Shown here: positions 1 to 64,000 of the stretch, piece after piece | How positions within the stretch are numbered: the first letter of the stretch is position 1 | Layout: each line of letters starts with the position of its first letter | Virus record (IMG/VR): IMGVR_UViG_3300042997_002652 | Coordinates: 96,001 to 160,000 of that record | DNA from: a virus | Lineage: Duplodnaviria; Caudoviricetes | DNA: 64,000 nt | Strand: one strand, 5' to 3' | Program-made: the position numbers and the translations under genes | Notes under the pieces: generated by a model | The model's database searches: none | What the model saw: the letters and a program-made list of their open reading frames with translations, nothing else | What the model was told of the DNA's origin: nothing

Positions 1-10
1 CTACAGATTT

Positions 11-1675
11 ATGGATCGTACCATTTCGGAACAACTAACTGTAGGTGGGACAGACCTTTACATCCACAAGTATTTGGGTCCTACTAATCAAGGTCCGTCT
101 ATTGATTATACTCAGCCTGAATATGATAAGTTAGACCCAACTAACATTCAAGATTTGCTGTTCCTTGAAAACAGAGACAGAACATATGATCCTGATATTT
201 ATAGACTGCGAGGACACTATAACGTACAAAATTTAGATTTTGATTTGTCTCAGTTTGGTTTGTTTTTAAACAATGATATTATATTCATAGTAATACATTA
301 CAATGATATGATTGATATCATTGGTAGAAAATTAATGGTTGGTGATGTTTTAGAATTACCTCACTTATTAGATTATAATCCATTGAAAGAAACTATACCA
401 GTGGCATTAAAAAGATTTTATCAAGTAACCGATTCTAATTATGCTAGCGAAGGATTTTCACAAACTTGGTATCCTCACTTATGGCGTATAAAGTGCGAGC
501 CGCTAGTTGACAGTCAAGAGTTTTCACAAATACTTAATGAACCAATTAATAAAGACAATTATCTTGGGCTATGGGAACCTGATCGTGTATATCCTGAAGG
601 ATATGTAATTTCATATGGTGATAAAAATTATATTGCAAAACAAGAAGTACCTATAGGAAAACTTCCACCTGATCCAGTATACTGGGAACTAGATACAGCA
701 CAAGATTTGAAAGATATTTTAAGTACCTATAATACAAATATTAGTATCAACAACGCTGCGTTAGAAGAAGCTAAACGATTAGTACCAAAAGCTGGTTATG
801 ATACTAGTAAACTTTATATTGTTCCAACATATGGACCGTTTCAACAAAACGGCGCTTTATCATCTAACTATAGACAGCCTGCTCCACCTTATAGCGTTAT
901 CGCTAACTTGAATGGTTCACCTAATTCAGTAACTGCGTCAGTAGTATCAATGCGTAATCCTAAGTACAAAACACCGAGTATTGGTATCAAGATATCTAAA
1001 GACTCATTAAAAAGTATTTGGGATATGACAGCAGACATGGATTTTAGTGAAAAACTAGACAAGTTTGTACAAGCTAGTTTACAAGTAGTTGTTGAAGCAC
1101 CTGAACTAACTGATACAGGATCAGGTTCAGTTGAAGGAACAAAAGTATTATCAGTACAGTCTTTGGGGGTAATAACTGGTCCTTATGGTACCACAGACAA
1201 CACTTATGCAACAGCAGATCAAGATCCTACTCAACCGGGCTTTACTGATGAAATAACTTCTGTAATGGACTTTAGAGCAGATTGTGATCCTAGATTTCAA
1301 TTTATTGTACGTGCTACTCCTCAAACTTTTGGCTATACAAGTGGTTACTTAACCGGTGATGGTAGTGCCCCTAACGGATTCCCTACAGGCGCAGGTATAT
1401 CATTTCCGCAAAATCCGCAAGTGGGAGATTACTTCTTGCGTATAGATTATTTGCCTCAGATACTTTATCGCTGGGACGGAAGAATATGGGTACGAATTTC
1501 TGAAAACGTAAGAACTGAAACCGGATTTACATATGATGACAAATCGTTACTATCAGGATTTATTAATGATCAAGCAGAAATCTATCTAAATAACACACAA
1601 GGAGCAGTTCCTGAATCGCAGGCGCTTTCTACTATATTACAACCAACACCTGATGTGTTACCTCCAGAGGAATAA
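11..1675 (+). CDS. Neck/head-completion protein (T4 gp14-like), probably N-terminally truncated by the window edge; contains a CBM5/12-like insertion
   Basis: Reading frame is open upstream of the ATG at 11. Sits directly before a gp15-like gene. The HLWRIKCEPLVDSQEF-type segment resembles neck proteins of large T4-like phages. Confidence 0.6.
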   Translation: MDRTISEQLTVGGTDLYIHKYLGPTNQGPSIDYTQPEYDKLDPTNIQDLLFLENRDRTYDPDIYRLRGHYNVQNLDFDLSQFGLFLNNDIIFIVIHYNDMIDIIGRKLMVGDVLELPHLLDYNPLKETIPVALKRFYQVTDSNYASEGFSQTWYPHLWRIKCEPLVDSQEFSQILNEPINKDNYLGLWEPDRVYPEGYVISYGDKNYIAKQEVPIGKLPPDPVYWELDTAQDLKDILSTYNTNISINNAALEEAKRLVPKAGYDTSKLYIVPTYGPFQQNGALSSNYRQPAPPYSVIANLNGSPNSVTASVVSMRNPKYKTPSIGIKISKDSLKSIWDMTADMDFSEKLDKFVQASLQVVVEAPELTDTGSGSVEGTKVLSVQSLGVITGPYGTTDNTYATADQDPTQPGFTDEITSVMDFRADCDPRFQFIVRATPQTFGYTSGYLTGDGSAPNGFPTGAGISFPQNPQVGDYFLRIDYLPQILYRWDGRIWVRISENVRTETGFTYDDKSLLSGFINDQAEIYLNNTQGAVPESQALSTILQPTPDVLPPEE

Positions 1676-1678
1676 AAA

Positions 1679-3049
1679 TTGGCAGATTTTCATTATGATA
1701 ACCAGATTAGAAGATTTTTAATTCAATTTGGAAAAATTTTCTCCAATTGGCAAGTTACTAAAGGTAAAGACCCGGCAGGCAATGTTATATTATCACGAGT
1801 TCCGGTAATGTACGGAGATTCAAGTAGGCAAGCAGCTACAATCATTGCTAACAACAGTGCTAGTAATTTACCATCTACTCCTCTGTTTACTTACTATATC
1901 AATGGCTTGGAATATGATCAGAAAAGAACACAAGTACCTACGTTTGTAGATAAAATTAATGTAAGACAAAGAGCATATGATCAAGAAACACTATCATATG
2001 AAACTACTCAGGGACAAGCTTTTACTGTAGAAAGATTAATGCCGGTGCCGTATACTCTTAGATTAACGGTAGACTTATGGACTTCTAATACTCAACAAAA
2101 ATTAGAAATCATGGAACAGTTAGGAGTATTATTTAATCCGTCTTTAGAAATTCAAAGCACTGACAATTACATTGATTGGACTTCATTAACTGTAGTATAT
2201 CAAGACGGGATAACGTTTTCTAGCAGAAGTATACCTCAAGGAACAGGAAATCCTATAGATGTATTAAGTTGGAAGTTTTATATGCCCATTTGGATTAGTG
2301 CTCCGGCAAAACTTAAAAAGATGGGAGTTATTCAAAAGATTATTGCATCTATTCATGAAGGTAGTGCAATTGATGATATACAAAATGACGATATATTATT
2401 AGGAACTAGACAAAAAATTACTGCTTATGGATATAAAGTATTATTAATAGGTAATTCGTTGCAACTTCTTCCCGCTAATCAACCATTTAATCCTCCTAAT
2501 GTTGACTTAAATTTACCACCGTCACCTGATACTTCACTTTATTGGTCAAGTGTATTAAACGTATACGGTGCTATCCAACCAGGTATATCACAAATATGGT
2601 TACAAAATCCATATATGGAAACTGATATCGTTGGTACTATTGTGTCTGATCCGTTAGATGATAGACTATTAATTTATAACATAGATCCAGATACACTACC
2701 ACAAAATACACTAAATCCAGTAGACAGTGTGATCAATCCGCTATCAACTGGTCCTAATGCAGGGTTGCCAGGCCCAATAAACGGAAAAAGATATTTAATA
2801 GTAGAGTCTATAGGATCAGAAGATGCTACCACAGTTGCATGGGGAAATTTAGTAGCTAACGCTAATGACATAATTCAATATAACTCAAGCGCAGGAGAAT
2901 GGCAAGTATCATTTGATAGTGAAAACTCAGAAGATATTGAGTTTGTTACTAACATAACAACCAATGTTCAGTATAGATTTGTAGACGGTACTTGGATGAA
3001 GTCAGTAGAAGGTTGGTATGATCAGGGAGACTGGTCCGTAGTAATCTAA
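1679..3049 (+). CDS. gp15: Tail sheath stabiliser/terminator (T4 gp15-like) with C-terminal extension
   Basis: N-terminal FHYDNQIRRFLIQFGKIFSN, VPVMYG, MPVPYTLRLTVDLW and LEIMEQLGVLFNP match gp15-family motifs. TTG start. Confidence 0.75.
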   Translation: MADFHYDNQIRRFLIQFGKIFSNWQVTKGKDPAGNVILSRVPVMYGDSSRQAATIIANNSASNLPSTPLFTYYINGLEYDQKRTQVPTFVDKINVRQRAYDQETLSYETTQGQAFTVERLMPVPYTLRLTVDLWTSNTQQKLEIMEQLGVLFNPSLEIQSTDNYIDWTSLTVVYQDGITFSSRSIPQGTGNPIDVLSWKFYMPIWISAPAKLKKMGVIQKIIASIHEGSAIDDIQNDDILLGTRQKITAYGYKVLLIGNSLQLLPANQPFNPPNVDLNLPPSPDTSLYWSSVLNVYGAIQPGISQIWLQNPYMETDIVGTIVSDPLDDRLLIYNIDPDTLPQNTLNPVDSVINPLSTGPNAGLPGPINGKRYLIVESIGSEDATTVAWGNLVANANDIIQYNSSAGEWQVSFDSENSEDIEFVTNITTNVQYRFVDGTWMKSVEGWYDQGDWSVVI

Positions 3050-3051
3050 CA

Positions 3052-3462
3052 ATGAAACAAGCAGCTGGAATTTTCTTTTATAGTACATCAACTGATAGAT
3101 ATCTTTACTTACTTAGATCAGACGCTAAAAATCCAAGTTGGAGTATTCCTGGTGGGGGTATTGAAAAAGAAGAAACTCTTTTAACAGGTTTAACTCGTGA
3201 GTGTTTAGAAGAAATGAATGTAGATATTAATGGTTTCAAACTTATACCTATTCAAAAATTTGTAAATAATGATTTTATATACCATACTTTTTATAGTGAA
3301 GTTGAAAAAGAATTTATACCTGAGCTAAACTATGAGCATATAGGTTATGCTTGGGTAGGCAATGATCAGTATCCAAAACCTTTACATCCTGGATTGTTTT
3401 CTACGATAAATTTTGATTTAGTACAAGATAAATTAAAAGCGTTAAAAGAAAAACGGCTCTAA
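3052..3462 (+). CDS. NUDIX hydrolase
   Basis: Nudix box GGGIEKEETLLTGLTRECLEEMN. Confidence 0.9.
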   Translation: MKQAAGIFFYSTSTDRYLYLLRSDAKNPSWSIPGGGIEKEETLLTGLTRECLEEMNVDINGFKLIPIQKFVNNDFIYHTFYSEVEKEFIPELNYEHIGYAWVGNDQYPKPLHPGLFSTINFDLVQDKLKALKEKRL

Positions 3463-3472
3463 GAGCCGTTTT
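3450..3472. terminator. Bidirectional intrinsic terminator between convergent genes
   Basis: Inverted repeat AAAACGGCTCT-A-AGAGCCGTTTT at the convergence of 3052..3462(+) and 3478..3786(-). Confidence 0.75.
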
Positions 3473-3477
3473 CTAAT

Positions 3478-3786
3478 TCAACTGAATATAATACTTAAAA
3501 CAAATGAACCCAAAGAGCCGATAACTAATCCGGCTCCCATGATCATCCATTTCCACTTTTCTAACTCAGATATTTTTCCAGACATTTCTTTATGTGAAGC
3601 AATATTGTCAGCTTGAAAATCTTTTATTAACTTGGTAGCTGTTTCAGAACTTTCTTTTATGTCTTCACGAATACTGTTTACATCTGTTTTAAGATCATCT
3701 ATTTTTTCATCTAGGTTGGTAAATCTAACCTGAAGTATGGCAATTTCTGTTTCTGCTTGTTTTAATTGCTGCGTAGATGAACTCAT
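3478..3786 (-). CDS. Coiled-coil protein with C-terminal transmembrane helix (XhlA/holin-like)
   Basis: Heptad-rich body, ends in WKWMIMGAGLVIGSLGSFVLSIIFS. Confidence 0.55.
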   Translation of the reverse strand: MSSSTQQLKQAETEIAILQVRFTNLDEKIDDLKTDVNSIREDIKESSETATKLIKDFQADNIASHKEMSGKISELEKWKWMIMGAGLVIGSLGSFVLSIIFS

Positions 3787-3792
3787 GATTTA

Positions 3793-5061
3793 TTACGCAT
3801 TACCGATAGTTACGATAGGGTAAGGCTGTCCGTCTGTAGCATTTGCAGCAGCAGCAGTATTAAACGTACCAAACGCTGGATCAGCATTTGCAAGAACAAT
3901 ATTACCTGTAGCTACCGGACCAGATGTTGAACTAAACAATTCAGCAGTGTGATCGCTCAAGCTTTGAACTTTAACTGTACTTGAGTTAGCGTATGTAGCA
4001 GTAATAGTCATAGTGTTTGGTAACATAGCAGTGTTAGCAACGTTAGCAGTAAAACATTGTCCTATTAATCCGCTTGAAGTACCTTGTACTAAGTACTTTT
4101 GCTTGCCTTTTTGACGAACAATGTAGCCTGCTTCTGGAGTTGCATAAATGTATGAAGCTCCTGTTGATGCGACGGCAGCGTTTGCAACTAGTTCAACTAC
4201 ATCCTGTTGAGCGTCAGGAGTACCAGTAGCATTGGACAAATCAACTTCTGATCCAGCCAATGTTGTTGAAACAGTAAATGCGGATGCGTTAGCAATTGCT
4301 TTAACAAAATAAATTTCACCAGATACTAGACCACCTAAGTTAGCAGTAAATCTTACTGTACCATTAGCAATCAATGTCTGAGCATTACCTGAAGTACCAA
4401 TGATGTTACCTGTGTTTTGTGTGTTAGCAACAGCAACGGTTGTTAAACCAGGAACTGTGTTTGCAAAACCTATTGTAGTGTAATCAGTAGTTGTACTATT
4501 AATGTTTGCGCTTGCAACTTGAATTACAGAACCTACACTTAGTGTGTTTGCCAAGTCAGTACCAATACCAGTTACATACGCGGTATCAGTAGCAGAATAC
4601 AATGTACCAGTACCGTTAACGCCAAGAGCAACGTTAGCTAATACTTGCTTTCCAAATATTGCAGTGTTACCACCTACTACTGAGTAAGTATTTGCGTTAG
4701 TAGCTGGATATCCAGTACCACCAGTTGGGTTGTTAAAGTATCCGTCAACTACTGCAAATGATGCTTTAACTGTTCCACCTGATGAATTAGTCAGCGTAGC
4801 CATCACACGTGGTTGAACGCTTAGGTCTGTTTCTGAAACACTGAGAGTAGTGTTTGACAGAATGGTATCAACATAATATATCACACCGGCGACCAAACCA
4901 CTGATGTTTGATGCAACTACGAATGGCATACCTGCTGTTATACCTACTGTAGGTGATGTAGTTAAATTTCCACCTGATACTGTGACGATACTGCCTGTTG
5001 TTGCTGTATCAGTAATTGTTAAGACTGCTTGTGCTTTAGCGATTTTTAGGGGTCTGCCCAT
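3793..5061 (-). CDS. Virion structural protein (Thr/Ala/Gly-rich, beta-rich, repeated GLxxGxxYxV module)
   Basis: Composition, repeated SGLVAGVIYYV/GGLVSGEIYFV modules, upstream TAAATA late motif at 5142-5147. Confidence 0.65.
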   Translation of the reverse strand: MGRPLKIAKAQAVLTITDTATTGSIVTVSGGNLTTSPTVGITAGMPFVVASNISGLVAGVIYYVDTILSNTTLSVSETDLSVQPRVMATLTNSSGGTVKASFAVVDGYFNNPTGGTGYPATNANTYSVVGGNTAIFGKQVLANVALGVNGTGTLYSATDTAYVTGIGTDLANTLSVGSVIQVASANINSTTTDYTTIGFANTVPGLTTVAVANTQNTGNIIGTSGNAQTLIANGTVRFTANLGGLVSGEIYFVKAIANASAFTVSTTLAGSEVDLSNATGTPDAQQDVVELVANAAVASTGASYIYATPEAGYIVRQKGKQKYLVQGTSSGLIGQCFTANVANTAMLPNTMTITATYANSSTVKVQSLSDHTAELFSSTSGPVATGNIVLANADPAFGTFNTAAAANATDGQPYPIVTIGNA

Positions 5062-5163
5062 GATTTTTCTCCATTGTGATCCGGGTTTTAGCCGGTACGT
5101 ATTAAAATCTACGTAAATTCTCCTTATGAGAATATTAAAACTATTTATCTAGAAGTTCTAAAA

Positions 5164-5688
5164 TCAGTATCCAGTAGTACCAGTGTTAGCATGTGGCATA
5201 CCTAATTCAGTAATACTGAATTCTGCTCCAGCGCCGCCACCTGTTGTAAGAAATGCTACTACATTGCCTTGACCACAATAAACACTATTGAAGCTATCGT
5301 TAGCAGAATAAATCTCTGAGTTTTGTGTAGCAATTGCAAACGGGACGCCTGCATTATTGAAAGTGTATACTGTATTTGATAATGCTACTACCGCATTTCC
5401 AGTTAATGTCAAACTAGTAGCGTTAGCAATGTTTGCTACAATACCAACAGTACTTCCTGTTGTGTTGCCTATCCAAGCACCAACGGTAAGTTGCGTACTA
5501 AACGCAGTTCCTACACCAGTAACTGCTGTGGTGTTGGTTGCTGCCGTTGCTGTTCCGGTGCCGGTAACTCTGGGATACCCAGTAACGGCGTGAATACCAA
5601 CGGTGGTAGTTGCTATTCTAATCTTATCCGTAGCAATGTTTGCTGATTGCTGTGATACTAAATTACCTGTATATACATATGATGCCAT
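5164..5688 (-). CDS. Virion structural protein
   Basis: Thr/Ala/Gly-rich ORF in the structural cluster. Its TGTGT..T.V.G.GT.F segment resembles one in the neighbouring gene. Confidence 0.55.
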   Translation of the reverse strand: MASYVYTGNLVSQQSANIATDKIRIATTTVGIHAVTGYPRVTGTGTATAATNTTAVTGVGTAFSTQLTVGAWIGNTTGSTVGIVANIANATSLTLTGNAVVALSNTVYTFNNAGVPFAIATQNSEIYSANDSFNSVYCGQGNVVAFLTTGGGAGAEFSITELGMPHANTGTTGY

Positions 5689-5710
5689 TTTTATTTTCCT
5701 ATTATTTTAT

Positions 5711-7417
5711 TTATGAGTAAGTTGCGCCTACAGTATACCACTGAGTGGCACTTATAGCATAGTACTGTAAACTAGCTGTTGCTATGTGTGTATATGCTGC
5801 ATTTGTTGCTAAAGAGTTAATCGCGGCGCTAGTAGATGGATAAACGTTCAAACTTGTAGCACTTGTATTATTTACAATAATAACCATACCTGCGACCGCT
5901 GTTGGTAATCTAACACCCTGTCCTGCACTAACTGTAGAAACTACATTAATATCTTTTGCTAATGCTGTTGCATCACCCTGTACTGTACCAGCAGCACTAA
6001 TTGCCGTTGCAACACTTCTAATTACATGAGTAGAAGTAGTAATGTTAGCACTAGTAATGTTACCAGTAACAGCAAGTGATGTTAATGTACCAACTGATGT
6101 AACGTTTGGTTGTGCTGCTGTTGTTAAAGTACCGGTTAATAACTGGGCACCAATAGTGCCTGAGTTAGCATAAACGTTACCTGATGTGATATTACCAGTA
6201 ACCGCAAGTGATGTTAAAGTGCCTACTGATGTAACGTTTGGTTGTGCTGCTGTTGTTAATGTACCGGTTAGTAACGAAGCACCTAAGTTACCAACGTTAG
6301 CATTACCAGTTACGGTTAGTGTGCCAGTAATGTTGGCGCCAGTTCCAGTGACGACCAGTATGTTCGCATTACCAACAGCACTAATATTAACATTACCATT
6401 TGCTGCAGGAATATTTACATTTGAATTACCGTTTACTACTGATCCAGAAGTAGCAACATTAAGATTAGCTACTTGGGTAATTGATGTCACTTGTAGCGGG
6501 GGAGTTCCGTTAGCTACGTTTGATAAAAATCTTGAAGCAGTTGCTACGCCGGTAGCATTTAAGTTACCTACATTAGCATTACCGTTAACATATAATAAAC
6601 TACCGTTCCAAGTAAGATCGGTGTCACCATCAAAAGATACACCATCATTATATTGAATAGAATTAGTAGTTCCTCCTACTAATCCTCCACCGCCAGCGGC
6701 ACCTAATGCGGTAGTTGCAATAGCAAGAGAATTAGGAAGATTATCATACTCTAAGCTTCCGTCTATAAATGCATTGGCTAAATCTAACGCATCAGTTAAG
6801 AATAATATTACGTTACCCGAAGTTGGGTAGTCTGTAGCAAGTCTTACGTAGAAAACTTCTGAGTTAACGTTTGCGTTACTGTTTCCTTCTACGCCCGAAA
6901 TAGTTATTTCTAAACCGTTGGAATACGGAGTAGTGGGATCAACTTCCATGATTACAGTATTAGCACCGTAACCGAACGCATTAGCACCATCAGGTGTTAA
7001 ATCTATGATATCAGTAGCAAGTGTACCCTTAGGAGTCCAACTTAAATTTCCCGATCCATCAGTTTGTAGAACATATCCAATAGCACCACCGGTAATTCTA
7101 ACATTAGATACATCACCCAACGTAATTAAACCGCCTGCTGATCCGCCGCGATTGACCCAGTTATTACCATCATATGCTAATACTTGACCGTTGACTACAG
7201 TATTGCTTATATTTAAATTACCAATGGAACCTTCTATCTGACTAAAGTCTATTTCAGAATAAGAAGTTAAAACTTCAATATTTTCGTTGGGGGTTTCTTT
7301 ACCTATGAACAGACGTTTTTCGTCTGATGCCCAGCCGAACTCTGCTTCAGAGAGTTGAGGAAGATCAACTAGGTTGCCTGATCTTTGCTGTTGTTTTGAG
7401 ATTTGTATAATGGCCAT
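5711..7417 (-). CDS. Tail-fibre-like protein with Mtd N-terminal-type domain and GTLTTAAQPNVTSVGTL repeats
   Basis: N-terminus IIQISKQQQRSG..DLPQLSEAEFGWASDEKRLFIG is typical of Mtd_N-like fibre N-termini. Has GNxxAxN beta-repeats and a late motif at 7450-7455. Confidence 0.7.
   Translation of the reverse strand: MAIIQISKQQQRSGNLVDLPQLSEAEFGWASDEKRLFIGKETPNENIEVLTSYSEIDFSQIEGSIGNLNISNTVVNGQVLAYDGNNWVNRGGSAGGLITLGDVSNVRITGGAIGYVLQTDGSGNLSWTPKGTLATDIIDLTPDGANAFGYGANTVIMEVDPTTPYSNGLEITISGVEGNSNANVNSEVFYVRLATDYPTSGNVILFLTDALDLANAFIDGSLEYDNLPNSLAIATTALGAAGGGGLVGGTTNSIQYNDGVSFDGDTDLTWNGSLLYVNGNANVGNLNATGVATASRFLSNVANGTPPLQVTSITQVANLNVATSGSVVNGNSNVNIPAANGNVNISAVGNANILVVTGTGANITGTLTVTGNANVGNLGASLLTGTLTTAAQPNVTSVGTLTSLAVTGNITSGNVYANSGTIGAQLLTGTLTTAAQPNVTSVGTLTSLAVTGNITSANITTSTHVIRSVATAISAAGTVQGDATALAKDINVVSTVSAGQGVRLPTAVAGMVIIVNNTSATSLNVYPSTSAAINSLATNAAYTHIATASLQYYAISATQWYTVGATYS
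6063..6270. repeat. Intragenic direct repeat (two ~76-bp copies, 132 bp apart)
   Basis: 6063-6138 and 6195-6270 both encode LTGTLTTAAQPNVTSVGTLTSLAVTG, with synonymous differences. Confidence 0.9.
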
Positions 7418-7468
7418 AAGATATAACTTTCCATAATAGTGTTATATCTTATTTATCTTTAATACATA

Positions 7469-8167
7469 CTAAACGAACTGAGTGTAGTACTGCTCTAAAC
7501 GTTTGAACCATTCGTTAACATAGTGGTCATACTCTATACCTTCTATAATAAATTCTTGATACTCGTTGTCTTTAGTACACATAAGGATAACTCCCTTGCG
7601 TATGTTAGTGTTAAACATTTCATTATGTGCTGATCCGTATGCAGCTAATTGGATAAAATAATCTTCAATCCATTCACGTTTCTTGGCTTTATTAGCTTGT
7701 TTAAAGTCCATGATAGCTTCTTGATTATCATGAACTCCTGCTAAGTCAGTAGTACCTGCATACATTTCTGGAAAATAAAGACTGGCTTCAGTAGCCCAAA
7801 ATTCATTACATTTAGACAAACCTTGTTCAATAATAGACTGAGCCATTAAATGACTTTGTTGACTATAGGGGTTGGAGCCAGGATCACCGGTAGCACCAAG
7901 CTTTACATAATTCTCTAACCACTTGTGCATACGAGTACCGCGACCAGCAGCTTCGGTAGTTATAGCTTGTGCTTGTTTATGACCTACACGGTTACGCCAG
8001 TTTTGTAATGCTTTTTTTGCTTCTTCAGGTTTAGTAGCGTCTAAAATAGTTGTTACAGAGGGGACAGCGAATCCGTCGGGAGTTATATACTTTCTAGCTC
8101 CGTTTAGCGTTTCTCTTTTTAGTTCTTTATAGTTAAATTTGTTAGGATTGTACATTGGGTTCATCAA
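7469..8167 (-). CDS. PD-(D/E)XK exonuclease (MGME1/lambda-exo/Cas4-like fold, no Fe-S cysteine set)
   Basis: PSVTTIL, YAGTTDL, IMDFKQ and QLAAY motifs. Confidence 0.85.
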   Translation of the reverse strand: MMNPMYNPNKFNYKELKRETLNGARKYITPDGFAVPSVTTILDATKPEEAKKALQNWRNRVGHKQAQAITTEAAGRGTRMHKWLENYVKLGATGDPGSNPYSQQSHLMAQSIIEQGLSKCNEFWATEASLYFPEMYAGTTDLAGVHDNQEAIMDFKQANKAKKREWIEDYFIQLAAYGSAHNEMFNTNIRKGVILMCTKDNEYQEFIIEGIEYDHYVNEWFKRLEQYYTQFV

Positions 8168-8484
8168 ATTGTAAAACTCTCACCACAGCCGCATCGGGCT
8201 TTTTCATTCGGGTTTGTAAATTCAAATCCTTCGTTAAAATCTAATTTCTTATAATCTATTGCTAGACCAGAAACATAGACAAGTGATTTTTCAGTTATAA
8301 AAACAGAAAAGGTTTCAAACTTAAATTCATGATCAGTTGAATCAGCTACATCAACGAATTCTAAGACATAAGAAAATCCACTACATCCTGTGGATTTTAC
8401 ACCTATTCTTATACCGAGGCCTGAACCTCTTTTCTCTAGTTGTGATTTTACTCTGTCTGTCGCAGTATCGGATAATTTAATCAT
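8164..8484 (-). CDS. iscA: A-type Fe-S cluster carrier (IscA/HesB family)
   Basis: TGCSG and CGCGESF motifs, 106 aa. Confidence 0.92.
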   Translation of the reverse strand: MIKLSDTATDRVKSQLEKRGSGLGIRIGVKSTGCSGFSYVLEFVDVADSTDHEFKFETFSVFITEKSLVYVSGLAIDYKKLDFNEGFEFTNPNEKARCGCGESFTI

Positions 8485-8527
8485 AGTGTATTATACAAAA
8501 GAAATAAGAAAGACACAACAAAATAGG

Positions 8528-8857
8528 CTATTTCATTGCGCTTTTAGCCATTTGAGCTACAGTTTTTTCTTGTTCGGATTCTTGATTGGGGTTTTCTGAA
8601 TCATCAGATTGTCCTTTGAAAACAACTTTATCGCCTTGTATATTGGTAATAACTTGTTTTAAAGGAGGAACTTGTATCATGTTGTACAAGTCAGTTACAT
8701 CTAGGATTATATCATATTCTTGAAAATAATCTAATAACTGATCTGTAGTCATACCAAAATTTAATTTGTTATTTTCCAAATCAGTTTTTAGTTGGTCGGT
8801 TACCGCAACAAGTTTTGCGCTAAGACCTGGGTCTGTTTCAAGTTCAAAAAGACGCAT
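8528..8857 (-). CDS. Hypothetical protein, probable head-associated (MRLFELE N-terminus)
   Basis: Intact ORF coupled to its neighbour, with an N-terminus shared in style with other late proteins. Confidence 0.55.
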   Translation of the reverse strand: MRLFELETDPGLSAKLVAVTDQLKTDLENNKLNFGMTTDQLLDYFQEYDIILDVTDLYNMIQVPPLKQVITNIQGDKVVFKGQSDDSENPNQESEQEKTVAQMAKSAMK

Positions 8858-9546
8858 TATCTTTTTGCTCTACCTACTCCGCCTACAGCAGCTTGTTCAG
8901 GTTCTTCAATGTCCAAATCCATGTCAATATCAGCACCGTCATCCATACCAAGATCATCTGCTGGCGCTAATTCATCCATACTTTGATCAGGTGCAGCAAA
9001 TGAATCCATTCCACCTTGACCAGTGATTGTACCTAATGCTCCTTGTAAAGAAGTTTTAGTTGTTAACAAAGCATCATTTAAGGTTTGTAAAGAACTGCTA
9101 GCTTGATCATTGAACTGAGTGCTTTCATTTGCACCAATTTCAGATTGAATGCTGCTTACTAATGCAGGAAGTTCTTTAACCAACATATCGTTAACATCTT
9201 CGTACATCTTTTGTACAGTATCAATCATGTCTTGCGCAGCTAAGATTACTTGTGACTTTTCAACTTCTTCATTTTCAAAAACAATACGAGGACTAGGTCT
9301 GTTAAGTAAATCAATGTAATGAGAATTCAATGCTTGTTCCATGAAAACAAGTTTCATGTAGCTTGGGGAAGTTTGATTTTTATAGAAATCAGCAGCTTGC
9401 TTAGATTCTTTAATAAGTGAAGATACTTTAGTCAACATAGTTTTTGTTTTTATCTTATCCAAAGAGGATACATCAAAGTTGACACTAAAGCTTTCTTTTA
9501 GTGCTGTTTTAGCATAATTCTTGTTTTCTAAGTCATTTAGTTTCAT
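8857..9546 (-). CDS. Probable prohead core/scaffold-type protein with acidic C-terminal tail
   Basis: MKLNDLE start, helical body, acidic DDLGMDDGADIDMDLDIEEPE tail, late motif at 9571-9576. Confidence 0.45.
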   Translation of the reverse strand: MKLNDLENKNYAKTALKESFSVNFDVSSLDKIKTKTMLTKVSSLIKESKQAADFYKNQTSPSYMKLVFMEQALNSHYIDLLNRPSPRIVFENEEVEKSQVILAAQDMIDTVQKMYEDVNDMLVKELPALVSSIQSEIGANESTQFNDQASSSLQTLNDALLTTKTSLQGALGTITGQGGMDSFAAPDQSMDELAPADDLGMDDGADIDMDLDIEEPEQAAVGGVGRAKR

Positions 9547-9566
9547 AATATTGTTCCAATGTTGAT

Positions 9567-10067
9567 TTAGTATTTATCTTTTCTCGCTAGATTAGCAGTG
9601 TTAAACTTTTTAGTTTGCCACTCTTTAGAAATATTTATATATCTATTTAGTTGTTTAAGCAGTATTTTTTTCTTTAAGTTATCTTCTTCTATCTTAGTAA
9701 CATAGATATCGCGGAATTTATCATCTTTAGTACTGTTAAGAATCTTGCTTTTTTGTAATAAGTCTATTTCTAAACTACTTAACTTAAAGTCCAATTGTTC
9801 AATATTCTTACATTCCATTGCTTTTTTCAATTCTTTGAACACGCACCAAGTAACTGCGGTTTTTAAGGTACTGAATATTTTTTCTTGGTCATTATCATCT
9901 ATTAATAATCTATAATGGTTGTCTTTTTTAAGTGCTGCGTATTTTCCAAATAATATATAACTGTTACTATCTATGGGTAATACTATCATGTTCATAGTTT
10001 TATTGTTTTTATCAAGTATTTGGTTTTCTAAAAACTTTTCAACTTTAATCTGTTTGTTTTTCTTCAT
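9567..10067 (-). CDS. Hypothetical protein
   Basis: 166-aa ORF overlapping its upstream neighbour by 4 nt. Confidence 0.6.
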   Translation of the reverse strand: MKKNKQIKVEKFLENQILDKNNKTMNMIVLPIDSNSYILFGKYAALKKDNHYRLLIDDNDQEKIFSTLKTAVTWCVFKELKKAMECKNIEQLDFKLSSLEIDLLQKSKILNSTKDDKFRDIYVTKIEEDNLKKKILLKQLNRYINISKEWQTKKFNTANLARKDKY

Positions 10068-10501
10068 ATAATCTCAAAATGTATATTCTTTAATTCGGGA
10101 CTAATGTTTAAAAATGTAGGTAAGTTACTTATTTCTAAACTGTCTTTTATCATAGGAACATTATCACAATCTGTGTATAACGAACCCAATTCATCTATGC
10201 CATTATCAAAAACGCTTGAATGATGTACTTCAAATTCAAAAGACCAGCAATATACCTTTTCTTTAGACAAGTATAATAATCCAAACTTATTAAATTCACT
10301 TAAGTTTATTTCTAACTTTTGAGGATCTTTTAACAGTTCAGGTTGTGATCGCAATGATATAATCTGTAGTATTGTATCAAAATTACATTGTGTATTTCTA
10401 GATTGCAACCAAGCTGCTACATCATCACTTGGCTTAGTGCGATTAGTCGTGCCGGTTCGTGTGATATTGAATAATGTATAACATCTAATTCTATGTGACA
10501 T
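10064..10501 (-). CDS. Hypothetical protein (start revised to 10501)
   Basis: The track's start at 10519 lies between the terminator and the TAAATA motif at 10507-10512. The ATG at 10501 follows that motif. Confidence 0.55.
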   Translation of the reverse strand: MSHRIRCYTLFNITRTGTTNRTKPSDDVAAWLQSRNTQCNFDTILQIISLRSQPELLKDPQKLEINLSEFNKFGLLYLSKEKVYCWSFEFEVHHSSVFDNGIDELGSLYTDCDNVPMIKDSLEISNLPTFLNISPELKNIHFEII

Positions 10502-10519
10502 AGATATATTTATTGGCAT

Positions 10520-10550
10520 AAAAAAACCCTGAGAAAAACTCAGGGTCTTT
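10520..10550 (-). terminator. Intrinsic terminator after 10573..10962
   Basis: Minus strand ACCCTGAG-TTTTT-CTCAGGGT followed by a T-tract. Confidence 0.85.
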
Positions 10551-10572
10551 TGTGTTGCGATTAACTAATAAA

Positions 10573-10962
10573 TTAGTTTGTGAATGTTGCAGTCGCAGCA
10601 ATAGATACAGCTTCACCGCATGCAGCAGTCAATTCAGCATCAAGTGAACCAGCAGCAGTAGCAGTTACATCGCCCCATGCACCAATTGGGTACATAGCTA
10701 CTGCTAAAGTGTCGTTAGTATCAGTAGTGAACTCATACATGTAAATTGTTGCTAATTGCTGAATAGTATTCACAGCAGCAAGAATCTGTGCACCAGTAGT
10801 ACCGGTACCGGTAAAGGTAATAGTTGCAAACTCAAGCTTTGGGCCCTGTGGCTGAACAGAAGCTGCTGAAGTTACAGTGTTAACACCAGTGTTAGTGTAT
10901 GCTGCGCTGTCTAAGTGTAGAACTGGTTTAAAGTCACCATTGACTCTTGTAAATTGTGCCAT
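10573..10962 (-). CDS. Small, probably abundant virion structural protein
   Basis: Ala/Thr-rich 129 aa, strong AAGGA RBS, own late motif (11008-11013) and terminator. Confidence 0.6.
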   Translation of the reverse strand: MAQFTRVNGDFKPVLHLDSAAYTNTGVNTVTSAASVQPQGPKLEFATITFTGTGTTGAQILAAVNTIQQLATIYMYEFTTDTNDTLAVAMYPIGAWGDVTATAAGSLDAELTAACGEAVSIAATATFTN

Positions 10963-11047
10963 TTTAAATATCCTTTAAATGTTTTGAAGCCTACTGCTCC
11001 ATACAAATATTTATGCCAAATAGAAAAAAATGCTGGTTTAGGATATA

Positions 11048-12901
11048 TTATTTGTTAAAATGGGCAGCTCCAAAACGCTGTCTGTCTACTATTTTAACTA
11101 AACCTGAATCAGTAGGAAATACGAATCCTTCTCCGCCTTTTTGCCCACCTGACGACTGTTCAAAGCCTTGAACTTGGTTTTCAAGTTGATTGGATACATT
11201 AACTTTTAGTTTGTATATTGCATTCCACACTTTGACAAGAGCATTCAATCCTTCTGCGTTTTGCTGTAAATAACCAGTACCGTCAGTTCCTACTAAGAAG
11301 TTATACTGTGATTTACTGATATTTTGAGATAACCATGGTACTAACTTATCGTTAGTTTGCTTGGTTATTTTATGATTCATGTATTTCTTTAATGCTTCAC
11401 GCGCAACGCTACTAAGTCCGCTTAAAAAGTCGTCTATAACTTTACTGTTTGTTGATAACACGCTTTCAGCATCATTAATTAGTTTAGCAGGAGGCTTAAT
11501 ATTGAATGTAACTCCGGCAGAAGCAGGTATCAAAGCTACATTAGATTTATTCATTGCTGGCTCACCGCGCCATGGTTTGTTATCAAACTCGTGAACGATT
11601 AAGAAGCCTACTTTTCCTTGAAGTTGTTTACCAAGATCAGACTCAACTGGTATGCGATACTCTACAGTAACCGGTTTAAACACAAAGTATCCGTTTTGTG
11701 GTTTGGGATTAATAGCCATTAAATCACTTTTAAATAAACCAGTAGTTCCAGATACAGCTTGCTTTAGTCCGGGCCATAATAAATCAATCTTTTCGTATAA
11801 GTCGTTTCTATTTGCGCCGCGCTGTTGATCATATTCAACCCATTCTTCGGGGCTAGTAGGATACACACCTTTGTTTGGCATGTACTTGTCAGTAACAACA
11901 AATCTACCGTCAGGTAAGTTACCAAAGTATAATGCTATCCCGCCGTCCCATTTAATACTACCAGATTCTGGACTACTAATAGCTTGTTTGAGTGCATTTA
12001 AATATTGTTTTGCACTGTCGCCACCGTCAAAAATAGCATCTTCAGGATGAGGTATTCTAGGTCCTTTAGCTTCTTCAGTAATAAAAGAATTTTCTACAAC
12101 TAAATTTCTAAACTTTGTTATGATATCGTATGCGCTTTCGTTAGCAGTATCGTTAAACTTGGGAGGTGTTATGCCACTTCTTGCTGCATATTCTTCAAAG
12201 TCTTTTAATTTTTGTTGTTTGTTGGGATCATTTTTTAGTTTCTTATAGATGTTTTCTACTGAACTCATATCATCAAGTGTACCATCTTTACCAAACAACA
12301 GTTTAGTAGCTACTTCTGGATCTAGTGTTACTAGTTCTCCGGTAGCTCTGTCAACTACGCCTTTGCCACTCAAACGCAATCCTTGAGGATGTTCACTAGT
12401 GATCGTGCCTTTAGCTACGCTGTTTAATGCTACTTCTCTAAATACACCTTTGTATTCGCTAGGGCTTCTCATACCTCCGCTAAGCAACCATGTTTCCCAT
12501 TCAAGATTGTTTAAAAACATAAAATCTGTTTGAACAAACCCTTTTTCAAAATTGCCTTCTATTGGTGTTGCAAAGTGTACAGATATACCAGACTTTTTTA
12601 CAAAGTCTTTTGGATCAAGATTATTTTGCGTAGCCCATGATTTTAGTTTGCTTTCTAGCTCTGCTTTACTTACTTCATTCGCATTTACTGCTAAGTCTAG
12701 ATCACCGCTAGTAGATTTTCTACCAGTAGAACCCAACCATTTAGCGGGTAAACCATCTTTAGCTTTTTCTTTAGTTAAATCTAATCCAGTAATACTTTCT
12801 AACCAATTAATAGTAGGCGCAACTTCATTCTGATTTATACGTCTAGTTAGCTCAGTACCGTCTTGTTGTTTAAAGATGTTTCCGCCTTCAGATATAAACA
12901 C
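11048..12901 (-). CDS. Two-domain protein: Pol-beta-superfamily nucleotidyltransferase fused to a ligase-like (KxDG) adenylation domain
   Basis: LGSTGRKSTSGDLDLAV and VQTDFMF in the N-half. SIKWDG, KSDLM, GEGFVF and LVKIVDR in the C-half. Confidence 0.65.
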   Translation of the reverse strand: MFISEGGNIFKQQDGTELTRRINQNEVAPTINWLESITGLDLTKEKAKDGLPAKWLGSTGRKSTSGDLDLAVNANEVSKAELESKLKSWATQNNLDPKDFVKKSGISVHFATPIEGNFEKGFVQTDFMFLNNLEWETWLLSGGMRSPSEYKGVFREVALNSVAKGTITSEHPQGLRLSGKGVVDRATGELVTLDPEVATKLLFGKDGTLDDMSSVENIYKKLKNDPNKQQKLKDFEEYAARSGITPPKFNDTANESAYDIITKFRNLVVENSFITEEAKGPRIPHPEDAIFDGGDSAKQYLNALKQAISSPESGSIKWDGGIALYFGNLPDGRFVVTDKYMPNKGVYPTSPEEWVEYDQQRGANRNDLYEKIDLLWPGLKQAVSGTTGLFKSDLMAINPKPQNGYFVFKPVTVEYRIPVESDLGKQLQGKVGFLIVHEFDNKPWRGEPAMNKSNVALIPASAGVTFNIKPPAKLINDAESVLSTNSKVIDDFLSGLSSVAREALKKYMNHKITKQTNDKLVPWLSQNISKSQYNFLVGTDGTGYLQQNAEGLNALVKVWNAIYKLKVNVSNQLENQVQGFEQSSGGQKGGEGFVFPTDSGLVKIVDRQRFGAAHFNK

Positions 12902-12925
12902 TATTATCTACTTCCTTATTAAATT

Positions 12926-13174
12926 TTAATTGTCTTCATCTTTTTTTCTTAAAGACTTAGAAAATCTTTCTTGGTCTCGACCCTTAATAGCACTTAGCAG
13001 TTTTCTTTCTAGTAGCTCAGCTTTTTCAGAGGAATAATGCTTTTTCATCAATTCTAACAGATTGATAGCACTTGAAATAACGTTGTTAGCACGGTTTTCA
13101 ATAAGAAGATTAACATCCTTATTGTTGCCTATACTTTCTAGTTCTTCTAAGAGACTGCGCGTTTTTTTCTGCAT
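12926..13174 (-). CDS. Hypothetical protein
   Basis: 82-aa ORF after the late motif at 13192-13197. Confidence 0.55.
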   Translation of the reverse strand: MQKKTRSLLEELESIGNNKDVNLLIENRANNVISSAINLLELMKKHYSSEKAELLERKLLSAIKGRDQERFSKSLRKKDEDN

Positions 13175-13204
13175 AGCAATAACCTTTATTATATTTATCT
13201 TAGA

Positions 13205-14623
13205 TTAATTATTCTTTAAGGAGTTTAGCATGTTTCTTAGCTTAGAACCTTGAACATCTGCTACTACTTTTTTCTCAGATTGTTGAATTTCACCAGTGTT
13301 AGCATCAATAGTTTCATTTTGAGATACTGTACTTACAGTTTTAATTTTGTTCATAATATCTGTAGCGGATTGACGATACCCAGCATTTTCATCACCGCCT
13401 TCATCTGTAATTCTCATAGTATCAATGTTATATTCTAAGTCAATCTTTTGACCAACACCAGTAGAACTACGTGATTTCATACACTGAATTTGATACTTGC
13501 CTCGCTCTTTCATTGATCTGCTAGTAAAGATACCAAACACATAGTCAGCAGTGTTAATCTTAGAAATACCACCTGCAATATGACTATGATCAAATTCAAT
13601 TTCTTCTACAGCCGATCTGTTTAGCTGTGATGCTGTAACCATTAAAACACCTAACTCTTTAGACAAGTTTCTTAATTCTTCACTAACATACTTGTCTTTG
13701 ATAAACTGATCATTAGGATTTACTTTAACACTAACAGGCATTACTAGATCCAAGTAATCAATCATTACAAAGTCTATTAGCATACCTGTTTGTATTTGTA
13801 CTTCTTTAATATAACTTCTGATTACGTTTACGTTGCTTTGTGCAGGAAGACCTTTAACACGATACTTACCTGACTTTTTAGCAGCCATTTTTACTTTTAA
13901 TTCTACTGTGTCTAAGTCTTTACGAATATCTTTAGTGCTCATGCTAGTTAACATAGCATCAGTTCTTAAAGCCGTTAGCTCTTCAGACAATTCAAGTGTA
14001 ATATAAACACCGCTTAATCCTTGTGCTAAAAAGTTCACAGCCAAGTTCATCATTACAAGTGACTTACCTGATCCTGAACCACCTGCAAAGATGTTTAGTT
14101 CGCCCCTAGACATACCACCATACATAACTTTGTCTAGTTGAGGCCACCCTGTGCTTACTTGACCGCCTTGATTAAAGTATCTGTTTAATCGTTCTTTAGG
14201 ATCAGCAAAGTAATCTGTACCATAATCACGCATTAAAGAAATTTGTACCGCATCTTTGATCAGTTTTTCAACTGGATCATATTCACCCTTTTCTAATAAC
14301 TCTGCTGCTTTTAAGATTGCTCGTTCTAGTTCTTGTCTTTTTGTAAAGTGTTCAAACTCAGTTAAGAAAAACTCGGTATGCCCTGCTGAGTCAAGTTCAG
14401 GGATTAGTTCAATTTCTATACCAGTAGTAGCTTTGATTTGCGTAGGATCAGGCAACACATTGTATTTTTGTGAATGTTCTACTATAAACTCTGCTGCCGC
14501 CCTAACTGATCTGTCAAAGTTTAGTGGGTTCATGATGTTCATTACCCTAGTATATAACTCAGGGTTAGTGATCATCATACGCAAAAATAGCGTTTGTACT
14601 TCGGGGTTAAATTCTTTTAACAA
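13205..14623 (-). CDS. gp41: Replicative DnaB-like helicase (T4 gp41-like)
   Basis: Walker A IFAGGSGSGKS, MIDYLDL, ASQLNRS, KSRSS motifs. Confidence 0.92.
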   Translation of the reverse strand: MLKEFNPEVQTLFLRMMITNPELYTRVMNIMNPLNFDRSVRAAAEFIVEHSQKYNVLPDPTQIKATTGIEIELIPELDSAGHTEFFLTEFEHFTKRQELERAILKAAELLEKGEYDPVEKLIKDAVQISLMRDYGTDYFADPKERLNRYFNQGGQVSTGWPQLDKVMYGGMSRGELNIFAGGSGSGKSLVMMNLAVNFLAQGLSGVYITLELSEELTALRTDAMLTSMSTKDIRKDLDTVELKVKMAAKKSGKYRVKGLPAQSNVNVIRSYIKEVQIQTGMLIDFVMIDYLDLVMPVSVKVNPNDQFIKDKYVSEELRNLSKELGVLMVTASQLNRSAVEEIEFDHSHIAGGISKINTADYVFGIFTSRSMKERGKYQIQCMKSRSSTGVGQKIDLEYNIDTMRITDEGGDENAGYRQSATDIMNKIKTVSTVSQNETIDANTGEIQQSEKKVVADVQGSKLRNMLNSLKNN

Positions 14624-15596
14624 GTTTTCGTTTCCTCATTTCTATTTTAATTTTGCTCATAGTTGCTGATTGTATAATACTTAGCAACACAGGTAATTTA
14701 CCATATTTTACTACAGCTTCGTTTACATCTTTAATTGGTTTACCTTCATTGTTCAGTCCCCATTCAGGTAAGCTTATTTGATATCCTAGCTCCATAGCTA
14801 GATCACATAACTCTAATCCTGTTTTGTCTTGATCAGGAACTACTATAATAGTTCTGTTTAACCTTCTTAACAATTCTTGTTGTTCTAAACTGATTGTACT
14901 GGTACCCAAAGCACAACCATCTATACTTAGTGCATCAAATATACCTTCAACAACGATGCAAATAGACCATTCAGGTTTTTGAAAGTCATAACCAAACAAA
15001 TATCCTGTTGGTTGATCATTAAGATACTTTGGTTTTCTATCGTCTAAAAATCTACTTGTATTACCAACAATCGTTCCTTTGTATGTAAAAGGAACAATGA
15101 TTCTGTTTGAGTTTCGTCCGATATCTTCCGTAGTAACTAAAAAAGGATATTCATCGTGTTTTATTTTTCTATTATTTAAGTAGTCTATAAATCTAGTGTG
15201 TTTTGAATTGTTAATATCTAACACTTCACTATTATCGGGAAGTTCTTTTTCTTTAAAGTTGATAGCTACATTTCTTACTGCGGGTGTAATATAGTCTAAT
15301 ATATCTTTATTTTGTAAACTTTCTAAACCGATCTTTGTGATCAAGCTTTCATCAGCGCCGCACCATTTTAGAAATAATTTAGTGTTTGTAGATAACGGTT
15401 TACCCAACTCAAATCTACATTTGAAATGGCAGTTAAAGCAACTGTATGTAAAGTTGTAGTTGTCTTTGATTAAACCGCCACGCATTCTTTTATCGGGCTT
15501 ATGTCCACGATAATGACAACAGGGTGAATTAAATGAAACCCAGCCCTTTGCTGTTGTTTTTCTTTTGCCGGGAATAATTGTTAATATATCAAACAT
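14607..15596 (-). CDS. gp61: DNA primase (T4 gp61-like)
   Basis: Zn-binding PCCH...YSCFNC and TOPRIM VVEGIFDAL / VVPDQDKTG, overlapping the helicase gene. Confidence 0.9.
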   Translation of the reverse strand: MFDILTIIPGKRKTTAKGWVSFNSPCCHYRGHKPDKRMRGGLIKDNYNFTYSCFNCHFKCRFELGKPLSTNTKLFLKWCGADESLITKIGLESLQNKDILDYITPAVRNVAINFKEKELPDNSEVLDINNSKHTRFIDYLNNRKIKHDEYPFLVTTEDIGRNSNRIIVPFTYKGTIVGNTSRFLDDRKPKYLNDQPTGYLFGYDFQKPEWSICIVVEGIFDALSIDGCALGTSTISLEQQELLRRLNRTIIVVPDQDKTGLELCDLAMELGYQISLPEWGLNNEGKPIKDVNEAVVKYGKLPVLLSIIQSATMSKIKIEMRKRKLVKRI

Positions 15597-15602
15597 TCAT
15601 TG

Positions 15603-15630
15603 ATTATAGCAGATTTCTATAATAAATCAA
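15603..15630 (-). promoter_or_regulatory. Sigma70-type early promoter for primase-helicase
   Basis: Minus strand TTGATT-16 bp-TATAAT with the same TCTGC spacer end as the early-region promoters. Confidence 0.7.
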
Positions 15631-15634
15631 GACA

Positions 15635-16402
15635 TTACCTTGCCAAGATGTTGTCTACTTCGCCCTGATCACTGTTAAATTGTAATCTTACAAATGGATG
15701 AAATCCAATGATTGTATATCCTTTTGTATCAGTGATATTGGAATAATTATCACTTTCAATGATAGTATACCATTCACCATCTGGTATTGTAGAACCCTGG
15801 ATGACTACATTACCTTCGTATTCATTATATTGTGCTTGAACAGTAAGGATAGGATTATCTTGGGTGTTAACTACACTAGTATAATATGTGTAGTTAGACG
15901 TAGTATTTGGATATGTGTTCGGGAAGTCTTGACCACTTGGAATAGTAACTATTTCTGAAGGAACAAAGGAAGGTAATATAGAATTTACAATATTTAGATC
16001 ACCCCTTGCTCCTGCATTTTGATCTATAAAAACAGGAAAATCAAATTGACCAGTGGGAATTTCTAAGCTATAATAAGCTTTTTGTGCTGAAATGTTTTCA
16101 ATTTCTGCCGCATTTAAGTCTAATGTTGCTATTCCGGTCACGGGTAATTGTAGTGTTAATGCTTTACTAACAAGCACTTTTGTACCGTCACCGTTTATAA
16201 TACGACAAGTAATAGACTTGCCCGTGATATTAACAGGTTTTTGTTCTTGATTTAAGAACTGAAAACGTAATTGATTATCAACCCCTTTGTGTAAACTTAA
16301 TGGCTTTGAATATTGTGGCATATATATCCTACTTGAGTATCCGGTATCAATGATAACAATCTGTGACTGTATGTATGTAAAAACTTGTGTTGCATAGGAC
16401 AT
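15635..16402 (-). CDS. Probable virion (baseplate/BppU-like) protein
   Basis: LHKGVDNQLRFQFLNQEQKPVNITG beta-rich motif and late motif at 16429-16434. Confidence 0.45.
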   Translation of the reverse strand: MSYATQVFTYIQSQIVIIDTGYSSRIYMPQYSKPLSLHKGVDNQLRFQFLNQEQKPVNITGKSITCRIINGDGTKVLVSKALTLQLPVTGIATLDLNAAEIENISAQKAYYSLEIPTGQFDFPVFIDQNAGARGDLNIVNSILPSFVPSEIVTIPSGQDFPNTYPNTTSNYTYYTSVVNTQDNPILTVQAQYNEYEGNVVIQGSTIPDGEWYTIIESDNYSNITDTKGYTIIGFHPFVRLQFNSDQGEVDNILAR

Positions 16403-16485
16403 GTTATCATTAATACCTTTGTTTTATATATTTAGTCTTAATAAATTATTTGATTTGATTTCAAACGGGAATAAATATTAACAAT

Positions 16486-16866
16486 ATGAGTGCAGAAGAT
16501 TTTTTCAAAAAATTAAGTGATAATCACCCGTTTATAACTGTGTGTCATTATGCCAGCCAAGATTATGTAGGTATAGTACAAAATCGGGACGATATAGTTA
16601 CCTCTATTTACGATTATGGATCAATAGTAGAGATAGGACTAAAAGAAAAGTTTTTAGAACTAGGTGACATTTGGTGGTGGGAATCAAATAGACTTATACC
16701 AATCAATATATTTTTGAAAGAAGATTGGGCCGTGTTCAAGCCATACTTACGAACATTTAATAACAAAAGTTTAGCAATATTACACGGACCTACTGTCAGC
16801 ATGACTGATTTAGGTAAGCGTAGATCAAAAAGAAGATCAATTACTTTAGTTAAACGCCTTTTCTAG
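16486..16866 (+). CDS. Conserved phage hypothetical protein
   Basis: 126-aa ORF after TAAATA at 16472-16477, divergent from the previous gene. Confidence 0.6.
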   Translation: MSAEDFFKKLSDNHPFITVCHYASQDYVGIVQNRDDIVTSIYDYGSIVEIGLKEKFLELGDIWWWESNRLIPINIFLKEDWAVFKPYLRTFNNKSLAILHGPTVSMTDLGKRRSKRRSITLVKRLF

Positions 16867-16869
16867 CTC

Positions 16870-17361
16870 TTATCTTTTTTCTCTTATCTTTTTTCTCTTT
16901 TCTTTTGCTCGTTCTAGTACAAGCTTGCCTACTCTATCATCAAAGCATATAGAATTTAAATGATCCAGCTCATGCTGATAGACCCTAGCCATTAAACCAT
17001 TAAATTCTTGTTGTACTTTCTCACCAGCAACATTGTAATACTCTACTGAGATATCTTTGTATCGTTCTACATACATCCAAAGATCAGGAAAGCTCAAGCA
17101 TCCTTCTTGCTCTCTCACTCTTTCGCTACCTGAGATAATTTCTGGATTGATACATGCTACTAAATGATCAGAATTACCCATAACAAATATGCGTTTAGCA
17201 ATACCGCACTGAGGCGCAGCTAAACCTATGCCGTTATGTAAAACCATTAGCTTGGACATAGCCTTAACTAATTCACTGGGATCACCGTCTTTTTCCCAGT
17301 CCCACGATTCAGCTACTTCTCTTAGTACTTCGCTATCTTCAGGTATAAGTTTAAGATCCAT
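16870..17361 (-). CDS. def: Peptide deformylase
   Basis: GIGLAAPQ, EGCLS and QHELDHL motifs. Confidence 0.95.
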   Translation of the reverse strand: MDLKLIPEDSEVLREVAESWDWEKDGDPSELVKAMSKLMVLHNGIGLAAPQCGIAKRIFVMGNSDHLVACINPEIISGSERVREQEGCLSFPDLWMYVERYKDISVEYYNVAGEKVQQEFNGLMARVYQHELDHLNSICFDDRVGKLVLERAKEKRKKIREKR

Positions 17362-17932
17362 GTTGTTCCTCTTTTATTAAATTCATATGTACGGCAACCA
17401 ACCATGCATAACCCAAACTATGTGACTTTTTAAAGCTATAGCCATCACTGCCTTTGTCCCACACTGTTTTGTTTACTTCTTGCCAAGTTTTTCCTATCAA
17501 ATGACGTTTCGCTGGTCTTATTACTGCTAAGAACATAGCTAACCGTGGTATACTATCTATTGGTTCAGGCATCTTTCTAATCGTATCATACTGACCATTC
17601 AAGTGTATAAGTTGTTCTACTATATCTCGCTTAGTTAGCATAGTCCAATCAGGTTCACGCATCAAACTAATCAAGTGTTCTTCACTTTTTACTTTTTCGT
17701 AAACGTGAACATTTAAGATATCTAACTTAAAGTATCCCCTTTCTTCTGCCTCTTCATAAGAAATAGCTGCAATTTCATTTATAGGATCATATGGTATGTT
17801 GCATGGATATATACCAGAAGCGTGTTTTCTAATAGGTGTAATATTACGCATAGAAGCAGGTATATGTTTGATCTTTTCCAAGATCAAATCTCTATTACCT
17901 ACGTCAATGTCTACGTCAAAGTTTAATTTCAC
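17351..17932 (-). CDS. Miniature DnaE (Pol III alpha, family C)-like polymerase core, 193 aa
   Basis: Collinear DnaE motifs FDVDID, KHASG, FKLDIL, LAVIRP and GYSFKKSHSLGY. Confidence 0.75.
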   Translation of the reverse strand: MKLNFDVDIDVGNRDLILEKIKHIPASMRNITPIRKHASGIYPCNIPYDPINEIAAISYEEAEERGYFKLDILNVHVYEKVKSEEHLISLMREPDWTMLTKRDIVEQLIHLNGQYDTIRKMPEPIDSIPRLAMFLAVIRPAKRHLIGKTWQEVNKTVWDKGSDGYSFKKSHSLGYAWLVAVHMNLIKEEQHGS

Positions 17933-18495
17933 GGTTTCATTAATCCAGCGGCTATTAACTTTTGATAAGCATCTTGTACTACAATCGCTTGATGTTCGGC
18001 GTCTTCTACTGCATTGTGCGTAGTTTTAGTACCATACTTTTTATCTTTTAGTTTCACACCGGCTATTTCAAATAGTGTTCTAGTGTCTCTTACTGTATAG
18101 AAAGGCCATGGTATTGGATTTGGTTTATCAGTTAAAGTTTGTCTAAACGCTGTTTCCATAACTACTACGTCAAAAGGGGCACCGTTTGACCACACAGCAT
18201 CTTGATTCCAACAATAATGATATAACACTTCCATGCATTCTTTTAATGACATTCTACCCTGTTCATTAAACGCTGCGTTTAGTGCTTCAGGAGATTGTTG
18301 CGACCACCATCTGAGAGTATCTTCATTAATGATTCTGTTATATACTTCAGTTTGATCTTCAATAGTAGGTTTTAGTTCTAATCTATCAAGCACACCAGTT
18401 CCTTTTGGGTTAAACTTTACTACACCAATAGTAAGAATAACACAATTGGGTGATGTGTCTAAAGATTCTATATCTATCATCAAATGAGAGGGCAT
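17929..18495 (-). CDS. DEDDh 3'-5' exonuclease (DnaQ superfamily)
   Basis: LMIDIESL, WSNGAPFD and HNAVEDA motifs. 4-nt overlap with the mini-polymerase. Confidence 0.88.
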   Translation of the reverse strand: MPSHLMIDIESLDTSPNCVILTIGVVKFNPKGTGVLDRLELKPTIEDQTEVYNRIINEDTLRWWSQQSPEALNAAFNEQGRMSLKECMEVLYHYCWNQDAVWSNGAPFDVVVMETAFRQTLTDKPNPIPWPFYTVRDTRTLFEIAGVKLKDKKYGTKTTHNAVEDAEHQAIVVQDAYQKLIAAGLMKP

Positions 18496-18496
18496 A

Positions 18497-18796
18497 TCAT
18501 TCCCATCTTAGTTTAGCTAACATATATTCTTTATCGGTCTTTAAGTAAATAGCGCGTTTGCTGTCCTTGCTATCGTTAGCCCAAGCCCATATTGGCCAGT
18601 CTTCGTCATGTGCCCAAGCATCGTGTAACTCATAACTACGTCCCCAAATTACTTCACACCATTGTCTAATTTCATTAAACGTCTTGATTTGGTCCCGAGA
18701 ATTCATACCATGAGTCTCTATCATATATTGATAAATATTACCGCCGTTGTATCTTCTGTCTATCTTTTTAAATGTTATTATTCGCATAGTTTCCAA
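18497..18796 (-). CDS. Small hypothetical protein, LRWE-ending family
   Basis: Ends YLKTDKEYMLAKLRWE, one of four tandem similar ORFs. Confidence 0.6.
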   Translation of the reverse strand: METMRIITFKKIDRRYNGGNIYQYMIETHGMNSRDQIKTFNEIRQWCEVIWGRSYELHDAWAHDEDWPIWAWANDSKDSKRAIYLKTDKEYMLAKLRWE

Positions 18797-19029
18797 TGGA
18801 CATATATTTTATCGTTTATTGTAACACGTTTACTAGTCAACCACCAATCTTTTAGGTAACCTTTGTTAGGATATTTTTCCCATAACCAATCTTCTAAAGC
18901 TCTAGTCCAGTCACACTGAATAAAGATTTGTTCTTGCCATTCATTATTAATGAAAATCTTTTTCCTGATTTTTCGGTTGGTAGGAACATAATCAATTATG
19001 TCTACATGATCGTAATAATTGAAACCCAT
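18778..19029 (-). CDS. Small hypothetical protein, divergent member of the LRWE family
   Basis: Ends IYVHWKLCE. Trp-rich with a LEDWLWE helix. Confidence 0.55.
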   Translation of the reverse strand: MGFNYYDHVDIIDYVPTNRKIRKKIFINNEWQEQIFIQCDWTRALEDWLWEKYPNKGYLKDWWLTSKRVTINDKIYVHWKLCE

Positions 19030-19293
19030 TTATTCCCACCTCAATAAAAACCATTCATAATCTTTAGACTGTTCAAACGCTATACGATTATCAAACCAAC
19101 GATGTTCACCTATAGTGTTTTGTTTTACCCATTCTATCACTTCATCAAGTTGCTGATAAGAAATTATTGCACCATGCCACCCACTTGTGATACACAAATT
19201 GTATAATAACTCTTGATCTAAACGATTACGAATATTATTCGCCATCTCAGTTAGAATCTCATCATGCTCGTTTTGTGACAAGCTCATTCCCAC
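19030..19293 (-). CDS. Small hypothetical protein, LRWE-ending family
   Basis: Ends AFEQSKDYEWFLLRWE. Confidence 0.6.
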   Translation of the reverse strand: MGMSLSQNEHDEILTEMANNIRNRLDQELLYNLCITSGWHGAIISYQQLDEVIEWVKQNTIGEHRWFDNRIAFEQSKDYEWFLLRWE

Positions 19294-19508
19294 CTCAGTT
19301 TAAACCAAATTCTATGTTCTTCTATTGGTACATACCAAATATCAGATATACTAAACAATTCGGAACCTTGGTATTCTATCTTTATATCACAATCTTCAGC
19401 CCACTTCCAAACTTGTTTTCGCATGGTCCAATGTGAACATACTAAACAACTTTTGGGTATGTTTAGTTGCTTTGATACATCATCTAATGAATATATCTGT
19501 TCGCTCAA
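19284..19508 (-). CDS. Small hypothetical protein, LRWE-ending family
   Basis: Ends EEHRIWFKLRWE. Confidence 0.6.
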   Translation of the reverse strand: MSEQIYSLDDVSKQLNIPKSCLVCSHWTMRKQVWKWAEDCDIKIEYQGSELFSISDIWYVPIEEHRIWFKLRWE

Positions 19509-19510
19509 CT

Positions 19511-20221
19511 TTAATACCCAGCTTCTTTCAATAGTTCTTTAACTTGCTTTACTTGTTCTTTGTTTCGCAAAAACTTTAATGCCCATTGTTCAGGATTGAT
19601 ATAATCAAAGATCAATCGTTGTAAACCTTCATCTAAACTTTCAATAAATTCAATACCCGATTGACTTTGATATAACATCCATGCACTGATCTTGCCGTTA
19701 GTAATCTTATAACAAATTTTATTCTTACTACCATATCGTAAATAGTCACCAGCTTTAATATTATCTGGTTCTGCTAATTTAATAGTAGTTTCAATGCTTC
19801 TAGCAATAGCATCAAGTGGATCTTCTTCGCGCAAGTAATAAATCAAGTAACGATTGTATACTTGATCACTAGTCCAACTATCAATAGAAATTTTATTGTC
19901 TAGCAACCAATCTAAGTATCTAGTAATATTGATAGCATTAATATCAACACAATAGTTACCAAATTTAACAAAGGCTATGTAATATGCGCTTTTTACAAAG
20001 TCCAAATAAGTTTTTGGTTTTCTTGAGTTTGTATTCTTTTTGTAAAAAGCAAGCCAGCACTGAAACGCTATTCTGTTTCCAGCGTTATCTTTTTCATGCA
20101 CTCTACGCTTAGTTTCGCACATGTGTTTAAACATTGACTGTTCGCGTTGGAATTGCTTATTACAAAAGTCGCAAACAAATTCAGTTACCTGAGTCTCTTT
20201 CATACTGATTAAGTTCATCAT
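19511..20221 (-). CDS. Conserved phage protein with N-terminal C2H2/C2HC Zn finger
   Basis: FVCDFCNKQF...HMC motif. Confidence 0.6.
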   Translation of the reverse strand: MMNLISMKETQVTEFVCDFCNKQFQREQSMFKHMCETKRRVHEKDNAGNRIAFQCWLAFYKKNTNSRKPKTYLDFVKSAYYIAFVKFGNYCVDINAINITRYLDWLLDNKISIDSWTSDQVYNRYLIYYLREEDPLDAIARSIETTIKLAEPDNIKAGDYLRYGSKNKICYKITNGKISAWMLYQSQSGIEFIESLDEGLQRLIFDYINPEQWALKFLRNKEQVKQVKELLKEAGY

Positions 20222-20780
20222 CGGTTACAATAGTGCTCAACAATTCTATTTCGTCTAATTTTAGTGTTGGGAATTTTTTAGCTAGTACTACTTTCTTTTT
20301 GTGTTCAGTAACAAATACTTCTGCTACTTCTGCTATGTCTCGTTCACTGGCTGTTGGGTATATCTTTTTATAGTAGTCTTGAATCTCTTTAGTTTTAGCT
20401 GCTTCTTTAAGTAAGCTTACTTTTTCACCTATCTTGGGTATCCATTGATGAAACTGTTTCCCCTTGCCTGGGCTAGCAGCACACAACATTAACCATTGTA
20501 GTTTTGGATGAGAATGTTCTTTACTAGCAATCATATGATCTAGCAAATATTTGTTAGCATAATATTCTGTGCTTTGCAAATAATATCGTTGTAAATCTTT
20601 ATTGCCTTTAATAGCACTCATCCATTGTACTAACAAAAATGGTACAAACTTTTTCTGCTGTTCGGGAGTTAACCTGTCAAAAAAGTCATAGTCTTTTTTG
20701 TCCAACGCTTCTAAAGTTTTGAACAGATCCAAATCTTGATTTTCAAAAGTTTCGTCTTTTGGTACAGATTTTTTAGCCAT
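20181..20780 (-). CDS. Probable clamp-loader small subunit (T4 gp62-like)
   Basis: KKFVPFLLVQWMS, HPKLQWLMLCAA and QFHQWI resemble gp62-family motifs, in a replication context. Confidence 0.55.
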   Translation of the reverse strand: MAKKSVPKDETFENQDLDLFKTLEALDKKDYDFFDRLTPEQQKKFVPFLLVQWMSAIKGNKDLQRYYLQSTEYYANKYLLDHMIASKEHSHPKLQWLMLCAASPGKGKQFHQWIPKIGEKVSLLKEAAKTKEIQDYYKKIYPTASERDIAEVAEVFVTEHKKKVVLAKKFPTLKLDEIELLSTIVTDDELNQYERDSGN

Positions 20781-21283
20781 TAAAAGACTTTCCCGTAATC
20801 AACTACTTCACAGTTTCTGCTAATCTCTTTAACAAAATATAAGCATCGGGGCTTTTCGCTATCATCAATGGGTACACATAAAAACTGACCATTTCTAAGT
20901 CTAGGCGAAAACCAAGTTACATCTTGATAAATGTCTACAATCTCTATAGGAAGAAAATCGGGCGCATAAGAAGTAAGAGGATTAAATTGAAACGCATTAA
21001 ATCCTCTGTCGTTTACACTAGACAAGGGAAGAGTTTCTAAATCACCGTGTTCAGATTCTCCAATTAAGATTTGCCAATCTACTGGCATTTTAATTTTTCT
21101 ATTACCCACTTGTAAAACTACAGCAGGCGAGTTAAAAGACTCTAAAAATATCAGAGGTATAAAATAAAAGTCTGGATTATTTGGATTAGAGTTATCTAAT
21201 ATTGCAAACTGAAGATCGTCTATTTCTTCAGGTAATGATTCTAAATTGTAACAACTGTTTACATCTAAGTTTAATATTCTCAT
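20780..21283 (-). CDS. Hypothetical beta-rich protein
   Basis: 167-aa ORF coupled to its neighbours. Confidence 0.6.
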   Translation of the reverse strand: MRILNLDVNSCYNLESLPEEIDDLQFAILDNSNPNNPDFYFIPLIFLESFNSPAVVLQVGNRKIKMPVDWQILIGESEHGDLETLPLSSVNDRGFNAFQFNPLTSYAPDFLPIEIVDIYQDVTWFSPRLRNGQFLCVPIDDSEKPRCLYFVKEISRNCEVVDYGKVF

Positions 21284-21298
21284 ATTGATATTATATCT

Positions 21299-22753
21299 CT
21301 AATAGTCTAATTTTTCAATACTAAACGGATAAGAAGCTTCTTTGTAAAAAGCTTTTCTTTGGGTAAGGTGCCTTTTAGAAAACTTACAATCGCTAGTTAT
21401 ATCCCAGACGGCAACATGATCTTTATCCTCTGCCATGCGCAGACCCCTGCCTATGCTTTGTATTACTCTTACAAACGACTTACCAGGTTCAAGCATAACA
21501 ATGTTAAACAGTCTAGGTACATTAATACCCACGGCTGCAACACCGTATGTGCAAACCAATATTCGGCCCTCACTCGTTCTAATTTCATCATACTCTTCTT
21601 TCCTCTCTGTTAATTTCATTTCTCCAGATACAAATACTGAGTTAGGTAACCTTTCTACTAACTCTTTACCTGCACTGATTCTGTCAACTAGCACTAATGT
21701 ATTGCCGGTATCTTTGATTTTATCAATCAGTTTAGCAATAGTATCTAGTCTAAGTTGATCGGTGGTTAAAAATTTCAATTCACTTTGATAGTCTTTGTAT
21801 TCTTTGCCGTCTTTTAGCTGAACAATGTTTACATGACACTGTGCAAGAACGCCTTGTTCTTGTAATTCACTGGCTGAAAGCTTACCAACAACCGGACCTA
21901 GTGACACTAACAATGATAGTTTGTCAAAGTCAGCTTTTGGAATAGTACCAGTTAAGCCCCAACGAATTGGCACTCGTGATAGCACACCAGTAAGTAAGTC
22001 TTTTAAAACTTCTGCTTTTGCTTGGTGCACTTCGTCAACGATCACGCATACTACGCCTTCAATAAAATCGTTGATAGTAAAATCAGCGTCACCTGATTGT
22101 GTTGCTTTTAACAGATTGTTCAATGATTGCCAAGTACAAATAGTATGAGTTTTGTTTAGTTCTTTTCTATCTCCAAAATAAACACCAACATCAAGACCTA
22201 AGTTAACATAGTCTTCTTCTGTTTGTACTACTAATGATTTGTTTGGAACGATAACGATTGATCTACCATATTGTTCTACTGACAAAGATAGTGCAGCCGT
22301 TACTAAAGTTTTACCTGCGCCTGTTGCTGCTTCTTGCAATGATTGCGGATTAGCTAAAAAGGTATTTACAATCTCTACTTGATAATCTCTAAACATAATA
22401 GACTCACCTTCTTTAACATGACCTTTAGGCCAAGTTTTATTAGCAAAGGTATCTTCTTTTATTTGTTCAAATTGAAATGTAGTTTTGTAAGTGCGTAAGT
22501 CTTCTAGTTCAATATCGTAATTAAAGTTATCAATGATAGGGATAATTTGATCTAGTAAATTAATATGAGTGGCGCCACCTAATGAAAAGTAGCTGATCTT
22601 ACCATTCCATCTACCCAGACGAACACTAGGCAAGTACCTAGCACCGGGTTTTTCCACTTCAAATTTTTTCATCAACGCTTTACGAGCATCAAGTTCTAAT
22701 CCTTGAATTTTAACATTTACTTCATCGGTTATAATTATTTTAGCTGTTTTCAT
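21299..22753 (-). CDS. uvsW: SF2 helicase (T4 UvsW-like)
   Basis: FRDYQ, ATGAGKT, VDEVH, GLTGT and QSIGRGLR motifs. Confidence 0.92.
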   Translation of the reverse strand: MKTAKIIITDEVNVKIQGLELDARKALMKKFEVEKPGARYLPSVRLGRWNGKISYFSLGGATHINLLDQIIPIIDNFNYDIELEDLRTYKTTFQFEQIKEDTFANKTWPKGHVKEGESIMFRDYQVEIVNTFLANPQSLQEAATGAGKTLVTAALSLSVEQYGRSIVIVPNKSLVVQTEEDYVNLGLDVGVYFGDRKELNKTHTICTWQSLNNLLKATQSGDADFTINDFIEGVVCVIVDEVHQAKAEVLKDLLTGVLSRVPIRWGLTGTIPKADFDKLSLLVSLGPVVGKLSASELQEQGVLAQCHVNIVQLKDGKEYKDYQSELKFLTTDQLRLDTIAKLIDKIKDTGNTLVLVDRISAGKELVERLPNSVFVSGEMKLTERKEEYDEIRTSEGRILVCTYGVAAVGINVPRLFNIVMLEPGKSFVRVIQSIGRGLRMAEDKDHVAVWDITSDCKFSKRHLTQRKAFYKEASYPFSIEKLDY

Positions 22754-23769
22754 TTTACCTCAATTGGATTTGAATTCTTTATAAACACACATTTAGCAAC
22801 AGCACCAGCTCCGCAGAATTTTCTACTTTCATCGCCGTGATATTGTAATAATACAGGTGTTTTGATAGTGCTGTCTACTGCAAAATCAGATTTAACGGGT
22901 ATAACTTCAATATTGTTCTTTTCTAAGTTTTTAATTAAGGGCACGAACAGTTGTTTAGTTTTAAGAAAAGCGGTATGAACACCTTTACCTAATAATACTT
23001 GTTTAACATCTAGCTCTGTTAACCACGTTACTATTTCAGTTTCATCAATTTCTGTTTCAGTTACAAACTCACTAGCAAACTTTTTGATCTTGCTATCAAT
23101 TAAATCTTTGTGAGTTTTTATACCCAACTTAGATAATTTAAAAAGAGTTTTGGGATCAGTGTTAAGTTCTATGTTGCTTATACGATTGCCTATTGGTTCG
23201 TTTACAGCAATGATATAGTAGTTATTATTTATGTTGACTAAAGTTGGTTCCCAGATTATATTGGGATCAGTTAAAGTGGACACTTCCGATAATATTCTTT
23301 TAATGTGATTACAATAATAAACTTCTGGAAAGTATTTGGGAAGAATAGTATATGCAATTTTTAAAGCATAGGTACTCATAGAAGATATGTACGCTTTTTT
23401 AGTCTTATCCCAATTAAACGTATTGTCTTTTATATCATCAAACCTTTTAATAAACTTGTTGTTCATTGGAACTCGGATAACAAGTTTGTCATTGAGCAAT
23501 GATACTCTAGCCGCCGTATATTCTTTAGATGTTTCTATTACCTGCGCTTTCCATGGTAACTCTAGTAACTGATCTTTAGTAAGGTTAGTTTGTTTTAACT
23601 GAAGGAGATATTTTTCTACTAGTTTTGAGAATAGCTTATCCTGACCCGTAGTGATCGTGTTAGTATCTTTGATAATTATGGTTAGATTATTAAAGAATTT
23701 TCTATCACTATAATGAAGTCTAATAGATTTGGATAGAAAGAAATAAAGTAAATGTTCTTTTGTCTGCAT
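22750..23769 (-). CDS. Hypothetical protein
   Basis: 339-aa ORF with a 4-nt overlap to uvsW. Confidence 0.65.
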   Translation of the reverse strand: MQTKEHLLYFFLSKSIRLHYSDRKFFNNLTIIIKDTNTITTGQDKLFSKLVEKYLLQLKQTNLTKDQLLELPWKAQVIETSKEYTAARVSLLNDKLVIRVPMNNKFIKRFDDIKDNTFNWDKTKKAYISSMSTYALKIAYTILPKYFPEVYYCNHIKRILSEVSTLTDPNIIWEPTLVNINNNYYIIAVNEPIGNRISNIELNTDPKTLFKLSKLGIKTHKDLIDSKIKKFASEFVTETEIDETEIVTWLTELDVKQVLLGKGVHTAFLKTKQLFVPLIKNLEKNNIEVIPVKSDFAVDSTIKTPVLLQYHGDESRKFCGAGAVAKCVFIKNSNPIEVK

Positions 23770-23816
23770 AGTAGTATATATTACTATAGAGTCAAAATAG
23801 AGTCAAACTTAAAGGC

Positions 23817-23840
23817 AAAAAAAGGGACATCAATGTCCCT
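23817..23840 (-). terminator. Intrinsic terminator closing the early-region transcript
   Basis: Minus strand AGGGACA-TTGA-TGTCCCT followed by T-tract. A second small hairpin ACACCATCATGGTGT lies just upstream. Confidence 0.8.
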
Positions 23841-23871
23841 AAAACAAAACACCATCATGGTGTCGGAAAAC

Positions 23872-24102
23872 TTAAATATCAAAATATTTTTTGACAAGAT
23901 TTTTTATCTCTACAAAATCAGTAACACCGTTATCAATTGCATTTCTTGTTACCAATAAGGTTCTGTTGATTAGCTGTTTGGTTAACACTTCAACAAAAGG
24001 ATCAGGTATATACATCTTGTTTATTTCTTCGTTGTCTTCAGGAAACAGATCAAATACTTCAGTAATCGCTTGTCTAAAAATATCTCGTGTTTTATCGTTC
24101 AT
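23872..24102 (-). CDS. Hypothetical protein
   Basis: 76-aa ORF with GGAG RBS. Confidence 0.55.
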   Translation of the reverse strand: MNDKTRDIFRQAITEVFDLFPEDNEEINKMYIPDPFVEVLTKQLINRTLLVTRNAIDNGVTDFVEIKNLVKKYFDI

Positions 24103-24118
24103 GATATTACTCCCTTAC

Positions 24119-25144
24119 TTAACCACGCTTTACACAAGTTGCTTCAGCCAGCATTTTCCAGTTCTTTGACACTTTAACAAGATCAGCAATCTTTACAGCC
24201 ATACGCAGTGAAATTTCACGCAGATTAGTCAGATTGGTTTCCATGAAGTCTAAGATTTCAGTAGACTGAGCATCATTAAAACCATAATCCTCAAACAAAC
24301 CGTTGTTGGTGTCACGGTGAACTTGACGCACACGCAACATTTTGTCACGCTCGGTGTCAATAGTCAGATCCAAGTAATGTGCTCGTGATTGCAGCGCATC
24401 AATGTGTGCCTTGACAGTAGAACGCTTGTTGTTGTTAGCAACATCAACGTTAGTGATAAAAATGATTGAACCGTGAAAGTCAAACGAGTTAGGTACACCT
24501 TCGTCTCTGAGCAAACGTGAATCTTTGTTCCAAGAAATTCTACGCTTCTTGCCTGAATCCAAAGCACCTTTCAATACGTTTAACGCATCAGGGTCTGACC
24601 AAACATCACAATCGTCAAACACTAGTACATTGCGTGGGTCAGAAAACTTGTACAGTGTAGCAAACAAACCTATACCAGAGATCGCACCTTTGACAATTTC
24701 AAAACGTGGATTACGTTGAGCAATTTTGTCAAACAAGCTTGCTTTTTCCATTTCTTGAATAACAGTGTGTGACTTGCCTACACCGGGAGGACCAGTTACG
24801 ATCAAAGCACGAATGTCACCTGCGATACACGCTTTTGTCATTTCATCCATAATTTGAAAGCGGGTGCTAATACGATTCATTGCTTCTTCGTCTGTTTCTT
24901 GCGGGAGGGATACTTGCGATTCAACTACTGCTTCAGTCATGGGTTCACCTGTTAGGTATTCAATAGAACTGATATTATCTACTTTGATCTTGATGTTGTC
25001 AATATCAATAGGGAAGTGACCTTCGTTCTTTACAGTAACGTAGCCGCCTTTAACACCTACTTGATAGCCCCGTACCAACTTGAAAGTAGTGTTGATAATG
25101 GGAGCATTACGATAAGTACCGCGCTTGATTCTGATTACTGACAT
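24119..25144 (-). CDS. AAA+ ATPase
   Basis: Walker A IVTGPPGVGKS, Walker B LVFDDCD, IIFITN, QSRA. Confidence 0.85.
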   Translation of the reverse strand: MSVIRIKRGTYRNAPIINTTFKLVRGYQVGVKGGYVTVKNEGHFPIDIDNIKIKVDNISSIEYLTGEPMTEAVVESQVSLPQETDEEAMNRISTRFQIMDEMTKACIAGDIRALIVTGPPGVGKSHTVIQEMEKASLFDKIAQRNPRFEIVKGAISGIGLFATLYKFSDPRNVLVFDDCDVWSDPDALNVLKGALDSGKKRRISWNKDSRLLRDEGVPNSFDFHGSIIFITNVDVANNNKRSTVKAHIDALQSRAHYLDLTIDTERDKMLRVRQVHRDTNNGLFEDYGFNDAQSTEILDFMETNLTNLREISLRMAVKIADLVKVSKNWKMLAEATCVKRG

Positions 25145-25180
25145 AGTATTTTCTCTCTTGTTTGTTTACTGTATGATGTT

Positions 25181-25208
25181 ATTATAGCAGATTTGGGTAA
25201 GAAGTCAA
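25181..25208 (-). promoter_or_regulatory. Early sigma70 promoter cassette
   Basis: TTGACT-16-TATAAT with extended TG (TGCTATAAT). Confidence 0.85.
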
Positions 25209-25222
25209 GCCTTATTTGAAAT

Positions 25223-25369
25223 TTATTCTGTTGCAGGTACGATCAACTCAACACGGCGAACTCGGCGGTCGCGACTAATGCGGTTGAAGAAACCCTTAGC
25301 AGCAATATATGTGTCAAAAGACTTGCTCAGGCTATCATAGTTGTAGTATTTGTAGGTTACAGTATACAT
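25223..25369 (-). CDS. Small early protein, 48 aa (not in ORF track)
   Basis: MYTVTYKYYNYDSLSKSFDTYIAAKGFFNRISRDRRVRRVELIVPATE, filling the space between two promoter cassettes, with RBS. Confidence 0.6.
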   Translation of the reverse strand: MYTVTYKYYNYDSLSKSFDTYIAAKGFFNRISRDRRVRRVELIVPATE

Positions 25370-25402
25370 TATACTTTCTCGCTCTTTGTTGACTATAGAA
25401 CT

Positions 25403-25430
25403 ATTATAGCAGAAATGGGTAAGAAGTCAA
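25403..25430 (-). promoter_or_regulatory. Early sigma70 promoter cassette
   Basis: TTGACT-16-TATAAT with extended TG. Confidence 0.85.
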
Positions 25431-25437
25431 GCCTTTT

Positions 25438-25716
25438 TTAACTAAATTCGTAAATTTTAACAGAAGGATCCAGCTTAACTAGCTCTTTAGCAGCAGCAGT
25501 CAATGCACGATACCGGGCTTGAACCTGACTACGGGGCAGTTCACCGTCACAGGTAAGATTCTCAGGGCTAAGATCGGAATCAATCATACTGGCTACACGT
25601 TGTCTACCTTTAGCAGTTTTAATCTCAAATTGCTCACCGTTGAAAATCGCGTTCCACTGATTCTTTTGATTGATAAGTGCTTGAAGTGCTGACATTTTGT
25701 GCTCCTGTTTATTCAC
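25438..25716 (-). CDS. Early hypothetical protein
   Basis: ORF behind its own promoter. True start is probably MSALQAL. Confidence 0.6.
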   Translation of the reverse strand: MNKQEHKMSALQALINQKNQWNAIFNGEQFEIKTAKGRQRVASMIDSDLSPENLTCDGELPRSQVQARYRALTAAAKELVKLDPSVKIYEFS

Positions 25717-25727
25717 TGTATAATACT

Positions 25728-25755
25728 ATTATAGCAGGTTTTACCCGAAAGTCAA
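25728..25755 (-). promoter_or_regulatory. Early sigma70 promoter cassette
   Basis: TTGACT-16-TATAAT with extended TG. Confidence 0.85.
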
Positions 25756-25794
25756 GCCTTTGGCTAAAAATAAATCTCTTTAGAAATCAATAAC

Positions 25795-26022
25795 TTAGCT
25801 TCCAACTGAAGTAAAATCCAATTCTTTGTTGGTTTTTATGTCGGTTAAACTGATTATTGTATAGTTGGTACGAGTACTGTTACTTACTGCCCAAGCCCAA
25901 GCTTTAGCATCGTTATAAGTCATAAAACCCATACGATCTGTATGGGTTATGCCTTCAAGTGTACCTGAAGTAAACTTGCGTACAATCTCAACTTGAACAG
26001 GGTAGTTTTCGTATATATTCAT
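25795..26022 (-). CDS. Early hypothetical protein
   Basis: 75-aa ORF behind its own promoter. Confidence 0.55.
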   Translation of the reverse strand: MNIYENYPVQVEIVRKFTSGTLEGITHTDRMGFMTYNDAKAWAWAVSNSTRTNYTIISLTDIKTNKELDFTSVGS

Positions 26023-26030
26023 ATTATATT

Positions 26031-26058
26031 AGTGTATCAGAATTAGAAAGAATGTCAA
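26031..26058 (-). promoter_or_regulatory. Early sigma70 promoter
   Basis: TTGACA-16-TACACT. Confidence 0.7.
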
Positions 26059-26097
26059 GCCTTCTATCAAAAATAAAAGGCTTGACCTATCAGTTAC

Positions 26098-26571
26098 TTA
26101 CACCGATTCTAGGTACTTATTTTGATCAGAACAAATGTCAATGATACTAAACATAGGTTTAGACGTAAAGGGTCCGTAGGGCATGTGCTCTTTTTTCACG
26201 CGATATACGGGAAGACCGAATTTTCTGATTCTATTCTCGAACCAATTCTGTAGATCGTTATACGTCTGACCGCTGTTAGGATCTATCCACTCCCATACCC
26301 ATTGGTCAAGTTTGATACTAACATGCGCTTGTAGCAATCTACGAGACTCTTCTAAATCTGTTACTACATCTGTGGGCCCATAGTACAGATCATTAAATTG
26401 TTGAGCACATCCAGTATGACCTATATAAGCTTTGATTCGTTTCTCTTCATGGGTTGTTCTACCCCAACCGTCGGTGTGAACAAATATATCTGATCCGACA
26501 GTTAGCGGTATTTTATGACCTGTTTTTATGAGATAAAGACCGGTCGTAGAATCATCCTTTAGTGCAATCAT
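26098..26571 (-). CDS. GIY-YIG superfamily (T5orf172/MUG113-like) protein
   Basis: GLYLIK...GWGRT...KRIKAY resembles the GIY-YIG core. Confidence 0.5.
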   Translation of the reverse strand: MIALKDDSTTGLYLIKTGHKIPLTVGSDIFVHTDGWGRTTHEEKRIKAYIGHTGCAQQFNDLYYGPTDVVTDLEESRRLLQAHVSIKLDQWVWEWIDPNSGQTYNDLQNWFENRIRKFGLPVYRVKKEHMPYGPFTSKPMFSIIDICSDQNKYLESV

Positions 26572-27845
26572 TTTACAAACCTCTCAGTAACACAAGTGTC
26601 TAAAAAGTCGTAAATATCAGTTTGAGAAAATATACCAGTGTCTGCGATTTCCAATACACGATGACTTCCACCGTTTCTGACATAAGCTCTGCACACGACA
26701 CCGGAAGCAGCATTGAACGGGGCAGTGGGCACATCAACCAGCGCACCGTGCTTGTGTTTATAATGCTCTTCCCATGCTCTTTTAGTTTGGGTAGCCAAGT
26801 TATTTTGCGTATAAAACCCTTTACGTAATGTACCCATGATCTCATCCATAAAACTACGGAAGTTTTTATCGTTTCGGGTTTTGTAAATCTTTGTTTCAAT
26901 AAACTCTTTGTAGAAGCTTTCAAAGAAACCGAATTCGGAGTTATGAAGTGGTTCTCCCGGGTAATACAAATCATGTTCAGCCGTGATATGATCTAGTACC
27001 TTACTAGACCTGGAAACTACTGCTTGAATGTGTGTAATAGAGCCAGCTAATCCACTATTATCTTTATCTTCTTTCTTGATAAGTGTGCAGTTGTTTTTCT
27101 CAATACTTTCTACTTTAACATGATTTTCCCATGCGTCTGCATCATCTTCTTTGGTTTTACCATCAATACGAATTTTATACACATCATTACGTATCATAGT
27201 ATATTCGTCAACGTTTCTTCTACCTTTTCCGTTAACGAATGTGAAAAGATCACGCGCAAAGCTACGATCAGAAGTTTCTACATACCACACAGGAACCATA
27301 AACTCTTTGTTACCAGTAATGTCTGACCATATCTTAGCAACAAAAAGAATCATTTGAGCAGTAGTATTATGTTGACCATCACATGCATGGTACCTTTCTA
27401 CTCCCGGATCTTTTACTGCAAAAACCGGACTGATTCGCCATGGATGAAAGTTTTCCAAGATTTCAAACAAGTGATTTATAATGATATCCCGCTGAATATC
27501 TAAGTCAATCACAATTTTACTGATAGGTACTAGTTTGAAGTCAGGACGATCAGACATTTTCAATTTACCTTCAAACTTCTTTTTAATTCTGCGAATAAGA
27601 GAATCGAACCTAGGATCCTTTTCTATTTCTTTCACCCGATCTGCAAAAGATATTTCATTGTGTGAACCAACAGACCGTTTCATTTCATTTTCAGGATAAA
27701 GAATATCAGGATCCTTAGGTTGGTGATTCCATTTAAACTTATAAGGGTCTACCTTTGCTTGTTTTGCTACTTTCTTAGCGAGAACCCGCTCTTGGTTACG
27801 GGTGATGTTGTTAGAATCTTTTTCAAGCATTTTGTTAGCTTTCAT
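26568..27845 (-). CDS. ParB/Srx-fold DGQH-domain protein
   Basis: IVIDLDIQRDI, ISPVFAV and ACDGQHNT motifs, followed by a long helical C-terminus. Confidence 0.65.
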   Translation of the reverse strand: MKANKMLEKDSNNITRNQERVLAKKVAKQAKVDPYKFKWNHQPKDPDILYPENEMKRSVGSHNEISFADRVKEIEKDPRFDSLIRRIKKKFEGKLKMSDRPDFKLVPISKIVIDLDIQRDIIINHLFEILENFHPWRISPVFAVKDPGVERYHACDGQHNTTAQMILFVAKIWSDITGNKEFMVPVWYVETSDRSFARDLFTFVNGKGRRNVDEYTMIRNDVYKIRIDGKTKEDDADAWENHVKVESIEKNNCTLIKKEDKDNSGLAGSITHIQAVVSRSSKVLDHITAEHDLYYPGEPLHNSEFGFFESFYKEFIETKIYKTRNDKNFRSFMDEIMGTLRKGFYTQNNLATQTKRAWEEHYKHKHGALVDVPTAPFNAASGVVCRAYVRNGGSHRVLEIADTGIFSQTDIYDFLDTCVTERFVK

Positions 27846-27880
27846 GACATTCCTTATTGAAGTAAAGTTATAGTTTCTAT

Positions 27881-27909
27881 ATAGTATTAGATAAATTGAG
27901 TATTGTCAA
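27881..27909 (-). promoter_or_regulatory. Early sigma70 promoter
   Basis: TTGACA-17-TACTAT. Confidence 0.8.
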
Positions 27910-28057
27910 GCTTTTTTAAAAATATTTTATAAAACCACTGAGCTAAGTTACTGATTTACAAACATAATTTTAACAAAGAATCAATAACTTACGTTACCTG
28001 CGTGAAATCTTAACCAGAGATCATAGTCAACATGCTCAAGCAATAACAGCCAAAAAG

Positions 28058-28126
28058 AAACCCCATTGAAATCAACAACTTACTAAAAACATCTGATTCT
28101 GTAAGTTGCTGATTTCTTTGGGGTTT
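28058..28126. repeat. 26-bp imperfect inverted repeat built from the AAATCAAYAACTTA motif (likely rIIAB terminator and/or binding site)
   Basis: AAACCCCATTGAAATCAACAACTTAC (28058-28083) pairs with GTAAGTTGCTGATTTCTTTGGGGTTT (28101-28126). Confidence 0.85.
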
Positions 28127-28131
28127 GTTAA

Positions 28132-28983
28132 TTACTCAGTAGTAGCTAGAGCCTGTGCTTTACGCTGATTCAACACTTCCTGAATCAAGCGGGCTACTTC
28201 TACTCGCTCGGCATCAGTCAGTACACTTGCTTCACGTACAGCAGCTTCCTGAACCGACTTAGCAAAAGCTTCGTCAGCCTTGTCCTTGTCAATCTCGTCC
28301 ACTACTTCGTAACAACATGCACGACCTTTTGAATCGTTGTAGTCGTTAGGAATTGACACAACATCACGGGGGTTGATCTTAACGATCACGATACGCGCAC
28401 CACCAAAGTGGTTCAAGTAATCGCGTGAGCAAAAGTGCAAGCCAGTAGAACAAGTTTGGTTCTGATCGTCATCCACTCGGTTGCGTTCCATTTCTACTAC
28501 CTGACCCACTGAGTTATTCATTTTGCCAGTGTGACAGTCAGTATAGTCCTGACGAATTTTCTTGTAAGCCAAGAATGAGCCGTCGGGAGTAATCGGCAAA
28601 CTGTTCTTTTCCAAGAAGCCATAAAGTTCAGTCACAGCCCGCTTGCTAGGGTTCTGCATCAAGTTCTCCATGAACGCTACCATGGGCTTGACATCAAAAC
28701 CGTCTTGCAGCATACGGATCATGCGAGTAGCTAATGAGTTATGGAACTCTTCGCCTTTCCAGTACATAGTATCACCTTGAACAGCAATGTTGCCATTACC
28801 GTATTCCAAGATTACCTGTTTGGGATCAATAATGCTGTCTACAGTTTCCCAATCGTTTGCTTTGATAGCATCAACCACACGCTGATACATGGGGTGCGCC
28901 CTGCTTACCACGTGCGGCTTAGAGCCAATTACTACTGTTACTTGCGACCCTTGTACGATATAGGGGTATGCCATTTTATTCAC
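28132..28983 (-). CDS. rIIB: rIIB-like protein
   Basis: LYGFLEKNSLPITPDGSFLAYKKI, CSTGLHFCS and IPNDYNDSKGRACCYEV, downstream of rIIA. Confidence 0.9.
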   Translation of the reverse strand: MNKMAYPYIVQGSQVTVVIGSKPHVVSRAHPMYQRVVDAIKANDWETVDSIIDPKQVILEYGNGNIAVQGDTMYWKGEEFHNSLATRMIRMLQDGFDVKPMVAFMENLMQNPSKRAVTELYGFLEKNSLPITPDGSFLAYKKIRQDYTDCHTGKMNNSVGQVVEMERNRVDDDQNQTCSTGLHFCSRDYLNHFGGARIVIVKINPRDVVSIPNDYNDSKGRACCYEVVDEIDKDKADEAFAKSVQEAAVREASVLTDAERVEVARLIQEVLNQRKAQALATTE

Positions 28984-31108
28984 CTTTCTGGTTGTTAATA
29001 ATATTGTCGATCATGTTAATGTAATTCGCTACTTCCTGATCAGGGGCATAACGAATGTATTGCGCAAGAGGATAACGATTGTTAAGCTCGGTCACTTCTT
29101 GTTTGTACTTAGCAACGGTTGCTGTAACGTCAATATTTGTGTTTGTTTGAACCTTGTATTGATTACATAACCATTGGACTGCATATTGAACTTTACTATC
29201 TACTTTCTTAACATCTTTGAATTCTGTGTGCAGCTTGAGATACGGGCTGTCAGCATTCACTTTACTAAACACATTGTACTTGTAAACTTCACCAAAGTCA
29301 ATAGCTGATTTGATCAAACCCATTATCTGTTCATTACCGAATTTCTTCAGTTCCTGTTCAACATACGTGTCCAGATGAACCCAGTTTGTCATGGATTCTA
29401 CTTCTGCTAAGTCTGCTTTACGCACACCAAAAACCTCAACCCTGATGTTTGCATCGTTCATATATTGACGCAATGCTTTTACGTTATCAACTTTACCCAA
29501 AGATCCAAAGCCTTTGATGGGCAAGTAGTAGTGAGTTTCAGTTTTGCTAAAATCGTTTAGCTTGCCATTGGCGCGCCAAACCATGTCCTCACTGTTACTT
29601 CTGCCGCCCCTACGCTCCAAGTGCATAATGCTAACGTTCTTAGCCATACCTGCTTTGCGCGGCTTTTCATCAAGTGTACTTGCAAGACAAATTTGTGCTT
29701 GGGGTGGATTCCTGATTGCTGTAAAAAACGCAGCAGTATCCATTGCTTTAGTCTTGTCAGTAGGAGAAAGTACATACACTCTTTGATGAGTAATATTCTT
29801 GTTTTTCCAATGATACTTTGCACGTTCATAAGCACCTGTTTTGGTATCCTGAATTACAAAGTTGAGTTTTTCGTAAGGAGTAAAACTCCAAACAGCTTCG
29901 TATTCCCGCGTTTCTGTATTGTAAACACTATCTGAATTCTCAGTAGAACACCTGCTTCTATAGTCAGAATCAAACGCTTTAACAGTAATGTTGTACCGTG
30001 ATGCCAAATCACTTACTTTGATCTTAAAGGCTTGCGGATACAAGGAATACCCACCATTATTTTGAAACATGTCAAAATTTGTGTTCTGAATATACTGATA
30101 TACTGCATCACGCCACATATTAGACTGAGACTTGTTGACCAAGAAATAAGTACGTTCCCACAAGTTTTTAATCTTGTCAGCTTCAGTAGCTATATGTACT
30201 GTAAGTTGGTCACGCAACTGTTCAAGCTTTCGCTTGATTGCTTCTACTGTCATAGGAATGTAGCTCAAACCTTCACGCGATGCCTGAAAGTCCAGTTCGC
30301 CGATTGCAAATTCCATTACCAATCCGCAGTTGAGCAGACTACGCAAATCACCTAGTGTTTGGTTACTGTCAGGGATGCGAATCGGATAACCAATGTTACC
30401 CATGATAGCAACACTGTTGTTCAAGCCTTTTACTAGATGCACACCTGGAACAACATCACGAGTTTCATACTCAAAGTTATCAAACTTGAACCTGCTGTTA
30501 CCAGAAACAACAGGCTTGTGCTTGAAGGTGCGATACACAAAAATAGCTTCTTGGCAGAAGTCATTAAAGTCATACTGATTTTCTACAGCAAACCTAATTT
30601 CTACACCAGCGGGGTCAGTAGTTTCTTCTTGTGCCATGAGTGCAATACTGGGTACACCATGCTCGTTAATAAACGCGGTGTAAACGCCTTTGATGCCATC
30701 TTTGATTGCGGTTACCGTAAAGTTATCGGTATAGCTGAAGGGAGACTTTGAACCCAGACCCAGTGCACCAACAAAGTCATTGCTGCCAGTCTTGGTACTT
30801 TCAAAGAAAGTAGTAAAGATGTTGGTTACTTCATTATCACTCAAACCCACGCCATAGTCGCGGATTGAAAAGTAAGATTCAAGTGAGTTGGGCAGATGTA
30901 CGTCAAACGGAGTTTCGGTTTTACCTGCAGCAACGTGACTGTCGTATGCGTTACAAGAAAGCTCACGCACGATTGCGCGAATCTTGTTGGCGTACAAGCC
31001 GTCAGCTAGAATGCGGAAAGATTTTGCAGTAGCTTTGATCTTGAAGTCGGTAGTAGCACCAACATTGCTCAAAATCGCTTCGTTTTCAACTTGCTTAGTG
31101 AGGATCAT
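28976..31108 (-). CDS. rIIA: rIIA-like protein (N-terminal GHKL ATPase)
   Basis: RELSCNAYDSH, DYGVGLS, GALGLGSKSPFSY and LDFQASREGL motifs. Confidence 0.92.
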   Translation of the reverse strand: MILTKQVENEAILSNVGATTDFKIKATAKSFRILADGLYANKIRAIVRELSCNAYDSHVAAGKTETPFDVHLPNSLESYFSIRDYGVGLSDNEVTNIFTTFFESTKTGSNDFVGALGLGSKSPFSYTDNFTVTAIKDGIKGVYTAFINEHGVPSIALMAQEETTDPAGVEIRFAVENQYDFNDFCQEAIFVYRTFKHKPVVSGNSRFKFDNFEYETRDVVPGVHLVKGLNNSVAIMGNIGYPIRIPDSNQTLGDLRSLLNCGLVMEFAIGELDFQASREGLSYIPMTVEAIKRKLEQLRDQLTVHIATEADKIKNLWERTYFLVNKSQSNMWRDAVYQYIQNTNFDMFQNNGGYSLYPQAFKIKVSDLASRYNITVKAFDSDYRSRCSTENSDSVYNTETREYEAVWSFTPYEKLNFVIQDTKTGAYERAKYHWKNKNITHQRVYVLSPTDKTKAMDTAAFFTAIRNPPQAQICLASTLDEKPRKAGMAKNVSIMHLERRGGRSNSEDMVWRANGKLNDFSKTETHYYLPIKGFGSLGKVDNVKALRQYMNDANIRVEVFGVRKADLAEVESMTNWVHLDTYVEQELKKFGNEQIMGLIKSAIDFGEVYKYNVFSKVNADSPYLKLHTEFKDVKKVDSKVQYAVQWLCNQYKVQTNTNIDVTATVAKYKQEVTELNNRYPLAQYIRYAPDQEVANYINMIDNIINNQKGE

Positions 31109-31140
31109 TTAAGATTCCTTTGTTCAGTGAATATGTGATT

Positions 31141-31168
31141 ATTATAACAGATTTGGAACTAAAGTCAA
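31141..31168 (-). promoter_or_regulatory. Early sigma70 promoter of rIIAB
   Basis: TTGACT-16-TATAAT. Confidence 0.85.
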
Positions 31169-31171
31169 GCC

Positions 31172-31390
31172 TTATTCACAAGTTTCTACGGTTGAGTCAG
31201 GCTTGAATTTTGGTGCGAAGCCCCAACCATGGTAGTCTACCCCGTGTCCATGATAGTAGTAAACTACTCCATTTAAACAAACTTCCGGGAGAGATGTCTC
31301 TATTCTACCAGCACTGTCTCTGACCCGATCATCAGCAGGTGAACAAGCAACCATTAAGCTCAGTGATAATAGGATAAATGCGGTTTTCAT
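31172..31390 (-). CDS. Small lipoprotein
   Basis: Signal peptide with lipobox MVAC and CLNGVVYY motif. Confidence 0.7.
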   Translation of the reverse strand: MKTAFILLSLSLMVACSPADDRVRDSAGRIETSLPEVCLNGVVYYYHGHGVDYHGWGFAPKFKPDSTVETCE

Positions 31391-31422
31391 GTTATTGCTC
31401 CTTATTCGTTGACTATAAAGCT

Positions 31423-31450
31423 ATTATACACTATTTGGGCGAGAAGTCAA
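31423..31450 (-). promoter_or_regulatory. Early sigma70 promoter cassette
   Basis: TTGACT-16-TATAAT. Confidence 0.85.
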
Positions 31451-31561
31451 GTCTTTTTAGAAGTCGGGATAACCGTCACCTGCCATAGCAATCTTAGAGT
31501 AGGCTTCTTGTTCAGTAAGCGGTACACAGTTGTGTTGTGCTAAGATTTCAGGACCTACTAC

Positions 31562-31834
31562 ATGTATACAGCTAAATACTGTATGCAATGGACACACATC
31601 AATGATCAGCTACAGTATGCTCAACAAGCACTGGGTCTGTCTGATCACGGAATGGTATCAAACTTGTATATACAAGGTCCACATGGTACAGTACGGGCAT
31701 ATGACATAGGTTGGATTGATGCAGGATACTATGAGCAATATCCGGATAGATTATGGGATCTCTATCTAGATATACTAGCAGTACTAGACGGACACTATCA
31801 CTGCTGTTTATCAGGGCGTGTTTGGAATCTTTGA
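31562..31834 (+). CDS. Possible hypothetical protein, against the local strand bias
   Basis: 90-aa ORF with protein-like composition, but no clear RBS or promoter, and it overlaps the next gene convergently. Confidence 0.3.
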   Translation: MYTAKYCMQWTHINDQLQYAQQALGLSDHGMVSNLYIQGPHGTVRAYDIGWIDAGYYEQYPDRLWDLYLDILAVLDGHYHCCLSGRVWNL

Positions 31835-32022
31835 AAGCGTCTCTGTTGCCACCACATGAGCCAAGGACTTACATGTGCGATAGCCATAACCAACCACATC
31901 GTGGGCATCTCTAGTGTAAATCCGCCACACATACTGTGATGTGTGAGTGCATAGCTGAGTATTGCCCCCAATAAGAACATGGGTGCTGGTGCTAGACTAA
32001 AAAAGGTATTGACTGTTCTCAT
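31798..32022 (-). CDS. Small two-TM membrane protein
   Basis: Two hydrophobic segments, APAPMFLLGA and MWLVMAIAHVSPWL. Confidence 0.6.
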   Translation of the reverse strand: MRTVNTFFSLAPAPMFLLGAILSYALTHHSMCGGFTLEMPTMWLVMAIAHVSPWLMWWQQRRFQRFQTRPDKQQ

Positions 32023-32024
32023 AC

Positions 32025-32063
32025 AGATATTTATCTGAGATATTTATCTGAGATATTTATCTC
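32025..32063. repeat. 3x 13-bp tandem repeat AGATATTTATCTG, each containing the late-promoter motif on the minus strand
   Basis: Units at 32025, 32038 and 32051. Confidence 0.9.
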
Positions 32064-32086
32064 CCGTTTCATCAATTTATATAACT

Positions 32087-32114
32087 ATTATAGCAGAAAT
32101 GGGTAGAAAGTCAA
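32087..32114 (-). promoter_or_regulatory. Early sigma70 promoter cassette
   Basis: TTGACT-16-TATAAT with extended TG. Confidence 0.85.
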
Positions 32115-32155
32115 GCCTTTTTATATAAAAAGATTTCTTTAATAAAATCAATAAC

Positions 32156-32506
32156 TTACCAATATACCGTGATACTAAACTTATTATCAGGGTCTTCTTC
32201 ATCAAGAAGGCTGTATATTGTTTTAAAATATTGTATATCAGAATTATGTTTTACCATTCTGAGAACATATCCATTTTCAGACAACTTATTACAAATAATT
32301 TTATGAGCACCCTCAAGATTGCTTACAGGTTTACTAGAAGGGAATATTGATATGTACCCATAGTTGCCAAGTGCTTCATCTAAGTAAATATGATGCTGAC
32401 CCGACATAGCAGCACTATCTATCTGTTGAGATATAAATTCCAAAACTCTTTCAATTTTAGCTGCTGAGTTATCTGTTTTTTCTCTTGCTTGTGTTGCTGT
32501 AATCAT
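32156..32506 (-). CDS. Early hypothetical protein
   Basis: 116 aa, ATGA overlap, MITATQAREKT start. Confidence 0.6.
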   Translation of the reverse strand: MITATQAREKTDNSAAKIERVLEFISQQIDSAAMSGQHHIYLDEALGNYGYISIFPSSKPVSNLEGAHKIICNKLSENGYVLRMVKHNSDIQYFKTIYSLLDEEDPDNKFSITVYW

Positions 32507-32694
32507 GCTTGCTCCTTGTCCAGAATCTCGTCCAGAATAGATTTAATTTCCACCAATCGTCTTTCCCAACGTTCCATCATGCGTCTAAAGTCTTCAATTG
32601 CTTCTTCATCGTGAAACGTGTCACCACTAAATAAAGCAGCGTCTATTTCGTCAATAGCACCATCAACCAACTCTTTATAATCAATATTCATCAT
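32503..32694 (-). CDS. Early hypothetical protein
   Basis: 63-aa helical ORF in an operon. Confidence 0.55.
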   Translation of the reverse strand: MMNIDYKELVDGAIDEIDAALFSGDTFHDEEAIEDFRRMMERWERRLVEIKSILDEILDKEQA

Positions 32695-32737
32695 ACACCT
32701 ACCATATCAGTTAAAATTTCCCATTCTTCACAATCAT

Positions 32738-33046
32738 TCATGGTATTGAAGTCCTCCCCATTTCAGGTATAAAAACTTCACCTATGAACCTGAGATTATT
32801 ATCTTTAGTATGCTTCATATGTCCCGCGATTGCTTCTTCCCAAGTGTCGTAACGCTCTAACACATCGCTACCATCTTTACAAAAGATGCAAGTTTCAAAC
32901 TTGTAGCCAAGATGCAATCCATACTTTTCCATCGTGTTAATTTTAGGCATTTCTGTGGTATATAAAGTCACATCGGCAGGAAACATCCACTCCCAGTGTT
33001 TAACTGAGTTGTTGCTTTCACATTGTCGTCTTGCTGATATTTCCAT
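32738..33046 (-). CDS. Early hypothetical protein
   Basis: FETCIF...ERYDTWEEAIAGH motif. Confidence 0.6.
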   Translation of the reverse strand: MEISARRQCESNNSVKHWEWMFPADVTLYTTEMPKINTMEKYGLHLGYKFETCIFCKDGSDVLERYDTWEEAIAGHMKHTKDNNLRFIGEVFIPEMGRTSIP

Positions 33047-33048
33047 TA

Positions 33049-33243
33049 TTAATCTTTTTCTGAAAATTTGTTAAGAGGGTCGCCTAAATATTTATGTATC
33101 ATTTTTTCTATCCAAGCGGTACAATTCCAAACTAATTCTAAAAGTTGGCGAATGACAAACAACACACAAACACTTATCGCAATAAGTAACATGGGAATAA
33201 ACACCAAATACCATCGCCATGATCTTTTAATTTTCATCATCAT
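33049..33243 (-). CDS. Small membrane protein
   Basis: One long hydrophobic segment. Confidence 0.5.
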   Translation of the reverse strand: MMMKIKRSWRWYLVFIPMLLIAISVCVLFVIRQLLELVWNCTAWIEKMIHKYLGDPLNKFSEKD

Positions 33244-33383
33244 CGGCAGTGTGTATGTGTAGTTTTAGTTAATAACGATATATGGTCTATTAACTGTTGA
33301 GCCACTATCTCAAGTTTTTCAATACGGAGATTGCTTTCTTCTGTAAGACGAATAGCTTCCGCAATTTGTTCTTCAATTGTCAT
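33240..33383 (-). CDS. Small coiled-coil protein, 47 aa (not in ORF track)
   Basis: MTIEEQIAEAIRLTEESNLRIEKLEIVAQQLID..., with 4-nt overlaps to both neighbours. Confidence 0.55.
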   Translation of the reverse strand: MTIEEQIAEAIRLTEESNLRIEKLEIVAQQLIDHISLLTKTTHTHCR

Positions 33384-33667
33384 ACTGGGTCCTTTACATA
33401 AGTTGACAGAATCCACTTAGCACGATTTAGTGCTTGGCGAACATCTTCCACAGTCATAAGATCGTATGTGCCGCCGTTATCACTGTTCAGCATTGCCTGA
33501 CAGTCTGACATAATGCTCATAGCAATCATAGCAGCATCTCGGTGAAAAGATGAGATGCCACTGAATATTTCACGTTCTACAGTTTCGCGCATATCGGATA
33601 CTGAGCAGCCATACATACGAACTTCGTTACGCTCTTGATCATTCATTTCAGCGAAAAGCTTAGTCAT
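33380..33667 (-). CDS. Early hypothetical protein
   Basis: First gene behind the promoter at 33702-33729. Confidence 0.6.
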   Translation of the reverse strand: MTKLFAEMNDQERNEVRMYGCSVSDMRETVEREIFSGISSFHRDAAMIAMSIMSDCQAMLNSDNGGTYDLMTVEDVRQALNRAKWILSTYVKDPV

Positions 33668-33701
33668 GTCTTATCTCTCCGTTAATCAACTTTATAATAC
33701 T

Positions 33702-33729
33702 ATTATAGCAGAAATGGGCAAGAAGTCAA
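33702..33729 (-). promoter_or_regulatory. Early sigma70 promoter cassette
   Basis: TTGACT-16-TATAAT with extended TG. Confidence 0.85.
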
Positions 33730-33759
33730 GCCTTTTATATAAATAAAACGCTTGAAAAA

Positions 33760-34074
33760 TCAAGCACCTGTATCAAATGTTCCGCCCACGCCAACTATTG
33801 CCGCCGCGAACCATTCATAAAAAGCAGTTGCTTCAGCTTGCGGTGTACTGTACATTGGCCATTCTCGTCTGTCACCGCCCAAACTTTCAACCAAATGATT
33901 AATCAGATAGTCACGAGCAGCAGTGTCCCTAATGCTACCATCAGCCAACTCACCAATCAGTATGCCTGACTTTTTGATTATAGAAACCAGATACTCTTCT
34001 GGTAGTGTAGTGCCGAAGTATTCACTTAACACATCAGCCGCTGGTTCGCAGTCTATTTCAATTGTAAATTTCAT
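33760..34074 (-). CDS. Hypothetical protein
   Basis: 104-aa ORF coupled to the RNA ligase gene. Confidence 0.55.
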   Translation of the reverse strand: MKFTIEIDCEPAADVLSEYFGTTLPEEYLVSIIKKSGILIGELADGSIRDTAARDYLINHLVESLGGDRREWPMYSTPQAEATAFYEWFAAAIVGVGGTFDTGA

Positions 34075-34991
34075 TACATATTCTCCAAAAAGTTACGGCA
34101 CCATGCCAATCGCGCTTGTTCATCCAGTGTAGTGAATTCGTCAATTTTAGCACGAATCTCGTTAAGCAAAGGATAGTATTCCTCGTCTAAAATCTCATAT
34201 GCTGCCTGTGTCAACAGCTTATCAGTGCGAGGGTTACGAGCTACAAACTTTTGTGCCAAATAGTACTTTGTCTTGATCTTTGCAGCACGACCGTCCATAT
34301 GATAAAACACCACACCTTCTCTACGTGAAGTCAACATAGACTTTTCCAATTCAGCTACAGTAGTTACCATATAGCTGGGTACAGGATTAACCTTCATCCA
34401 TCGTGCCTTTCTGATCAGATCACATGCAATTGTTTCGTATGCCATATGACGCATATCAGAGTACCAGTCGTTGATACGATATCCCAGGTAATACAATCCT
34501 GCTTGTTCAGGAATGATATGTGGATCTGACGGATGCACTACTTCAAACAGCAATGTCACTTTGCCGTTCTGACAAAAATGCTTTATCACAAACACATCAG
34601 CCGTATCTAAAATCATCCGTTCTGCCATTACAGCAAAGTCAGAGTCCAGTGAACCAGTAGTAGATACTAGCAACTCGTCCTTATAAGTAGTCACTGATGC
34701 CATGAAGCCGTTGACTTTATCATAAGCCAAAACTACATCGTTGGGCTGGAACACAGGAGCACGATCTTCAATACCGTGGTTATAGATTTTTGTGAATGGC
34801 CGCACGATCACGTTGAAGTCACGATCAATTACGGTGCCTCGGCACTCTTCCAGATACTCGTTCCAAAGTGCGTCAAAGAATACCCGCCGCTTGTACTTTA
34901 ATACAAACAAGCCAGGATAGCGCGTGGACTCGCGCATAGTTACTAAGTCTGGATTCTGTTCTACAAAAGCTTTCAGTTCTAACCGACCCAT
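34074..34991 (-). CDS. RNA ligase (T4 Rnl1-like); start revised to 34991
   Basis: Motif I KVNGF, LLFEVV, EGVVF and KIKT. The ATG at 34991 directly follows the upstream Cys-rich ORF. Confidence 0.85.
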   Translation of the reverse strand: MGRLELKAFVEQNPDLVTMRESTRYPGLFVLKYKRRVFFDALWNEYLEECRGTVIDRDFNVIVRPFTKIYNHGIEDRAPVFQPNDVVLAYDKVNGFMASVTTYKDELLVSTTGSLDSDFAVMAERMILDTADVFVIKHFCQNGKVTLLFEVVHPSDPHIIPEQAGLYYLGYRINDWYSDMRHMAYETIACDLIRKARWMKVNPVPSYMVTTVAELEKSMLTSRREGVVFYHMDGRAAKIKTKYYLAQKFVARNPRTDKLLTQAAYEILDEEYYPLLNEIRAKIDEFTTLDEQARLAWCRNFLENM

Positions 34992-34992
34992 T

Positions 34993-35148
34993 TTATATAT
35001 CCTGACAGCATTGAGTTTCACATTCCTGGCAACAAGTACACAGAGTTTCACGGTCGTCGGCTATTTCTTCTGCGTAAGGGCAAGTGTGCGGAGACTGGGC
35101 TTCTCCTTGTTGGCATCGTGAACATAATACTACTTGATCGTCTGACAT
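34993..35148 (-). CDS. Cys-rich small protein, 51 aa (not in ORF track)
   Basis: MSDDQVVLCSRCQQGEAQSPHTCPYAEEIADDRETLCTCCQECETQCCQDI, with GGAG RBS and its own promoter. Confidence 0.7.
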   Translation of the reverse strand: MSDDQVVLCSRCQQGEAQSPHTCPYAEEIADDRETLCTCCQECETQCCQDI

Positions 35149-35182
35149 CTTTTTATCTCCCGTTTCATCAATTTATATAACT

Positions 35183-35210
35183 ATTATAGCAGATTTGGGT
35201 AAGAAGTCAA
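35183..35210 (-). promoter_or_regulatory. Early sigma70 promoter cassette
   Basis: TTGACT-16-TATAAT with extended TG. Confidence 0.85.
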
Positions 35211-35249
35211 GCCTTTTGATAAAAATAGATTTCTTTAAGAATCAATAAC

Positions 35250-35483
35250 TTAGCTACTGAACCCAGTAAAGTTACCTATGCCATCATGATTCAACTTGGT
35301 ATTTTCGCCGTCACTGTCAAAGTATACAATCTGTTTTGTCCCGGTTGCTTGGCCTGACTTAAACAAATACTTGACTACGGCTTCAGCATCATTAGTAATC
35401 GTTTTGTAAGTATCCCAGGGACCTAGATCCCTAAGAACGATTACTTCAGATGAGTTGGACAGGATAGTAAAATTAGCATTCAT
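35250..35483 (-). CDS. Hypothetical protein (start revised to MNANF at 35483)
   Basis: The longer track ORF overlaps the kinase. The ATG at 35483 gives normal coupling. TITNDAEAVV...YFDSDG motif. Confidence 0.55.
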   Translation of the reverse strand: MNANFTILSNSSEVIVLRDLGPWDTYKTITNDAEAVVKYLFKSGQATGTKQIVYFDSDGENTKLNHDGIGNFTGFSS

Positions 35484-35904
35484 TGTTTGCCTCGAAAAGT
35501 TCCTGAATATCATACTGAAAACGGTTGCGCATCTGCTCCAGCTTTTCAGCAGGTACATTATGCACATTAGGAAACTGATTCTGAGCCAAGTATACAACTG
35601 GCACAATAAAAAACTCTTTTGCAAGGTTGAAGTAAGGCTTCAGTTCGCGCTTAGTAGTAAAAGTATTGCTTACTATTACAGTGCGATTCTCTTCCAAAGC
35701 TTCACGAGTTTTACGTAAACACCAACCATGTGCTAAGACCAGTCGCTCGGCATCAAAGTTGTAGTTACCCTGAGCATCCTCAAAGTACATATCGGCTTCG
35801 TAGTGTCTTGCCATTACGTTGTCTAGCAGATTGCACAAGTTTCTAGCAAGGGTAGTCTTACCCGAGCCGGGGATGCCGCGAACCAAAATAAGATTTTTCA
35901 TCAT
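35473..35904 (-). CDS. P-loop kinase (AAA_33 / polynucleotide-kinase-like)
   Basis: LVRGIPGSGKTT, EADMYF and VIVSNTF motifs. Confidence 0.85.
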   Translation of the reverse strand: MMKNLILVRGIPGSGKTTLARNLCNLLDNVMARHYEADMYFEDAQGNYNFDAERLVLAHGWCLRKTREALEENRTVIVSNTFTTKRELKPYFNLAKEFFIVPVVYLAQNQFPNVHNVPAEKLEQMRNRFQYDIQELFEANNEC

Positions 35905-35930
35905 TGTTCCTGTTTGTTTACTATAAAGCT

Positions 35931-35958
35931 ATTATACAGTATTTGGGTATAAAGTCAA
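35931..35958 (-). promoter_or_regulatory. Early sigma70 promoter cassette
   Basis: TTGACT-16-TATAAT. Confidence 0.85.
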
Positions 35959-35995
35959 GCCTTCTTACGAAAAAGAATCTTAGCCTTTTGTCCTC

Positions 35996-36208
35996 TTATT
36001 CACTTTTAGGATGCAAACAGCTAGCGTAGAACATTGTGTATGCCTGTTCGTGTGCGATACGCTCTGCCTGGTAGTCAATAAACTTATCAATGCCCAGTTC
36101 AGCCATTTTGTTCCGAGTCTCAGCATCAAACATAGCATTGTACTGAATCATTATGCCATTTCTTGCCCGCTGGATATGTTCTTGAGTTGGCTTAACTGTA
36201 TTACCCAT
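35996..36208 (-). CDS. Hypothetical protein
   Basis: 70-aa ORF coupled to the HD gene. Confidence 0.5.
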   Translation of the reverse strand: MGNTVKPTQEHIQRARNGIMIQYNAMFDAETRNKMAELGIDKFIDYQAERIAHEQAYTMFYASCLHPKSE

Positions 36209-36777
36209 TATACGTTCTCCATCTTTTCCAGGGCTTGTTGAACACGATGTTCTTGTACGATTCGCTTACCTTCTTTACACAGGGTATGTGCTTGCTTCCA
36301 CAGTACAGGGTCGCCGCCATGTTGTAGGACACTCAGCAGTTCCATCTTTTCTTCCAGATAAGTTTCAGCAAAGTTCATATCATATTTGACAATGCTTTGC
36401 GTGTTGCTGATCAGGTCAGCCAGCTTAACAGTTTTAGCAGCAGCAGGTGCTTTAGCAGTGTGCTTGCGATCAATAGTTTTACGCACCTTGCGATTGCCAT
36501 CTGAGGGCTTGCTAACATCTGTCAGGTAGCTAACCAGTTCTGTTATCTCTGTGCCAAACTCTCTTTCAATCTGCTCAATAGTCACCCCAGTATCTTCTAC
36601 TACATCATGCAGATATGCAGCGGCAATTTGAGCATCAGTGCCGCCAGCATCACGCACGATCCCAGCTACTTCAGTGGGGTGAACTATATAGTCCTCACCT
36701 GTGTACTTGCGTTTCTGACCAACAGCGGCATGAGCAGCAGTAGCGAAAACTCTTGCGCGTTCTACGATATTCATCAT
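36208..36777 (-). CDS. HD-domain hydrolase of RelA/SpoT (Mesh1/small alarmone hydrolase) type
   Basis: YIVHPTEV, AAYLHDVVEDT and VKLADLISN motifs. Confidence 0.88.
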   Translation of the reverse strand: MMNIVERARVFATAAHAAVGQKRKYTGEDYIVHPTEVAGIVRDAGGTDAQIAAAYLHDVVEDTGVTIEQIEREFGTEITELVSYLTDVSKPSDGNRKVRKTIDRKHTAKAPAAAKTVKLADLISNTQSIVKYDMNFAETYLEEKMELLSVLQHGGDPVLWKQAHTLCKEGKRIVQEHRVQQALEKMENV

Positions 36778-36814
36778 TCAACTCCGAAATGTTCTTTAAT
36801 CAATTTATATAACT

Positions 36815-36842
36815 ATTATAACAGATTGGGCAAGAATGTCAA
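36815..36842 (-). promoter_or_regulatory. Early sigma70 promoter cassette
   Basis: TTGACA-16-TATAAT. Confidence 0.85.
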
Positions 36843-36869
36843 ACCTTTTGTTAAAAATAAAATATGAAC

Positions 36870-36909
36870 AAAATCAATAACTTACCGAACCAGCTAAGTT
36901 ATTGATTTT
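36870..36909. repeat. Perfect 15-bp inverted repeat of the AAAATCAATAACTTA motif
   Basis: 36870-36884 and 36895-36909, 10-bp spacer. Confidence 0.9.
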
Positions 36910-36916
36910 ATTGAGG

Positions 36917-37468
36917 TTAATGATGACCTTTAATTTGACCCAGTTTAGCGGCAGTGATAGCGTCTTCCATCAGCGTCACGATCTTGCCAGTAGCATCAAA
37001 GCCCATGTCTCGGCAGCGATACTGTTCCATACCAGACACATTACCGTGTAAGTGACCATGAAAGTGGACCGAGCCACGATGCATCTGATCCCATTCGGCG
37101 ATAGGATAGTGAAACATTACTACCATAGTATCCTGATAGACGATATCATGATACTTGTGAACTTCTTTGAAACATGCTCGGAAAACAGGATCACGCAGGT
37201 TTTTCCTATCGTGGTTGCCCTCAACCAGTATCTTGGTACCGTTTAGTTGACGCATGATCTGTACAGCTTCAGCAGCCGAGCAAAATGCTACGTCACCTAG
37301 AATGTATACGATATCTTCAGGGTTTACAGTCTGATTCCACATTTGGATCATGTCACGATTCATAGTGTCAGGGTCGTTGCGCGTATCCCAATGCCCGCGA
37401 GTTTTCGGACAAAAAGTTGCTATGGACTTGTGTCCAAAATGTAAATCTGAAGTTATATAAGTTTTCAT
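36917..37468 (-). CDS. Calcineurin-like metallophosphoesterase
   Basis: TSDLHFGH, LGDV, GNHD and HFHGHLH motifs. Confidence 0.9.
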   Translation of the reverse strand: MKTYITSDLHFGHKSIATFCPKTRGHWDTRNDPDTMNRDMIQMWNQTVNPEDIVYILGDVAFCSAAEAVQIMRQLNGTKILVEGNHDRKNLRDPVFRACFKEVHKYHDIVYQDTMVVMFHYPIAEWDQMHRGSVHFHGHLHGNVSGMEQYRCRDMGFDATGKIVTLMEDAITAAKLGQIKGHH

Positions 37469-37469
37469 G

Positions 37470-37667
37470 TTACTCTATTTCTGTTACTACTTGAGCAGTA
37501 ATTACAATTTCACATTCTTGATTTCTTGGCAAATCTGCTTTGCAAGTCTCAAGAGCAGTTTTAATTTCTCCGTGCATTGGCATGTTACTAACATCAAAAA
37601 TTACAGCAAGAAACAAGCCTGTTACTACTGCACTAATCATAACACCATGTACAAAATCGTTACGCAT
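37470..37667 (-). CDS. Small membrane protein (start probably MRNDF at 37667)
   Basis: TM segment followed by C...C. GAGGT RBS before the ATG at 37667. Confidence 0.5.
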   Translation of the reverse strand: MRNDFVHGVMISAVVTGLFLAVIFDVSNMPMHGEIKTALETCKADLPRNQECEIVITAQVVTEIE

Positions 37668-37701
37668 TTTAATCACCTCTTTGTTGTCTATATATAGTGC
37701 T

Positions 37702-37729
37702 AGTATATACGATTTGAATAAAATGTCAA
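37702..37729 (-). promoter_or_regulatory. Early sigma70 promoter
   Basis: TTGACA-16-TATACT. Confidence 0.75.
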
Positions 37730-37867
37730 GCCTTAATTTAACTAATAAAATCAACAACTTACATATAACTCATCGTAATATATACATATTTTGTAATTTC
37801 GGGTAAACACTAAATATTACTACAATAATAACAATAGCTAGTCTTTAAGATATAGCCGGAGAATAAA

Positions 37868-39142
37868 ATGAGCACACTAAAAATAATAACAAGTGCCATA
37901 GTATTCTGTGTTTTTAGTATGCCTGTATTTGGACAGGATACTACGACCATAAATACTACTAACGCAACTACAACCACAACCAATAACACCAATAACAATG
38001 TTATTACTAGTGATAATACCAATACCAATGTAAACACCAGTACTGCTACAAACAATAATAATAATGTAAGTACTAGTGACAGTACCAATCTGAATACTAA
38101 TATAAACACTAGTACCAGTACTGCAACAAACAATAATAATAATGTTAGCACGAGTGACAGTACCAACTTGAATACTAATATAAACACCAGCACCGCTACC
38201 AATAATAATAATAACGTTAATACAAGCACCAACGTAAACACAAATACATCTGTAAATACTAATAACAATACAAACAATAGTGTAAGTGCAAACACCAATA
38301 ACAATATAAACACCAGTACTAGCACTGCTACCAATAATAATATAAACACAAGCACATCGGTTAACACGAACAATAATAACAACGTTAGCGTCAGTGATAA
38401 TACAAATTTAAATACTAATATTAATACAAGCACATCCGTTAATACCAACAATAACGTTAATACTAGCACTGCTACCAATAATAATAATAACGTTAATACA
38501 AGCACCAATGTAAACACAAATAATAACAGTAGTGTGGTCACTAGTAACTCTAATAATGTTAACACTAGCAATAGCGTTAATGAAAATTTAAATGTCAATC
38601 AAAGTGTAAGCACAAGCGACAATAATATAAACCAAACAAGTGTAAACACAAATACCAACACAAATCAAAACTTAACTGTATCAGATAACACCAACAACAA
38701 CTATAATGAAAACGTAACAAGAAACGAAAGCACTCAGCGTATTGAACAAGAAATTAACTCACCGCCTCCTAGTGCGATAGCACCTAGTATCGGTAGCAGT
38801 TACTCACAAGACTTGTGTACAACAGGCATCAGTGGAGCAGTACAAACACAAATATTTGGTTTATCTACTGGTAAAAGCATTACAGATGAAAATTGTGAAC
38901 GAATAAAACTAAGCAAAACTCTTTACGATATGGGTATGCGTGTTGCTGCTGTATCACTAATGTGCCAAGACGAACGAGTATGGACTGCTATGAAAATGGC
39001 AGGAACTCCTTGCCCTTATGAAGGTAAGATTGGATCCGATGCTTCTATATCTTGGGAACTGAACAGAGAAGAAGTGCCTGGATACAATGAAAGACGAGAT
39101 CGTGATGTAGCCAGTACTCCCAATATGCCGAGAAGTAGATGA
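37868..39142 (+). CDS. Secreted protein with a long Asn/Thr/Ser repeat region and a Cys-containing C-terminal domain
   Basis: Signal peptide, about 270 aa of NTSTATNNNNNV-type repeats, and a C-domain with DLCTTG, NCERIKLSK, MCQD and TPCPY. Confidence 0.8.
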   Translation: MSTLKIITSAIVFCVFSMPVFGQDTTTINTTNATTTTTNNTNNNVITSDNTNTNVNTSTATNNNNNVSTSDSTNLNTNINTSTSTATNNNNNVSTSDSTNLNTNINTSTATNNNNNVNTSTNVNTNTSVNTNNNTNNSVSANTNNNINTSTSTATNNNINTSTSVNTNNNNNVSVSDNTNLNTNINTSTSVNTNNNVNTSTATNNNNNVNTSTNVNTNNNSSVVTSNSNNVNTSNSVNENLNVNQSVSTSDNNINQTSVNTNTNTNQNLTVSDNTNNNYNENVTRNESTQRIEQEINSPPPSAIAPSIGSSYSQDLCTTGISGAVQTQIFGLSTGKSITDENCERIKLSKTLYDMGMRVAAVSLMCQDERVWTAMKMAGTPCPYEGKIGSDASISWELNREEVPGYNERRDRDVASTPNMPRSR

Positions 39143-41088
39143 AGCAGTTTTTATTACTTGTGTTGTTAGTCGTTTCTTCTATGGCTCACAGTCAAGATTA
39201 CACACCAAACTTAATTGACTATACTGGTTGGGTAAACGCTGGATCAGTAGGAGAACAACTTACGTGCTGGTCTCCTGGTGGTCCTGGATACTGTGGACCA
39301 TTGCCTGCTGTAGGTGCGTTTAATAATCCCAGTTTGATTAATTTTTCGTATGGCTTAACTGACATTTATCAACCCGTTGATATAGCACAAGCATTGAGTG
39401 CTGCTGGTAGTGGCATTATTGTTAACGGGTTTAGCTTTAACTTTATTGCTAAGAATGGTAATGGTTGGGATAACGGGCAACTTGATTACTTAACAGCGTA
39501 TGCAAAGTTTTATAACAATAATAGTTTAGTAGAATCCTACAACTATGATTTAAATTATAGATTCAATTGGACAAACTTCAATTATTCAGAAACTTTTACA
39601 AACCCGTATCAAATAAATGATTTGGATGAGGTGAAAGTTGGATTTGTAGGTAGAGACACAAATGGTTGGGCAGGATTTTATGGGCCCGAAGTAAGGAACA
39701 TTAATTTTAGATTGAATTATGGGATAGATCCTTGTTATGAAGATCCACTGTCATCAACTTCTTGTGCTGGATTTCAAGAAGCATTATTAGAATTACAATG
39801 TAATGGTGATCCATTATCAAGTATAGATTGCCCTGGATACTTGGAAAATTTTATGTCAGAAATTGATATGAATTTAGATGAAGTTTTTGAAGATGAGATG
39901 TATGATGAATATAGTGAAGAAGAACTATACGAAGACTTAGAAGAGGAATTCTTTGAAGATGAATTCATAGCAGATGAAGAATTTTTAGATGATGAAGAAC
40001 TGTTAGATGAGGACTTAATAGCGGATGAAGAATTTTTAGATGAGGACTTATCAGACGGGGAGTCGGTATTGTCGTTGTTGAAATTAATTGGAATACTTAA
40101 CAACACAGACGATGAATCTATTGATTCTTTAAGTCAGTATGATAGTAATACAATTATGGAAAACCAGATTGTTGAAACTATTACCTCAACAAATATTTCA
40201 ATCATTAAAACAGATGATATTGCCGAACCGGTTAAACAAGAAAATATTATAAGAGTTGAAGTTACACAATTAACAGAACAAAGCGTTAGCTCTGATTCAT
40301 TGATTGCAGAAATTGCAGATCAAGATGAAAAGCAAGTAGAAGATATAGAAACCACAGTTGATGACACGCTGATTGTTGACGATAATATAGAAGAAGAACT
40401 AGAAACAATTATTGCTGTTTCACCTTCGAGTAACGTCAGTGAAACAAATATTGAAACACTTCTTTCCGATAACACGGTACAAGAAAATAATACAGAAACA
40501 GTAGTTGCTGCTACCGAACAAGTTAGTGAGGAAGAAGAAACAAGTGTAGGAAATATTGTAGCACAAGAAGAAACAAATAATAATGAAGAAACAACAAATG
40601 ACAGTTTTGATGATATAACATTGATGAGTGAAGTTAGTTTGGATGTTGTAACCACTGCTACTTCTACATTCAATAATAATTCTATGCAACAAGTATTAGC
40701 ATTGGGAGGAACAATAACAGAAATACTGAATACTCCAGTTCCTGATTTTAGTAGATTTGAAATTAAGCCGCCTACACAAGACGAACAAGTACAAACAGCC
40801 AAAGTAGAAAATACGATAGAAACTATGAGTACAGAAGAGATAGAAAGTCAAGCAGAGATAAGAATAGGATCTATGGATCCAGAGTCTCAAGCAATAGCAT
40901 TACAGTTAATAGGATATAAACAAGGATTTGATCAGTATGGCGGAATGCTTGTTGATCAGAGTAATTGGTATTTAGATAGAGGCATGTATACAAACAACCG
41001 TGTACCAGCAGTATCTAGTTCCAATCAAATATTTGGTGCGCAGGATCAAAGACACCAAGAACTAATGTCATTACAATACGGGAGATAA
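39139..41088 (+). CDS. Secreted acidic protein with beta-sandwich-like N-domain and paired CxxDPLSSxxCxG motifs
   Basis: Signal peptide, DPCYEDPLSSTSCAGF / CNGDPLSSIDCPGY, and very D/E-rich linker. Confidence 0.7.
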   Translation: MKQFLLLVLLVVSSMAHSQDYTPNLIDYTGWVNAGSVGEQLTCWSPGGPGYCGPLPAVGAFNNPSLINFSYGLTDIYQPVDIAQALSAAGSGIIVNGFSFNFIAKNGNGWDNGQLDYLTAYAKFYNNNSLVESYNYDLNYRFNWTNFNYSETFTNPYQINDLDEVKVGFVGRDTNGWAGFYGPEVRNINFRLNYGIDPCYEDPLSSTSCAGFQEALLELQCNGDPLSSIDCPGYLENFMSEIDMNLDEVFEDEMYDEYSEEELYEDLEEEFFEDEFIADEEFLDDEELLDEDLIADEEFLDEDLSDGESVLSLLKLIGILNNTDDESIDSLSQYDSNTIMENQIVETITSTNISIIKTDDIAEPVKQENIIRVEVTQLTEQSVSSDSLIAEIADQDEKQVEDIETTVDDTLIVDDNIEEELETIIAVSPSSNVSETNIETLLSDNTVQENNTETVVAATEQVSEEEETSVGNIVAQEETNNNEETTNDSFDDITLMSEVSLDVVTTATSTFNNNSMQQVLALGGTITEILNTPVPDFSRFEIKPPTQDEQVQTAKVENTIETMSTEEIESQAEIRIGSMDPESQAIALQLIGYKQGFDQYGGMLVDQSNWYLDRGMYTNNRVPAVSSSNQIFGAQDQRHQELMSLQYGR

Positions 41089-41093
41089 TAAAC

Positions 41094-41411
41094 ATGGTAA
41101 AAAAATTACAAGACAATTCAGAATATAACCAATATGATGCTGACGGCGACGGAATAGTTTCCGATGAAGAAATTGCTAAAGCAGAACGTTTAGCAGAATT
41201 AGAAAACAAAGACAGAAAAGAAGATCAGTTAAGACAAATGGCTTGGGTAGCTATGGGTTCTATGGTGTTTTTTACTATTGCACTATTCTTACCATTTTTA
41301 AGCGTAGAAAGACTTACTGCGTTAGATAACTTGTTAAGCATGTTTTATATCGCACAAGCAGGTGTAGTAGCAACATTCTTTGGTTCTAGTGCTTATATGT
41401 CAAGAAGCTAA
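41094..41411 (+). CDS. Small membrane protein with canonical EF-hand loop and two TM helices
   Basis: DADGDGIVSDEE 12-residue loop followed by two hydrophobic helices. Confidence 0.7.
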   Translation: MVKKLQDNSEYNQYDADGDGIVSDEEIAKAERLAELENKDRKEDQLRQMAWVAMGSMVFFTIALFLPFLSVERLTALDNLLSMFYIAQAGVVATFFGSSAYMSRS

Positions 41412-41431
41412 AATAAAATAGGGGTAAAGTT

Positions 41432-41893
41432 ATGTTGGAAATAGGTATAGCACTCAATATGGCTGTTTCTGCTTTCAATGGTATAAAGAAAGCAGTTGAA
41501 GCAGGAAGAGAGATAGAAGATGTTGCGGGTTATTTTGGCAAATTTTTTGATGCAAAAGAAACCATATCTGAAGCATCACAATATAATGAAAATGCCCCTT
41601 TATTCAAAAAAATATTCGCAGGCAAAAGTGTAGAAGCTCAAGCCTTAGAAATTACTGCAGCCAAACATAAAGCAGCAAAAATAGAAAAAGAGTTGCGCGA
41701 ATTTCTTATCTATTCTGGTCAAGCTCAGTTTTATGAAGATATGCTGAGAGAAAGAAGACATATCAGAGAAGCTAGAATAGAAAAAGCAAGAGCAAATGCT
41801 ATAAGTAAAAAGTTTTGGATTGATGCGTTTTTTATAGGATTTCTTTTAACGACTATTTTTATCCTATTAGGTATGATAATAAGAATAATTTAA
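41432..41893 (+). CDS. Helical protein with C-terminal TM anchor
   Basis: AVSAFNGIKKAVEAGREIED start, hydrophobic C-terminus. Confidence 0.6.
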   Translation: MLEIGIALNMAVSAFNGIKKAVEAGREIEDVAGYFGKFFDAKETISEASQYNENAPLFKKIFAGKSVEAQALEITAAKHKAAKIEKELREFLIYSGQAQFYEDMLRERRHIREARIEKARANAISKKFWIDAFFIGFLLTTIFILLGMIIRII

Positions 41894-41912
41894 ATTTTGA
41901 GGTAATAACATC

Positions 41913-42437
41913 ATGAGTGATGAAGAAAACAAAACAGCACAAGTAGAATTTGCCGGAATGAGTTTAAGCGGTAGTAAACTGCTATTGTTGATACCTATTT
42001 TAAGTGCATTAGGCGGAGCACTTTGGGGAGGATTTGAAGTGTATCAGCGTTTGTTGGATGCTGAAGAAGCTGTCACAAGTTATATTGCTCCTGATATGTC
42101 AGGCATAGAACAACAGTTAGCAGTACAGCAAACACAAATGAACGAGTTTAAAACAGCCATAGATCAACAGTTTGCTACTACTAATCAATTGTTAGCCGAA
42201 CAACGCACTCAAATAAATGATATCAGACAAAGTATGCGTGATCAAGAATCATTGGTTAGAACTATTGACGAAAATACCGCAACTACCCAGCGTGATTTAA
42301 GAAACGATGTGTATGAAATGGAAAAAGAACTTAATGATAGAGTTAAAGAGTTAGATACTACTTTAAGAACGGTCCGCGAAGATTTAGAAAAGAAAATGCA
42401 GGAAATTTTAGCGAATCCTTTAAATACGGTTGAGTAA
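41913..42437 (+). CDS. N-terminal TM plus long coiled-coil protein
   Basis: LLLLIPILSALGGALWGGF TM segment followed by heptads. Confidence 0.65.
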   Translation: MSDEENKTAQVEFAGMSLSGSKLLLLIPILSALGGALWGGFEVYQRLLDAEEAVTSYIAPDMSGIEQQLAVQQTQMNEFKTAIDQQFATTNQLLAEQRTQINDIRQSMRDQESLVRTIDENTATTQRDLRNDVYEMEKELNDRVKELDTTLRTVREDLEKKMQEILANPLNTVE

Positions 42438-42454
42438 ACTTGAACATTTGTTGC

Positions 42455-42490
42455 ACACCCTCTTTATTAAATACATATAAAGAGGAGTGT
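42455..42490 (+). promoter_or_regulatory. Hairpin sequestering the RBS, with a late-promoter TAAATA in its loop
   Basis: Arms 42455-42467 (ACACCCTCTTTAT) and 42477-42490 (ATAAAGAGGAGTGT), loop TAAATACAT, ATG at 42494. Confidence 0.75.
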
Positions 42491-42493
42491 AAA

Positions 42494-43732
42494 ATGTTTT
42501 TAAAAAACAAACCGTTATCTCGTAGAACATTATTAAAAGGTGCAGGTTTCAGCTTAACACTGCCCATGTTAGATGCTATGATACCTACTGTTACCGCAGC
42601 TCCTATTGCTGATCCTAAGTTAGCTTTCATTTACTTTCCTCACGGTGCTGTAATGAAATATTGGACTCCTCAACAAACAGGTAAAGACTTTGAGTTTTCA
42701 CCCATACTAAAACCATTAGAACCTCTTAGAGACTATGTTACTGTAGTAAGCGGATTGAGAAACAAAGGAGGTGAAAGTTCCAATCCTCATAGTATCATTG
42801 AAGAAACTTGGTTAACTTGTGTAGCACCAGACCAAAGAACAGGTGAACAAGGTTTAAGTGCTGATCAGATTGCAGCTAAGCACTTTACAAATACACCTCT
42901 GAGTTCGTTAGAATTATGCGGCGAACCCGGCGGATCACTTAGCTATCGTTCTAACAATCAAGCATTACCGCTTGAAGGCAATCCCAGAAAGGTATATTAT
43001 ACCATGTTCGGGGAAGGTGACAACTATCAAGATCGCATGAACATTCTAACACAGAAAAATAGCTTGTTAGACTATGTAATGGAGAGTACTAAATCACTAA
43101 ATAAGAAACTGGATAACAACGACAAACTTAAAGTGGAAGAGTATTTGAGCAGTGTACGCGATATTGAAAAGCGCATATCAGGGTTAGAAAGCAGTGCTAG
43201 TGGTCTTACTGATTTACCAGAAGCTCCTATTGGTCCGCCCGACGATTTTGAAGCACTATTAGATATTCAGTATGAAATGATGGCATTAGCATTACAAACA
43301 GGACAAACTCGTATCGTGAGTATGCGCACAGTTAAAGAAGCCAGTATGAGAGTGTTCAGCAACTTGGGCATTGAGGAAGCGTTTCATCCACTTAGCCATC
43401 ATCAAGAAAATGAAGCCAAGTACGAACAATTAGTAAGACTACAGCGTTGGCAAACTGAACGCGCTGCTAAATTTGCTCTTAGACTAAAAGATATGGGTTT
43501 ACTTGACGATACCGTGATCTTATTTGGTTCTAACATGAGCAATTCAGACAGACATAATAACGATCCACTACCGTCAGTGCTAATTGGTCGTGCAGGTGGC
43601 ATTAAAGGTAATCAGCACTTAGCTTATGCTCAAGATACTTCCCATGCTCGTTTGATACACACAATGTTAGAAAAGACTGGTGTACACTTAGATCAGTTTG
43701 CTGATAGTACAGGATCATTATTAGAAGTATAA
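42494..43732 (+). CDS. DUF1552 (HXXSHH) family protein with twin-arginine-type N-terminus; start revised to 42494
   Basis: SRRTLLKGAG, LPMLDAM, FIYFPHG, SADQIAA, HPLSHH and LDDTVILFGS motifs. GAGGAG RBS. Confidence 0.85.
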   Translation: MFLKNKPLSRRTLLKGAGFSLTLPMLDAMIPTVTAAPIADPKLAFIYFPHGAVMKYWTPQQTGKDFEFSPILKPLEPLRDYVTVVSGLRNKGGESSNPHSIIEETWLTCVAPDQRTGEQGLSADQIAAKHFTNTPLSSLELCGEPGGSLSYRSNNQALPLEGNPRKVYYTMFGEGDNYQDRMNILTQKNSLLDYVMESTKSLNKKLDNNDKLKVEEYLSSVRDIEKRISGLESSASGLTDLPEAPIGPPDDFEALLDIQYEMMALALQTGQTRIVSMRTVKEASMRVFSNLGIEEAFHPLSHHQENEAKYEQLVRLQRWQTERAAKFALRLKDMGLLDDTVILFGSNMSNSDRHNNDPLPSVLIGRAGGIKGNQHLAYAQDTSHARLIHTMLEKTGVHLDQFADSTGSLLEV

Positions 43733-43757
43733 TTTATGGTAAAAAATTAATCAAATC

Positions 43758-43822
43758 TTGACAGGCCTGTCACATAATTTTAACATAGTATTTAATAAAT
43801 ATGTGTGACAAAATTATAACAG
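43758..43822 (+). promoter_or_regulatory. Sigma70 promoter with overlapping palindrome, late motif and Pho-box-like repeats
   Basis: TTGACA(43758)-17-TAACAT. Palindrome TGACAGGCCTGTCA at 43759-43772. CTGTCAC-ATAA-TTTTAAC at 43767-43784 (+). CTGTTAT-AATT-TTGTCAC at 43805-43822 (-). TAAATA at 43796. Confidence 0.6.
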
Positions 43823-43837
43823 TCAAGGATAATATAA

Positions 43838-46063
43838 ATGAATAAACTCAATAAACTTTTCACGGCACTTTTTATAAGTGCCATTTCTTTATCAACCCAG
43901 GCACAACCCTCGCTAGAAGAAATAGTAGTTACAGCTACCAAAAGAGAAACAAACTTAATTGATACACCCATATCAATGTCAGTAGTAAGCTCAAAGAATT
44001 TACAAGAAAGACACGTACAAAGCTTAATGGACTTGGCTGATGGTTCTGTTCCTGGATTAAACATAGCTCCATTTGAATCTAGACAATCTGCTGTTACTAT
44101 TGGTATTAGGGGTATTGTTCCTCTTGATGCTAATCAACCAGCGCGTGAACAAGGAGTAGGTGTTTACATAGATGGAGTATACTTAGGTAGACAACATGGA
44201 TTGAACGCAGCATTGCTAGACTTAGAAAGAATTGAAGTACTAAAAGGACCTCAAGGTACACTCTTTGGTAGAAACACAGAAGGTGGTGCGTTAAGTATGG
44301 TAACAAAAAAACCCACTGGCGAATTTGACTTTAGAATGAATACGGGAGCAGGTAACTATAATAGTAATAATATAGACTTTCATATTAACTTACCTACATT
44401 CTTTAATGTAATGACCAAGATAGATGGGATCACTCAGTATCAAGATGCTACTACTAAAAATCCATTAGCCGGTGAAACTGGTTGGAACTTTTTTGAAAGA
44501 AAGGGATTTAAAATAGCTAACAGATTAGAAACTGATAACTTTACTTTTGATTATTCATATGATGTAAGTATGGATGCGAACAGTCCCTTTTATAGTCAAT
44601 TGCTTAATTACAATCCCATGAATTTGCCAAATGTAACTCCTCTTCCTCCTATGGTAGTTGTAAACGGTTCTAGTATCATGAAAAAAGGTGATATTGGTGT
44701 TCCGCAACAACCTAGCGTAGCTGATGTAGGTGGTCAAAGTTTTAATATTATTTGGGATGTAACAGACAACTTAGAGTTTAGATCAATCACAGCTAAGCGT
44801 TGGGTAGATTCTACACAGTGGGATAATGCTGGCGGTGCTCACAGAATTCCAGTAGCTAAAGCAAACAGTGTATTCAGTAGATATAGTGTTTCTGAACTTC
44901 ATCAAACACAATTTAGTCAAGAGTTTCAGTTAGTAGGAAGCACTGATACTATTGATTACGTAGCTGGTTTATACTACTTTACTGAAGACGCATATGAAGA
45001 AGCAGCCACTCCTTCAACTAATACTTGGAACTTTACTCTAACTGGTTATACTATAAATGATCTTACCCCAACTCAACCAGGTAAAAGATTTATAGATAGA
45101 GGTAGTAGAGCCACTGCTGTTAGTAGCGCAGTGTTTTCACAGGCTACTTATACCCCTATTAATTTTGAAAGACTACATATAACATTAGGCGGAAGATATA
45201 CTAAAGACGATAAATCAGGCGAGTTGTATCTTTTAAGAAATAACCCATCACCGTACTCTTTCATAGAAATTTCTAAAAGATTTAATCCTTTAGCAATCGT
45301 TGCGTTTGATGTTACTGATGGTATCAATGCTTATGTGAAATACGCTACTGGTTATCGTTCTGGTGGTGCTAGTTCACGTTCAGCAACTTATCGCTCATTT
45401 GGACCTGAAGATAATATTTCATATGAGTTAGGTGTAAAAGCGCAATTAGATCGTGCTAGAATTAACTTTGCTGCTTACACGATGGAAAGAACTGGTAGTC
45501 AAGTTGACTTTAGTCAAGTAGTATTTGATCCTGTTTCTAAGTCTTCTAGACACACATTAGAAACTATGAATGCTCCGGGGATTACTGAAATTCAAGGTAT
45601 CGAACTTGATGGAACATTCTTAGTAACTGAAAATTTAGAAGTAACAGCAGCGTATACGTATACAACTACATCAGTACCTGCTACAATTAATCCGTTTAAA
45701 AACTTACCTCAACCAGTGTTTATTGTATATACACCTGAAAATGTTTGGAACTTGGGAGCAAATCATACATTAGCACTTGACAAGTTTACAGTAGAAACAC
45801 ATTTGAGTGCGAATAAGTCTGATCCTTCATATTCATTTTCTGAATTTGATTTACCAAATGACGGATCATTTATCGTAAATGCAAGCGTATCTATAAATAA
45901 CTTTATTAATGCTGAAAGTCTAAGCTTACAATTGTGGGTAAGAAATATGTTAGATGGTCATTTTGTTTTTAGAAGTGATCCATCAAATGACAATGTGTTG
46001 GGTACTTATGGTAACTTTAACGCGCCAAGAACTTTCGGTATCACATTAGGGTACGAAATATAA
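43838..46063 (+). CDS. TonB-dependent outer-membrane receptor
   Basis: Signal peptide, TonB box LEEIVVTA, plug GVYIDGVY...ERIEVLKGPQGTLFGRNTEGGA, C-terminal PRTFGITLGYEI. Confidence 0.95.
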   Translation: MNKLNKLFTALFISAISLSTQAQPSLEEIVVTATKRETNLIDTPISMSVVSSKNLQERHVQSLMDLADGSVPGLNIAPFESRQSAVTIGIRGIVPLDANQPAREQGVGVYIDGVYLGRQHGLNAALLDLERIEVLKGPQGTLFGRNTEGGALSMVTKKPTGEFDFRMNTGAGNYNSNNIDFHINLPTFFNVMTKIDGITQYQDATTKNPLAGETGWNFFERKGFKIANRLETDNFTFDYSYDVSMDANSPFYSQLLNYNPMNLPNVTPLPPMVVVNGSSIMKKGDIGVPQQPSVADVGGQSFNIIWDVTDNLEFRSITAKRWVDSTQWDNAGGAHRIPVAKANSVFSRYSVSELHQTQFSQEFQLVGSTDTIDYVAGLYYFTEDAYEEAATPSTNTWNFTLTGYTINDLTPTQPGKRFIDRGSRATAVSSAVFSQATYTPINFERLHITLGGRYTKDDKSGELYLLRNNPSPYSFIEISKRFNPLAIVAFDVTDGINAYVKYATGYRSGGASSRSATYRSFGPEDNISYELGVKAQLDRARINFAAYTMERTGSQVDFSQVVFDPVSKSSRHTLETMNAPGITEIQGIELDGTFLVTENLEVTAAYTYTTTSVPATINPFKNLPQPVFIVYTPENVWNLGANHTLALDKFTVETHLSANKSDPSYSFSEFDLPNDGSFIVNASVSINNFINAESLSLQLWVRNMLDGHFVFRSDPSNDNVLGTYGNFNAPRTFGITLGYEI

Positions 46064-46773
46064 TGTTAAAAGATAAACTAACCATAGTAATACCTTGCAA
46101 AAATGAAGAAAAATATATAGCTCACCTGCTAAATTCATTACATGAGCAAATAGGTATTCATGATGTTAGAATAATTATAGCTGACATATCAACTGATAAT
46201 ACTAGACAAGTTATAGAAGAAAACAAAAAGGACTTAGATGTAGTAGTTATAGAGGGAGGTCCCGTGTCCAAAGCCAAAAACAATGGAGCCGATCTTGTAA
46301 CTACTCCCTATATCTTATTCATAGATAGTGATGTTAGGTTTTTTAATAATTTGGTTATTAGCGACACGATAGCACTATTAGAAAAAGAAAACTTAGATTT
46401 GATTGGGTTAAATATAAAGTGCTATGATAATGATCACGTTGCTAAGGTTAGTTTTAGCATTTTTAATATTGTTAATAAAATAATGTCTAACTTTATACCT
46501 TTTGCAGTTGGTGCGTATATGTTAACTCGTACTGAAAAGTTCTATGAGTTGGGAGGCTTTCCTGAAAAGTATCCTACATCAGAAGATTTTCATTTATCTA
46601 AAAAATATGATGTTAAAAAGTTTAAGATAGCCAATCATTATTTTGGTCAAGATAGTAGAAGATTTAAAAAGATGGGATACTTTGGTATGACTTGGTATTT
46701 GATAAAAAACTTTATTAACAGAAATAATGAATCTTATTGGAAGAACTTAGATGGAAACAAATACTGGTTATAA
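46063..46773 (+). CDS. Glycosyltransferase family 2
   Basis: IVIPCKNEE, IADISTDNT, NNGA, FIDSDV (DxD) and SEDF motifs. Confidence 0.9.
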   Translation: MLKDKLTIVIPCKNEEKYIAHLLNSLHEQIGIHDVRIIIADISTDNTRQVIEENKKDLDVVVIEGGPVSKAKNNGADLVTTPYILFIDSDVRFFNNLVISDTIALLEKENLDLIGLNIKCYDNDHVAKVSFSIFNIVNKIMSNFIPFAVGAYMLTRTEKFYELGGFPEKYPTSEDFHLSKKYDVKKFKIANHYFGQDSRRFKKMGYFGMTWYLIKNFINRNNESYWKNLDGNKYWL

Positions 46774-47488
46774 ATCAGTTTTTATATCAGACTTACACCT
46801 GGGTTCTAAACACTGCAACTCTGAAAAGCTTTTGTCTTTTTTATCAAATCTACAAACAGAAAAATTGTACTTAGTAGGAGATATAATAGACGGTTGGAGA
46901 TTGCAGAAAAAGTGGTATTGGCCTAACAAACATAATATAATACTAAAAAAACTTATCAAGTTATCTAAGACAACCGAAATTATATACATTACCGGTAATC
47001 ATGACGAGTTTCTTAGATCAATACCTGATGTTAAAATAGGTAATGTACCAGTATATAACAGAATAGACCACATAGGTACTGATGGTAAACGATACTTAGT
47101 TACTCATGGTGATATATTTGATCATTTAATGAGAACGCGCAGCGGCAGATTTGTCATGCATTTGGGTGATATAGCATACGATGGTTTAATATATCTTAAC
47201 CGATTGGTAAATGGTGTGAGAAAAATATTTAACAGACCGCCGTGGAGTTTAGCTAAATTTTTAAAAAAGAAAGCAAAAGCGGCTGCTACATACATAGGTG
47301 ACTTTGAACAAGAAATGTCAACGTATTGTAAAAAGAAAGGATACGATGGTGTAATCTGCGGTCACATTCATCATGCGACTATCAAGAATTTTGACGGAGT
47401 AGTTTACATGAATGATGGAGACTGGTGTGAAAGTTGCACTGCTTTAGTTGAAACTAAAGCAGGCACATTTACAATCATCCAATACTGA
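46751..47488 (+). CDS. plcP: PlcP-like phospholipase C (LpxH-like metallophosphoesterase subfamily)
   Basis: FISDLHLGS, LYLVGDIIDGWRL..KWYWP, GNHDE, VTHGDIFD, DGVICGHIHH and YMNDGDWCESCTALVE match my recollection of the PlcP subfamily along the whole length. Confidence 0.75.
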   Translation: METNTGYKSVFISDLHLGSKHCNSEKLLSFLSNLQTEKLYLVGDIIDGWRLQKKWYWPNKHNIILKKLIKLSKTTEIIYITGNHDEFLRSIPDVKIGNVPVYNRIDHIGTDGKRYLVTHGDIFDHLMRTRSGRFVMHLGDIAYDGLIYLNRLVNGVRKIFNRPPWSLAKFLKKKAKAAATYIGDFEQEMSTYCKKKGYDGVICGHIHHATIKNFDGVVYMNDGDWCESCTALVETKAGTFTIIQY

Positions 47489-47933
47489 TATCTTCCATAC
47501 CAGCCGTTCTTAGTTTTACGATGTGACCCATTTGCCATTGTTTGGCTTCTAAGCCCTTAAGTATACCTAAAAACTTATTTCTCAATAAAGCTACTTCGTT
47601 TATTATTAATTCGTACTCAATTACTTCATCTTCACCATCGGTATACTTTTCTGCATCTCGTGAAGTTAATGCACGATTGTAAGCTTCTAAGTATTTTTGA
47701 AAATGTTTCCTACGTATTTTTCGTAGTTGAATATTAAGGTAATTAAGTACTGCTTCAACTTCTTGTAAATGATTAAAACGTAACTCAGTTATGCCGGGTA
47801 ATGCGGCAATGTTCTTTTCAACATTGCCGTAGATCGTTACTTCTTTCTTTGCCTGTGCTAACTGATTTTCATAATATGAAATAAAATCAGGTAGTTGAGA
47901 AAGATCATTAGTTACACGATTATACCAAGTCAT
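47475..47933 (-). CDS. uvsY: Recombination mediator (T4 UvsY-like)
   Basis: Helical 152 aa ending VKLRTAGMED, with LTSRDAEKY. Next to uvsX. Confidence 0.8.
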   Translation of the reverse strand: MTWYNRVTNDLSQLPDFISYYENQLAQAKKEVTIYGNVEKNIAALPGITELRFNHLQEVEAVLNYLNIQLRKIRRKHFQKYLEAYNRALTSRDAEKYTDGEDEVIEYELIINEVALLRNKFLGILKGLEAKQWQMGHIVKLRTAGMEDISIG

Positions 47934-48205
47934 TAATAGTTGTCTTCATCCTCATCATCGTTGTCGTCATAATCATCGTAGCCATACTCGTCTTCTTCTA
48001 CTTCCAAGTCAAGATCGTCTACTTCATATAGACCAAGAGCATTAACAATGTTTCCATCTTTTTTAAATGCTTTTTTCAAGTCTTTAGGATCAAAATCATT
48101 GTCAATCAAAACATTTACAAATGTTTCGGCTGCTTCAGGTCTATCAGAAGTTGCAAACAATGGCTTCATTGCTGCCCAAATTTCAGTAACAATATCTAAA
48201 TTCAT
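47933..48205 (-). CDS. Hypothetical protein with acidic tail
   Basis: 90 aa, between uvsX and uvsY. Confidence 0.6.
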   Translation of the reverse strand: MNLDIVTEIWAAMKPLFATSDRPEAAETFVNVLIDNDFDPKDLKKAFKKDGNIVNALGLYEVDDLDLEVEEDEYGYDDYDDNDDEDEDNY

Positions 48206-48228
48206 AATGGCTCCTTTAAAAGTTATAT

Positions 48229-49296
48229 TTATTGTTCTTCTTGTATTTCAATAACTTCTTCTGGGTCAGTTTTTTCAGCACGAGTTAAAAACTCACTCAT
48301 AACGATATCTAAACATCCATCGTCATTTCGTTCCCAACCTTTGCGAAACTTTTTGATGATAGTACCATCATTAGACTTATATACTAACGAGTTACCTTCT
48401 TTAGTTACCATAGCTTTTGCTTCAATCATGTCAAGAAGACCGCTATAAGGGTTCATACCTGTTTCGTATGGGATTTTAATCTGCACACTTTCAAACGGCT
48501 TAGCATAACGAGTTTTCATGATCTTACATGCTGATCTGATACCTCTTACTTCAGTGATCTTGTTACCGTCTTCGTCTTCTTTTAGTTTTAGCTTTTTCAT
48601 AGCTACTACTATAGAAGATGCATATACGAATCCTTGACCACCTGAAATTTTATCATCTGGATCAAACATGTCTTGCGATTGGTAAGTATGGTTAGTTGCT
48701 ACTAATCCAACGTTTTGTGAACCAAACATGTTAACACAGTTACGAACAAGTGAAGTTAGTGCTTTGGGCTTGCGACCCATGTCACCTTTCATGTCACCGG
48801 ATTCAAACTGATTTACGTCAGTTGGAGTCATCAACATACCAAGTGAGTCAATAATAAAAAGCACTTTGGGCTTGTCGTCTGGTGCAAGTGTTTTGTATGA
48901 CTTCATGAATTCTGAAATAGTTTTAGCTACGTCATCAATCATGGCCATATTAAGTTTCAACAGCTTTTGTTCACTGGTGTCTACTCCAAGTGCATGAAGC
49001 CAAGATTCGTCAAGTGCGTTTTCACTATCAATTAGCACAACGTAAATTCCCTGTTCTTGTGCATGACGAATTAAGTTACCAGAGCAGATATAAGATTTAC
49101 CTGAACCTGATTCACCTGCAAATACTGTAACTTTACCTAGCGGAACACCTTTATTAAAGTCGCTAGATATCAGATAGTTTAAGGCATAGTTTCCGGTGCT
49201 GACCCAATCAGTAGGGTCATTGAAACCAATGCTTAAACCATCAATAGATTTTGTAATGTCTTTTCTAAACTTAGAAAGATCAAACGGTTTTGTCAT
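48229..49296 (-). CDS. uvsX: RecA-like recombinase (T4 UvsX-like)
   Basis: FAGESGSGKS, IDSENALD, IIDSLG, TNHTY and SGGQG motifs. Confidence 0.93.
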   Translation of the reverse strand: MTKPFDLSKFRKDITKSIDGLSIGFNDPTDWVSTGNYALNYLISSDFNKGVPLGKVTVFAGESGSGKSYICSGNLIRHAQEQGIYVVLIDSENALDESWLHALGVDTSEQKLLKLNMAMIDDVAKTISEFMKSYKTLAPDDKPKVLFIIDSLGMLMTPTDVNQFESGDMKGDMGRKPKALTSLVRNCVNMFGSQNVGLVATNHTYQSQDMFDPDDKISGGQGFVYASSIVVAMKKLKLKEDEDGNKITEVRGIRSACKIMKTRYAKPFESVQIKIPYETGMNPYSGLLDMIEAKAMVTKEGNSLVYKSNDGTIIKKFRKGWERNDDGCLDIVMSEFLTRAEKTDPEEVIEIQEEQ

Positions 49297-49297
49297 A

Positions 49298-49510
49298 TTA
49301 CTTTACTCCCTTAGGATGTTCCTTAGGAGCGACTTCAATATCCGAACGACCGATAGCTTTAAGCCATGTATTCAGTCTATGAATTATTGTGCTATCGTCT
49401 TTGGGATTATCAAAGCTAATACTGCAATCCATAACAGTATCACCGCTGTCTGCTTCGCGGCTATTATAATTTAGTGAAAAATTTTCATTAATTTTTGTAA
49501 TCTTACCCAT
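49298..49510 (-). CDS. Hypothetical protein
   Basis: 70-aa ORF in an operon. Confidence 0.55.
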   Translation of the reverse strand: MGKITKINENFSLNYNSREADSGDTVMDCSISFDNPKDDSTIIHRLNTWLKAIGRSDIEVAPKEHPKGVK

Positions 49511-49519
49511 ATATTCCTC

Positions 49520-49747
49520 TTATTTTAATACTCTTATTTTAGCAGTCTTTGAACTATTATCAAGATATTCAGGACAAGCTTCTGCGATATAATTTAACTC
49601 TGAATCAAGAGGAAAATGTTTTAGTAAACTTCTAGCACGATCTCTAACCGCACTAGGTACTCTTGGAGTTTTACCAGGGTCGCATAACTCTTCTATAAAT
49701 TTTCTAGACTGCTTTAATGCGTGATATCTTTGATCAGGCATGGTCAT
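49520..49747 (-). CDS. Conserved phage hypothetical protein
   Basis: MTMPDQRYHAL...TPRVPSAVRDRARSLLKHFP motif. Confidence 0.65.
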   Translation of the reverse strand: MTMPDQRYHALKQSRKFIEELCDPGKTPRVPSAVRDRARSLLKHFPLDSELNYIAEACPEYLDNSSKTAKIRVLK

Positions 49748-49759
49748 AATTATTCTCCT

Positions 49760-49788
49760 AAAAAGAAGAGGGGATTTCTCCCCTCTTT
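49760..49788 (-). terminator. Intrinsic terminator after gp32
   Basis: Minus strand AAGAGGGGA-GAAA-TCCCCTCTT followed by a T-rich tail. Confidence 0.85.
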
Positions 49789-49796
49789 ATAGGGTA

Positions 49797-50771
49797 TTAA
49801 GCCTGATTCTGACGAGCGCGAATTTTAGCTAGAATATCCTGTGCCTTGTCACTTGACATTGCAGTAGTAGGAACTACTACAGGTTCGTCAGGTTCAAACG
49901 GAAGATCATCATTTGTGCTTGCTGATGCTGAAGTGTTAGTTGCAGCAGGTGCAGCAGGTGTACTAGAAGAACTTGCAGGAGCTTCTAATCCATAAGGTCT
50001 GAAGTATGTACCCCACTTTTCGTTATCAAAGGGAAGACCATCTACTGATGCTTCAAACATTTCTTTCATGATAGCCACTTCTGCTTGTGTAGGCTTCTTT
50101 GGAAGAAACTCTGACAAGTTAAACAAGCCGTGTGCATCAATAGCTGCTTGCTCTGCTTCAGTAAGAGCAGTTTCTTTACGTGCCCAGTTAGAAGTAGAGT
50201 AGTCTGCGTAACCACCTTTGCTAGTCTTGCGAATAACAAAGTCTAAACCGCGAGTAGCGTGTGTTGGCAGTTCTTCCATTTCAGGATCCATCAAACCAGT
50301 TTTGATGATAGGGATCAATTGTGGAGAAATAATAAATCTACGAATAGGATTTGCGGGAGTAGTATCATCACCCATTGGATTTTGACGAACAAAACCTTGA
50401 AAAAGATAAGAACGCTTTTTCCAGTACTTGTTTGCCATTTCTTTTAATGATTCGTCTTTATACCAAGGACGAACTTCTGCTAGAATAGGGCAAGATTCAC
50501 CATACATTTCCATACATGGAATAGTTACTGTAACTTGTTTTGCGTTAGAGTCACCTTTTACACCATTGAATGGAAGTTTGATAACTTGTTTTTCTATCCA
50601 AAAGAATTCATTTTTTGAATCACCATCAGGTAAAAATCTGATAGTAGCTGTTGTACCTTCAGTAATATTCCAATGAGGATAAATTGAATTGTCAGATGGG
50701 CCGGATGATTTGTTGTTTGATTTGTTTTCTTGTGCTGCGATACGAGCACGAATGTCTGCTAACGATGCCAT
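49797..50771 (-). CDS. gp32: Single-stranded DNA-binding protein (T4 gp32-like)
   Basis: TIRFLPDGD, CMEMYGESCPI, KTSKGGYADYSTS motifs and acidic tail. Confidence 0.9.
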   Translation of the reverse strand: MASLADIRARIAAQENKSNNKSSGPSDNSIYPHWNITEGTTATIRFLPDGDSKNEFFWIEKQVIKLPFNGVKGDSNAKQVTVTIPCMEMYGESCPILAEVRPWYKDESLKEMANKYWKKRSYLFQGFVRQNPMGDDTTPANPIRRFIISPQLIPIIKTGLMDPEMEELPTHATRGLDFVIRKTSKGGYADYSTSNWARKETALTEAEQAAIDAHGLFNLSEFLPKKPTQAEVAIMKEMFEASVDGLPFDNEKWGTYFRPYGLEAPASSSSTPAAPAATNTSASASTNDDLPFEPDEPVVVPTTAMSSDKAQDILAKIRARQNQA

Positions 50772-50853
50772 GAGTTGGTCTCCTTTAAGTGCCTAAGATG
50801 GTCTTTGGGTCTTTCAATATTCGTTAGATACCTTTATCTAACTAACATAAACA

Positions 50854-50892
50854 ATAATACTACTTGTCGGTGAATATGTCAATAGTATTTAT
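50854..50892 (-). promoter_or_regulatory. Tandem late (ATAAATA) and early (TTGACA-17-TATTAT) promoters of gp32
   Basis: Late motif at 50886-50892, -35 at 50877-50882, -10 at 50854-50859. Confidence 0.75.
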
Positions 50893-50905
50893 ACCCAGTA
50901 AAAGG

Positions 50906-50929
50906 AAACCGCACAATAAAGTGCGGTTT
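50906..50929. terminator. Intrinsic terminator after 50951..52921
   Basis: AAACCGCAC-AATAAA-GTGCGGTTT. Confidence 0.8.
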
Positions 50930-50950
50930 TTGAACAACTAGTTTACCCTT

Positions 50951-52921
50951 TTACTTGATCAATCGTTTTATCATGTCTAGATCGTCTTGACCTTCATTCA
51001 TACTAGAACTACTTGCTAGTATTTGTTCCATTTCTCTTATCCAGCCACTTACATCACTTGAACCGATTTCGTCTAATTCTTCTCCGGCAAAACGTGAACT
51101 AATTTCGTCTATAGCATCGTTAATAGCTCCTATTCCATATTTGTTAAGTAAATCAGTTCTAACGCGAGTTACTCTGGTATACAGTGCGTTTGCTACAGAA
51201 TCTTGAGCATTTTCGTTGATGGATTCGGACATTGGATAGGGATCATACTCGTCGGCTAGACGATCAACCACTATGTTTAGAATCTTTTCAAAGTCATCGT
51301 CGGAGTGTAGGGGGTGGTCAGTAGTAACGTCATCATACATCTGTTGTAATATGTCGGCGACGTTTTGTTGTGGTTTTGTTTTGGGATGGTTCATAACTTG
51401 GTATGCGTCTATGTTACCATTTACGATATCCATGATAACTGATTCTTCAGTAGAATCGTGTGCTACTGCTTCATTTGCACCAACCAATTTACCAACAGCA
51501 CCCGCTTTACCTACTTTTTCAGTTGGTCCAAGTTGGCCTACACGCTTTTGATCAGCATCTAAGTCTTCTTCAACTTCGTCATTCCCAGATAGTGCTCCTG
51601 CTATTCCCTGACCTACAACAGACCCAACTGTCTGACCAACCCTGCCAGCGCCTGCTAATGCACGACCGGCAATGGCTCCAACTACAGGGGCGATTTCTGA
51701 AATTTCTTCACCTTCGCCAATATCAGAAGTAATCTTTTTTAGATTTTCTGGATTGCGATAGTTGGGCTGCGGTTCTCCCTTTTCATTTGCCAACTTAACT
51801 TTACCACTAGAATGGACATATGTTACGTGCATTGGTTTACCTGTGTAATCACATATTACATCATCGCCTACTTTCAGTTTTGACGAGGATTGCTGTTCAG
51901 TTTCAATTATAGTTGAAATACTTTCTGCCCATTCTTCTAATTCTTTAACTTCTTTCACTGGAGTTTCTCTTATTTTAGTATGTAGTCTTGATAAGATTGG
52001 CATTACACTTTCAATTCTTGGGTCTACGGTTTCTTGAACAAACAGTTCATTAATCTGTGTACCATCTGTATCATCTTCCATCAATGCAGGAGTCCACGAT
52101 TCAAAGTACATATTGTACCCTCTATGACCGCGTAACTTACCTAGTGTTTCACGCAATGATTGATAATGATTAATGCCTTCATTTACTAATGATTGTGCAG
52201 ATTCATTAAACTGTTTGTTTTTAGTTGCGCGAACAAAGCCAGCCATTTTGCTGTATTCTTCGCACAGTGCTTTAACGTGATTCCAACGTTCATCATTTGG
52301 TACACCGCCTTCAGCAATATGTCTAGCATATATTTGTGCTATACCCGGGCGAGTAGTTGGTGCTAAAAATCTTTCACCTTCTTGGTTTTCTAAAAAGATT
52401 TTAGCAATGTTTCTATAACGCTGCTCCCCTTCTTCTATCTTACGATTGTGTTGTAAGATAATCTTAACAGCAGGTATGTTGTCGTTATAACTTGCTTTGT
52501 TACCCATTGAATGGTAACCTTCATTCATCTTTTCTTTCTTTTTAACATAATCTCGTTGTGCCATATCGTCACCTAATTCGTCTTTGTTTCTTAATTCAAA
52601 TGAAAGTTGTTTGTTCATGGACCATTGCTTTAAATGTCTTTTTAATCCAGACCAAGAATCGTCATAATCTAATCCAGGACTTTTACCAGATGGGCTTTCT
52701 TCTTGTTCGTTGTCATAATATAAAATTACTTTTTGTGCATCATCTATAGTAACCCAAGCATCACCATAATCTTTACCATCTTTTGTAAAAGTAAAGTTAA
52801 ATACTTCTGCTGCCTGAGGCTGAGTGCGTTGGTTTTTAGCGTCTTTTGGAACTGGTTTATAACCTCTAGTTCTTAAAAGTTTATAAAGGTCTGTATTAAA
52901 AGATTCTTGGTCAATGGCCAT
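50951..52921 (-). CDS. Large late protein, probable prohead core/internal protein
   Basis: Late motif at 52946-52951, many xxE sites (MNE, INE, IGE, ISE), acidic mosaic C-half, next to the terminase. Confidence 0.5.
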   Translation of the reverse strand: MAIDQESFNTDLYKLLRTRGYKPVPKDAKNQRTQPQAAEVFNFTFTKDGKDYGDAWVTIDDAQKVILYYDNEQEESPSGKSPGLDYDDSWSGLKRHLKQWSMNKQLSFELRNKDELGDDMAQRDYVKKKEKMNEGYHSMGNKASYNDNIPAVKIILQHNRKIEEGEQRYRNIAKIFLENQEGERFLAPTTRPGIAQIYARHIAEGGVPNDERWNHVKALCEEYSKMAGFVRATKNKQFNESAQSLVNEGINHYQSLRETLGKLRGHRGYNMYFESWTPALMEDDTDGTQINELFVQETVDPRIESVMPILSRLHTKIRETPVKEVKELEEWAESISTIIETEQQSSSKLKVGDDVICDYTGKPMHVTYVHSSGKVKLANEKGEPQPNYRNPENLKKITSDIGEGEEISEIAPVVGAIAGRALAGAGRVGQTVGSVVGQGIAGALSGNDEVEEDLDADQKRVGQLGPTEKVGKAGAVGKLVGANEAVAHDSTEESVIMDIVNGNIDAYQVMNHPKTKPQQNVADILQQMYDDVTTDHPLHSDDDFEKILNIVVDRLADEYDPYPMSESINENAQDSVANALYTRVTRVRTDLLNKYGIGAINDAIDEISSRFAGEELDEIGSSDVSGWIREMEQILASSSSMNEGQDDLDMIKRLIK

Positions 52922-52957
52922 TTTATTGTTCCTAAACTAATAGAGTATTTATCTTTA

Positions 52958-54508
52958 TTAACTGATAACAGCAAAGAAAGGTAATGGCGCAATGTCGCTG
53001 TCGTGATCACGCATTTGAGATTCTAAATCATAATGATAATCGCTTAGTTGCTGTAATATTCTAACTACTAAAAGTGTAGACATTACTAAGTCATCATTAT
53101 CACCTACTTTAGCGGCATAACTACCACCGTGAGCAATAAACGCTTTTAGTTCTGATATCAAACTACGACTGTTTATCTTCATCTTTTTACTTTCTACTAA
53201 TGTTTTAAACTTTGCGCAAGCGGCTAATTTTGATTTATTAGTAGTGTTAAATCCTTTGCGTTTCTTTCCCGGTTCACTCATAAATATGCCCGGAATATTT
53301 GCTTCACCATATTCATTTAATGATACTAACGCTGCTTCACCGATAGAATTATTTTCTAATGAGTAATAGATATTGTTAGGTTCGTTTGTTTTGTCAACGA
53401 TATATTTGTTTATTTGTGCTAACAGTTTTATTTGGCTAGGAATATCTGTTTTATTATGTTTCCATTCGCCTATTTGTTTAGTAGTATTTGCTTCAAATAT
53501 TTGTATAGCAGCTGGATCACTACCAGTACCCAGCGACGGATCCAATCCGACTGCGTAAATATTTCCTTTTTTTGGCTCTTCATACCATCTAACTTGTCCC
53601 ATTCTGTTAATAGGTTCTATACCAGATAGTTCTATCAATGTGCTGGGATTTATTAATGTTTCGTCTGCGATTAAAAATTCAAGTCCCATTTCTCTGCGAA
53701 ATCTGTCATCGCCCAACTGCGCTCGCATTTTATCAGCCCAAATCTGATCACGTTCTGGGTGTCTGCGCCAATCTGCTTTAAATGCTTTAAATCCGTTTAC
53801 ACCTACATCAGTTGCGTTTCCGTATGCGTCTTCACACTTGTTAGCACCTTTCCAAATGAGTGCAAACTGATCTTCATCAGAGTTAGGTGTAGACGTAATA
53901 ATTGCTTTACCACCAGTTGCTAGTGTTGGTGTAATAGAAGTCCAGAATAATTCAGCGATTGATGGTCTTACGAAGGCAAACTCGTCAAGATATAAAAGTG
54001 TGATAGACATACCACGACCTGTGTTTTCGGTAGTAGTTGCTGAAACAATTCTTGATCCGTTTTCAAAGTCAAGTGAACCTTTGTTATAAGTGGTGACACC
54101 TGCTTTAATATGCATGGGACAGTTTTCATACGCATATCTAATACGCTGCATGATTTCTTGAGCGCCTGCATATTTGTGTGCTGCAATCAAAATAGTAGAG
54201 TCTGGTATAAACATTGCATACCATAACAAGTATCCAGCTGCGGTAGTTGTTTTACCTAACTGTCTAGATAAAAGATTCACAGAGAATCTAAAGTCGTGAT
54301 AGTTTTTTGCTAGTTCTACTTGATAATCCCATGGCTGATACAACATGCTACCTTTAGTAGGATGTTGAATATAAAAGAAATGACTCATGAAATATGCGTA
54401 GCCTGTTTGCGGATCGCAACAAGCTATAAAGTCATCAAGTTCTTGCTGAGTAGCAAAGTGAGTTTTTACATATGGATCTTTAACAAAAGTTTGCTGATTT
54501 TTAGACAT
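52958..54508 (-). CDS. gp17: Terminase large subunit (T4 gp17-like)
   Basis: SRQLGKT, LYLDEFAF, IITSTPN, GLDPSLG and NDDLVM motifs. Confidence 0.95.
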   Translation of the reverse strand: MSKNQQTFVKDPYVKTHFATQQELDDFIACCDPQTGYAYFMSHFFYIQHPTKGSMLYQPWDYQVELAKNYHDFRFSVNLLSRQLGKTTTAAGYLLWYAMFIPDSTILIAAHKYAGAQEIMQRIRYAYENCPMHIKAGVTTYNKGSLDFENGSRIVSATTTENTGRGMSITLLYLDEFAFVRPSIAELFWTSITPTLATGGKAIITSTPNSDEDQFALIWKGANKCEDAYGNATDVGVNGFKAFKADWRRHPERDQIWADKMRAQLGDDRFRREMGLEFLIADETLINPSTLIELSGIEPINRMGQVRWYEEPKKGNIYAVGLDPSLGTGSDPAAIQIFEANTTKQIGEWKHNKTDIPSQIKLLAQINKYIVDKTNEPNNIYYSLENNSIGEAALVSLNEYGEANIPGIFMSEPGKKRKGFNTTNKSKLAACAKFKTLVESKKMKINSRSLISELKAFIAHGGSYAAKVGDNDDLVMSTLLVVRILQQLSDYHYDLESQMRDHDSDIAPLPFFAVIS

Positions 54509-54530
54509 ATAGTATTTATGTACTCACAAT

Positions 54531-56282
54531 TTAGTTAGTAAGTTCTTCCCAGCCTAGTTTCCACAATAAATCTGCATTAGTAGCTGTGTACGCTACGGCA
54601 AGTGTTAGTGTGCTGGGTGTACCGTTAGCATATCTCCATAATTGAATTCGTTTCTTAACATCTTCACTAATTTCTACTTCATCACGGCTACTAGATAATC
54701 CTGCATAAACAACTTTACCATCTGTTATAGTATCAGTATGTATAGCACTTTGAACTACTGATCCTACCACATTACTAAATGAGGCATTTGCAATAGTTGC
54801 GTTTTCAATTAATTGAAACTGACCATACCGAACATCAAGTGATAACAAATCAAGTTGAGCAGGAACCACAACCGCGTCCGGATATGCAGGATTTAATCTT
54901 ATTGAACATAATGAGATTACTGTATTTGCCGAACCTACTCTTGTAGGAGATGTATTGTTAGTAACATATCCAACTGTAGTGCTTGGCGTATAGCCACCTT
55001 CACTGATAACAGTGCTACAAATTTGTTTCATTGTACTATTGCCACTGGTTGAGTCAGTATTTGTTATTTCATATCGCGGGTTTAATGTAGCAGTCGTCAT
55101 ATAAACAGTTGTGTTTCCTGGCTGATTAGCGTGTTGGAATGTATGACATACGATAAATTGACCGTTGATTACAAAACCTGCACGAACGTTACCTACGCCC
55201 AACCATTCAATGTCGCACCAAAATATTTGCGTCAACGTCGGATCCAACACAATACCTGACAATAAGGTATTTCCATTCCATGATGCTTGTGCAATTCTTT
55301 CTTCAACTACTACTCCTGTTGTGCTACTACGAATAACAAGATTAAGTGTAGTACCTACTGCTTCAAAATATACACCATTATCAGTTGTAAAATAACCAAC
55401 TCGCTGCCTTAGGTTAGCCTTAAGAGTAGCCATTGCAAATGTGTTCATTGTTAATAAACTTTTGCCAGGTTGATATGCTTGAACAGTTTTAGATTGTCTA
55501 ATTACACTACTACCACTAGTAGAAGAAACATTTAAATTAAATGAACTTTCGTTTTGAACATAAACTACATTACCGCCGGTAGCAGTGATATTACTAAATT
55601 GGTCACCGTCAATGTAACGATTTTGGCTGTCAAATAATGTGTAGGGTTCACTCACTCTTAAACGACCAAATGCATCTAGGTTAGTTCCAGTGATTGCTAC
55701 ATTAGCGTTGCCGCCTGTGACTATCGCATTGACATTTCCTGATACGACCCAAGGGCTAGTACCTTGAGTTACAGTTACATTACCACCTGTGACGTTTGCA
55801 TTAACATTACCTGTAATTGCTGGCATTGTGCCAATATTAACATTACCTGATACAGAGACATTGCCACCTGTAATATTTGCGTTAACATTTGGCATTGTAC
55901 CAATGTTAACATTACCTGTTATACCAACATTACCATCTACTGTAATACTGCCGCCGCCATCTACTATAGTAACATTAGATGATATAGTGCTTACTGTTAC
56001 AGTACCAGTGACTACGGCGTTGACATTGCCGCCTGATATAGTGACATTACTATTGCCGTCTAAACTAACAGGCATCCAAGGAACTGTCAATTCACCGCTT
56101 GTTCCGATTTGTGAAACATGTGCGTCAACATTTCCGGGAATGTTTACGTTTCCGTCAATAACGATGTTTCCAGTAAATCCAGTTCTGACATAAACATTAC
56201 CCGTAGTCTCGTCTAGTGCAAGTGCTTGGGTAATATTACGTAAGTACCAGGGTGCTACTTCTGAGGGATTCGGTACGGCCAT
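54531..56282 (-). CDS. Virion structural/fibre protein with GNV repeats and a lectin-like C-terminal domain
   Basis: ITGNVNANVTGGNV repeats, DAFGRLRVSEP motif, DIEWLGVG, late motif at 56311-56316. Confidence 0.65.
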   Translation of the reverse strand: MAVPNPSEVAPWYLRNITQALALDETTGNVYVRTGFTGNIVIDGNVNIPGNVDAHVSQIGTSGELTVPWMPVSLDGNSNVTISGGNVNAVVTGTVTVSTISSNVTIVDGGGSITVDGNVGITGNVNIGTMPNVNANITGGNVSVSGNVNIGTMPAITGNVNANVTGGNVTVTQGTSPWVVSGNVNAIVTGGNANVAITGTNLDAFGRLRVSEPYTLFDSQNRYIDGDQFSNITATGGNVVYVQNESSFNLNVSSTSGSSVIRQSKTVQAYQPGKSLLTMNTFAMATLKANLRQRVGYFTTDNGVYFEAVGTTLNLVIRSSTTGVVVEERIAQASWNGNTLLSGIVLDPTLTQIFWCDIEWLGVGNVRAGFVINGQFIVCHTFQHANQPGNTTVYMTTATLNPRYEITNTDSTSGNSTMKQICSTVISEGGYTPSTTVGYVTNNTSPTRVGSANTVISLCSIRLNPAYPDAVVVPAQLDLLSLDVRYGQFQLIENATIANASFSNVVGSVVQSAIHTDTITDGKVVYAGLSSSRDEVEISEDVKKRIQLWRYANGTPSTLTLAVAYTATNADLLWKLGWEELTN

Positions 56283-56330
56283 AATTAAATACTCTTATAT
56301 TAACTAAGAGTATTTATCTTATACTTCGTA

Positions 56331-56978
56331 CTAATCTTTATCAGTTTCTTCTTGACTTGTTTTGTATTGCCATTCGTCTGAATGAGCTACATTCCACTTA
56401 GGTGAAGTTTCTACTTTGTAGTTTTTAGAACATGCTTTGAAATCAGGTGTTTTCTTGTTTGCTAACACCAAACTTGAATCATGCCAAATAATTCTATTGT
56501 TTGGCTGTGCAGCAAACTGCCCATTATCTAGTTTTATAATGTTAAAACTTTTATGCTCAGGATCGTGCTCGGAAAAATTTTGATTTAATATAGTACGATC
56601 TGGATGACATGTATCTATAGTGAAAACATATTCACCAGGATGCATTTTACGATCTTTACCAAAGATTTCACACCTGCTTAACAAAGGTTTTTTAATAACA
56701 GTTATATGGTAGTCAAAACAATCCCATAGTTGTAAAGTATCTAAACTAAGATCATAATCCAAATCTGTTTTCCAAACAAAAGCACTAATAGGTAATTTAT
56801 CATATAAAGCTCCGTATTCAGTAAGCAAGGTTTCAAAATACAAAGCTTTACCTTCTATACTTTTTACTGACACCCAAACTCCCGGAATGTATTCACCTAA
56901 GCCTTTTTCACCATCATAAAGATATTCTTTTCTAACCATAACGGGAATTAAAGGTAAATTGTGAACTAAAAATGCCAT
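56331..56978 (-). CDS. Conserved phage hypothetical protein
   Basis: GALYDKLPISAF, QLWDCF and GQFAAQPNNR motifs, familiar from aquatic phages. Confidence 0.65.
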   Translation of the reverse strand: MAFLVHNLPLIPVMVRKEYLYDGEKGLGEYIPGVWVSVKSIEGKALYFETLLTEYGALYDKLPISAFVWKTDLDYDLSLDTLQLWDCFDYHITVIKKPLLSRCEIFGKDRKMHPGEYVFTIDTCHPDRTILNQNFSEHDPEHKSFNIIKLDNGQFAAQPNNRIIWHDSSLVLANKKTPDFKACSKNYKVETSPKWNVAHSDEWQYKTSQEETDKD

Positions 56979-57680
56979 TTATCTAATGTCTAGGGGTTTT
57001 GATTTGGTAGCCACAATACAGTAATACTTTTCACGCATTGTTTGTGTTTCACCAGTTTCTTGATTAGGAATACCTAAATCAAATTCTAAGTTATTAAACT
57101 TGTCAATAGTAAATCCTGCTCTAATCAATAACGCAGCTAGTTGATTATGACCTAAAATACTATAATGATTCAAATTCATTTCATGCTTACGATCACAATC
57201 AGGAGCAGGAACTTCAATATAAATCTTGCTGCCTTGCTTTAGAATACGATTGTATTCCATTAGCGAAAAGATAGGATACGGAGAATGTTCAAGAGCATGT
57301 CGTAAAAAGATAAAGTCAACACTTTCATCATAATATCCACCTGTTTGTGGTAAGAAAGACAAGTCATACTTTTTTATAGTATGCCCTTTCTTTTCACAAA
57401 TTTCAATATCACCTGGACTTAATGTAACACCTATTGTATTTGTATATTCACGAGTTTTCATTTCATCTAAGAAATAACCAGGCCCGCATCCTAAATCTAA
57501 GATATGAGCATCTTTAGATAATTCAAGAGGATCAATATAAGTTTCTACTACTTGTTTAGTAAGTTGTTTATGAAACTCACTGTCGCCTTCATCATATATG
57601 TGCGCTTGATACAAGTACTCGTTGTATAATTTAAGTTTGAGTAAATCCAAAGTGTTGTTAATGTCAATCATGTTTTTCAT
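56979..57680 (-). CDS. Class I SAM-dependent methyltransferase
   Basis: ILDLGCGPG, RHALEHSPYP and LKQGSKIYIEVP motifs. Confidence 0.88.
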   Translation of the reverse strand: MKNMIDINNTLDLLKLKLYNEYLYQAHIYDEGDSEFHKQLTKQVVETYIDPLELSKDAHILDLGCGPGYFLDEMKTREYTNTIGVTLSPGDIEICEKKGHTIKKYDLSFLPQTGGYYDESVDFIFLRHALEHSPYPIFSLMEYNRILKQGSKIYIEVPAPDCDRKHEMNLNHYSILGHNQLAALLIRAGFTIDKFNNLEFDLGIPNQETGETQTMREKYYCIVATKSKPLDIR

Positions 57681-57713
57681 AAAAAATCCTATATGTGATT
57701 AACATTACTTATT

Positions 57714-58658
57714 CTAAAAATCAGTATATGAATTATTTTTCTTAGCATCTCGCTCTGTATTGTAAATGCCTTGCCATTTTTTAGCTAAAAACTGTACTAA
57801 CTGAGATACAGTAGTTAATTTGTTTTTATTCATAAAGTCAATAAGTTTTACTACATGATCACGATCTATTCCAGAATTAGGTTTTCTAGCATTACTCATT
57901 GAATTAGCTAAACCTCTAATAGAGTCATCCAATCTATTGATATCAGTAAACACCAAGTTATACCAAATTTCTCTAGCCTTGGTGCCTAACTGATTTTTGT
58001 TTTTTGCAGACATTACTTCTATCCACGGATATAAGTATCCTTTATATGTGGATTTATTTGCCAAGTTTACTTTGCTAATATCTTCTTTGCCGGTTAGTAA
58101 AGAAACATCACCTAAATTTCTTTTGTCAAAATTTAACCAAGCAGTTACATCAGTATAAAAATAAGCAGGGATATTTTGTTTTTTTGCTAGTATTAAAATT
58201 TGTCTAGCTCTAGCTTTAACTGAATCAGTTGCCGAAGTAGTGCCTTCACCGACTAATACATGAATTTCTTTTACACCACCTATACTCATTGTAGGTTCTT
58301 TACTAAAAATTCTATCTTCAGCTTCACTGCTTCTTCCACTTGCTGCTGTGCTCATTGAATTACGATCTTGATAATAATCAACTGAAGAGGCTTTATAGTG
58401 TCTGTTATACCAATCACCATTTAATACAAACAACACACCGTGCCTACCTAAACTATTTGTATGATAGCCACCGTGTCTAGTTCTAGTTGTACTTAAAAAG
58501 TATGGATAACCTTTGGGAGCATATTGTTGCTCAAGAGATCCCATTGCGCTAGTTAATTCAAAATTACCAGTGCTAAGTATATTTCTAGCTGGGAGAAAAG
58601 AAGTATAATGATAAACTACAGAACTAGCTCGTTCATTTATTAACTCTTTTGCTCTCAC
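57714..58658 (-). CDS. Putative ADP-ribosyltransferase-fold protein with MRAKELINE N-terminus
   Basis: VYHYT, FLSTTR, VLFVL and EAEDRI are collinear with ART core strands. Confidence 0.5.
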   Translation of the reverse strand: MRAKELINERASSVVYHYTSFLPARNILSTGNFELTSAMGSLEQQYAPKGYPYFLSTTRTRHGGYHTNSLGRHGVLFVLNGDWYNRHYKASSVDYYQDRNSMSTAASGRSSEAEDRIFSKEPTMSIGGVKEIHVLVGEGTTSATDSVKARARQILILAKKQNIPAYFYTDVTAWLNFDKRNLGDVSLLTGKEDISKVNLANKSTYKGYLYPWIEVMSAKNKNQLGTKAREIWYNLVFTDINRLDDSIRGLANSMSNARKPNSGIDRDHVVKLIDFMNKNKLTTVSQLVQFLAKKWQGIYNTERDAKKNNSYTDF

Positions 58659-59023
58659 TTTTTGTATCCCTTGAAAGGTTTTAAAGTACTTTGTGTGTTA
58701 GTGGAATCAAGTTCGTCACTATTTAAATCACCGTGATTTAAATCTTTGAATTTTATACCTGCTGCTTTATATGCTATTTTTAGCATGGCTTCTTCTTCTT
58801 TAGTATATGCGTGTGCAGTATTAAACTTTCCTGCCCAGCTTTCACCGTCCATTGCAGGTACGATGTTGCCGTCAGTACATGCTGCTGCCATCATTACTCG
58901 GTTTAAGTCATAAGTTCTATCATAATTAGAATTAGCAAATACATGTAATCCCCTAGTAGGATTACTTTGCCTTTTAGACAATTTCCCTATTTTACTTTCA
59001 GTTACAAATTCTTTAGCTCTCAT
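58655..59023 (-). CDS. Probable head-associated protein (MRAKEFVTE N-terminus)
   Basis: N-terminus nearly identical to the downstream gene, ATGA coupling. Confidence 0.55.
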   Translation of the reverse strand: MRAKEFVTESKIGKLSKRQSNPTRGLHVFANSNYDRTYDLNRVMMAAACTDGNIVPAMDGESWAGKFNTAHAYTKEEEAMLKIAYKAAGIKFKDLNHGDLNSDELDSTNTQSTLKPFKGYKK

Positions 59024-59024
59024 A

Positions 59025-59558
59025 TTATTCCGTAGTAACGTCTAAATCACTTTCAGTACTCATAACAGAACCAGCAACAAAACCATCCAATTCTATTAAT
59101 AAAGCTGCGTCATTAACATCTACATAAGTTACAGTAGATGCTATAAAGTGTTGCATCACTACATTAGCAAGAGGCGTAGTTACTATCCTAACATTGCCAC
59201 TAGATACGTTCATATCATAAGTAGCTAATGCATTTCCGTTAAATGTTGTAGCGTATCCTGTCCACTTTACTTGTGTTAAATTGTTTAATATTTGAGCAGA
59301 AATTAAAATATCTTGACTATCGTTATTACTAGGATTTCCTGTTCTAATTTGAAATTGACCTTGAGTAAATTCAGCTACCGGTGTTTGCCAAATTACTTGA
59401 TTTGCGCTAGTTCCTGATGTAATTGATTCTAGTGTATTAGTAGAAGTTGCAAATAGATTAGAAAAGTTATTGTTAATCTTTCCAAACGCAACTCGTAACG
59501 GATCACCTTCACCATCGTTTGGTAACGTGCCTATATTAATAATTTCTTGTGTAGCCAT
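59025..59558 (-). CDS. Baseplate/fibre-type structural protein
   Basis: INIGTLPNDGEGDPLRVAFGKINNNF is the typical T4 gp9/gp10-like N-terminal motif. Late motif at 59582-59587. Confidence 0.7.
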   Translation of the reverse strand: MATQEIINIGTLPNDGEGDPLRVAFGKINNNFSNLFATSTNTLESITSGTSANQVIWQTPVAEFTQGQFQIRTGNPSNNDSQDILISAQILNNLTQVKWTGYATTFNGNALATYDMNVSSGNVRIVTTPLANVVMQHFIASTVTYVDVNDAALLIELDGFVAGSVMSTESDLDVTTE

Positions 59559-59591
59559 GATATTAATCCAATGTTATTATATATTTATCTG

Positions 59592-59798
59592 TTACAGAAT
59601 AGCTTTAGCTACTTTAGAAGCTTTAATCATAGCATCATACAAATCTTGTTTTTTCTGTAAATCTTTTGTATTATTAGAAATTGCAGATTCAAGATTTAAT
59701 CCATTAATAAGCGTAGCATATTCTTTATCTGATAACTTTCCTGACTCATGAAGTTTTTGAATGTCATTAAATTTCTTTTCTAAATCGTTAATGTTCAT
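59592..59798 (-). CDS. Hypothetical protein
   Basis: 68-aa helical ORF with ATGA overlap. Confidence 0.5.
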   Translation of the reverse strand: MNINDLEKKFNDIQKLHESGKLSDKEYATLINGLNLESAISNNTKDLQKKQDLYDAMIKASKVAKAIL

Positions 59799-60199
59799 CG
59801 TGGTTTATCTCCTAATACTTGTTGAATTGTTTCGGCTGATGCAATTATTTGTTCTAAACTAAGCTCACAAAAAGTTTGTGATACTTGATCATTAGTAGCA
59901 TATAATTCTACACCTTGGTCTATTAATTGATATAAATCATTAGATAATTCATGTGTATCTTGATTTCGTCTTAGATATTGAGTGAAATTCTTAAACTCTA
60001 AAGAACTTCTATACAAAGTAACAAAGTTTTCCTTTGATACTTCATTGTTATCGCACGTTTCTACTGACAGTTCAGCAGTGGTTCTTATCCAATTGATTAG
60101 TTCATATTCATTAGTATCATACTTTGCTACTAAAAAATAATTAAATGTACTGCACCCTGACAGTAATAATAGTGCTGTGATAATTAATATATTTTTCAT
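59795..60199 (-). CDS. Lipoprotein
   Basis: Lipobox LSGC. Confidence 0.7.
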   Translation of the reverse strand: MKNILIITALLLLSGCSTFNYFLVAKYDTNEYELINWIRTTAELSVETCDNNEVSKENFVTLYRSSLEFKNFTQYLRRNQDTHELSNDLYQLIDQGVELYATNDQVSQTFCELSLEQIIASAETIQQVLGDKPR

Positions 60200-60200
60200 A

Positions 60201-60722
60201 TTAGTTTCCTATATTTGGTAATAAACGTCTAAAAAATCCGCGATCTTCTACTGGTTCAGGAACAGTGGGTTCTGTAGTTTCGTTATTTGATTGTTCTATT
60301 TCTAATTGATTACTTTGTCTTTCTTGATTTTCTTCTAACCAACCTGAAGGACCTTTTGGTTTGGTAGCTTCACGGTAATATTTTATAATTTCAGTTTGCT
60401 GTCTAATATATCTACGCATTTCTTGAAAGTTGTATGCCATGTTTTCATAGCTTTGAGGAGTCATACCAAACACAACAAAGTCTGCTCCAGTAAAACTTTT
60501 TACTTCTGAAATCTTGTCTTGTAGATTAGATTCAGTTAATACAAACCATTGAACATCGTCTAATTGTATTTCGGGCGGAAGAGGTGGTTGATATATTTCT
60601 AGTTGTACTGTTTCTGTAATTATTTTTACAGGGGGCAGCGGTAAAGGTTCAGGAGTGCTAGGACGTAAAAAACTACAACCCGGCAGTAGAAACAATAAAG
60701 CAATTAGCATGATTTTATTCAT
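60201..60722 (-). CDS. o-spanin-like (Rz1-like) lipoprotein
   Basis: Lipobox LPGC, Pro-rich PSTPEPLPLPPV, overlapping the upstream TM/coiled-coil gene. Confidence 0.65.
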   Translation of the reverse strand: MNKIMLIALLFLLPGCSFLRPSTPEPLPLPPVKIITETVQLEIYQPPLPPEIQLDDVQWFVLTESNLQDKISEVKSFTGADFVVFGMTPQSYENMAYNFQEMRRYIRQQTEIIKYYREATKPKGPSGWLEENQERQSNQLEIEQSNNETTEPTVPEPVEDRGFFRRLLPNIGN

Positions 60723-61134
60723 TTAATTGATCTACCTCTTTAGAATCTTCTTCCATTTGTCTAAACACTTCTTGTGTTCCATTATTAAGTCTAGGTTCAA
60801 TCAATCCAGGTCTAGCTAGTGCTAACCTTTGTAGATCATGCCTGCGAAATATACTTAAGTATTCATCTTTTTCTGATTGTAGTTGCTGATTAGCTGAAGT
60901 TAGGTTAGTCATTTGCTCTACTTGGCGCTGACTATTTTCTTCTAATGATCTGATAGTTTGTTCGTTTATTTCTGCTGCGGATTGTAACGCTACATTTTGT
61001 GCTTGATACTGCCTTACATCAGATTGTAACTGAGTTATTTGGGTATTAAGTTGGTTAACAATAAACCAATGCGCTGCATAACCAGCGCCGGCAAGTAATA
61101 GTACAATGGGTAGTATTTTTAAATATGCAAACAT
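60715..61134 (-). CDS. i-spanin-like (Rz-like) protein
   Basis: N-terminal TM then periplasmic coiled coil. Late motif at 61142-61147. Confidence 0.65.
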   Translation of the reverse strand: MFAYLKILPIVLLLAGAGYAAHWFIVNQLNTQITQLQSDVRQYQAQNVALQSAAEINEQTIRSLEENSQRQVEQMTNLTSANQQLQSEKDEYLSIFRRHDLQRLALARPGLIEPRLNNGTQEVFRQMEEDSKEVDQLNE

Positions 61135-61140
61135 AGTCTT

Positions 61141-62217
61141 CTATTTATCATAGAAGGCTTTTACCATGGTGGCTATATACTCAACTTCGCTGTCTAACAG
61201 TTCAGGATAAATGGGTAAACTTAAAACGGATCTAGATAACATTGCACTAGCTGTTAAAAAGTCTAATGTATTTTCACACAAGAACTTAGTTGCAGGTAAC
61301 TCAGAAATAGTTTGTTCATAATGAACCTTGACTTCTATCTTATGCTTGAGTAAATGAAATCTTAATAAGTCTCTATCGTCTGTAGCAATTACGAATTTTT
61401 GATCTGCGTGACGATAAAATTTCTTACTCAAACATTTGATTGGAAGATTTTCAAACTCTTTAATATAATACTTTCTGATCTTTTGTCTACGTATCTGCCA
61501 CTGATCTATATGTAGCGATCTTGCTAGTACATGAGCACAATCTATTTCACTCATTTTACTGTTAGTACCTGCTACAAAGATTTCTTGTGCAAAGTGCTTA
61601 CCGTTATCTTTATAAGATTTTGCAAACTTGTACAACTCTTCGCTGTTAGTTACGATTGCACCACCGTTTCCCGAAGCAGGTAAGTTTTTTGTAGGGTCAA
61701 AACTAATTGCCATACCCAATCCTACATTACCATTAGCTATCAACCAGTGTTGCGCACCATCTACTATATCTTGAGAAGTTAATAAGTCTGGAGTAGGTGC
61801 TCCATATAAACCTACATAGCAATTGTATGTGTTTATACTTTCTCGTTCTGGTTGCAACATTATACCATGTGAATCAGTATCTACGATTTCTATATCATAG
61901 TTTTTAGTATATGCGTTATTGTTAACAAACGCATTTAGTGTAGCTCTGTATGTAAGATTAGGTATACGGATATGCAGGGGGATAGTTAAGTCTAAGCTAG
62001 TGTAGCAAAGATACTTTGCAATGATTTCTAATGCTTGAGTTCCGCTGTGAACAACTACTGCGTATTCACATTTGGTTCTGTTGACTAACCAATTTTCTAG
62101 TCTATTAGTATAACTACCGTCGCAAAAGATACCAGATTTTAGTACGTCATCTGTGGCTGATAAAAGTTCATGTTTTAAATTTAGATACTGACGATCTAAA
62201 CCAAAATGTTTAATCAA
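61141..62217 (-). CDS. DegT/DnrJ/EryC1/StrS PLP-dependent sugar aminotransferase
   Basis: VHSGTQAL, VDGAQ, SFDPTKNL (PLP lysine), NSKMSEI and LSLPIYP motifs. Confidence 0.92.
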   Translation of the reverse strand: MIKHFGLDRQYLNLKHELLSATDDVLKSGIFCDGSYTNRLENWLVNRTKCEYAVVVHSGTQALEIIAKYLCYTSLDLTIPLHIRIPNLTYRATLNAFVNNNAYTKNYDIEIVDTDSHGIMLQPERESINTYNCYVGLYGAPTPDLLTSQDIVDGAQHWLIANGNVGLGMAISFDPTKNLPASGNGGAIVTNSEELYKFAKSYKDNGKHFAQEIFVAGTNSKMSEIDCAHVLARSLHIDQWQIRRQKIRKYYIKEFENLPIKCLSKKFYRHADQKFVIATDDRDLLRFHLLKHKIEVKVHYEQTISELPATKFLCENTLDFLTASAMLSRSVLSLPIYPELLDSEVEYIATMVKAFYDK

Positions 62218-63194
62218 AGTTTCTTAGACCAATAAGGAGAATTTATAATCCAATCGTAATAAATCTTAAAGCCTTCTTCAACATCAACTTTAGGATCAAA
62301 GTTAAAGTCATTTCTAGCAGCCGCTATATTAAGTGAGCCTCTGCTAGGAAAGTCAGCGTCTTTATCTTTAATCTCAATTGAGCCTTTACCAGCTAATTTG
62401 ACTGCTAGTTCTGCTGCATACTTTAAAGTTCTGCTGTGGCTTTTTGTAATGTTGTAAGTTTTGTTGATAGCGTTTTCACTTAATGTAGCAGCTACTATAC
62501 CCTCAGCAGCATCATCTACATATGTAAAGTCAAGGGTTTCATTTACCCCGTTTACTTTTAGTGTTTGACCGCGTAATGCGCTTAGAATAAACTTTGATAT
62601 TACTCTGTCTTCAACGTCAAGAGGACCGTATACTGCACTTGGTCTGATGATAGTATGTTCTAAGTTACAGCTACGAGTATAGTCTTTTACTAACCATTCA
62701 CCTGCTAGCTTCATTATACCATATTGACCTTGAGGTTTACATATAGCATCTTCAGTTACATCGTCTGTAAAGTCTCCATATACCATAGAACTACTAATAT
62801 AAACAAATCGTCTTACTTTATGCTTTTTAGCAAGTTCAAGTAAGTTAATTAAACCCTCGCTCATTGTTCTACTACCAGCACGAGGATTTACGTTAACTAC
62901 TTTTTGTCTAGGAAAGCTAGCAAGATGAATAATGATTTCTGGTTTGTCGTCATTGATTATTTCATCTAGCGCATAATAATCAGTAATATCTGCGTTAAAT
63001 ATATCTTTAGTTTTTATTTTCTTAATGCGTTCATTCATCAAGTAATTTAGTTCATCGGCAGGTATTAAACCATAACTAGTTTTATTATCTACGATAGTTA
63101 TTTCGTGTCCCAAACTTTCTAGTTTGTTAACTATGTTATGTCCAATTAAACCTAACCCGCCAGTGACTAATATTCTCATTGAAGTAATGTCCAC
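62214..63194 (-). CDS. NAD-dependent nucleotide-sugar epimerase/dehydratase
   Basis: VTGGLGLIG, SSSMVYG, YGIMK and RPSAVYGP motifs. Confidence 0.93.
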   Translation of the reverse strand: MDITSMRILVTGGLGLIGHNIVNKLESLGHEITIVDNKTSYGLIPADELNYLMNERIKKIKTKDIFNADITDYYALDEIINDDKPEIIIHLASFPRQKVVNVNPRAGSRTMSEGLINLLELAKKHKVRRFVYISSSMVYGDFTDDVTEDAICKPQGQYGIMKLAGEWLVKDYTRSCNLEHTIIRPSAVYGPLDVEDRVISKFILSALRGQTLKVNGVNETLDFTYVDDAAEGIVAATLSENAINKTYNITKSHSRTLKYAAELAVKLAGKGSIEIKDKDADFPSRGSLNIAAARNDFNFDPKVDVEEGFKIYYDWIINSPYWSKKL

Positions 63195-63943
63195 ACCGTA
63201 GTATCAATGCCTGTGCTTTCTAACTGTGCTGCATCAGTTAACTTAGGATGAAAATTCAACCCAGTCATTTTTTCAATATTCTCAATTGTAGTTACCGTAG
63301 CAGATATGTCTTGTGTTCTAACTGGCTCATTAGGGAATAAAAATGCTACTGCTGTATTAGAATTACTATCTACAACAACTTTCCAAATATATTGAGGTAT
63401 GCCTAATCCATTGCCTATTACTTCATAGCCGGGATTATACACAGTACCTACAGTAACATATAAATTCATACCTGTTTTTGCTAAGTTTCTAATACGATCT
63501 TCTAATATACGCCAAGCACCTCTGTTTTGATTTGGATTCTGCGGAACCATATTACTTAGATAAAAGCTTTGTGACATTTGTTCTTCGCTTGCTGTGTTAT
63601 CAGCAGCGGCACTTAAATGTCCTCTGTCATATGGCTTGCCTGCGTAATCAGCTAAAGTAACATCATGTTCACTGGGAATAACAGGATCATCTCTAAAGTT
63701 ATCTTTACGCTTTGCTGTTCCTGTAATATCTTCAGGGTCTATACGATAAGTTACATACTCTGCGGTTTTAGTGTCAAACCTAAAATGAACAGCATAGTTT
63801 AAGTGACAAACATACTGTGACTCAGTGATTGCTGACACCGGGGCGCCTGCAGGATGAGCATGATCAGGGCAATTATCATCAATAGGGTTGGCATAAATTG
63901 TTGTGCTTAAAAGTAACGCTAATATTGTTGTTATTGTTCTCAT
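63176..63943 (-). CDS. Secreted DNA/RNA non-specific endonuclease (NucA/EndoG family)
   Basis: Signal peptide, YDRGHL, SNMVPQ and NRGAW motifs. Confidence 0.92.
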   Translation of the reverse strand: MRTITTILALLLSTTIYANPIDDNCPDHAHPAGAPVSAITESQYVCHLNYAVHFRFDTKTAEYVTYRIDPEDITGTAKRKDNFRDDPVIPSEHDVTLADYAGKPYDRGHLSAAADNTASEEQMSQSFYLSNMVPQNPNQNRGAWRILEDRIRNLAKTGMNLYVTVGTVYNPGYEVIGNGLGIPQYIWKVVVDSNSNTAVAFLFPNEPVRTQDISATVTTIENIEKMTGLNFHPKLTDAAQLESTGIDTTVWTLLQ

Positions 63944-64000
63944 TTAAATTTTAATCTCCAAAATGTTTCAATTTTTTCTTCTAATGTGGCCCAAAGTTCT

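Follow-up and report, generated by a model that had tools for sequence, protein, structure and literature searches.

We found that a 267-kb T4-like jumbo phage encodes a 617-aa protein in which a nucleotidyltransferase domain resembling family X polymerases is joined to a ligase-like domain, DUF6267. We consider there to be about an even chance that the gene specifies a bifunctional enzyme that fills and seals breaks in nucleic acid, and that is expressed late, loaded into the prohead, and cut by a gp21-type protease. The open reading frame (11048-12901, including the stop codon) is on the minus strand of the window, the whole 64,000-nt stretch of DNA that was analysed (Table 1). The start is fixed at the GTG codon at 12899-12901 because there is an in-frame TAG just upstream.

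Table 1. Positions in the window of the open reading frame, its domains and motifs, and the adjacent upstream features.
Feature	Position	Strand	Basis or comment
Whole open reading frame (P0001)	11048..12901	-	Pfam DUF6267 on residues 284-616, E 4e-22
AAGGAAG ribosome-binding site	12911..12917	-	9 nt before GTG start
Start codon and 5-residue leader M-F-I-S-E5, then G6-G7-N8 (I-x-E site)	12887..12901	-	
Family-X-polymerase-like nucleotidyltransferase domain, residues 6-216, palm and thumb	12254..12886	-	
Nucleotide- and metal-binding motif G57-S58...S65-G66-D67-L-D69	12695..12733	-	
Q124-T-D126-F, third catalytic Asp	12521..12532	-	Q 302/302, D 301/302
Helical tail and linker, residues 217-279	12065..12253	-	
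DUF6267 ligase-like (covalent nucleotidyltransferase) domain, residues 280-617	11051..12064	-	
H285-P-E-D288, upstream of motif I	12038..12049	-	H in 203/205
Motif I K317-W-D-G320, K317 predicted AMP-accepting lysine	11942..11953	-	Conservation
Helical insert of ~100 aa, residues 472-574, invariant K566	11180..11488	-	Model secondary structure and conservation
Motif IV E591-G-F-V and motif V V602-K603-I-V-D-R607	11087..11131	-	Conservation
Upstream 82-aa gene (cluster c2)	12926..13174	-	PHROG 'virion structural protein', phrog_11854, E 4e-16
ATAAATA, T4/cyanophage late-promoter-like motif	13192..13198	-	24 nt before c2 start

The N-terminal half has the motifs and predicted fold of a Pol-beta-superfamily nucleotidyltransferase. 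It contains the superfamily motif hG[GS]-x9-13-Dh[DE]h and the third carboxylate (G57-S58-x8-D67-L-D69 and D126), at the places where an earlier note on this DNA had seen a Pol-beta-type GS...GDLD and the third Asp of QTDF. The predicted model (pLDDT 92.6) aligned over residues ~20-150 with PolX, TUTase, CD-NTase and CCA-adding enzymes, and has a thumb (nascent base-pair binding) subdomain after the palm. Matches to PolX, thumb included, were far stronger than those to CD-NTase. The fold proposed earlier can be given more precisely as a family-X-like palm plus thumb. Canonical family X members also have an 8-kDa dRP-lyase domain and helix-hairpin-helix fingers; both are absent here, and there is no room for them, since the domain begins at residue 6 and the alignment at the palm. 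There was no Pfam match in residues 1-283 at E values up to 1, PolX palm and thumb models included, and the ESM Atlas lead (0.83) was to a cluster with PF14792 in 17% of its members. Based on the model, we think that the N-terminal half works like a family X polymerase, in the manner of the minimal Pol X of African swine fever virus (ASFV), without being a canonical member.

The C-terminal half matched DUF6267 (PF19782) with a score of 79.5 bits, compared to the Pfam gathering cut-off of 27. It has motif I (KxDG) of covalent nucleotidyltransferases (K317-W-D319-G320), clear and invariant motifs IV (E591-G) and V (K603, R607), and candidates for motif III (D393 in G-D-L-M) and IIIa (Y415), which lie on strands and follow the expected order, with Asp in place of the usual Glu. 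The KWDG, EGFV and VKIV named in the earlier note were all in place and near-invariant, and from motif I alone K317 is predicted to be the equivalent of the ligase lysine. The fold was assigned from VIA-align enrichment together with the motifs. It is an adenylyltransferase fold whose structural neighbours are mostly ligases rather than capping enzymes, the nearest solved folds being ATP-dependent RNA and DNA ligases, as had been anticipated. Foldseek of this half against the PDB returned nothing significant (best E 0.19), and PDB sequence searches with the single sequence and both domain profiles gave nothing useful. There was no PF01068 match in the C-terminal half, no Rnl2-like PF09414 or Rnl1 PF09511 match in the protein or genome, and no NCBIfam match to the protein; the sole match in PHROGs was phrog_455, 'unknown function'. 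Only 14 residues follow motif V, there is no OB-fold domain, and the extra module is helical, inserted with the motif III/IIIa region before it and motif IV after it. RNA-ligase neighbours scored slightly above DNA ligases, which together with the missing OB domain would favour RNA over DNA as the substrate.

The catalytic Asp and Lys residues on which the earlier proposal rested are nearly invariant across homologues. All fetched homologues (~300 N-domains, ~200 C-domains) were aligned by HMM, and D67, D69 and D126 were retained in 299/301, 300/301 and 301/302, respectively. K317, D319 and G320 were each present in 205/205, E591 in 199/201 and K603 in 201/201. Given this near-invariance, the motifs of the two halves, as read from sequence, are not due to chance. 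E5, G6, G7 and N8, at the start of the N domain, were each found in about 93-95% of 303 domains.

The two domains are obligatorily paired in related viral loci where this was testable. They exist alone, fused in either order, or as adjacent genes: the fetched homologues included 162 with N alone, 77 with C alone, 81 N-C and 6 C-N fusions, and longer forms. Genomic context was taken from related viral loci and from annotated phage records. At 80 viral loci, N preceded C on the same strand, as a fusion, as overlapping genes or with 1-3 kb between them, and the only exceptions (5) all had C <2 kb from the contig start. The pair is widespread in aquatic phages, and DUF6267 is very common, with >1,800 protein clusters matching the 617-aa query. 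The variable 'cassette' genes beside the pair had no Pfam match. In Atu_ph07 and Phosso, the N homologue adjoins a weak PF09414 RNA-ligase-like gene with an EKLDG motif. Alignment of the DUF6267 profile to these two partners with hhalign was not significant; that for Phosso placed SIKWDG opposite SEKLDG. The extra domains resemble mixed cargo strung into polyproteins, much as in 'polyvalent' proteins (PMC5512222); injected polyvalent proteins have been described (PMC7824862).

Several features are consistent with packaging of the protein in the phage head and cutting there into two enzymes. The genome encodes a gp21-type Peptidase_S77 (E 2e-28) adjoining the gp23 homologue. The protein has just three strict [LI]-x-E sites, and two of them coincide exactly with the N-domain borders. 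The MFISE leader and the NES and ITE linker sites in the earlier note are indeed there, as M-F-I-S-E5, A-N-E255 followed by S, and I-T-E276 followed by E; the two linker sites flank an amphipathic helix that is similar to a capsid-targeting sequence, and in the model of the C-half residues 262-279 have pLDDT <50. In 68 of 70 fused homologues h-x-E directly precedes GGN. E-G-G-N is conserved even inside longer proteins and so may be structural, not a cleavage site.

The leaders can be compared to those of the T4 internal proteins IPI-III and Alt, which have a capsid-targeting sequence, are processed by gp21, and are injected. Rules for these sequences have been described (PMC9026906). Stand-alone DUF6267 proteins open with MKRFVEYLAE or MKLDFLDYIFE, each followed by A, and resemble the T4 IPII/IPIII leader MKTYQEFIAE, also followed by A: 10-11 residues, aromatics at ~4 and 7, L/I at 8, E at 10, and then Ala. 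The 617-aa protein has no N-terminal capsid-targeting sequence of ~10 aa ending in L/I-x-E. Its leader has only 5 residues and thus does not fit the T4 type; unlike in the T4 proteins, the helix resembling a targeting sequence is internal. Cyanophage DUF6267 proteins are without a leader. Mass spectrometry of virions of the cyanophage S-SZBM1 detected a CTP_transf_like protein, whose gene adjoins DUF6267 and which starts with MRFRQFIIE followed by A, and gene 139; DUF6267 itself is not listed in that virion proteome. Exposure to the protease might also leave a signature in the form of fewer [LI]xE sites within the domains. The outcome here was mixed and is given no weight: depletion was clear in one set (ratio 0.43) and weak in another (0.63-0.76, compared to 0.8-1.0 for replication proteins).

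Late expression is suggested by the position of ATAAATA, which precedes the genes of this block and not replication genes. Late promoters of the form NATAAATA/TATAAATA have been described (PMC2984593). In the window, neither the exact T4 late promoter TATAAATA (5 found, 10 expected) nor ATAAATA overall (28 found, 33.6 expected) was enriched, and the placement of ATAAATA just upstream of genes in the block is a suggestive hint of late promoters. The c2 gene, which is found at 60 of the 80 related loci, ends 24 nt from the open reading frame and is probably co-transcribed with it. Based on these results, we consider the chances that the protein is packaged to be evenly balanced. The case for packaging plus cutting (the protease, the I-x-E borders, the leaders, the promoter-like motif, and the mass spectrometry of a partner-gene product) is circumstantial.

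We infer the following reactions from the near-invariant motifs, the fold predictions and the obligatory pairing. Residues 6-216 would be a minimal family-X-type polymerase, with palm and thumb and without an 8-kDa or helix-hairpin-helix domain, and would extend a 3'-OH, probably at a gap, by one or a few nucleotides through D67, D69, D126 and two metal ions. The partner domain (residues 280-617) would be a divergent polynucleotide ligase without an OB domain. K317 would take AMP, presumably from ATP, and pass it to a 5'-phosphate, after which the nick would be sealed; the helical insert probably holds the nucleic acid. The gene would be expressed late together with the upstream 82-aa gene, and the protein would be loaded into the prohead, where the gp21-type protease would cut after E5 and E276. 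The two released enzymes would then enter the cell with the DNA. The most likely substrate would be the duplex DNA of the incoming genome at its nicks or gaps, and the patches may consist of ribonucleotides. We give DNA roughly equal chances of being or not being the substrate; cleaved RNA is a close second, somewhat less probable than that.

A broader version of this reading is possible, and we put it forward tentatively. T4-like aquatic phages may pack in the head a kit of a minimal PolX and a polynucleotide ligase of a new, OB-less clade (DUF6267), released from a polyprotein by the prohead protease and injected, that mends nicks and gaps in the incoming genome before phage gene expression, perhaps with ribonucleotide patches. 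The same DUF6267 enzyme might be the ligase that T4-like cyanophages have long seemed to lack. DUF6267 has no published function, and a full-text literature search found no paper naming it. The interpretation of DUF6267 as ligase-like, obligatorily paired with a previously unmodelled minimal PolX, provides testable functions for two large unannotated phage families. If true, the pair would be a new compact polymerase-ligase combination for nucleic-acid repair enzymology, and if delivered in the virion, it would be relevant to phage survival in the face of environmental DNA damage and of host defences that nick or cleave. We know of no earlier case in which a phage injects a repair polymerase and ligase along with its genome.

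The earlier note did not know the pairing as a characterised enzyme. This stands in that both families are uncharacterised, but analogues have been characterised, including RlaP with RNA ligases and the LigD polymerase-ligase fusion. In LigD, which functions in bacterial non-homologous end joining, a polymerase for gap filling or tailing and an ATP-dependent ligase likewise share one polypeptide. The polymerase of LigD adds ribonucleotides, and its ligase prefers a 3'-ribo nick; similar use of ribonucleotides would explain how a domain like a DNA polymerase and one like an RNA ligase can go together in the phage protein. LigD differs in that its polymerase has the archaeo-eukaryotic primase fold rather than that of Pol beta, and its ligase, a PF01068 match, carries an OB domain. 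For the phage pair, no Ku partner was seen. The minimal family X polymerase and the ligase of ASFV, which function in base-excision repair, have no detectable sequence similarity to the phage pair. The phage ligase is without the OB and DNA-binding domains, and the phage domains are fused or adjacent, which to our knowledge the ASFV enzymes are not. The nick-sealing RNA ligases T4 Rnl2 and Naegleria NgrRnl have no sequence-level match to the phage protein. In comparison to these ligases, the extra helical module of the phage protein is inserted within the core and not appended, motif III has an Asp, and motif V has one Lys and a conserved Arg.

It is possible, though we doubt it, that the protein is instead an RNA repair module in the style of RlaP and an RNA ligase, in which the nucleotidyltransferase restores 1-2 nucleotides of tRNA or other RNA cut by host anticodon nucleases and DUF6267 reseals it. 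In the bacterial and jumbo-phage systems, RlaP (PF10127) is also a Pol-beta-superfamily nucleotidyltransferase coupled genetically to a lysine-adenylate ligase of the Rnl type, and the proposed logic of restoring lost nucleotides and then sealing is the same. Membership of the N-terminal half in RlaP is ruled out: it has no PF10127 match, and structurally it is nearest to family X DNA polymerases with a thumb. Moreover, its partner is DUF6267 and not Rnl1, Rnl2 or RtcB, and the phage pair is often fused, in either order.

The protein is unlikely to be an unpackaged, cytoplasmic replisome accessory for lagging-strand or gap repair, with the PolX-like domain filling the gaps that primer removal leaves and DUF6267 sealing them. 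On this reading, DUF6267 would be the long-missing ligase in T4-like cyanophages. The gene is always just downstream of a primase and a DnaB-type helicase and upstream of an exonuclease, and in S-PM2, S-SZBM1 and Melnitz, whose genomes have no PF01068 or PF01653 ligase, DUF6267 is flanked by the helicase and primase genes. T4-like cyanophages, in which no ligase is recognised, have DUF6267, and cyanomyoviruses lack a gp30 homologue according to a review (PMC2984593). However, the phage analysed here and 7/8 large relatives also encode a canonical ATP-dependent DNA ligase (PF01068), which rules out the role of replicative DNA ligase for the 617-aa protein in this clade. In addition, genes in the helicase-exonuclease interval have late-promoter-like motifs, leaders similar to capsid-targeting sequences, and 'virion structural protein' PHROG labels, and in cyanophages DUF6267 had no PolX-like partner next to it.

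Quite improbable is a nucleotide- or NAD-centred counter-defence pair acting on small molecules or proteins, in which a nucleotide signal is made, capped or destroyed, or a target is AMPylated. The dominance of PolX over CD-NTase matches in the N-terminal half and of ligases over capping enzymes among neighbours of the C-terminal half argues against this, as do the extra domains, which as mixed cargo of the 'polyvalent' style (PMC5512222; PMC7824862) need not share a pathway. Finally, it is very hard to believe that this is a head protein, structural or scaffold-associated, with no enzymatic activity left and only the folds kept: its neighbours are of virion type and its sequence matches no family of proven activity, but the catalytic residues are all near-invariant over hundreds of diverged homologues, which is not expected of a pseudo-enzyme.

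The 617-residue fusion protein has two catalytic domains, each with intact and conserved active-site residues. An in-frame TAG, three codons ahead of its GTG, fixes the start, and AAGGAAG precedes the GTG with a 9-nt spacer. The motifs from which an earlier note had read the protein as a Pol-beta-type nucleotidyltransferase joined to a ligase were all found where that note had placed them: G57-S...S-G-D67-L-D69 and Q124-T-D126-F in the N-half, and K317-W-D-G320, E591-G-F-V and V-K603-I-V in the C-half. The protein begins with the leader M-F-I-S-E5 followed by GGN, and the linker between the halves carries A-N-E255/S and I-T-E276/E. The catalytic Lys and Asp residues, whose conservation was one of the checks set for this reading, are near-invariant in both halves. 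In HMM alignments of homologues, the N-half residues D67 (299/301), D69 (300/301), D126 (301/302) and Q124 (302/302) are retained, as are motif I of the C-half (K317, D319 and G320, each 205/205) and H285 (203/205), K566 (200/201), E591 (199/201) and K603 (201/201). The sole Pfam match was DUF6267 (PF19782; residues 284-616, 79.5 bits), and the PHROGs match was to a family of unknown function. There was no match to the protein in NCBIfam, no family match for residues 1-283, and no match to either half in PDB sequence searches with single sequences and profiles. A literature search found no paper naming DUF6267.

The predicted folds are those of a gap-filling polymerase and a lysine-adenylate ligase. 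Each half was folded separately from its own alignment (pLDDT of 92.6 for the N-half and 92.0 for the C-half). In a Foldseek search of the N-half against the PDB, all 50 matches listed were family-X DNA polymerases (E ~3e-3, probability ~1.0), including Thermus PolX, pol lambda, mu, beta and TdT, in agreement with the Pol-beta-type fold claimed earlier. Because of these matches, the modeled N-half is best called a minimal PolX-like enzyme that lacks the 8-kDa and helix-hairpin-helix domains. The ligase fold claimed for the C-half was supported: although the Foldseek search gave no significant match and individual structural-match scores were modest, the enrichment of structural neighbors, the motif order KxDG...EG...K and its invariance together make placement in the ligase superfamily sound. 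The C-half model has no OB fold, and between its motif IIIa region and motif IV sits a helical insert of ~100 residues (472-574) that contains the invariant K566. In BFVD, the C-half fold was also found in cyanophage 'cytidyltransferase-like' proteins and phage PA5oct, and leads from the ESM Atlas agreed (NTP_transf_2 and DNA_pol_B_palm for the N-half, PF09414 for the C-half). The fusion protein did not fit the models that define RlaP, PF01068, PF09414 or canonical PolX, and membership in these families was rejected.

The N and C domains are obligatorily paired in genomes. More than 1,800 clusters matched the fusion protein at E <= 1e-3 (among 8,000 candidates scored), as did 820 representatives in the 50%-identity library. 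Profile HMMs of the N- and C-halves were used to tabulate the architecture of every homologue fetched, giving N alone (162), N-C (81), C alone (77), N-C-X (15), X-N-C (8), C-N-X (7), C-N (6) and a few other forms. The domains are separate proteins in some homologues and fused in either order in others, a classic sign of functional partnership. The extra domain in long forms was CTP_transf_like in 12 of 39; others were DUF5661, NT5C, ART-PolyVal, Amidoligase_2, one Tad3 and one sigma-70 region 4. N and C share a strand in the related loci, always with N upstream (fused, overlapping or 1-3 kb apart); N is missing only from five, where C lies <2 kb from the contig start. Some relatives (L005, L007, L009, L011 and L048) have a C-N-C arrangement, with a second, divergent DUF6267 paralogue (~400 aa; H-I-E-H-L-E-D motif, leader MKLFE...) upstream of N.

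The partner of either domain varies in other phages. In Atu_ph07 and Phosso, two rhizobial jumbo phages, an N homologue overlaps an EKLDG-motif gene with a weak match to PF09414 (RNA_ligase), and this pair likewise directly follows the helicase gene. In the Kyanoviridae S-PM2, S-SZBM1 and Melnitz, DUF6267 lies between the helicase and primase genes and its adjacent or fused partner is a CTP_transf_like (HxGH) nucleotidyltransferase, not a PolX-like domain. One guess for a link between this HIGH-type nucleotidyltransferase and the ligase-like enzyme is synthesis of an NAD+-type cofactor.

The fusion protein is ruled out as the replicative ligase of this phage, as it coexists with a PF01068 ATP-dependent DNA ligase encoded elsewhere in the source genome. 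A PF01068 ligase was found in seven of the eight large related contigs (3/3 of those near-complete), and no NAD+-dependent ligase was found in these eight; the source genome has no PF09414, PF09511 or RlaP genes. Neither PF01068 nor PF01653 was found in the S-PM2, S-SZBM1 and Melnitz genomes, fitting the published absence of a gp30 homologue from cyanomyoviruses (PMC2984593), and DUF6267 is the only ligase-like gene of these three phages.

We propose that the PolX-like domain would extend a 3'-OH by one or a few nucleotides, and that DUF6267 would next form K317-AMP, activate the 5'-phosphate and seal the nick. This nucleotidyltransferase and ligase logic is already known, from RlaP with Rnl, LigD, and ASFV Pol X with its ligase. 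We give DNA an even chance of being the substrate, with the PolX fold and thumb, and possible co-packaging with DNA, pointing that way. RNA is a somewhat less probable substrate, favored by the RNA-ligase neighbors that rank first for the C-half, the missing OB domain, the PF09414-like partner in rhizobial phages, the separate DNA ligase, and the precedent of RlaP with an RNA ligase (PMC7824862; bioRxiv 10.64898/2025.12.29.696909). Any other substrate seems improbable. Bacterial LigD repairs DNA with a ribonucleotide patch, and repair of this kind would, by analogy, reconcile the evidence favoring DNA with that favoring RNA. New here are a phage family of minimal PolX-like enzymes that had not been modeled before, the interpretation of DUF6267 as a clade of ligases that has a helical insert within it and lacks an OB domain, the permuted fusion of the two domains, and T4-type targeting and cleavage signatures.

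The signs of packaging and processing of the fusion protein are circumstantial. Strict [LI]-x-E, the site type of the T4-type prohead protease gp21, occurs only three times in the whole protein, and two of these sites flank the N domain (I-S-E5/G and I-T-E276/E); the model shows disorder in the linker stretch. In 68 of 70 fused homologues GGN comes immediately after an h-x-E, and in all 70 an h-x-E is found no more than 30 residues ahead of HPED. Stand-alone DUF6267 proteins begin with MKRFVEYLAE/A, MKQFYEYLVE/A or MKLDFLDYIFE/A, and T4 IPII and IPIII with MKTYQEFIAE/A. In the 10-residue T4 capsid-targeting sequence (CTS), targeting needs residues 4 and 7, and processing residues 8 and 10 (PMC9026906). 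A CTS-like leader pattern, defined after the data were seen, was present in 11/38 stand-alone C proteins, 10/33 variable 'cassette' genes and 6/38 proteins of neighboring cluster c6, and in 2 of the ~590 remaining unique proteins from these loci. Mass spectrometry of purified S-SZBM1 virions detected the CTP_transf_like protein adjoining DUF6267 and the product of the next gene (PMC9146016); this CTP_transf_like protein begins with MRFRQFIIE/A. However, DUF6267 is not in that virion list (PMC9146016), the N-terminal leader of the fusion protein has five residues only, E-G-G-N is conserved even within longer proteins and may be structural, and a test for [LI]xE depletion was equivocal. We regard packaging of the fusion protein in the head as evenly balanced.

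The fusion gene is in a conserved block of a virus with T4-type head genes. The source record (267 kb, ~76% complete) carries genes for a major capsid protein of the T4 type and a prohead protease of the gp21 type. Most of the 80 related viral loci keep this block in synteny, in the order primase, DnaB-type helicase, c2 (82 aa), variable genes, N, C, c7, c1, c8, c11, c3, c4, c6, exonuclease and c12 (c numbers are protein clusters). At c2, c7, c4, c12 and a fifth gene of the block, ATAAATA occurs at a distance of 24-52 nt upstream, and it precedes none of the neighboring replication genes; the primase promoter is instead sigma-70-like and TG-extended. The late promoters of cyanophages and T4 are NATAAATA/TATAAATA (PMC2984593), and the match suggests that the ATAAATA sites of this block are T4-type late promoters, with no overall enrichment of the motif in the window. 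Both c2 and c4 match PHROGs labeled 'virion structural protein'; these labels and the late-promoter-like sites are two more circumstantial signs of packaging.

Coordinates of the fusion gene and other features in the window
Feature	Position	Strand	Remarks
Fusion ORF	11048-12901	minus	617 residues; ORF reading
GTG start of fusion ORF	12899-12901	minus	
ATAAATA sites	13192-13198, 11008-11014, 9571-9577, 7450-7456, 5708-5714	minus	
Small-gene block	5164-13174	minus	c2, c7, c1, c8, c11, c3, c4, c6; between helicase and exonuclease; conserved in loci L004-L083
c7	10573-10962	minus	129 aa, Thr/Ala/Gly-rich
Strong hairpin	10526-10546		after c7, with a T-run
c4	8857-9546	minus	229 aa; starts MKLNDLE
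c6	8528-8857	minus	109 aa; starts MRLFELE
IscA/HesB-type gene	8164-8484	minus	Fe-S cluster assembly
Exonuclease gene	7469-8167	minus	PD-(D/E)XK-type; phrog_298
AAA_33 small ORF	35473-35904	minus	P-loop kinase-like; E 3e-13

Several neighboring genes have features of head proteins. The c7 protein had no family match, and its layout, with its own late-promoter-like motif and a downstream hairpin, is the one typically seen for highly abundant virion proteins. The c4 protein has a very acidic C-terminus (its match is phrog_14154), and c4 and c6 are both candidate scaffold or internal head proteins. In relatives, the variable cassette immediately precedes the N gene and encodes proteins that lack a Pfam match, many of them starting with an MKINE(I/V)xxE-type leader resembling the T4 CTS; the cassette resembles a locus where head-delivered cargo is swapped in. 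The IscA/HesB-type gene overlaps the start of the exonuclease gene, an unusual coupling. The AAA_33 ORF, unlinked to the fusion gene, could encode a nucleotide kinase or polynucleotide kinase.

Follow-up and report, generated by a model that had tools for sequence, protein, structure and literature searches.

The bacterial gene pair of DUF1552 (PF07586, HXXSHH) and PSCyt3, which to our knowledge has been without a known function for twenty years, occurs in abundance among planctomycetes, verrucomicrobia, acidobacteria and aquatic gammaproteobacteria. The domains of these PSCyt3/PSD and DUF1552 pairs were reportedly set out by Studholme in 2004. The locus described here raises the question of why a phage should carry one half of such a pair, the DUF1552 half, on its own. 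The window analysed is a stretch of 64,000 nucleotides, bases 96001-160000 of the 266,967-bp IMG/VR record IMGVR_UViG_3300042997_002652 (G000), a T4-like phage. A first-pass annotation of the window had singled out one gene as an orphan DUF1552, full-length and with a twin-arginine N-terminus and an HPLSHH motif, and these sequence features were located as follows:

42480 to 42487, plus strand: Shine-Dalgarno sequence AAGAGGAG, 6 nt 5' of the ATG
42494 to 43732, plus strand: DUF1552 (PF07586, HXXSHH) coding sequence, 412 aa, a host-derived auxiliary gene (Pfam E 4.9e-76)
42494 to 42598, plus strand: predicted Tat signal peptide, residues 1 to ~35 (SRRTLLK), from sequence reading and the invariance of R10/R11
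43385 to 43402, plus strand: HPLSHH motif, residues 298-303 (H298, S301, H302, H303), which belongs to the invariant histidine cluster

The match to PF07586 reached 256.7 bits against a gathering cut-off of 30 and covered profile positions 2-306 of 307, so that the protein is indeed a complete family member with both motifs in place. Its start codon is the ATG at 42494, with homologues sharing the N-terminus MF(L/I)xxK..SRR, while use of an alternative TTG start at 42440, in a longer frame, is unlikely. The N-terminal LSRRTLLKGAG represents a twin-arginine motif, and the predicted Tat signal would probably be cleaved near TVTA/A; sub-threshold matches to PF10518 (TAT_signal) were obtained on two other phage copies (L165 and L166). 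When 30 bacterial paralogs were aligned with the phage copies, R10, R11, H99, D124, Q125, H298, H302, H303 and H354 proved invariant. The RR motif is kept by nearly all viral DUF1552 copies, and HxxSHH by most of them.

Inspection of the surroundings revealed phage core genes on both sides of DUF1552, encoding the tail sheath, a DnaB-like replicative helicase, rIIA, UvsX, the large terminase and virion proteins, and the GC content is flat along the 267-kb record. The GC3 of DUF1552 (0.29) resembles that of its phage neighbours, compared with 0.36-0.77 in bacterial orthologues. The gene resides in a 9.6-kb island of nine plus-strand genes (37868-47488) bounded by minus-strand core genes, in which DUF1552 is preceded by genes for a pair of exported low-complexity proteins and for three small proteins of EF-hand-like or coiled-coil type, and is followed by those for a TonB-dependent receptor, a GT2 glycosyltransferase and a calcineurin-like phosphoesterase:

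37868 to 42437, plus strand: five co-oriented island genes 5' of DUF1552 (424, 649, 105, 153 and 174 aa), exported/low-complexity, EF-hand-like and coiled-coil; syntenic in the phage record L002
43838 to 46063, plus strand: TonB-dependent receptor directly 3' of DUF1552, with its own promoter region (Plug domain E 7.9e-18)
46063 to 47488, plus strand: GT2 glycosyltransferase and calcineurin-like phosphoesterase at the island end (Pfam context)

The same cassette order was found in L002, a phage record of 158.9 kb (94% complete), where the DUF1552 orthologue is 75% identical and an orthologue of the TonB receptor follows the DUF1552 genes; the GT2/phosphoesterase pair was not found in the 10-kb downstream flank of L002. 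Weak matches to EF-hand and dockerin-type calcium loops were observed in the small island proteins of both phages (41094-41411 in the window; L002:7421-7702 and 8256-8570), with one small island protein of L002 exceeding the Pfam cut-off for Dockerin_1.

These features bear directly on the possibility that the gene is an assembly chimera, part of a host flank or a decaying passenger with no role in the phage, for which the IMG/VR label of the record, 'provirus', and its CheckV completeness of 76% could be cited. The phage core genes on both sides, the flat GC, the phage-like GC3, the intact reading frame, a dN/dS of ~0.05 (window copy against L002, and L002 against L084/L085, with dS saturated) and the syntenic cassette in an independent 159-kb phage record all argue against such an origin, to which we therefore attach almost no weight. 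The phage-like GC3, together with the synteny and the 75%-identical orthologue in L002, indicates that DUF1552 is neither a chimera nor a recent passenger, and the earlier concern that the contig might be chimeric is thereby removed at this gene. The many host-like genes of the record may explain its 'provirus' label; no host flank was seen near the window.

The pairing that is lacking in the phage is close to obligatory in bacteria. Bacterial pairs of a PSCyt3/PSD protein (DUF1587-1595-1592-1588-1585, haem c) with DUF1552 have been described (He et al. 2017, PMC5615132), and published accounts leave the pair unexplained while noting its Tat signal and cytochrome motif and suggesting a periplasmic redox or carbohydrate-linked role (PMC5615132; PMC3542564). 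Our search of the literature for functional studies of DUF1552, the partner DUFs, DUF1501 or PF07586/HXXSHH found none. Of the fetched loci, 113 had at least 2.6 kb of upstream flank, and in 103 of these the PSCyt3/PSD haem protein was located directly upstream of DUF1552; the remaining 10 comprised five frame-overlap or gap artefacts, three phage rows (G000, L002/L083) and two loci from Bryobacterales. DUF1552 is paired in ~108 of 110 bacterial loci, the two Bryobacterales loci being the sole exceptions, which bears out the expectation that the bacterial gene usually adjoins a DUF1592/1588/1585-type partner. In the bacterial operon of the nearest relatives, a haem protein of 815-850 aa with the domains PSCyt1, DUF1587, DUF1595, DUF1592, DUF1588 and DUF1585 is followed by DUF1552, an ankyrin-repeat protein and an MBL-fold protein; the last two (the former of 500 aa) continue the operon 3' in L004, L005 and L008, and the phage took neither.

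The five gammaproteobacterial metagenome-assembled genomes (MAGs) that we regard as donor-type (G005-G009, 2.5-4.3 Mb) each contain 10-21 DUF1552 genes and 10-22 PSD4/partner genes, roughly 1:1, and in one of them (G006) all 10 DUF1552 genes have a PSD4 gene 0.8-1.3 kb upstream on the same strand. At ~3.7 kb per pair, these MAGs, which lie behind loci L004, L005 and L007-L009, devote roughly 2-3% of the genome to such pairs. One of the loci, L005 (JAYPEI010000004.1), is titled 'Enterobacteriaceae bacterium', a label that looks wrong; its DUF1552 groups with Pseudohongiellaceae, with ten DUF1552/partner pairs and a GC of 0.44.

By comparison, the phage DUF1552 has no haem protein directly upstream on the same strand, and the claim that the partner is absent, made for the window, now extends to the whole 267-kb record. 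PF07631, PF07627, PF07624 and PF07637 gave no match at E<=1 across all 266,967 bp, and an HMM of 60 partner sequences, run with filters off against the six-frame translation of the record, returned a best E of 1.5. No c-type cytochrome was detected in the record either, its sole CxxCH motifs belonging to a primase-like zinc finger and a spurious ORF. Relatives of the partner were likewise missing among the five upstream island genes (37868-42437), where the 649-aa protein was examined as a divergent partner and rejected (hhalign probability 0.1% against the partner profile). The upstream ORFs of 153 and 174 aa were ruled out as remnants of a second DUF1552.

The orphan state recurs well beyond this record. 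DUF1552 was detected on more than 20 IMG/VR contigs representing ~16 sequence types, with 21 loci in the widest scan in addition to L168; the scans were motif-seeded with three DUF1552 alignments, and these counts are therefore lower bounds. Upstream sequence of at least 2.6 kb was available for 19 viral loci (~16 sequence types); the partner was absent from all of them, and none had a neighbouring CxxCH ORF. PF07631 was also absent from four other viral records (G001-G004), one of them merely an 8-kb fragment, and two profiles, one of which was built on family-wide conserved motifs, recovered no partner relatives in IMG/VR. A phage-borne DUF1552/partner pair, which would have spoken against the orphan reading, was thus encountered at none of the loci examined. 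The gene first noted as an orphan is indeed partnerless, but it is not a one-off.

One of these contigs is a complete jumbo phage of 358,444 bp with terminal repeats and a GC of 0.56 (IMGVR_UViG_3300012943_000028, G003; locus L165), in which an independently acquired orphan DUF1552 is located between ribonucleotide reductase/Thg1-like tRNA-His guanylyltransferase genes and a UvrD helicase gene. At other viral loci the neighbours include a clamp loader with DNA polymerase B, a T4-type terminase, a DnaB helicase, the gp15 tail-sheath stabiliser with MazG, UvsW, and an Mre11/Rad50-type phosphoesterase and ATPase. Three phage records carry tandem DUF1552 pairs; in L002 (8592-11215) the two genes overlap by 4 bp and encode a 469-aa protein of a second class, 30% identical to its neighbour, the 405-aa orthologue. 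Metagenomic proteins of 60-80% identity, one of which is encoded on a 289-kb contig, group with this second class in a clade of their own.

On the T4-like contig L168 (7448-11626), the genes after DUF1552 encode an acidic, VWA-like protein of 753 aa and an AAA ATPase of CbbQ/NirQ type, which together resemble a CobT/CobS pair; a peptide deformylase and a 2OG-Fe dioxygenase are encoded nearby. The 753-aa protein was considered as a hidden partner and rejected (hhalign probability <1%); it looks CobT/VWA-type.

A tblastn search of 50,697 GenBank phage records gave no match, PHROGs holds no family for the protein, and our literature search found no paper on PF07586/HXXSHH in phages, in agreement with the initial statement that no phage role has been described.

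The phylogenetic position of the gene points to a gammaproteobacterial source. The nearest homologues, proteins of 405-413 aa, group in one clade at 66-94% identity, followed by bacterial proteins of 422-427 aa at no more than 68%. In the tree, this phage-type clade (19 rows, 100% support) lies beside Pseudohongiellaceae-type gammaproteobacterial sequences (~68% identity), with a viral context seen for four of its contigs (G000, L002/L083, L084 and L085). Relative to their bacterial sisters, the phage proteins show three short deletions, at the signal-peptide end and in two loops, while every invariant residue is kept. DUF1552, with its location in a genuine phage genome, its nested position among cellular sequences and the purifying selection acting on it in phages, qualifies as a host-derived auxiliary gene.

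Its capture was not a single event. The two class-A viral clades represent separate acquisitions, the AU test rejecting a single clade (p 2.8e-5), and at least one more is required by the second class, with its 30% identity. A FastTree analysis with 29 paralogs from two donor-type genomes required 6-7 changes between virus and bacterium, and judging from these trees phages have acquired DUF1552 at least three times and probably 6-7 times, numbers that, given the motif-seeded scans, are again lower bounds. The two class-A clades have only the shortening near the signal peptide and at residue 115 in common, and convergent loop loss, considered as further evidence, was uninformative.

The TonB receptor of the island has a full-length, 54%-identical orthologue in one donor-type MAG (G007:C51:9130-11322) and orthologues of 42-43% identity in two other donor-type genomes, which is consistent with the Pseudohongiellaceae-type group being the host lineage.

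Structural comparison provided a possible link to function. The AlphaFold2 model of the phage protein (pLDDT 77, pTM 0.77) contains the core fold of the alkaline phosphatase superfamily (Foldseek E 1.8e-6, probability 1.00), and VIA-align superposed 230-265 residues on NPP/ENPP, formylglycine sulfatase, LtaS and EptC structures with Z 16-17 and an rmsd of 3.3-4.3 A. A sequence-profile search of the PDB returned nothing at E<=10, and hhalign against four CxPxR sulfatases of donor genomes gave a weak alignment (probability 23%) limited to the C-terminal 'GSNM' segment, which falls on the 'SDNG' metal-ligand segment. While the core fold is common to NPP/ENPP phosphodiesterases, formylglycine sulfatases, LtaS and EptC, DUF1552 differs from these enzymes in having no recognisable CxPxR or Thr/Ser nucleophile signature, and histidines appear to stand at the expected positions of the Asp ligands. 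In particular, no Ser, Thr or Cys nucleophile is conserved family-wide at the expected helix N-terminus, which reads S-N-P-H, and the invariant polar residues of the family are histidines. The structure prediction proposed for the detection of a phosphatase-like site has thus supplied the fold, with the classic nucleophile signature not recognisable. The histidine cluster probably binds metal, and the conservation pattern suggests a metal site made up differently from those of classic phosphatases and sulfatases. A catalytic role is suggested by the fold and the conservation; our literature search found no experiment on any DUF1552 or partner. Alkaline-phosphatase-superfamily enzymes lack a c-type cytochrome partner, unlike bacterial DUF1552. 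The nearest other family by language-model features was DUF1501 (PF07394), which is associated with PSCyt2/PSD1 (score 0.82, a lead only) and follows the same pairing logic of a Tat-exported protein with a haem protein (PMC3542564); it is, however, a separate Pfam family, and the phage DUF1552 has no PF07394 match even at E<=10.

Considering these results together, we favour, at a little under an even chance, the reading that the phage supplies the exported half of a periplasmic host module, which would work with the host's own haem partner. According to this proposal, the gene would have been captured from a Pseudohongiellaceae-type gammaproteobacterium and long kept in a T4-like phage lineage, and its product, with its alkaline-phosphatase-superfamily fold and its probably metal-binding histidine cluster, would reach the periplasm by Tat export as the likely catalytic half of the module that the PSCyt3/PSD haem protein and DUF1552 constitute. 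The infecting phage would make DUF1552 alone and export it to the host periplasm, where it could boost or replace the host DUF1552 and rely on the haem partner already present in the host genome, by the same logic as cyanophages carrying only psbA.

The cyanophage auxiliary genes psbA and psbD each supply a single subunit of a complex of the host, and psbA works within host photosystem II. Phage DUF1552 resembles them in its host derivation, phage-adjusted composition, purifying selection, identity as one component of a host system and repeated capture; it differs in that its host system is periplasmic and of obscure function, and in that its dependence on a host component is presumed.

The proposed use of a host partner is grounded in the bacterial pairing, which is almost never broken, and in the closeness of the phage copy to host-type sequence. 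In support of it, donor-type genomes hold 10-21 DUF1552 and 10-22 PSD4 genes, and such a host would therefore supply partners. The phage protein is of the same length class as the bacterial one and has its Tat motif, HxxSHH and ~68% identity to the gammaproteobacterial orthogroup; it differs in its three small deletions and in the absence of genes for the haem partner, the ankyrin-repeat protein and the MBL-fold protein. The phage-like GC3, the dN/dS of ~0.05, the retention of all invariant residues and the Tat motif, and the capture of only the DUF1552 half at 19 of 19 viral loci likewise support this reading. The fit of the phage protein to a host partner nevertheless remains presumed, because the nearest sampled bacterial copy is only ~68% identical, and the host of this phage may lack the PSCyt3/PSD module. 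Its designation as the catalytic half is further weakened by the absence of a recognisable classic nucleophile and Asp ligand signature.

Repeated capture of a lone gene from several paralog classes, sometimes with two classes in tandem, would fit a partner-free enzyme equally well. We therefore consider, as a tentative but serious alternative, that DUF1552 acts as an autonomous periplasmic enzyme without need of a haem partner, turning over a small substrate as a metal-dependent esterase or transferase; in this phage lineage it would process what the TonB receptor imports within a nutrient (possibly phosphorus) scavenging island. The partner was never captured along with the gene in ~16 viral sequence types and at least three, probably 6-7, acquisitions; three phage records carry DUF1552 in tandem, the L002 pair being 30% identical; the order of DUF1552 and TonB receptor is conserved in two phages with 75% identity between their DUF1552 proteins; and the fold is that of a hydrolase/transferase superfamily. 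Bacterial orphans, on the other hand, are almost absent (0 of 10 in G006; 2 of ~110 loci), and the link to the receptor is limited to one phage lineage, with DNA polymerase, terminase, ribonucleotide reductase or MazG adjoining the gene elsewhere. The receptor also has its own intergenic promoter region, and the orthologous bacterial operon has no TonB receptor in its vicinity. As for a receptor/DUF1552 operon link in bacteria, the receptor matched only one bacterial locus (L021), weakly, and the idea was dropped. The suggested tie to the downstream uptake genes is accordingly limited to the lineage of G000 and L002 and does not extend to phages in general. A stronger form of autonomy, in which DUF1552 is a self-sufficient periplasmic enzyme throughout, with the large haem partner as a dispensable adaptor for specificity or electrons, is in our view less likely than not. 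On this view the repeated capture of the DUF1552 half by phages would itself reveal that self-sufficiency, and the compact phage copies would offer a minimal and tractable entry to a pair that takes up as much as ~3% of the genome in some aquatic bacteria.

The selection acting on the gene also bears on the suggestion that the phage hijacks the host system, with DUF1552 binding host partners so as to inhibit or divert a periplasmic pathway, or so as to change the envelope and thereby counter superinfection. The location of the gene in an island of exported or envelope proteins with no assigned function, and the lack of a partner of its own, would be compatible with such interference. All invariant residues, including the histidine cluster, are however kept under strong purifying selection, and a mere binder would need none of them, which renders this explanation improbable.

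The findings describe a recurrent, previously undescribed phage auxiliary gene, in which one half of a near-obligate bacterial pair has been taken repeatedly. Phages that keep one half under strong selection tell which half matters alone or is limiting, and their copies constitute small natural constructs for biochemistry. DUF1552 adds an unlisted family to the auxiliary genes of aquatic T4-like and jumbo phages, and points to periplasmic substrate processing as a phage target.

A further observation concerns the start of the gene, where a predicted RNA structure covers the ribosome-binding site:

42442 to 42499, plus strand: RNA hairpin in which the DUF1552 Shine-Dalgarno sequence and start codon are base-paired (MFE -19.7 kcal/mol, z -5.1)

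None of 200 shuffled sequences folded as well, and the hairpin could gate translation of DUF1552. Its loop contains TTAAATAC, which resembles the T4 late-promoter box.

What the first reader, a model, noticed from the sequence alone, without database searches (positions are those of the whole stretch)
46063..47488. Phage-encoded PlcP-like phospholipase C plus glycosyltransferase: lipid remodelling to free phosphate
The 245-aa ORF matches PlcP-type motifs throughout, including GWRL..KWYWP and GDWCESCTALVE, and overlaps a GT2 gene (seen). In P-starved bacteria PlcP cleaves phospholipids to diacylglycerol, which adjacent glycosyltransferases convert to P-free glycolipids (established for Sinorhizobium and marine heterotrophs, where the partner is often GT4 rather than GT2). 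A phage carrying both could mine host membranes for phosphate for its large genome while keeping the membrane intact, and might change lipid-dependent superinfection or lysis (inference). This is the top candidate for a new auxiliary system.
Basis: partly seen in the sequence, partly recalled or inferred. Interest (0 to 1): 0.85.

Follow-up and report, generated by a model that had tools for sequence, protein, structure and literature searches.

The report
Phage PlcP-type phospholipase plus GT2 cassette
A large T4-like marine phage carries a bacterial-type enzyme that cuts the phosphate head off membrane lipids, coupled to a sugar-adding enzyme, so it probably turns the host's phospholipids into phosphorus-free glycolipids during infection; databases label the first enzyme wrongly as the lipid A enzyme LpxH.

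Summary
At 46063-46773 and 46751-47488 lie two intact + strand genes that overlap by 23 nt. One is a 236-aa GT2 glycosyltransferase. The other is a 245-aa metallophosphoesterase (MPE) that belongs to the PlcP branch, not to LpxH.

- **Not LpxH:** it scores 44.6 against LpxH's cut-off of 134 bits, has GNHDE where LpxH has GNRD, and sits across a 100/100 branch from LpxH. The same SAR86 and Pseudomonas genomes also hold a true LpxH.
- **Pair is conserved:** 34 of 86 viral-collection or phage loci examined carry GT2 directly upstream of the MPE (some of these contigs proved cellular). So do four SAR86 genomes, where the pair lies beside phoX, and in one also phoD. GT2 relatives at only 45-47% identity keep the link, in either gene order.
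- **GT2 takes Agt's place:** most cellular relatives have plcP followed by GT4 agt, sometimes then ugd. One IMG/VR contig with phage-type genes has plcP-agt, and one T4-like contig has a Ugd-like gene before GT2-plcP.

This supports the lipid-remodelling reading. Substrates, timing and the phosphate benefit are inferred, and PhoB control of this copy is not shown. In this phage a TonB-dependent receptor gene is joined to the same operon.

I found no paper describing a phage PlcP. This scan noted similar cassettes on other phage DNA (31 notes, at least 26 genomes).

The parts
43758..43833 (+). Promoter-like region in the 105-bp gap upstream of the receptor-GT2-plcP operon. It holds two sigma-70-like matches and a CTGTCAC...TAACA element.
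   Evidence: TTGACA-17-TAACAT at 43758-43786 and GTGACA-17-GATAAT at 43805-43833; the same element lies upstream of the receptor gene in L154 and directly upstream of GT2 in L004, which has no receptor gene. Matches to the E. coli Pho-box consensus are no more frequent than chance.
43838..46063 (+). TonB-dependent outer-membrane receptor gene (741 aa). It is the first gene of the operon and its stop overlaps the GT2 start (TAATG).
   Evidence: Plug domain 65.4 bits; TonB-dependent receptor subfamily models; junction sequence. Copies of 88-97% identity lie next to GT2-MPE in viral contigs L149, L150, L153 and L154.
46063..46773 (+). GT2-family (GT-A fold) glycosyltransferase of 236 aa with no transmembrane segment. 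Proposed diacylglycerol glycosyltransferase.
   Evidence: PF00535 68.8 bits. AlphaFold model pLDDT 95.9, with a GT-A fold like TarS, AglE and CrtQ. Invariant D88/D90 (DXD) and D175 in 76 sequences. Context evidence.
46751..47488 (+). PlcP-type metallophosphoesterase of 245 aa with an LpxH-like fold and a helical lid. Proposed phospholipase C that releases diacylglycerol.
   Evidence: Metallophos. Below both LpxH cut-offs. PlcP-type clade in the tree. GNHDE and 27 clade-specific positions. Model and LpxH-like fold.
47475..47933 (-). Convergent 152-aa ORF in the UvsY position. It marks the downstream end of the + strand unit; its last 14 nt overlap the end of plcP.
   Evidence: for coordinates. 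The same 152-aa ORF follows the pair in L003 and L004, ahead of the RecA/UvsX-like gene. It has no Pfam match, so the name is by position only.

Best explanation
The two genes form a phage-borne version of the bacterial phosphate-stress lipid-renovation pathway.

1. The 245-aa protein is a PlcP-type, Mn-dependent metallophosphoesterase. It sits on the cytoplasmic face of the inner membrane through a cationic amphipathic lid. [quoted passage not shown]
2. The 236-aa GT2 enzyme has an inverting GT-A fold with a DXD motif. It transfers a sugar from a UDP-sugar to that diacylglycerol and so makes a phosphorus-free glycolipid. The bilayer survives while lipid phosphorus is freed for nucleotide synthesis of a genome of at least 267 kb.
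3. In this phage the pair is co-transcribed with, and translationally coupled to, a TonB-dependent receptor gene.

Shown here: intact genes, family placement, conserved catalytic residues, and conserved linkage of the two genes in phages and cells beside Pho-regulon genes. Inferred: substrates, the sugar donor, timing, and the benefit to the phage.
For: **Family placement**
- NCBIfam LpxH equivalogs score 44.6 bits (cut-off 134) and 34.6 bits (cut-off 190).
- Three SAR86 genomes and Pseudomonas guineae each hold a true LpxH (278-342 bits). In three of these four genomes the PlcP-like paralogue also registered, at only 42-56 bits.
- In the ML tree LpxH is split from the PlcP-like clade at 100/100, and the window protein lies inside that clade.
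- It has GNHDE where LpxH has GNRD, all metal ligands are kept, and 27 clade-specific positions are present.
- The model has an LpxH-like fold with a helical lid.

**Canonical context of relatives**
- In 67 loci the MPE is followed by one gene family, shown to be GT4 in the four members checked. These include most SAR86, Pseudomonas, Croceicoccus and Kordiimonas.
- SAR86 loci L031 and L032 add a UDP-glucose dehydrogenase.

**Linkage of GT2 with the MPE**
- The same 23-nt overlap occurs in SAR86 L007, with 66% (GT2) and 58% (MPE) identity to the window.
- All four SAR86-order genomes that have the GT2 show phoX next to GT2-MPE, and G010 also has phoD.
- 34 of 86 viral-collection or phage loci have GT2 directly upstream of the MPE.
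- GT2 relatives of 45-47% identity still adjoin a Metallophos gene, in either order.
- T4-like contig L202 has Ugd-like, GT2, MPE. Crocinitomicaceae L096 has MPE, GT2, Ugd-like.
- IMG/VR contig L226 has the canonical MPE then GT4.
- Pelagiphage Mosig has the MPE divergent from pstS.

**Other**
- Neither protein has a transmembrane segment, and both have cationic amphipathic helices.
- Literature for the pathway: PMC4796936, PMC8528852, PMC9239053.
Against: - No experimentally validated PlcP sequence (S. meliloti, MED193, HTCC7211, PAO1) could be put in the tree. Orthology rests on the plcP-agt context of the relatives.
- No GT2 of this family has been characterised. The fold search finds only generic GT-A enzymes with varied acceptors.
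- Pho-box-like sequences upstream are no more frequent than chance in this window.
- The 267-kb record has no PstS-family hit.
- 46 of 86 viral-collection or phage loci carry the MPE without a nearby GT2, so the phospholipase can serve alone.
- The operon also encodes an outer-membrane receptor, which points to envelope remodelling as much as to phosphorus economy.
- The host is unknown.
Confidence: 0.65

Rival explanations
1. Envelope remodelling for the phage's own ends rather than phosphorus scavenging. The same chemistry (phospholipid to diacylglycerol to glycolipid) is used to change membrane charge or composition. That could block superinfection, tune lysis, or help insert the co-expressed outer-membrane receptor.
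For: The pair is translationally coupled to a TonB-dependent receptor gene and closes a + strand island that also holds a Tat-signal DUF1552 protein. No significant Pho box lies upstream in this window. No pstS was found in the record. Bacterial glycolipids of this pathway alter resistance to a cationic antimicrobial peptide (polymyxin B) in P. aeruginosa (PMC8528852).
Against: The cellular copies of the same cassette lie beside phoX and phoD. Mosig's copy lies beside pstS. The closest relative L003 has three TTAAC repeats at 11-bp period upstream of GT2. Relatives keep the pair without the receptor gene.
Confidence: 0.17
2. The two enzymes work together but not on diacylglycerol. For example, the MPE cleaves another lipid-linked or nucleotide phosphodiester, and the GT2 glycosylates a polyprenol phosphate, LPS core or another acceptor.
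For: The GT2 fold matches enzymes with many acceptors: teichoic acid, polyprenol-linked glycans, a carotenoid. The best PHROG hit is GtrB-like, though weak at 30 bits. The MPE lid is modelled with low confidence (pLDDT 47-66 for residues 121-180).
Against: The MPE is nested among proteins whose next gene is the GT4 Agt. The GT2 lacks the C-terminal membrane helices that I recall for GtrB-type enzymes; the absence of any transmembrane segment is. The GT2 occupies Agt's operon position, with Ugd-like genes nearby.
Confidence: 0.12
3. It is LpxH, the UDP-2,3-diacylglucosamine hydrolase of lipid A synthesis, with an LPS glycosyltransferase. This is how sources and virome AMG lists label it.
For: JGI names the relatives LpxH. 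GenBank annotates the Mosig and S-SRM01 homologues as the same enzyme (UDP-2,3-diacylglucosamine hydrolase/diphosphatase). Viral 'lpxH' is listed under LPS synthesis in PMC10653327. The nearest solved fold is LpxH.
Against: It scores far below both LpxH equivalog cut-offs and gets only 22.5 bits to PDB LpxH. A separate true LpxH is present in the same cellular genomes. A 100/100 split separates the two clades. The motif is GNHDE, not GNRD.
Confidence: 0.03

Closest known systems
Bacterial PlcP-Agt lipid-renovation pathway (Sinorhizobium meliloti SMc00171; Phaeobacter sp. MED193 MED193_17359; SAR11 HTCC7211 PB7211_983/960; P. aeruginosa PA3219/PA3218)
   Same: A PlcP-type LpxH-like metallophosphoesterase is coupled in one operon to a glycosyltransferase, and the cellular copies lie in phosphate-stress contexts (phoX, phoD). 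The window protein is about 47% identical to Pseudomonas homologues that are followed by GT4 agt. That level matches the identity reported between validated PlcPs (PMC8528852).
   Different: This copy is carried by a lytic-type T4-like phage. The partner is a 236-aa GT-A GT2 enzyme rather than the GT-B GT4 Agt, so I would expect an inverting transfer (my knowledge of the family). The gene order is GT then plcP. In this phage a TonB-dependent receptor gene is fused to the operon. No Pho box is demonstrable.
'Uncharacterised glycosyltransferase' beside plcP in Bacteroidetes (Supplementary Table S2 of Sebastian et al. 2016, PMC4796936)
   Same: That paper lists plcP next to an uncharacterised glycosyltransferase that it does not call Agt, in Cytophaga, Eudoraea, Flavobacteriaceae and others. 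Here a Crocinitomicaceae MAG has plcP followed by a GT2 that is 69% identical to the window's.
   Different: I could not check that the published genes belong to this GT2 family. None of them has been characterised, and none was reported from a virus.
LpxH (UDP-2,3-diacylglucosamine hydrolase)
   Same: Same fold: a calcineurin-like core plus a helical lipid-binding lid. Foldseek TM 0.61-0.65 over about 257 columns.
   Different: 17-22% identity, GNRD versus GNHDE, a separate clade, and a separate gene in the same genomes.
Known phage phosphate-stress AMGs (pstS, phoH, phoA of cyanophages and pelagiphages)
   Same: These are host-derived genes of marine T4-like phages linked to phosphorus economy. 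Mosig's PlcP homologue is divergent from its pstS, and this phage has phoH.
   Different: Those genes act on uptake or have unknown roles. This cassette would mobilise phosphorus already built into the host's membrane.

Membership tests
PlcP-type phospholipase C (LpxH-like metallophosphoesterase) | Calcineurin-like metallophosphoesterase with all metal-binding motifs (DxH, GD, GNH[D/E], H, GHxH) | tested here: met
   D14, H16, D44, N83, H84, H119, H205 and H207 are invariant in 38 sequences. Pfam Metallophos 46.8 bits.
PlcP-type phospholipase C (LpxH-like metallophosphoesterase) | Groups with the paralogues that precede agt, and apart from LpxH | tested here: met
   ML tree, 100/100 split. Context of relatives.
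PlcP-type phospholipase C (LpxH-like metallophosphoesterase) | Helical lid inserted in the catalytic core (lipid-binding cap, as in LpxH) | tested here: met
   Helices at 121-196 in the model, aligned full-length to LpxH-lipid X structures. The lid has low pLDDT (47-79). A cationic amphipathic segment lies at 145-175.
PlcP-type phospholipase C (LpxH-like metallophosphoesterase) | Expression under PhoB / phosphate starvation (Pho box upstream) | tested here: inconclusive
   E. coli-type consensus: 4 matches against 6.6 expected. TTAAC x3 type: 5 against 8 expected in the window. In relative L003 there is one exact match upstream of GT2 against 0.01 expected, but I chose that pattern after seeing the sequence.
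PlcP-type phospholipase C (LpxH-like metallophosphoesterase) | Mn-dependent hydrolysis of PE/PG/PC to diacylglycerol | not testable with these tools
   Needs an enzyme assay or complementation.
LpxH (UDP-2,3-diacylglucosamine hydrolase) | Reaches the curated equivalog score | tested here: not met
   NF003743 44.6 bits against 134; TIGR01854 34.6 against 190.35.
LpxH (UDP-2,3-diacylglucosamine hydrolase) | GNRD variant of motif III | tested here: not met
   The window has GNHDE. The four LpxH sequences from the SAR86 and Pseudomonas genomes that also carry PlcP-type genes have GNRD.
Agt (GT4 diacylglycerol glucosyl/glucuronosyl transferase) | GT-B fold, GT4 family domains | tested here: not met
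   The partner is GT2 with a GT-A fold. It has no similarity to the GT4 genes of SAR86 or Pseudomonas.
GT2 (GT-A nucleotide-sugar glycosyltransferases) | GT-A Rossmann-like fold with a DXD motif and a downstream acidic catalytic residue | tested here: met
   PF00535 68.8 bits. Model pLDDT 95.9. D88, D90 and D175 invariant. Foldseek E about 1e-13 to GT2 enzymes.
Lipid (diacylglycerol) glycosyltransferase function of the GT2 | Transfers a sugar to diacylglycerol | not testable with these tools
   Only context supports it: the GT2 is linked to plcP in phages and cells, takes the operon slot of Agt, and has Ugd-like neighbours. The close L096 homologue passes the GT21 model (36.1 against 21.7); the window's copy is just below (20.6).

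The most novel reading that the evidence does not exclude
Marine T4-like phages of several lineages encode their own membrane lipid-renovation pathway. At least 328 IMG/VR contigs hold a PlcP-type gene, though a few of those examined look cellular. The pathway is often built with an uncharacterised GT2-type diacylglycerol glycosyltransferase that replaces the bacterial GT4 Agt. The cassette moved as a unit between phages and cells. It now sits beside phoX/phoD in a SAR86 subclade, nested within viral diversity in both gene trees, which suggests that viruses supplied a host phosphate-stress trait. In this phage it has been wired to a TonB-dependent receptor gene under one promoter.
Probability: 0.35. 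Interest if true: 0.75.

Novelty: new variant of a known kind. Interest (0 to 1): 0.65.

Why it matters
- **A new route to phosphorus.** Phosphorus limits both hosts and large phages in the surface ocean. The known phage answers are uptake genes such as pstS. A phage-borne PlcP with a glycolipid synthase would tap phosphorus already locked in the host's membrane.
- **The pool is large.** By my own rough estimate, a small cell's membranes hold a few million lipid phosphates. That is of the same order as its genome, and enough for several 270-kb phage genomes.
- **Annotation.** Virome surveys currently count this gene as 'lpxH, LPS biosynthesis' (PMC10653327), which misreads a widespread marine AMG.
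- **An untested enzyme family.** The cassette points to an uncharacterised, highly conserved GT2 family as a likely glycolipid synthase. This can be tested directly by expression in E. coli and lipidomics.
- **Wider effects.** Remodelled membranes change grazing and antibiotic susceptibility in bacteria (PMC9457565, PMC8528852), so infection could alter those traits too.

Tried and rejected
- **Validated PlcP sequences.** I tried to bring one into the tree. A genome-contig scan with the Mosig protein did not return Pelagibacter HTCC7211. The PlcP manganese and mutagenesis paper PMC6052262 is not held. Orthology therefore rests on context.
- **Pho box.** The E. coli consensus and the TTAAC x3 pattern are not enriched in the window. 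I do not claim PhoB control.
- **Fold search for the GT2 acceptor.** It returned only generic GT-A hits and does not identify the acceptor.
- **Host assignment through the neighbouring genes.** The receptor's best match in the SAR86 order is about 31% identical, and the pattern scan found no cellular relative. DUF1552 was not found in 201 SAR86-order genomes. PDB and the Atlas added nothing on DUF1552. The host stays unknown.
- **Near-identical phage records.** A megablast of 8 kb found none. PHROGs has no family for either protein.
- **L205-L207.** I first took these IMG/VR contigs as viral sisters of the SAR86 cassette. Their neighbours (CsgG, HemE, a CHASE2 cyclase) look cellular, so the viral tally includes some cellular contigs.
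- **Binding between the two proteins.** I make no such claim, so I sent no complex prediction.
Full report
**What is there**

One search lists two + strand ORFs at the reported coordinates. The first is 46063-46773 (236 aa) and the second is 46751-47488 (245 aa); they overlap by 23 nt. Pfam assigns the first to Glycos_transf_2 (68.8 bits) and the second to Metallophos (46.8 bits).

The window is bases 96001-160000 of a 266,967-base IMG/VR virus record, which CheckV estimates to be 76% complete. A RecA/UvsX-like gene and gp32 lie immediately downstream on the other strand. Related contigs carry terminase and other T4-type genes.

The pair closes a + strand island. The gene before it is a 741-aa TonB-dependent receptor (43838-46063), whose stop overlaps the GT2 start in TAATG. 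Before that lies a Tat-signal DUF1552 protein (42440-43732).

**PlcP or LpxH?**

Public sources call the relatives LpxH or give the enzyme's full name, UDP-2,3-diacylglucosamine hydrolase/diphosphatase. Five results argue against that label.

- The two NCBIfam LpxH equivalogs score 44.6 bits (cut-off 134) and 34.6 bits (cut-off 190). The best PDB LpxH sequence match is 22.5 bits.
- Three SAR86 genomes and Pseudomonas guineae, all of which hold close relatives of the window protein, each also have a true LpxH at another locus (278-342 bits). In three of these four genomes the paralogue related to the window also registered, at only 42-56 bits.
- In a maximum-likelihood tree of 47 proteins, those LpxH sequences are separated from all the others by a long branch with 100/100 support.
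- The alignment shows GNHDE where LpxH has GNRD. The metal ligands are kept, and 27 positions are conserved in the non-LpxH clade but differ in LpxH. All 27 are present in the window protein.
- The AlphaFold model (pLDDT 81) has an LpxH-like core with a helical lid, and its best solved matches are LpxH-lipid X complexes. That is what one expects of PlcP, which the literature places as the sister of LpxH (PMC9239053). The fold alone does not discriminate between them.

The non-LpxH clade is the PlcP family, judged by context. In 67 of about 120 cellular loci the next gene belongs to one family, and the four members I checked are GT4. This is the plcP-agt arrangement that was shown experimentally in SAR11, Phaeobacter, Agrobacterium, Pseudomonas aeruginosa and Methylosinus (PMC4796936, PMC8528852, PMC9239053). 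These loci include most SAR86, several Pseudomonas species, Croceicoccus and Kordiimonas. I could not obtain the experimentally validated sequences themselves, and that is the main gap in the membership argument.

**The GT2 partner**

The GT2 models with pLDDT 95.9 as a GT-A fold. D88, D90 and D175 are invariant in 76 family members. Fold searches return GT2 enzymes with many different acceptors, so they do not reveal the acceptor here. The case for diacylglycerol is comparative.

- A SAR86 single-cell genome has the same GT2-MPE pair with the same 23-nt overlap, at 66% and 58% identity, divergent from phoX.
- All four of 201 SAR86-order genomes that have the GT2 show phoX next to GT2-MPE. In one, on a 1.23-Mb contig, phoD is also adjacent and the other neighbours are ordinary chromosomal genes.
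- 34 of 86 viral-collection or phage loci have GT2 directly upstream of the MPE, overlapping in all but one locus (a 7-nt gap).
- GT2 relatives of only 45-47% identity still adjoin a Metallophos gene, in either order.
- The GT2 occupies the operon slot of Agt. SAR86 L031 and L032 read plcP-agt-ugd. A Crocinitomicaceae MAG reads plcP-GT2-(short Ugd-like). A T4-like viral contig, with gp15 and a lysozyme, reads (short Ugd-like)-GT2-plcP.
- An IMG/VR contig with ribonucleotide reductase, a NUMOD3 endonuclease, a fatty-acid desaturase and an isocitrate lyase carries the canonical plcP-GT4 pair.
- Sebastian et al. list an 'uncharacterised glycosyltransferase' beside plcP in several Bacteroidetes. 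This may be the same family, but I did not test that.

Neither protein has a transmembrane segment. Both have cationic amphipathic helices, which fits peripheral membrane enzymes.

**Distribution and history**

The MPE has thousands of metagenomic relatives. At least 328 IMG/VR contigs encode one. The carriers I confirmed as phages include T4-like lineages of about 142, 150 and at least 267 kb.

Many viral loci carry the MPE without the GT2: 46 of 86. Pelagiphage Mosig has it divergent from pstS.

In separate trees of GT2 and MPE, the SAR86 cassette nests inside viral diversity with the same nearest neighbours. So the pair moved as a unit. Three of those neighbours (L205-L207) look cellular. 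The direction of transfer, probably virus to cell, is therefore not settled.

**Regulation**

Two sigma-70-like matches lie in the 105-bp gap upstream of the receptor gene. An element CTGTCAC...TAACA there is shared with L154, where it is upstream of the receptor gene. It is also shared with L004, where it is directly upstream of GT2 and no receptor gene is present. This suggests that the receptor gene was inserted behind an existing promoter.

Matches to the E. coli Pho-box consensus, and to a TTAAC x3 repeat with an 11-bp period, are no more frequent than chance in the window. The closest relative, L003, has an exact TTAAC x3 repeat just upstream of GT2 (0.01 expected). I chose that pattern after seeing the sequence, so it carries little weight. 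PhoB control of this copy remains open. The record has phoH but no PstS-family gene.

**Mechanism and rivals**

The best-supported reading (0.65) runs as follows. The phage makes a PlcP-type phospholipase C that strips phospho-head groups from host phospholipids. The GT2 then glycosylates the resulting diacylglycerol. Lipid phosphorus is freed while the membrane is kept.

- Rival 1 (0.17): the same chemistry serves envelope remodelling rather than phosphorus economy.
- Rival 2 (0.12): the coupled pair acts on other substrates.
- Rival 3 (0.03): it is LpxH.

Enzyme activities, the sugar donor, timing and the benefit to the phage are all inferred.

**Novelty**

The pathway is well known in bacteria. 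In the held literature I found no description of a phage-encoded PlcP. A virome study counts viral 'lpxH' under LPS synthesis. PHROGs has no family for either protein.

Notes of this scan report similar phage PlcP-plus-glycosyltransferase cassettes on other DNA: 31 notes in at least 26 genomes. Within the scan the theme is therefore recurrent.

I class it as a new variant of a known kind, for three reasons: a viral carrier, a GT2 in place of GT4, and, in this phage, fusion to a receptor gene.

Noticed in passing
window 43838-46063: A complete TonB-dependent receptor gene lies inside the phage and is translationally coupled to GT2. Copies of 88-97% identity occur next to GT2-MPE in viral contigs L149, L150, L153 and L154. 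The best match in 201 SAR86-order genomes is about 31% identical, and the pattern scan found no close cellular relative.
   Followed up: partly
window 42440-43732; L003:3-287: A DUF1552 (HXXSHH) protein with a twin-arginine signal lies in the phage. An 89% identical fragment sits at the start of the related contig L003. It was not found in 201 SAR86-order genomes, has no solved relative, and is of unknown function.
   Followed up: partly
L147 (G010:C1:721000-739000), L007, L146, L148: A SAR86 subclade (4 of 201 genomes searched) has phoX divergent from GT2-plcP, with phoD as well in G010. Other SAR86 have plcP-agt(-ugd). In both gene trees this cassette nests within viral sequences.
   Followed up: yes
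L226:4020-7711: A 95.7-kb IMG/VR contig carries a fatty-acid desaturase, an isocitrate lyase, plcP and GT4 agt in a row, after ribonucleotide reductase genes and before an SNase and a NUMOD3 endonuclease. This looks like a lipid and carbon AMG cluster with the canonical plcP-agt pair.
   Followed up: partly
L202:610-2826; L096:2738-5150: Short (250-263 aa) UDP-glucose/GDP-mannose dehydrogenase-family proteins that lack the C-terminal UDP-binding domain flank the GT2-plcP pair. One is in a T4-like phage contig and one in a Crocinitomicaceae MAG. In L096 a class-3 lipase gene lies next door on the other strand.
   Followed up: partly
L207:440-9380 (also L205, L206): These IMG/VR 'viral' contigs carry GT2-plcP among CsgG, a curlin-repeat protein, FecR, HemE and a CHASE2 adenylate cyclase. 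They look cellular, so tallies of viral carriers include some cellular DNA.
   Followed up: partly
L003:1510-1536; L001:7900-7990: Three TTAAC units at 11-bp period lie just upstream of GT2 in the closest relative. Two such units lie in the pstS-plcP divergent region of pelagiphage Mosig. From memory, this resembles the cyanobacterial-type Pho box.
   Followed up: partly
G000:C1:70495-71112 (outside the window): The phage record encodes PhoH (241.6 bits) but has no PstS-family protein.
   Followed up: no
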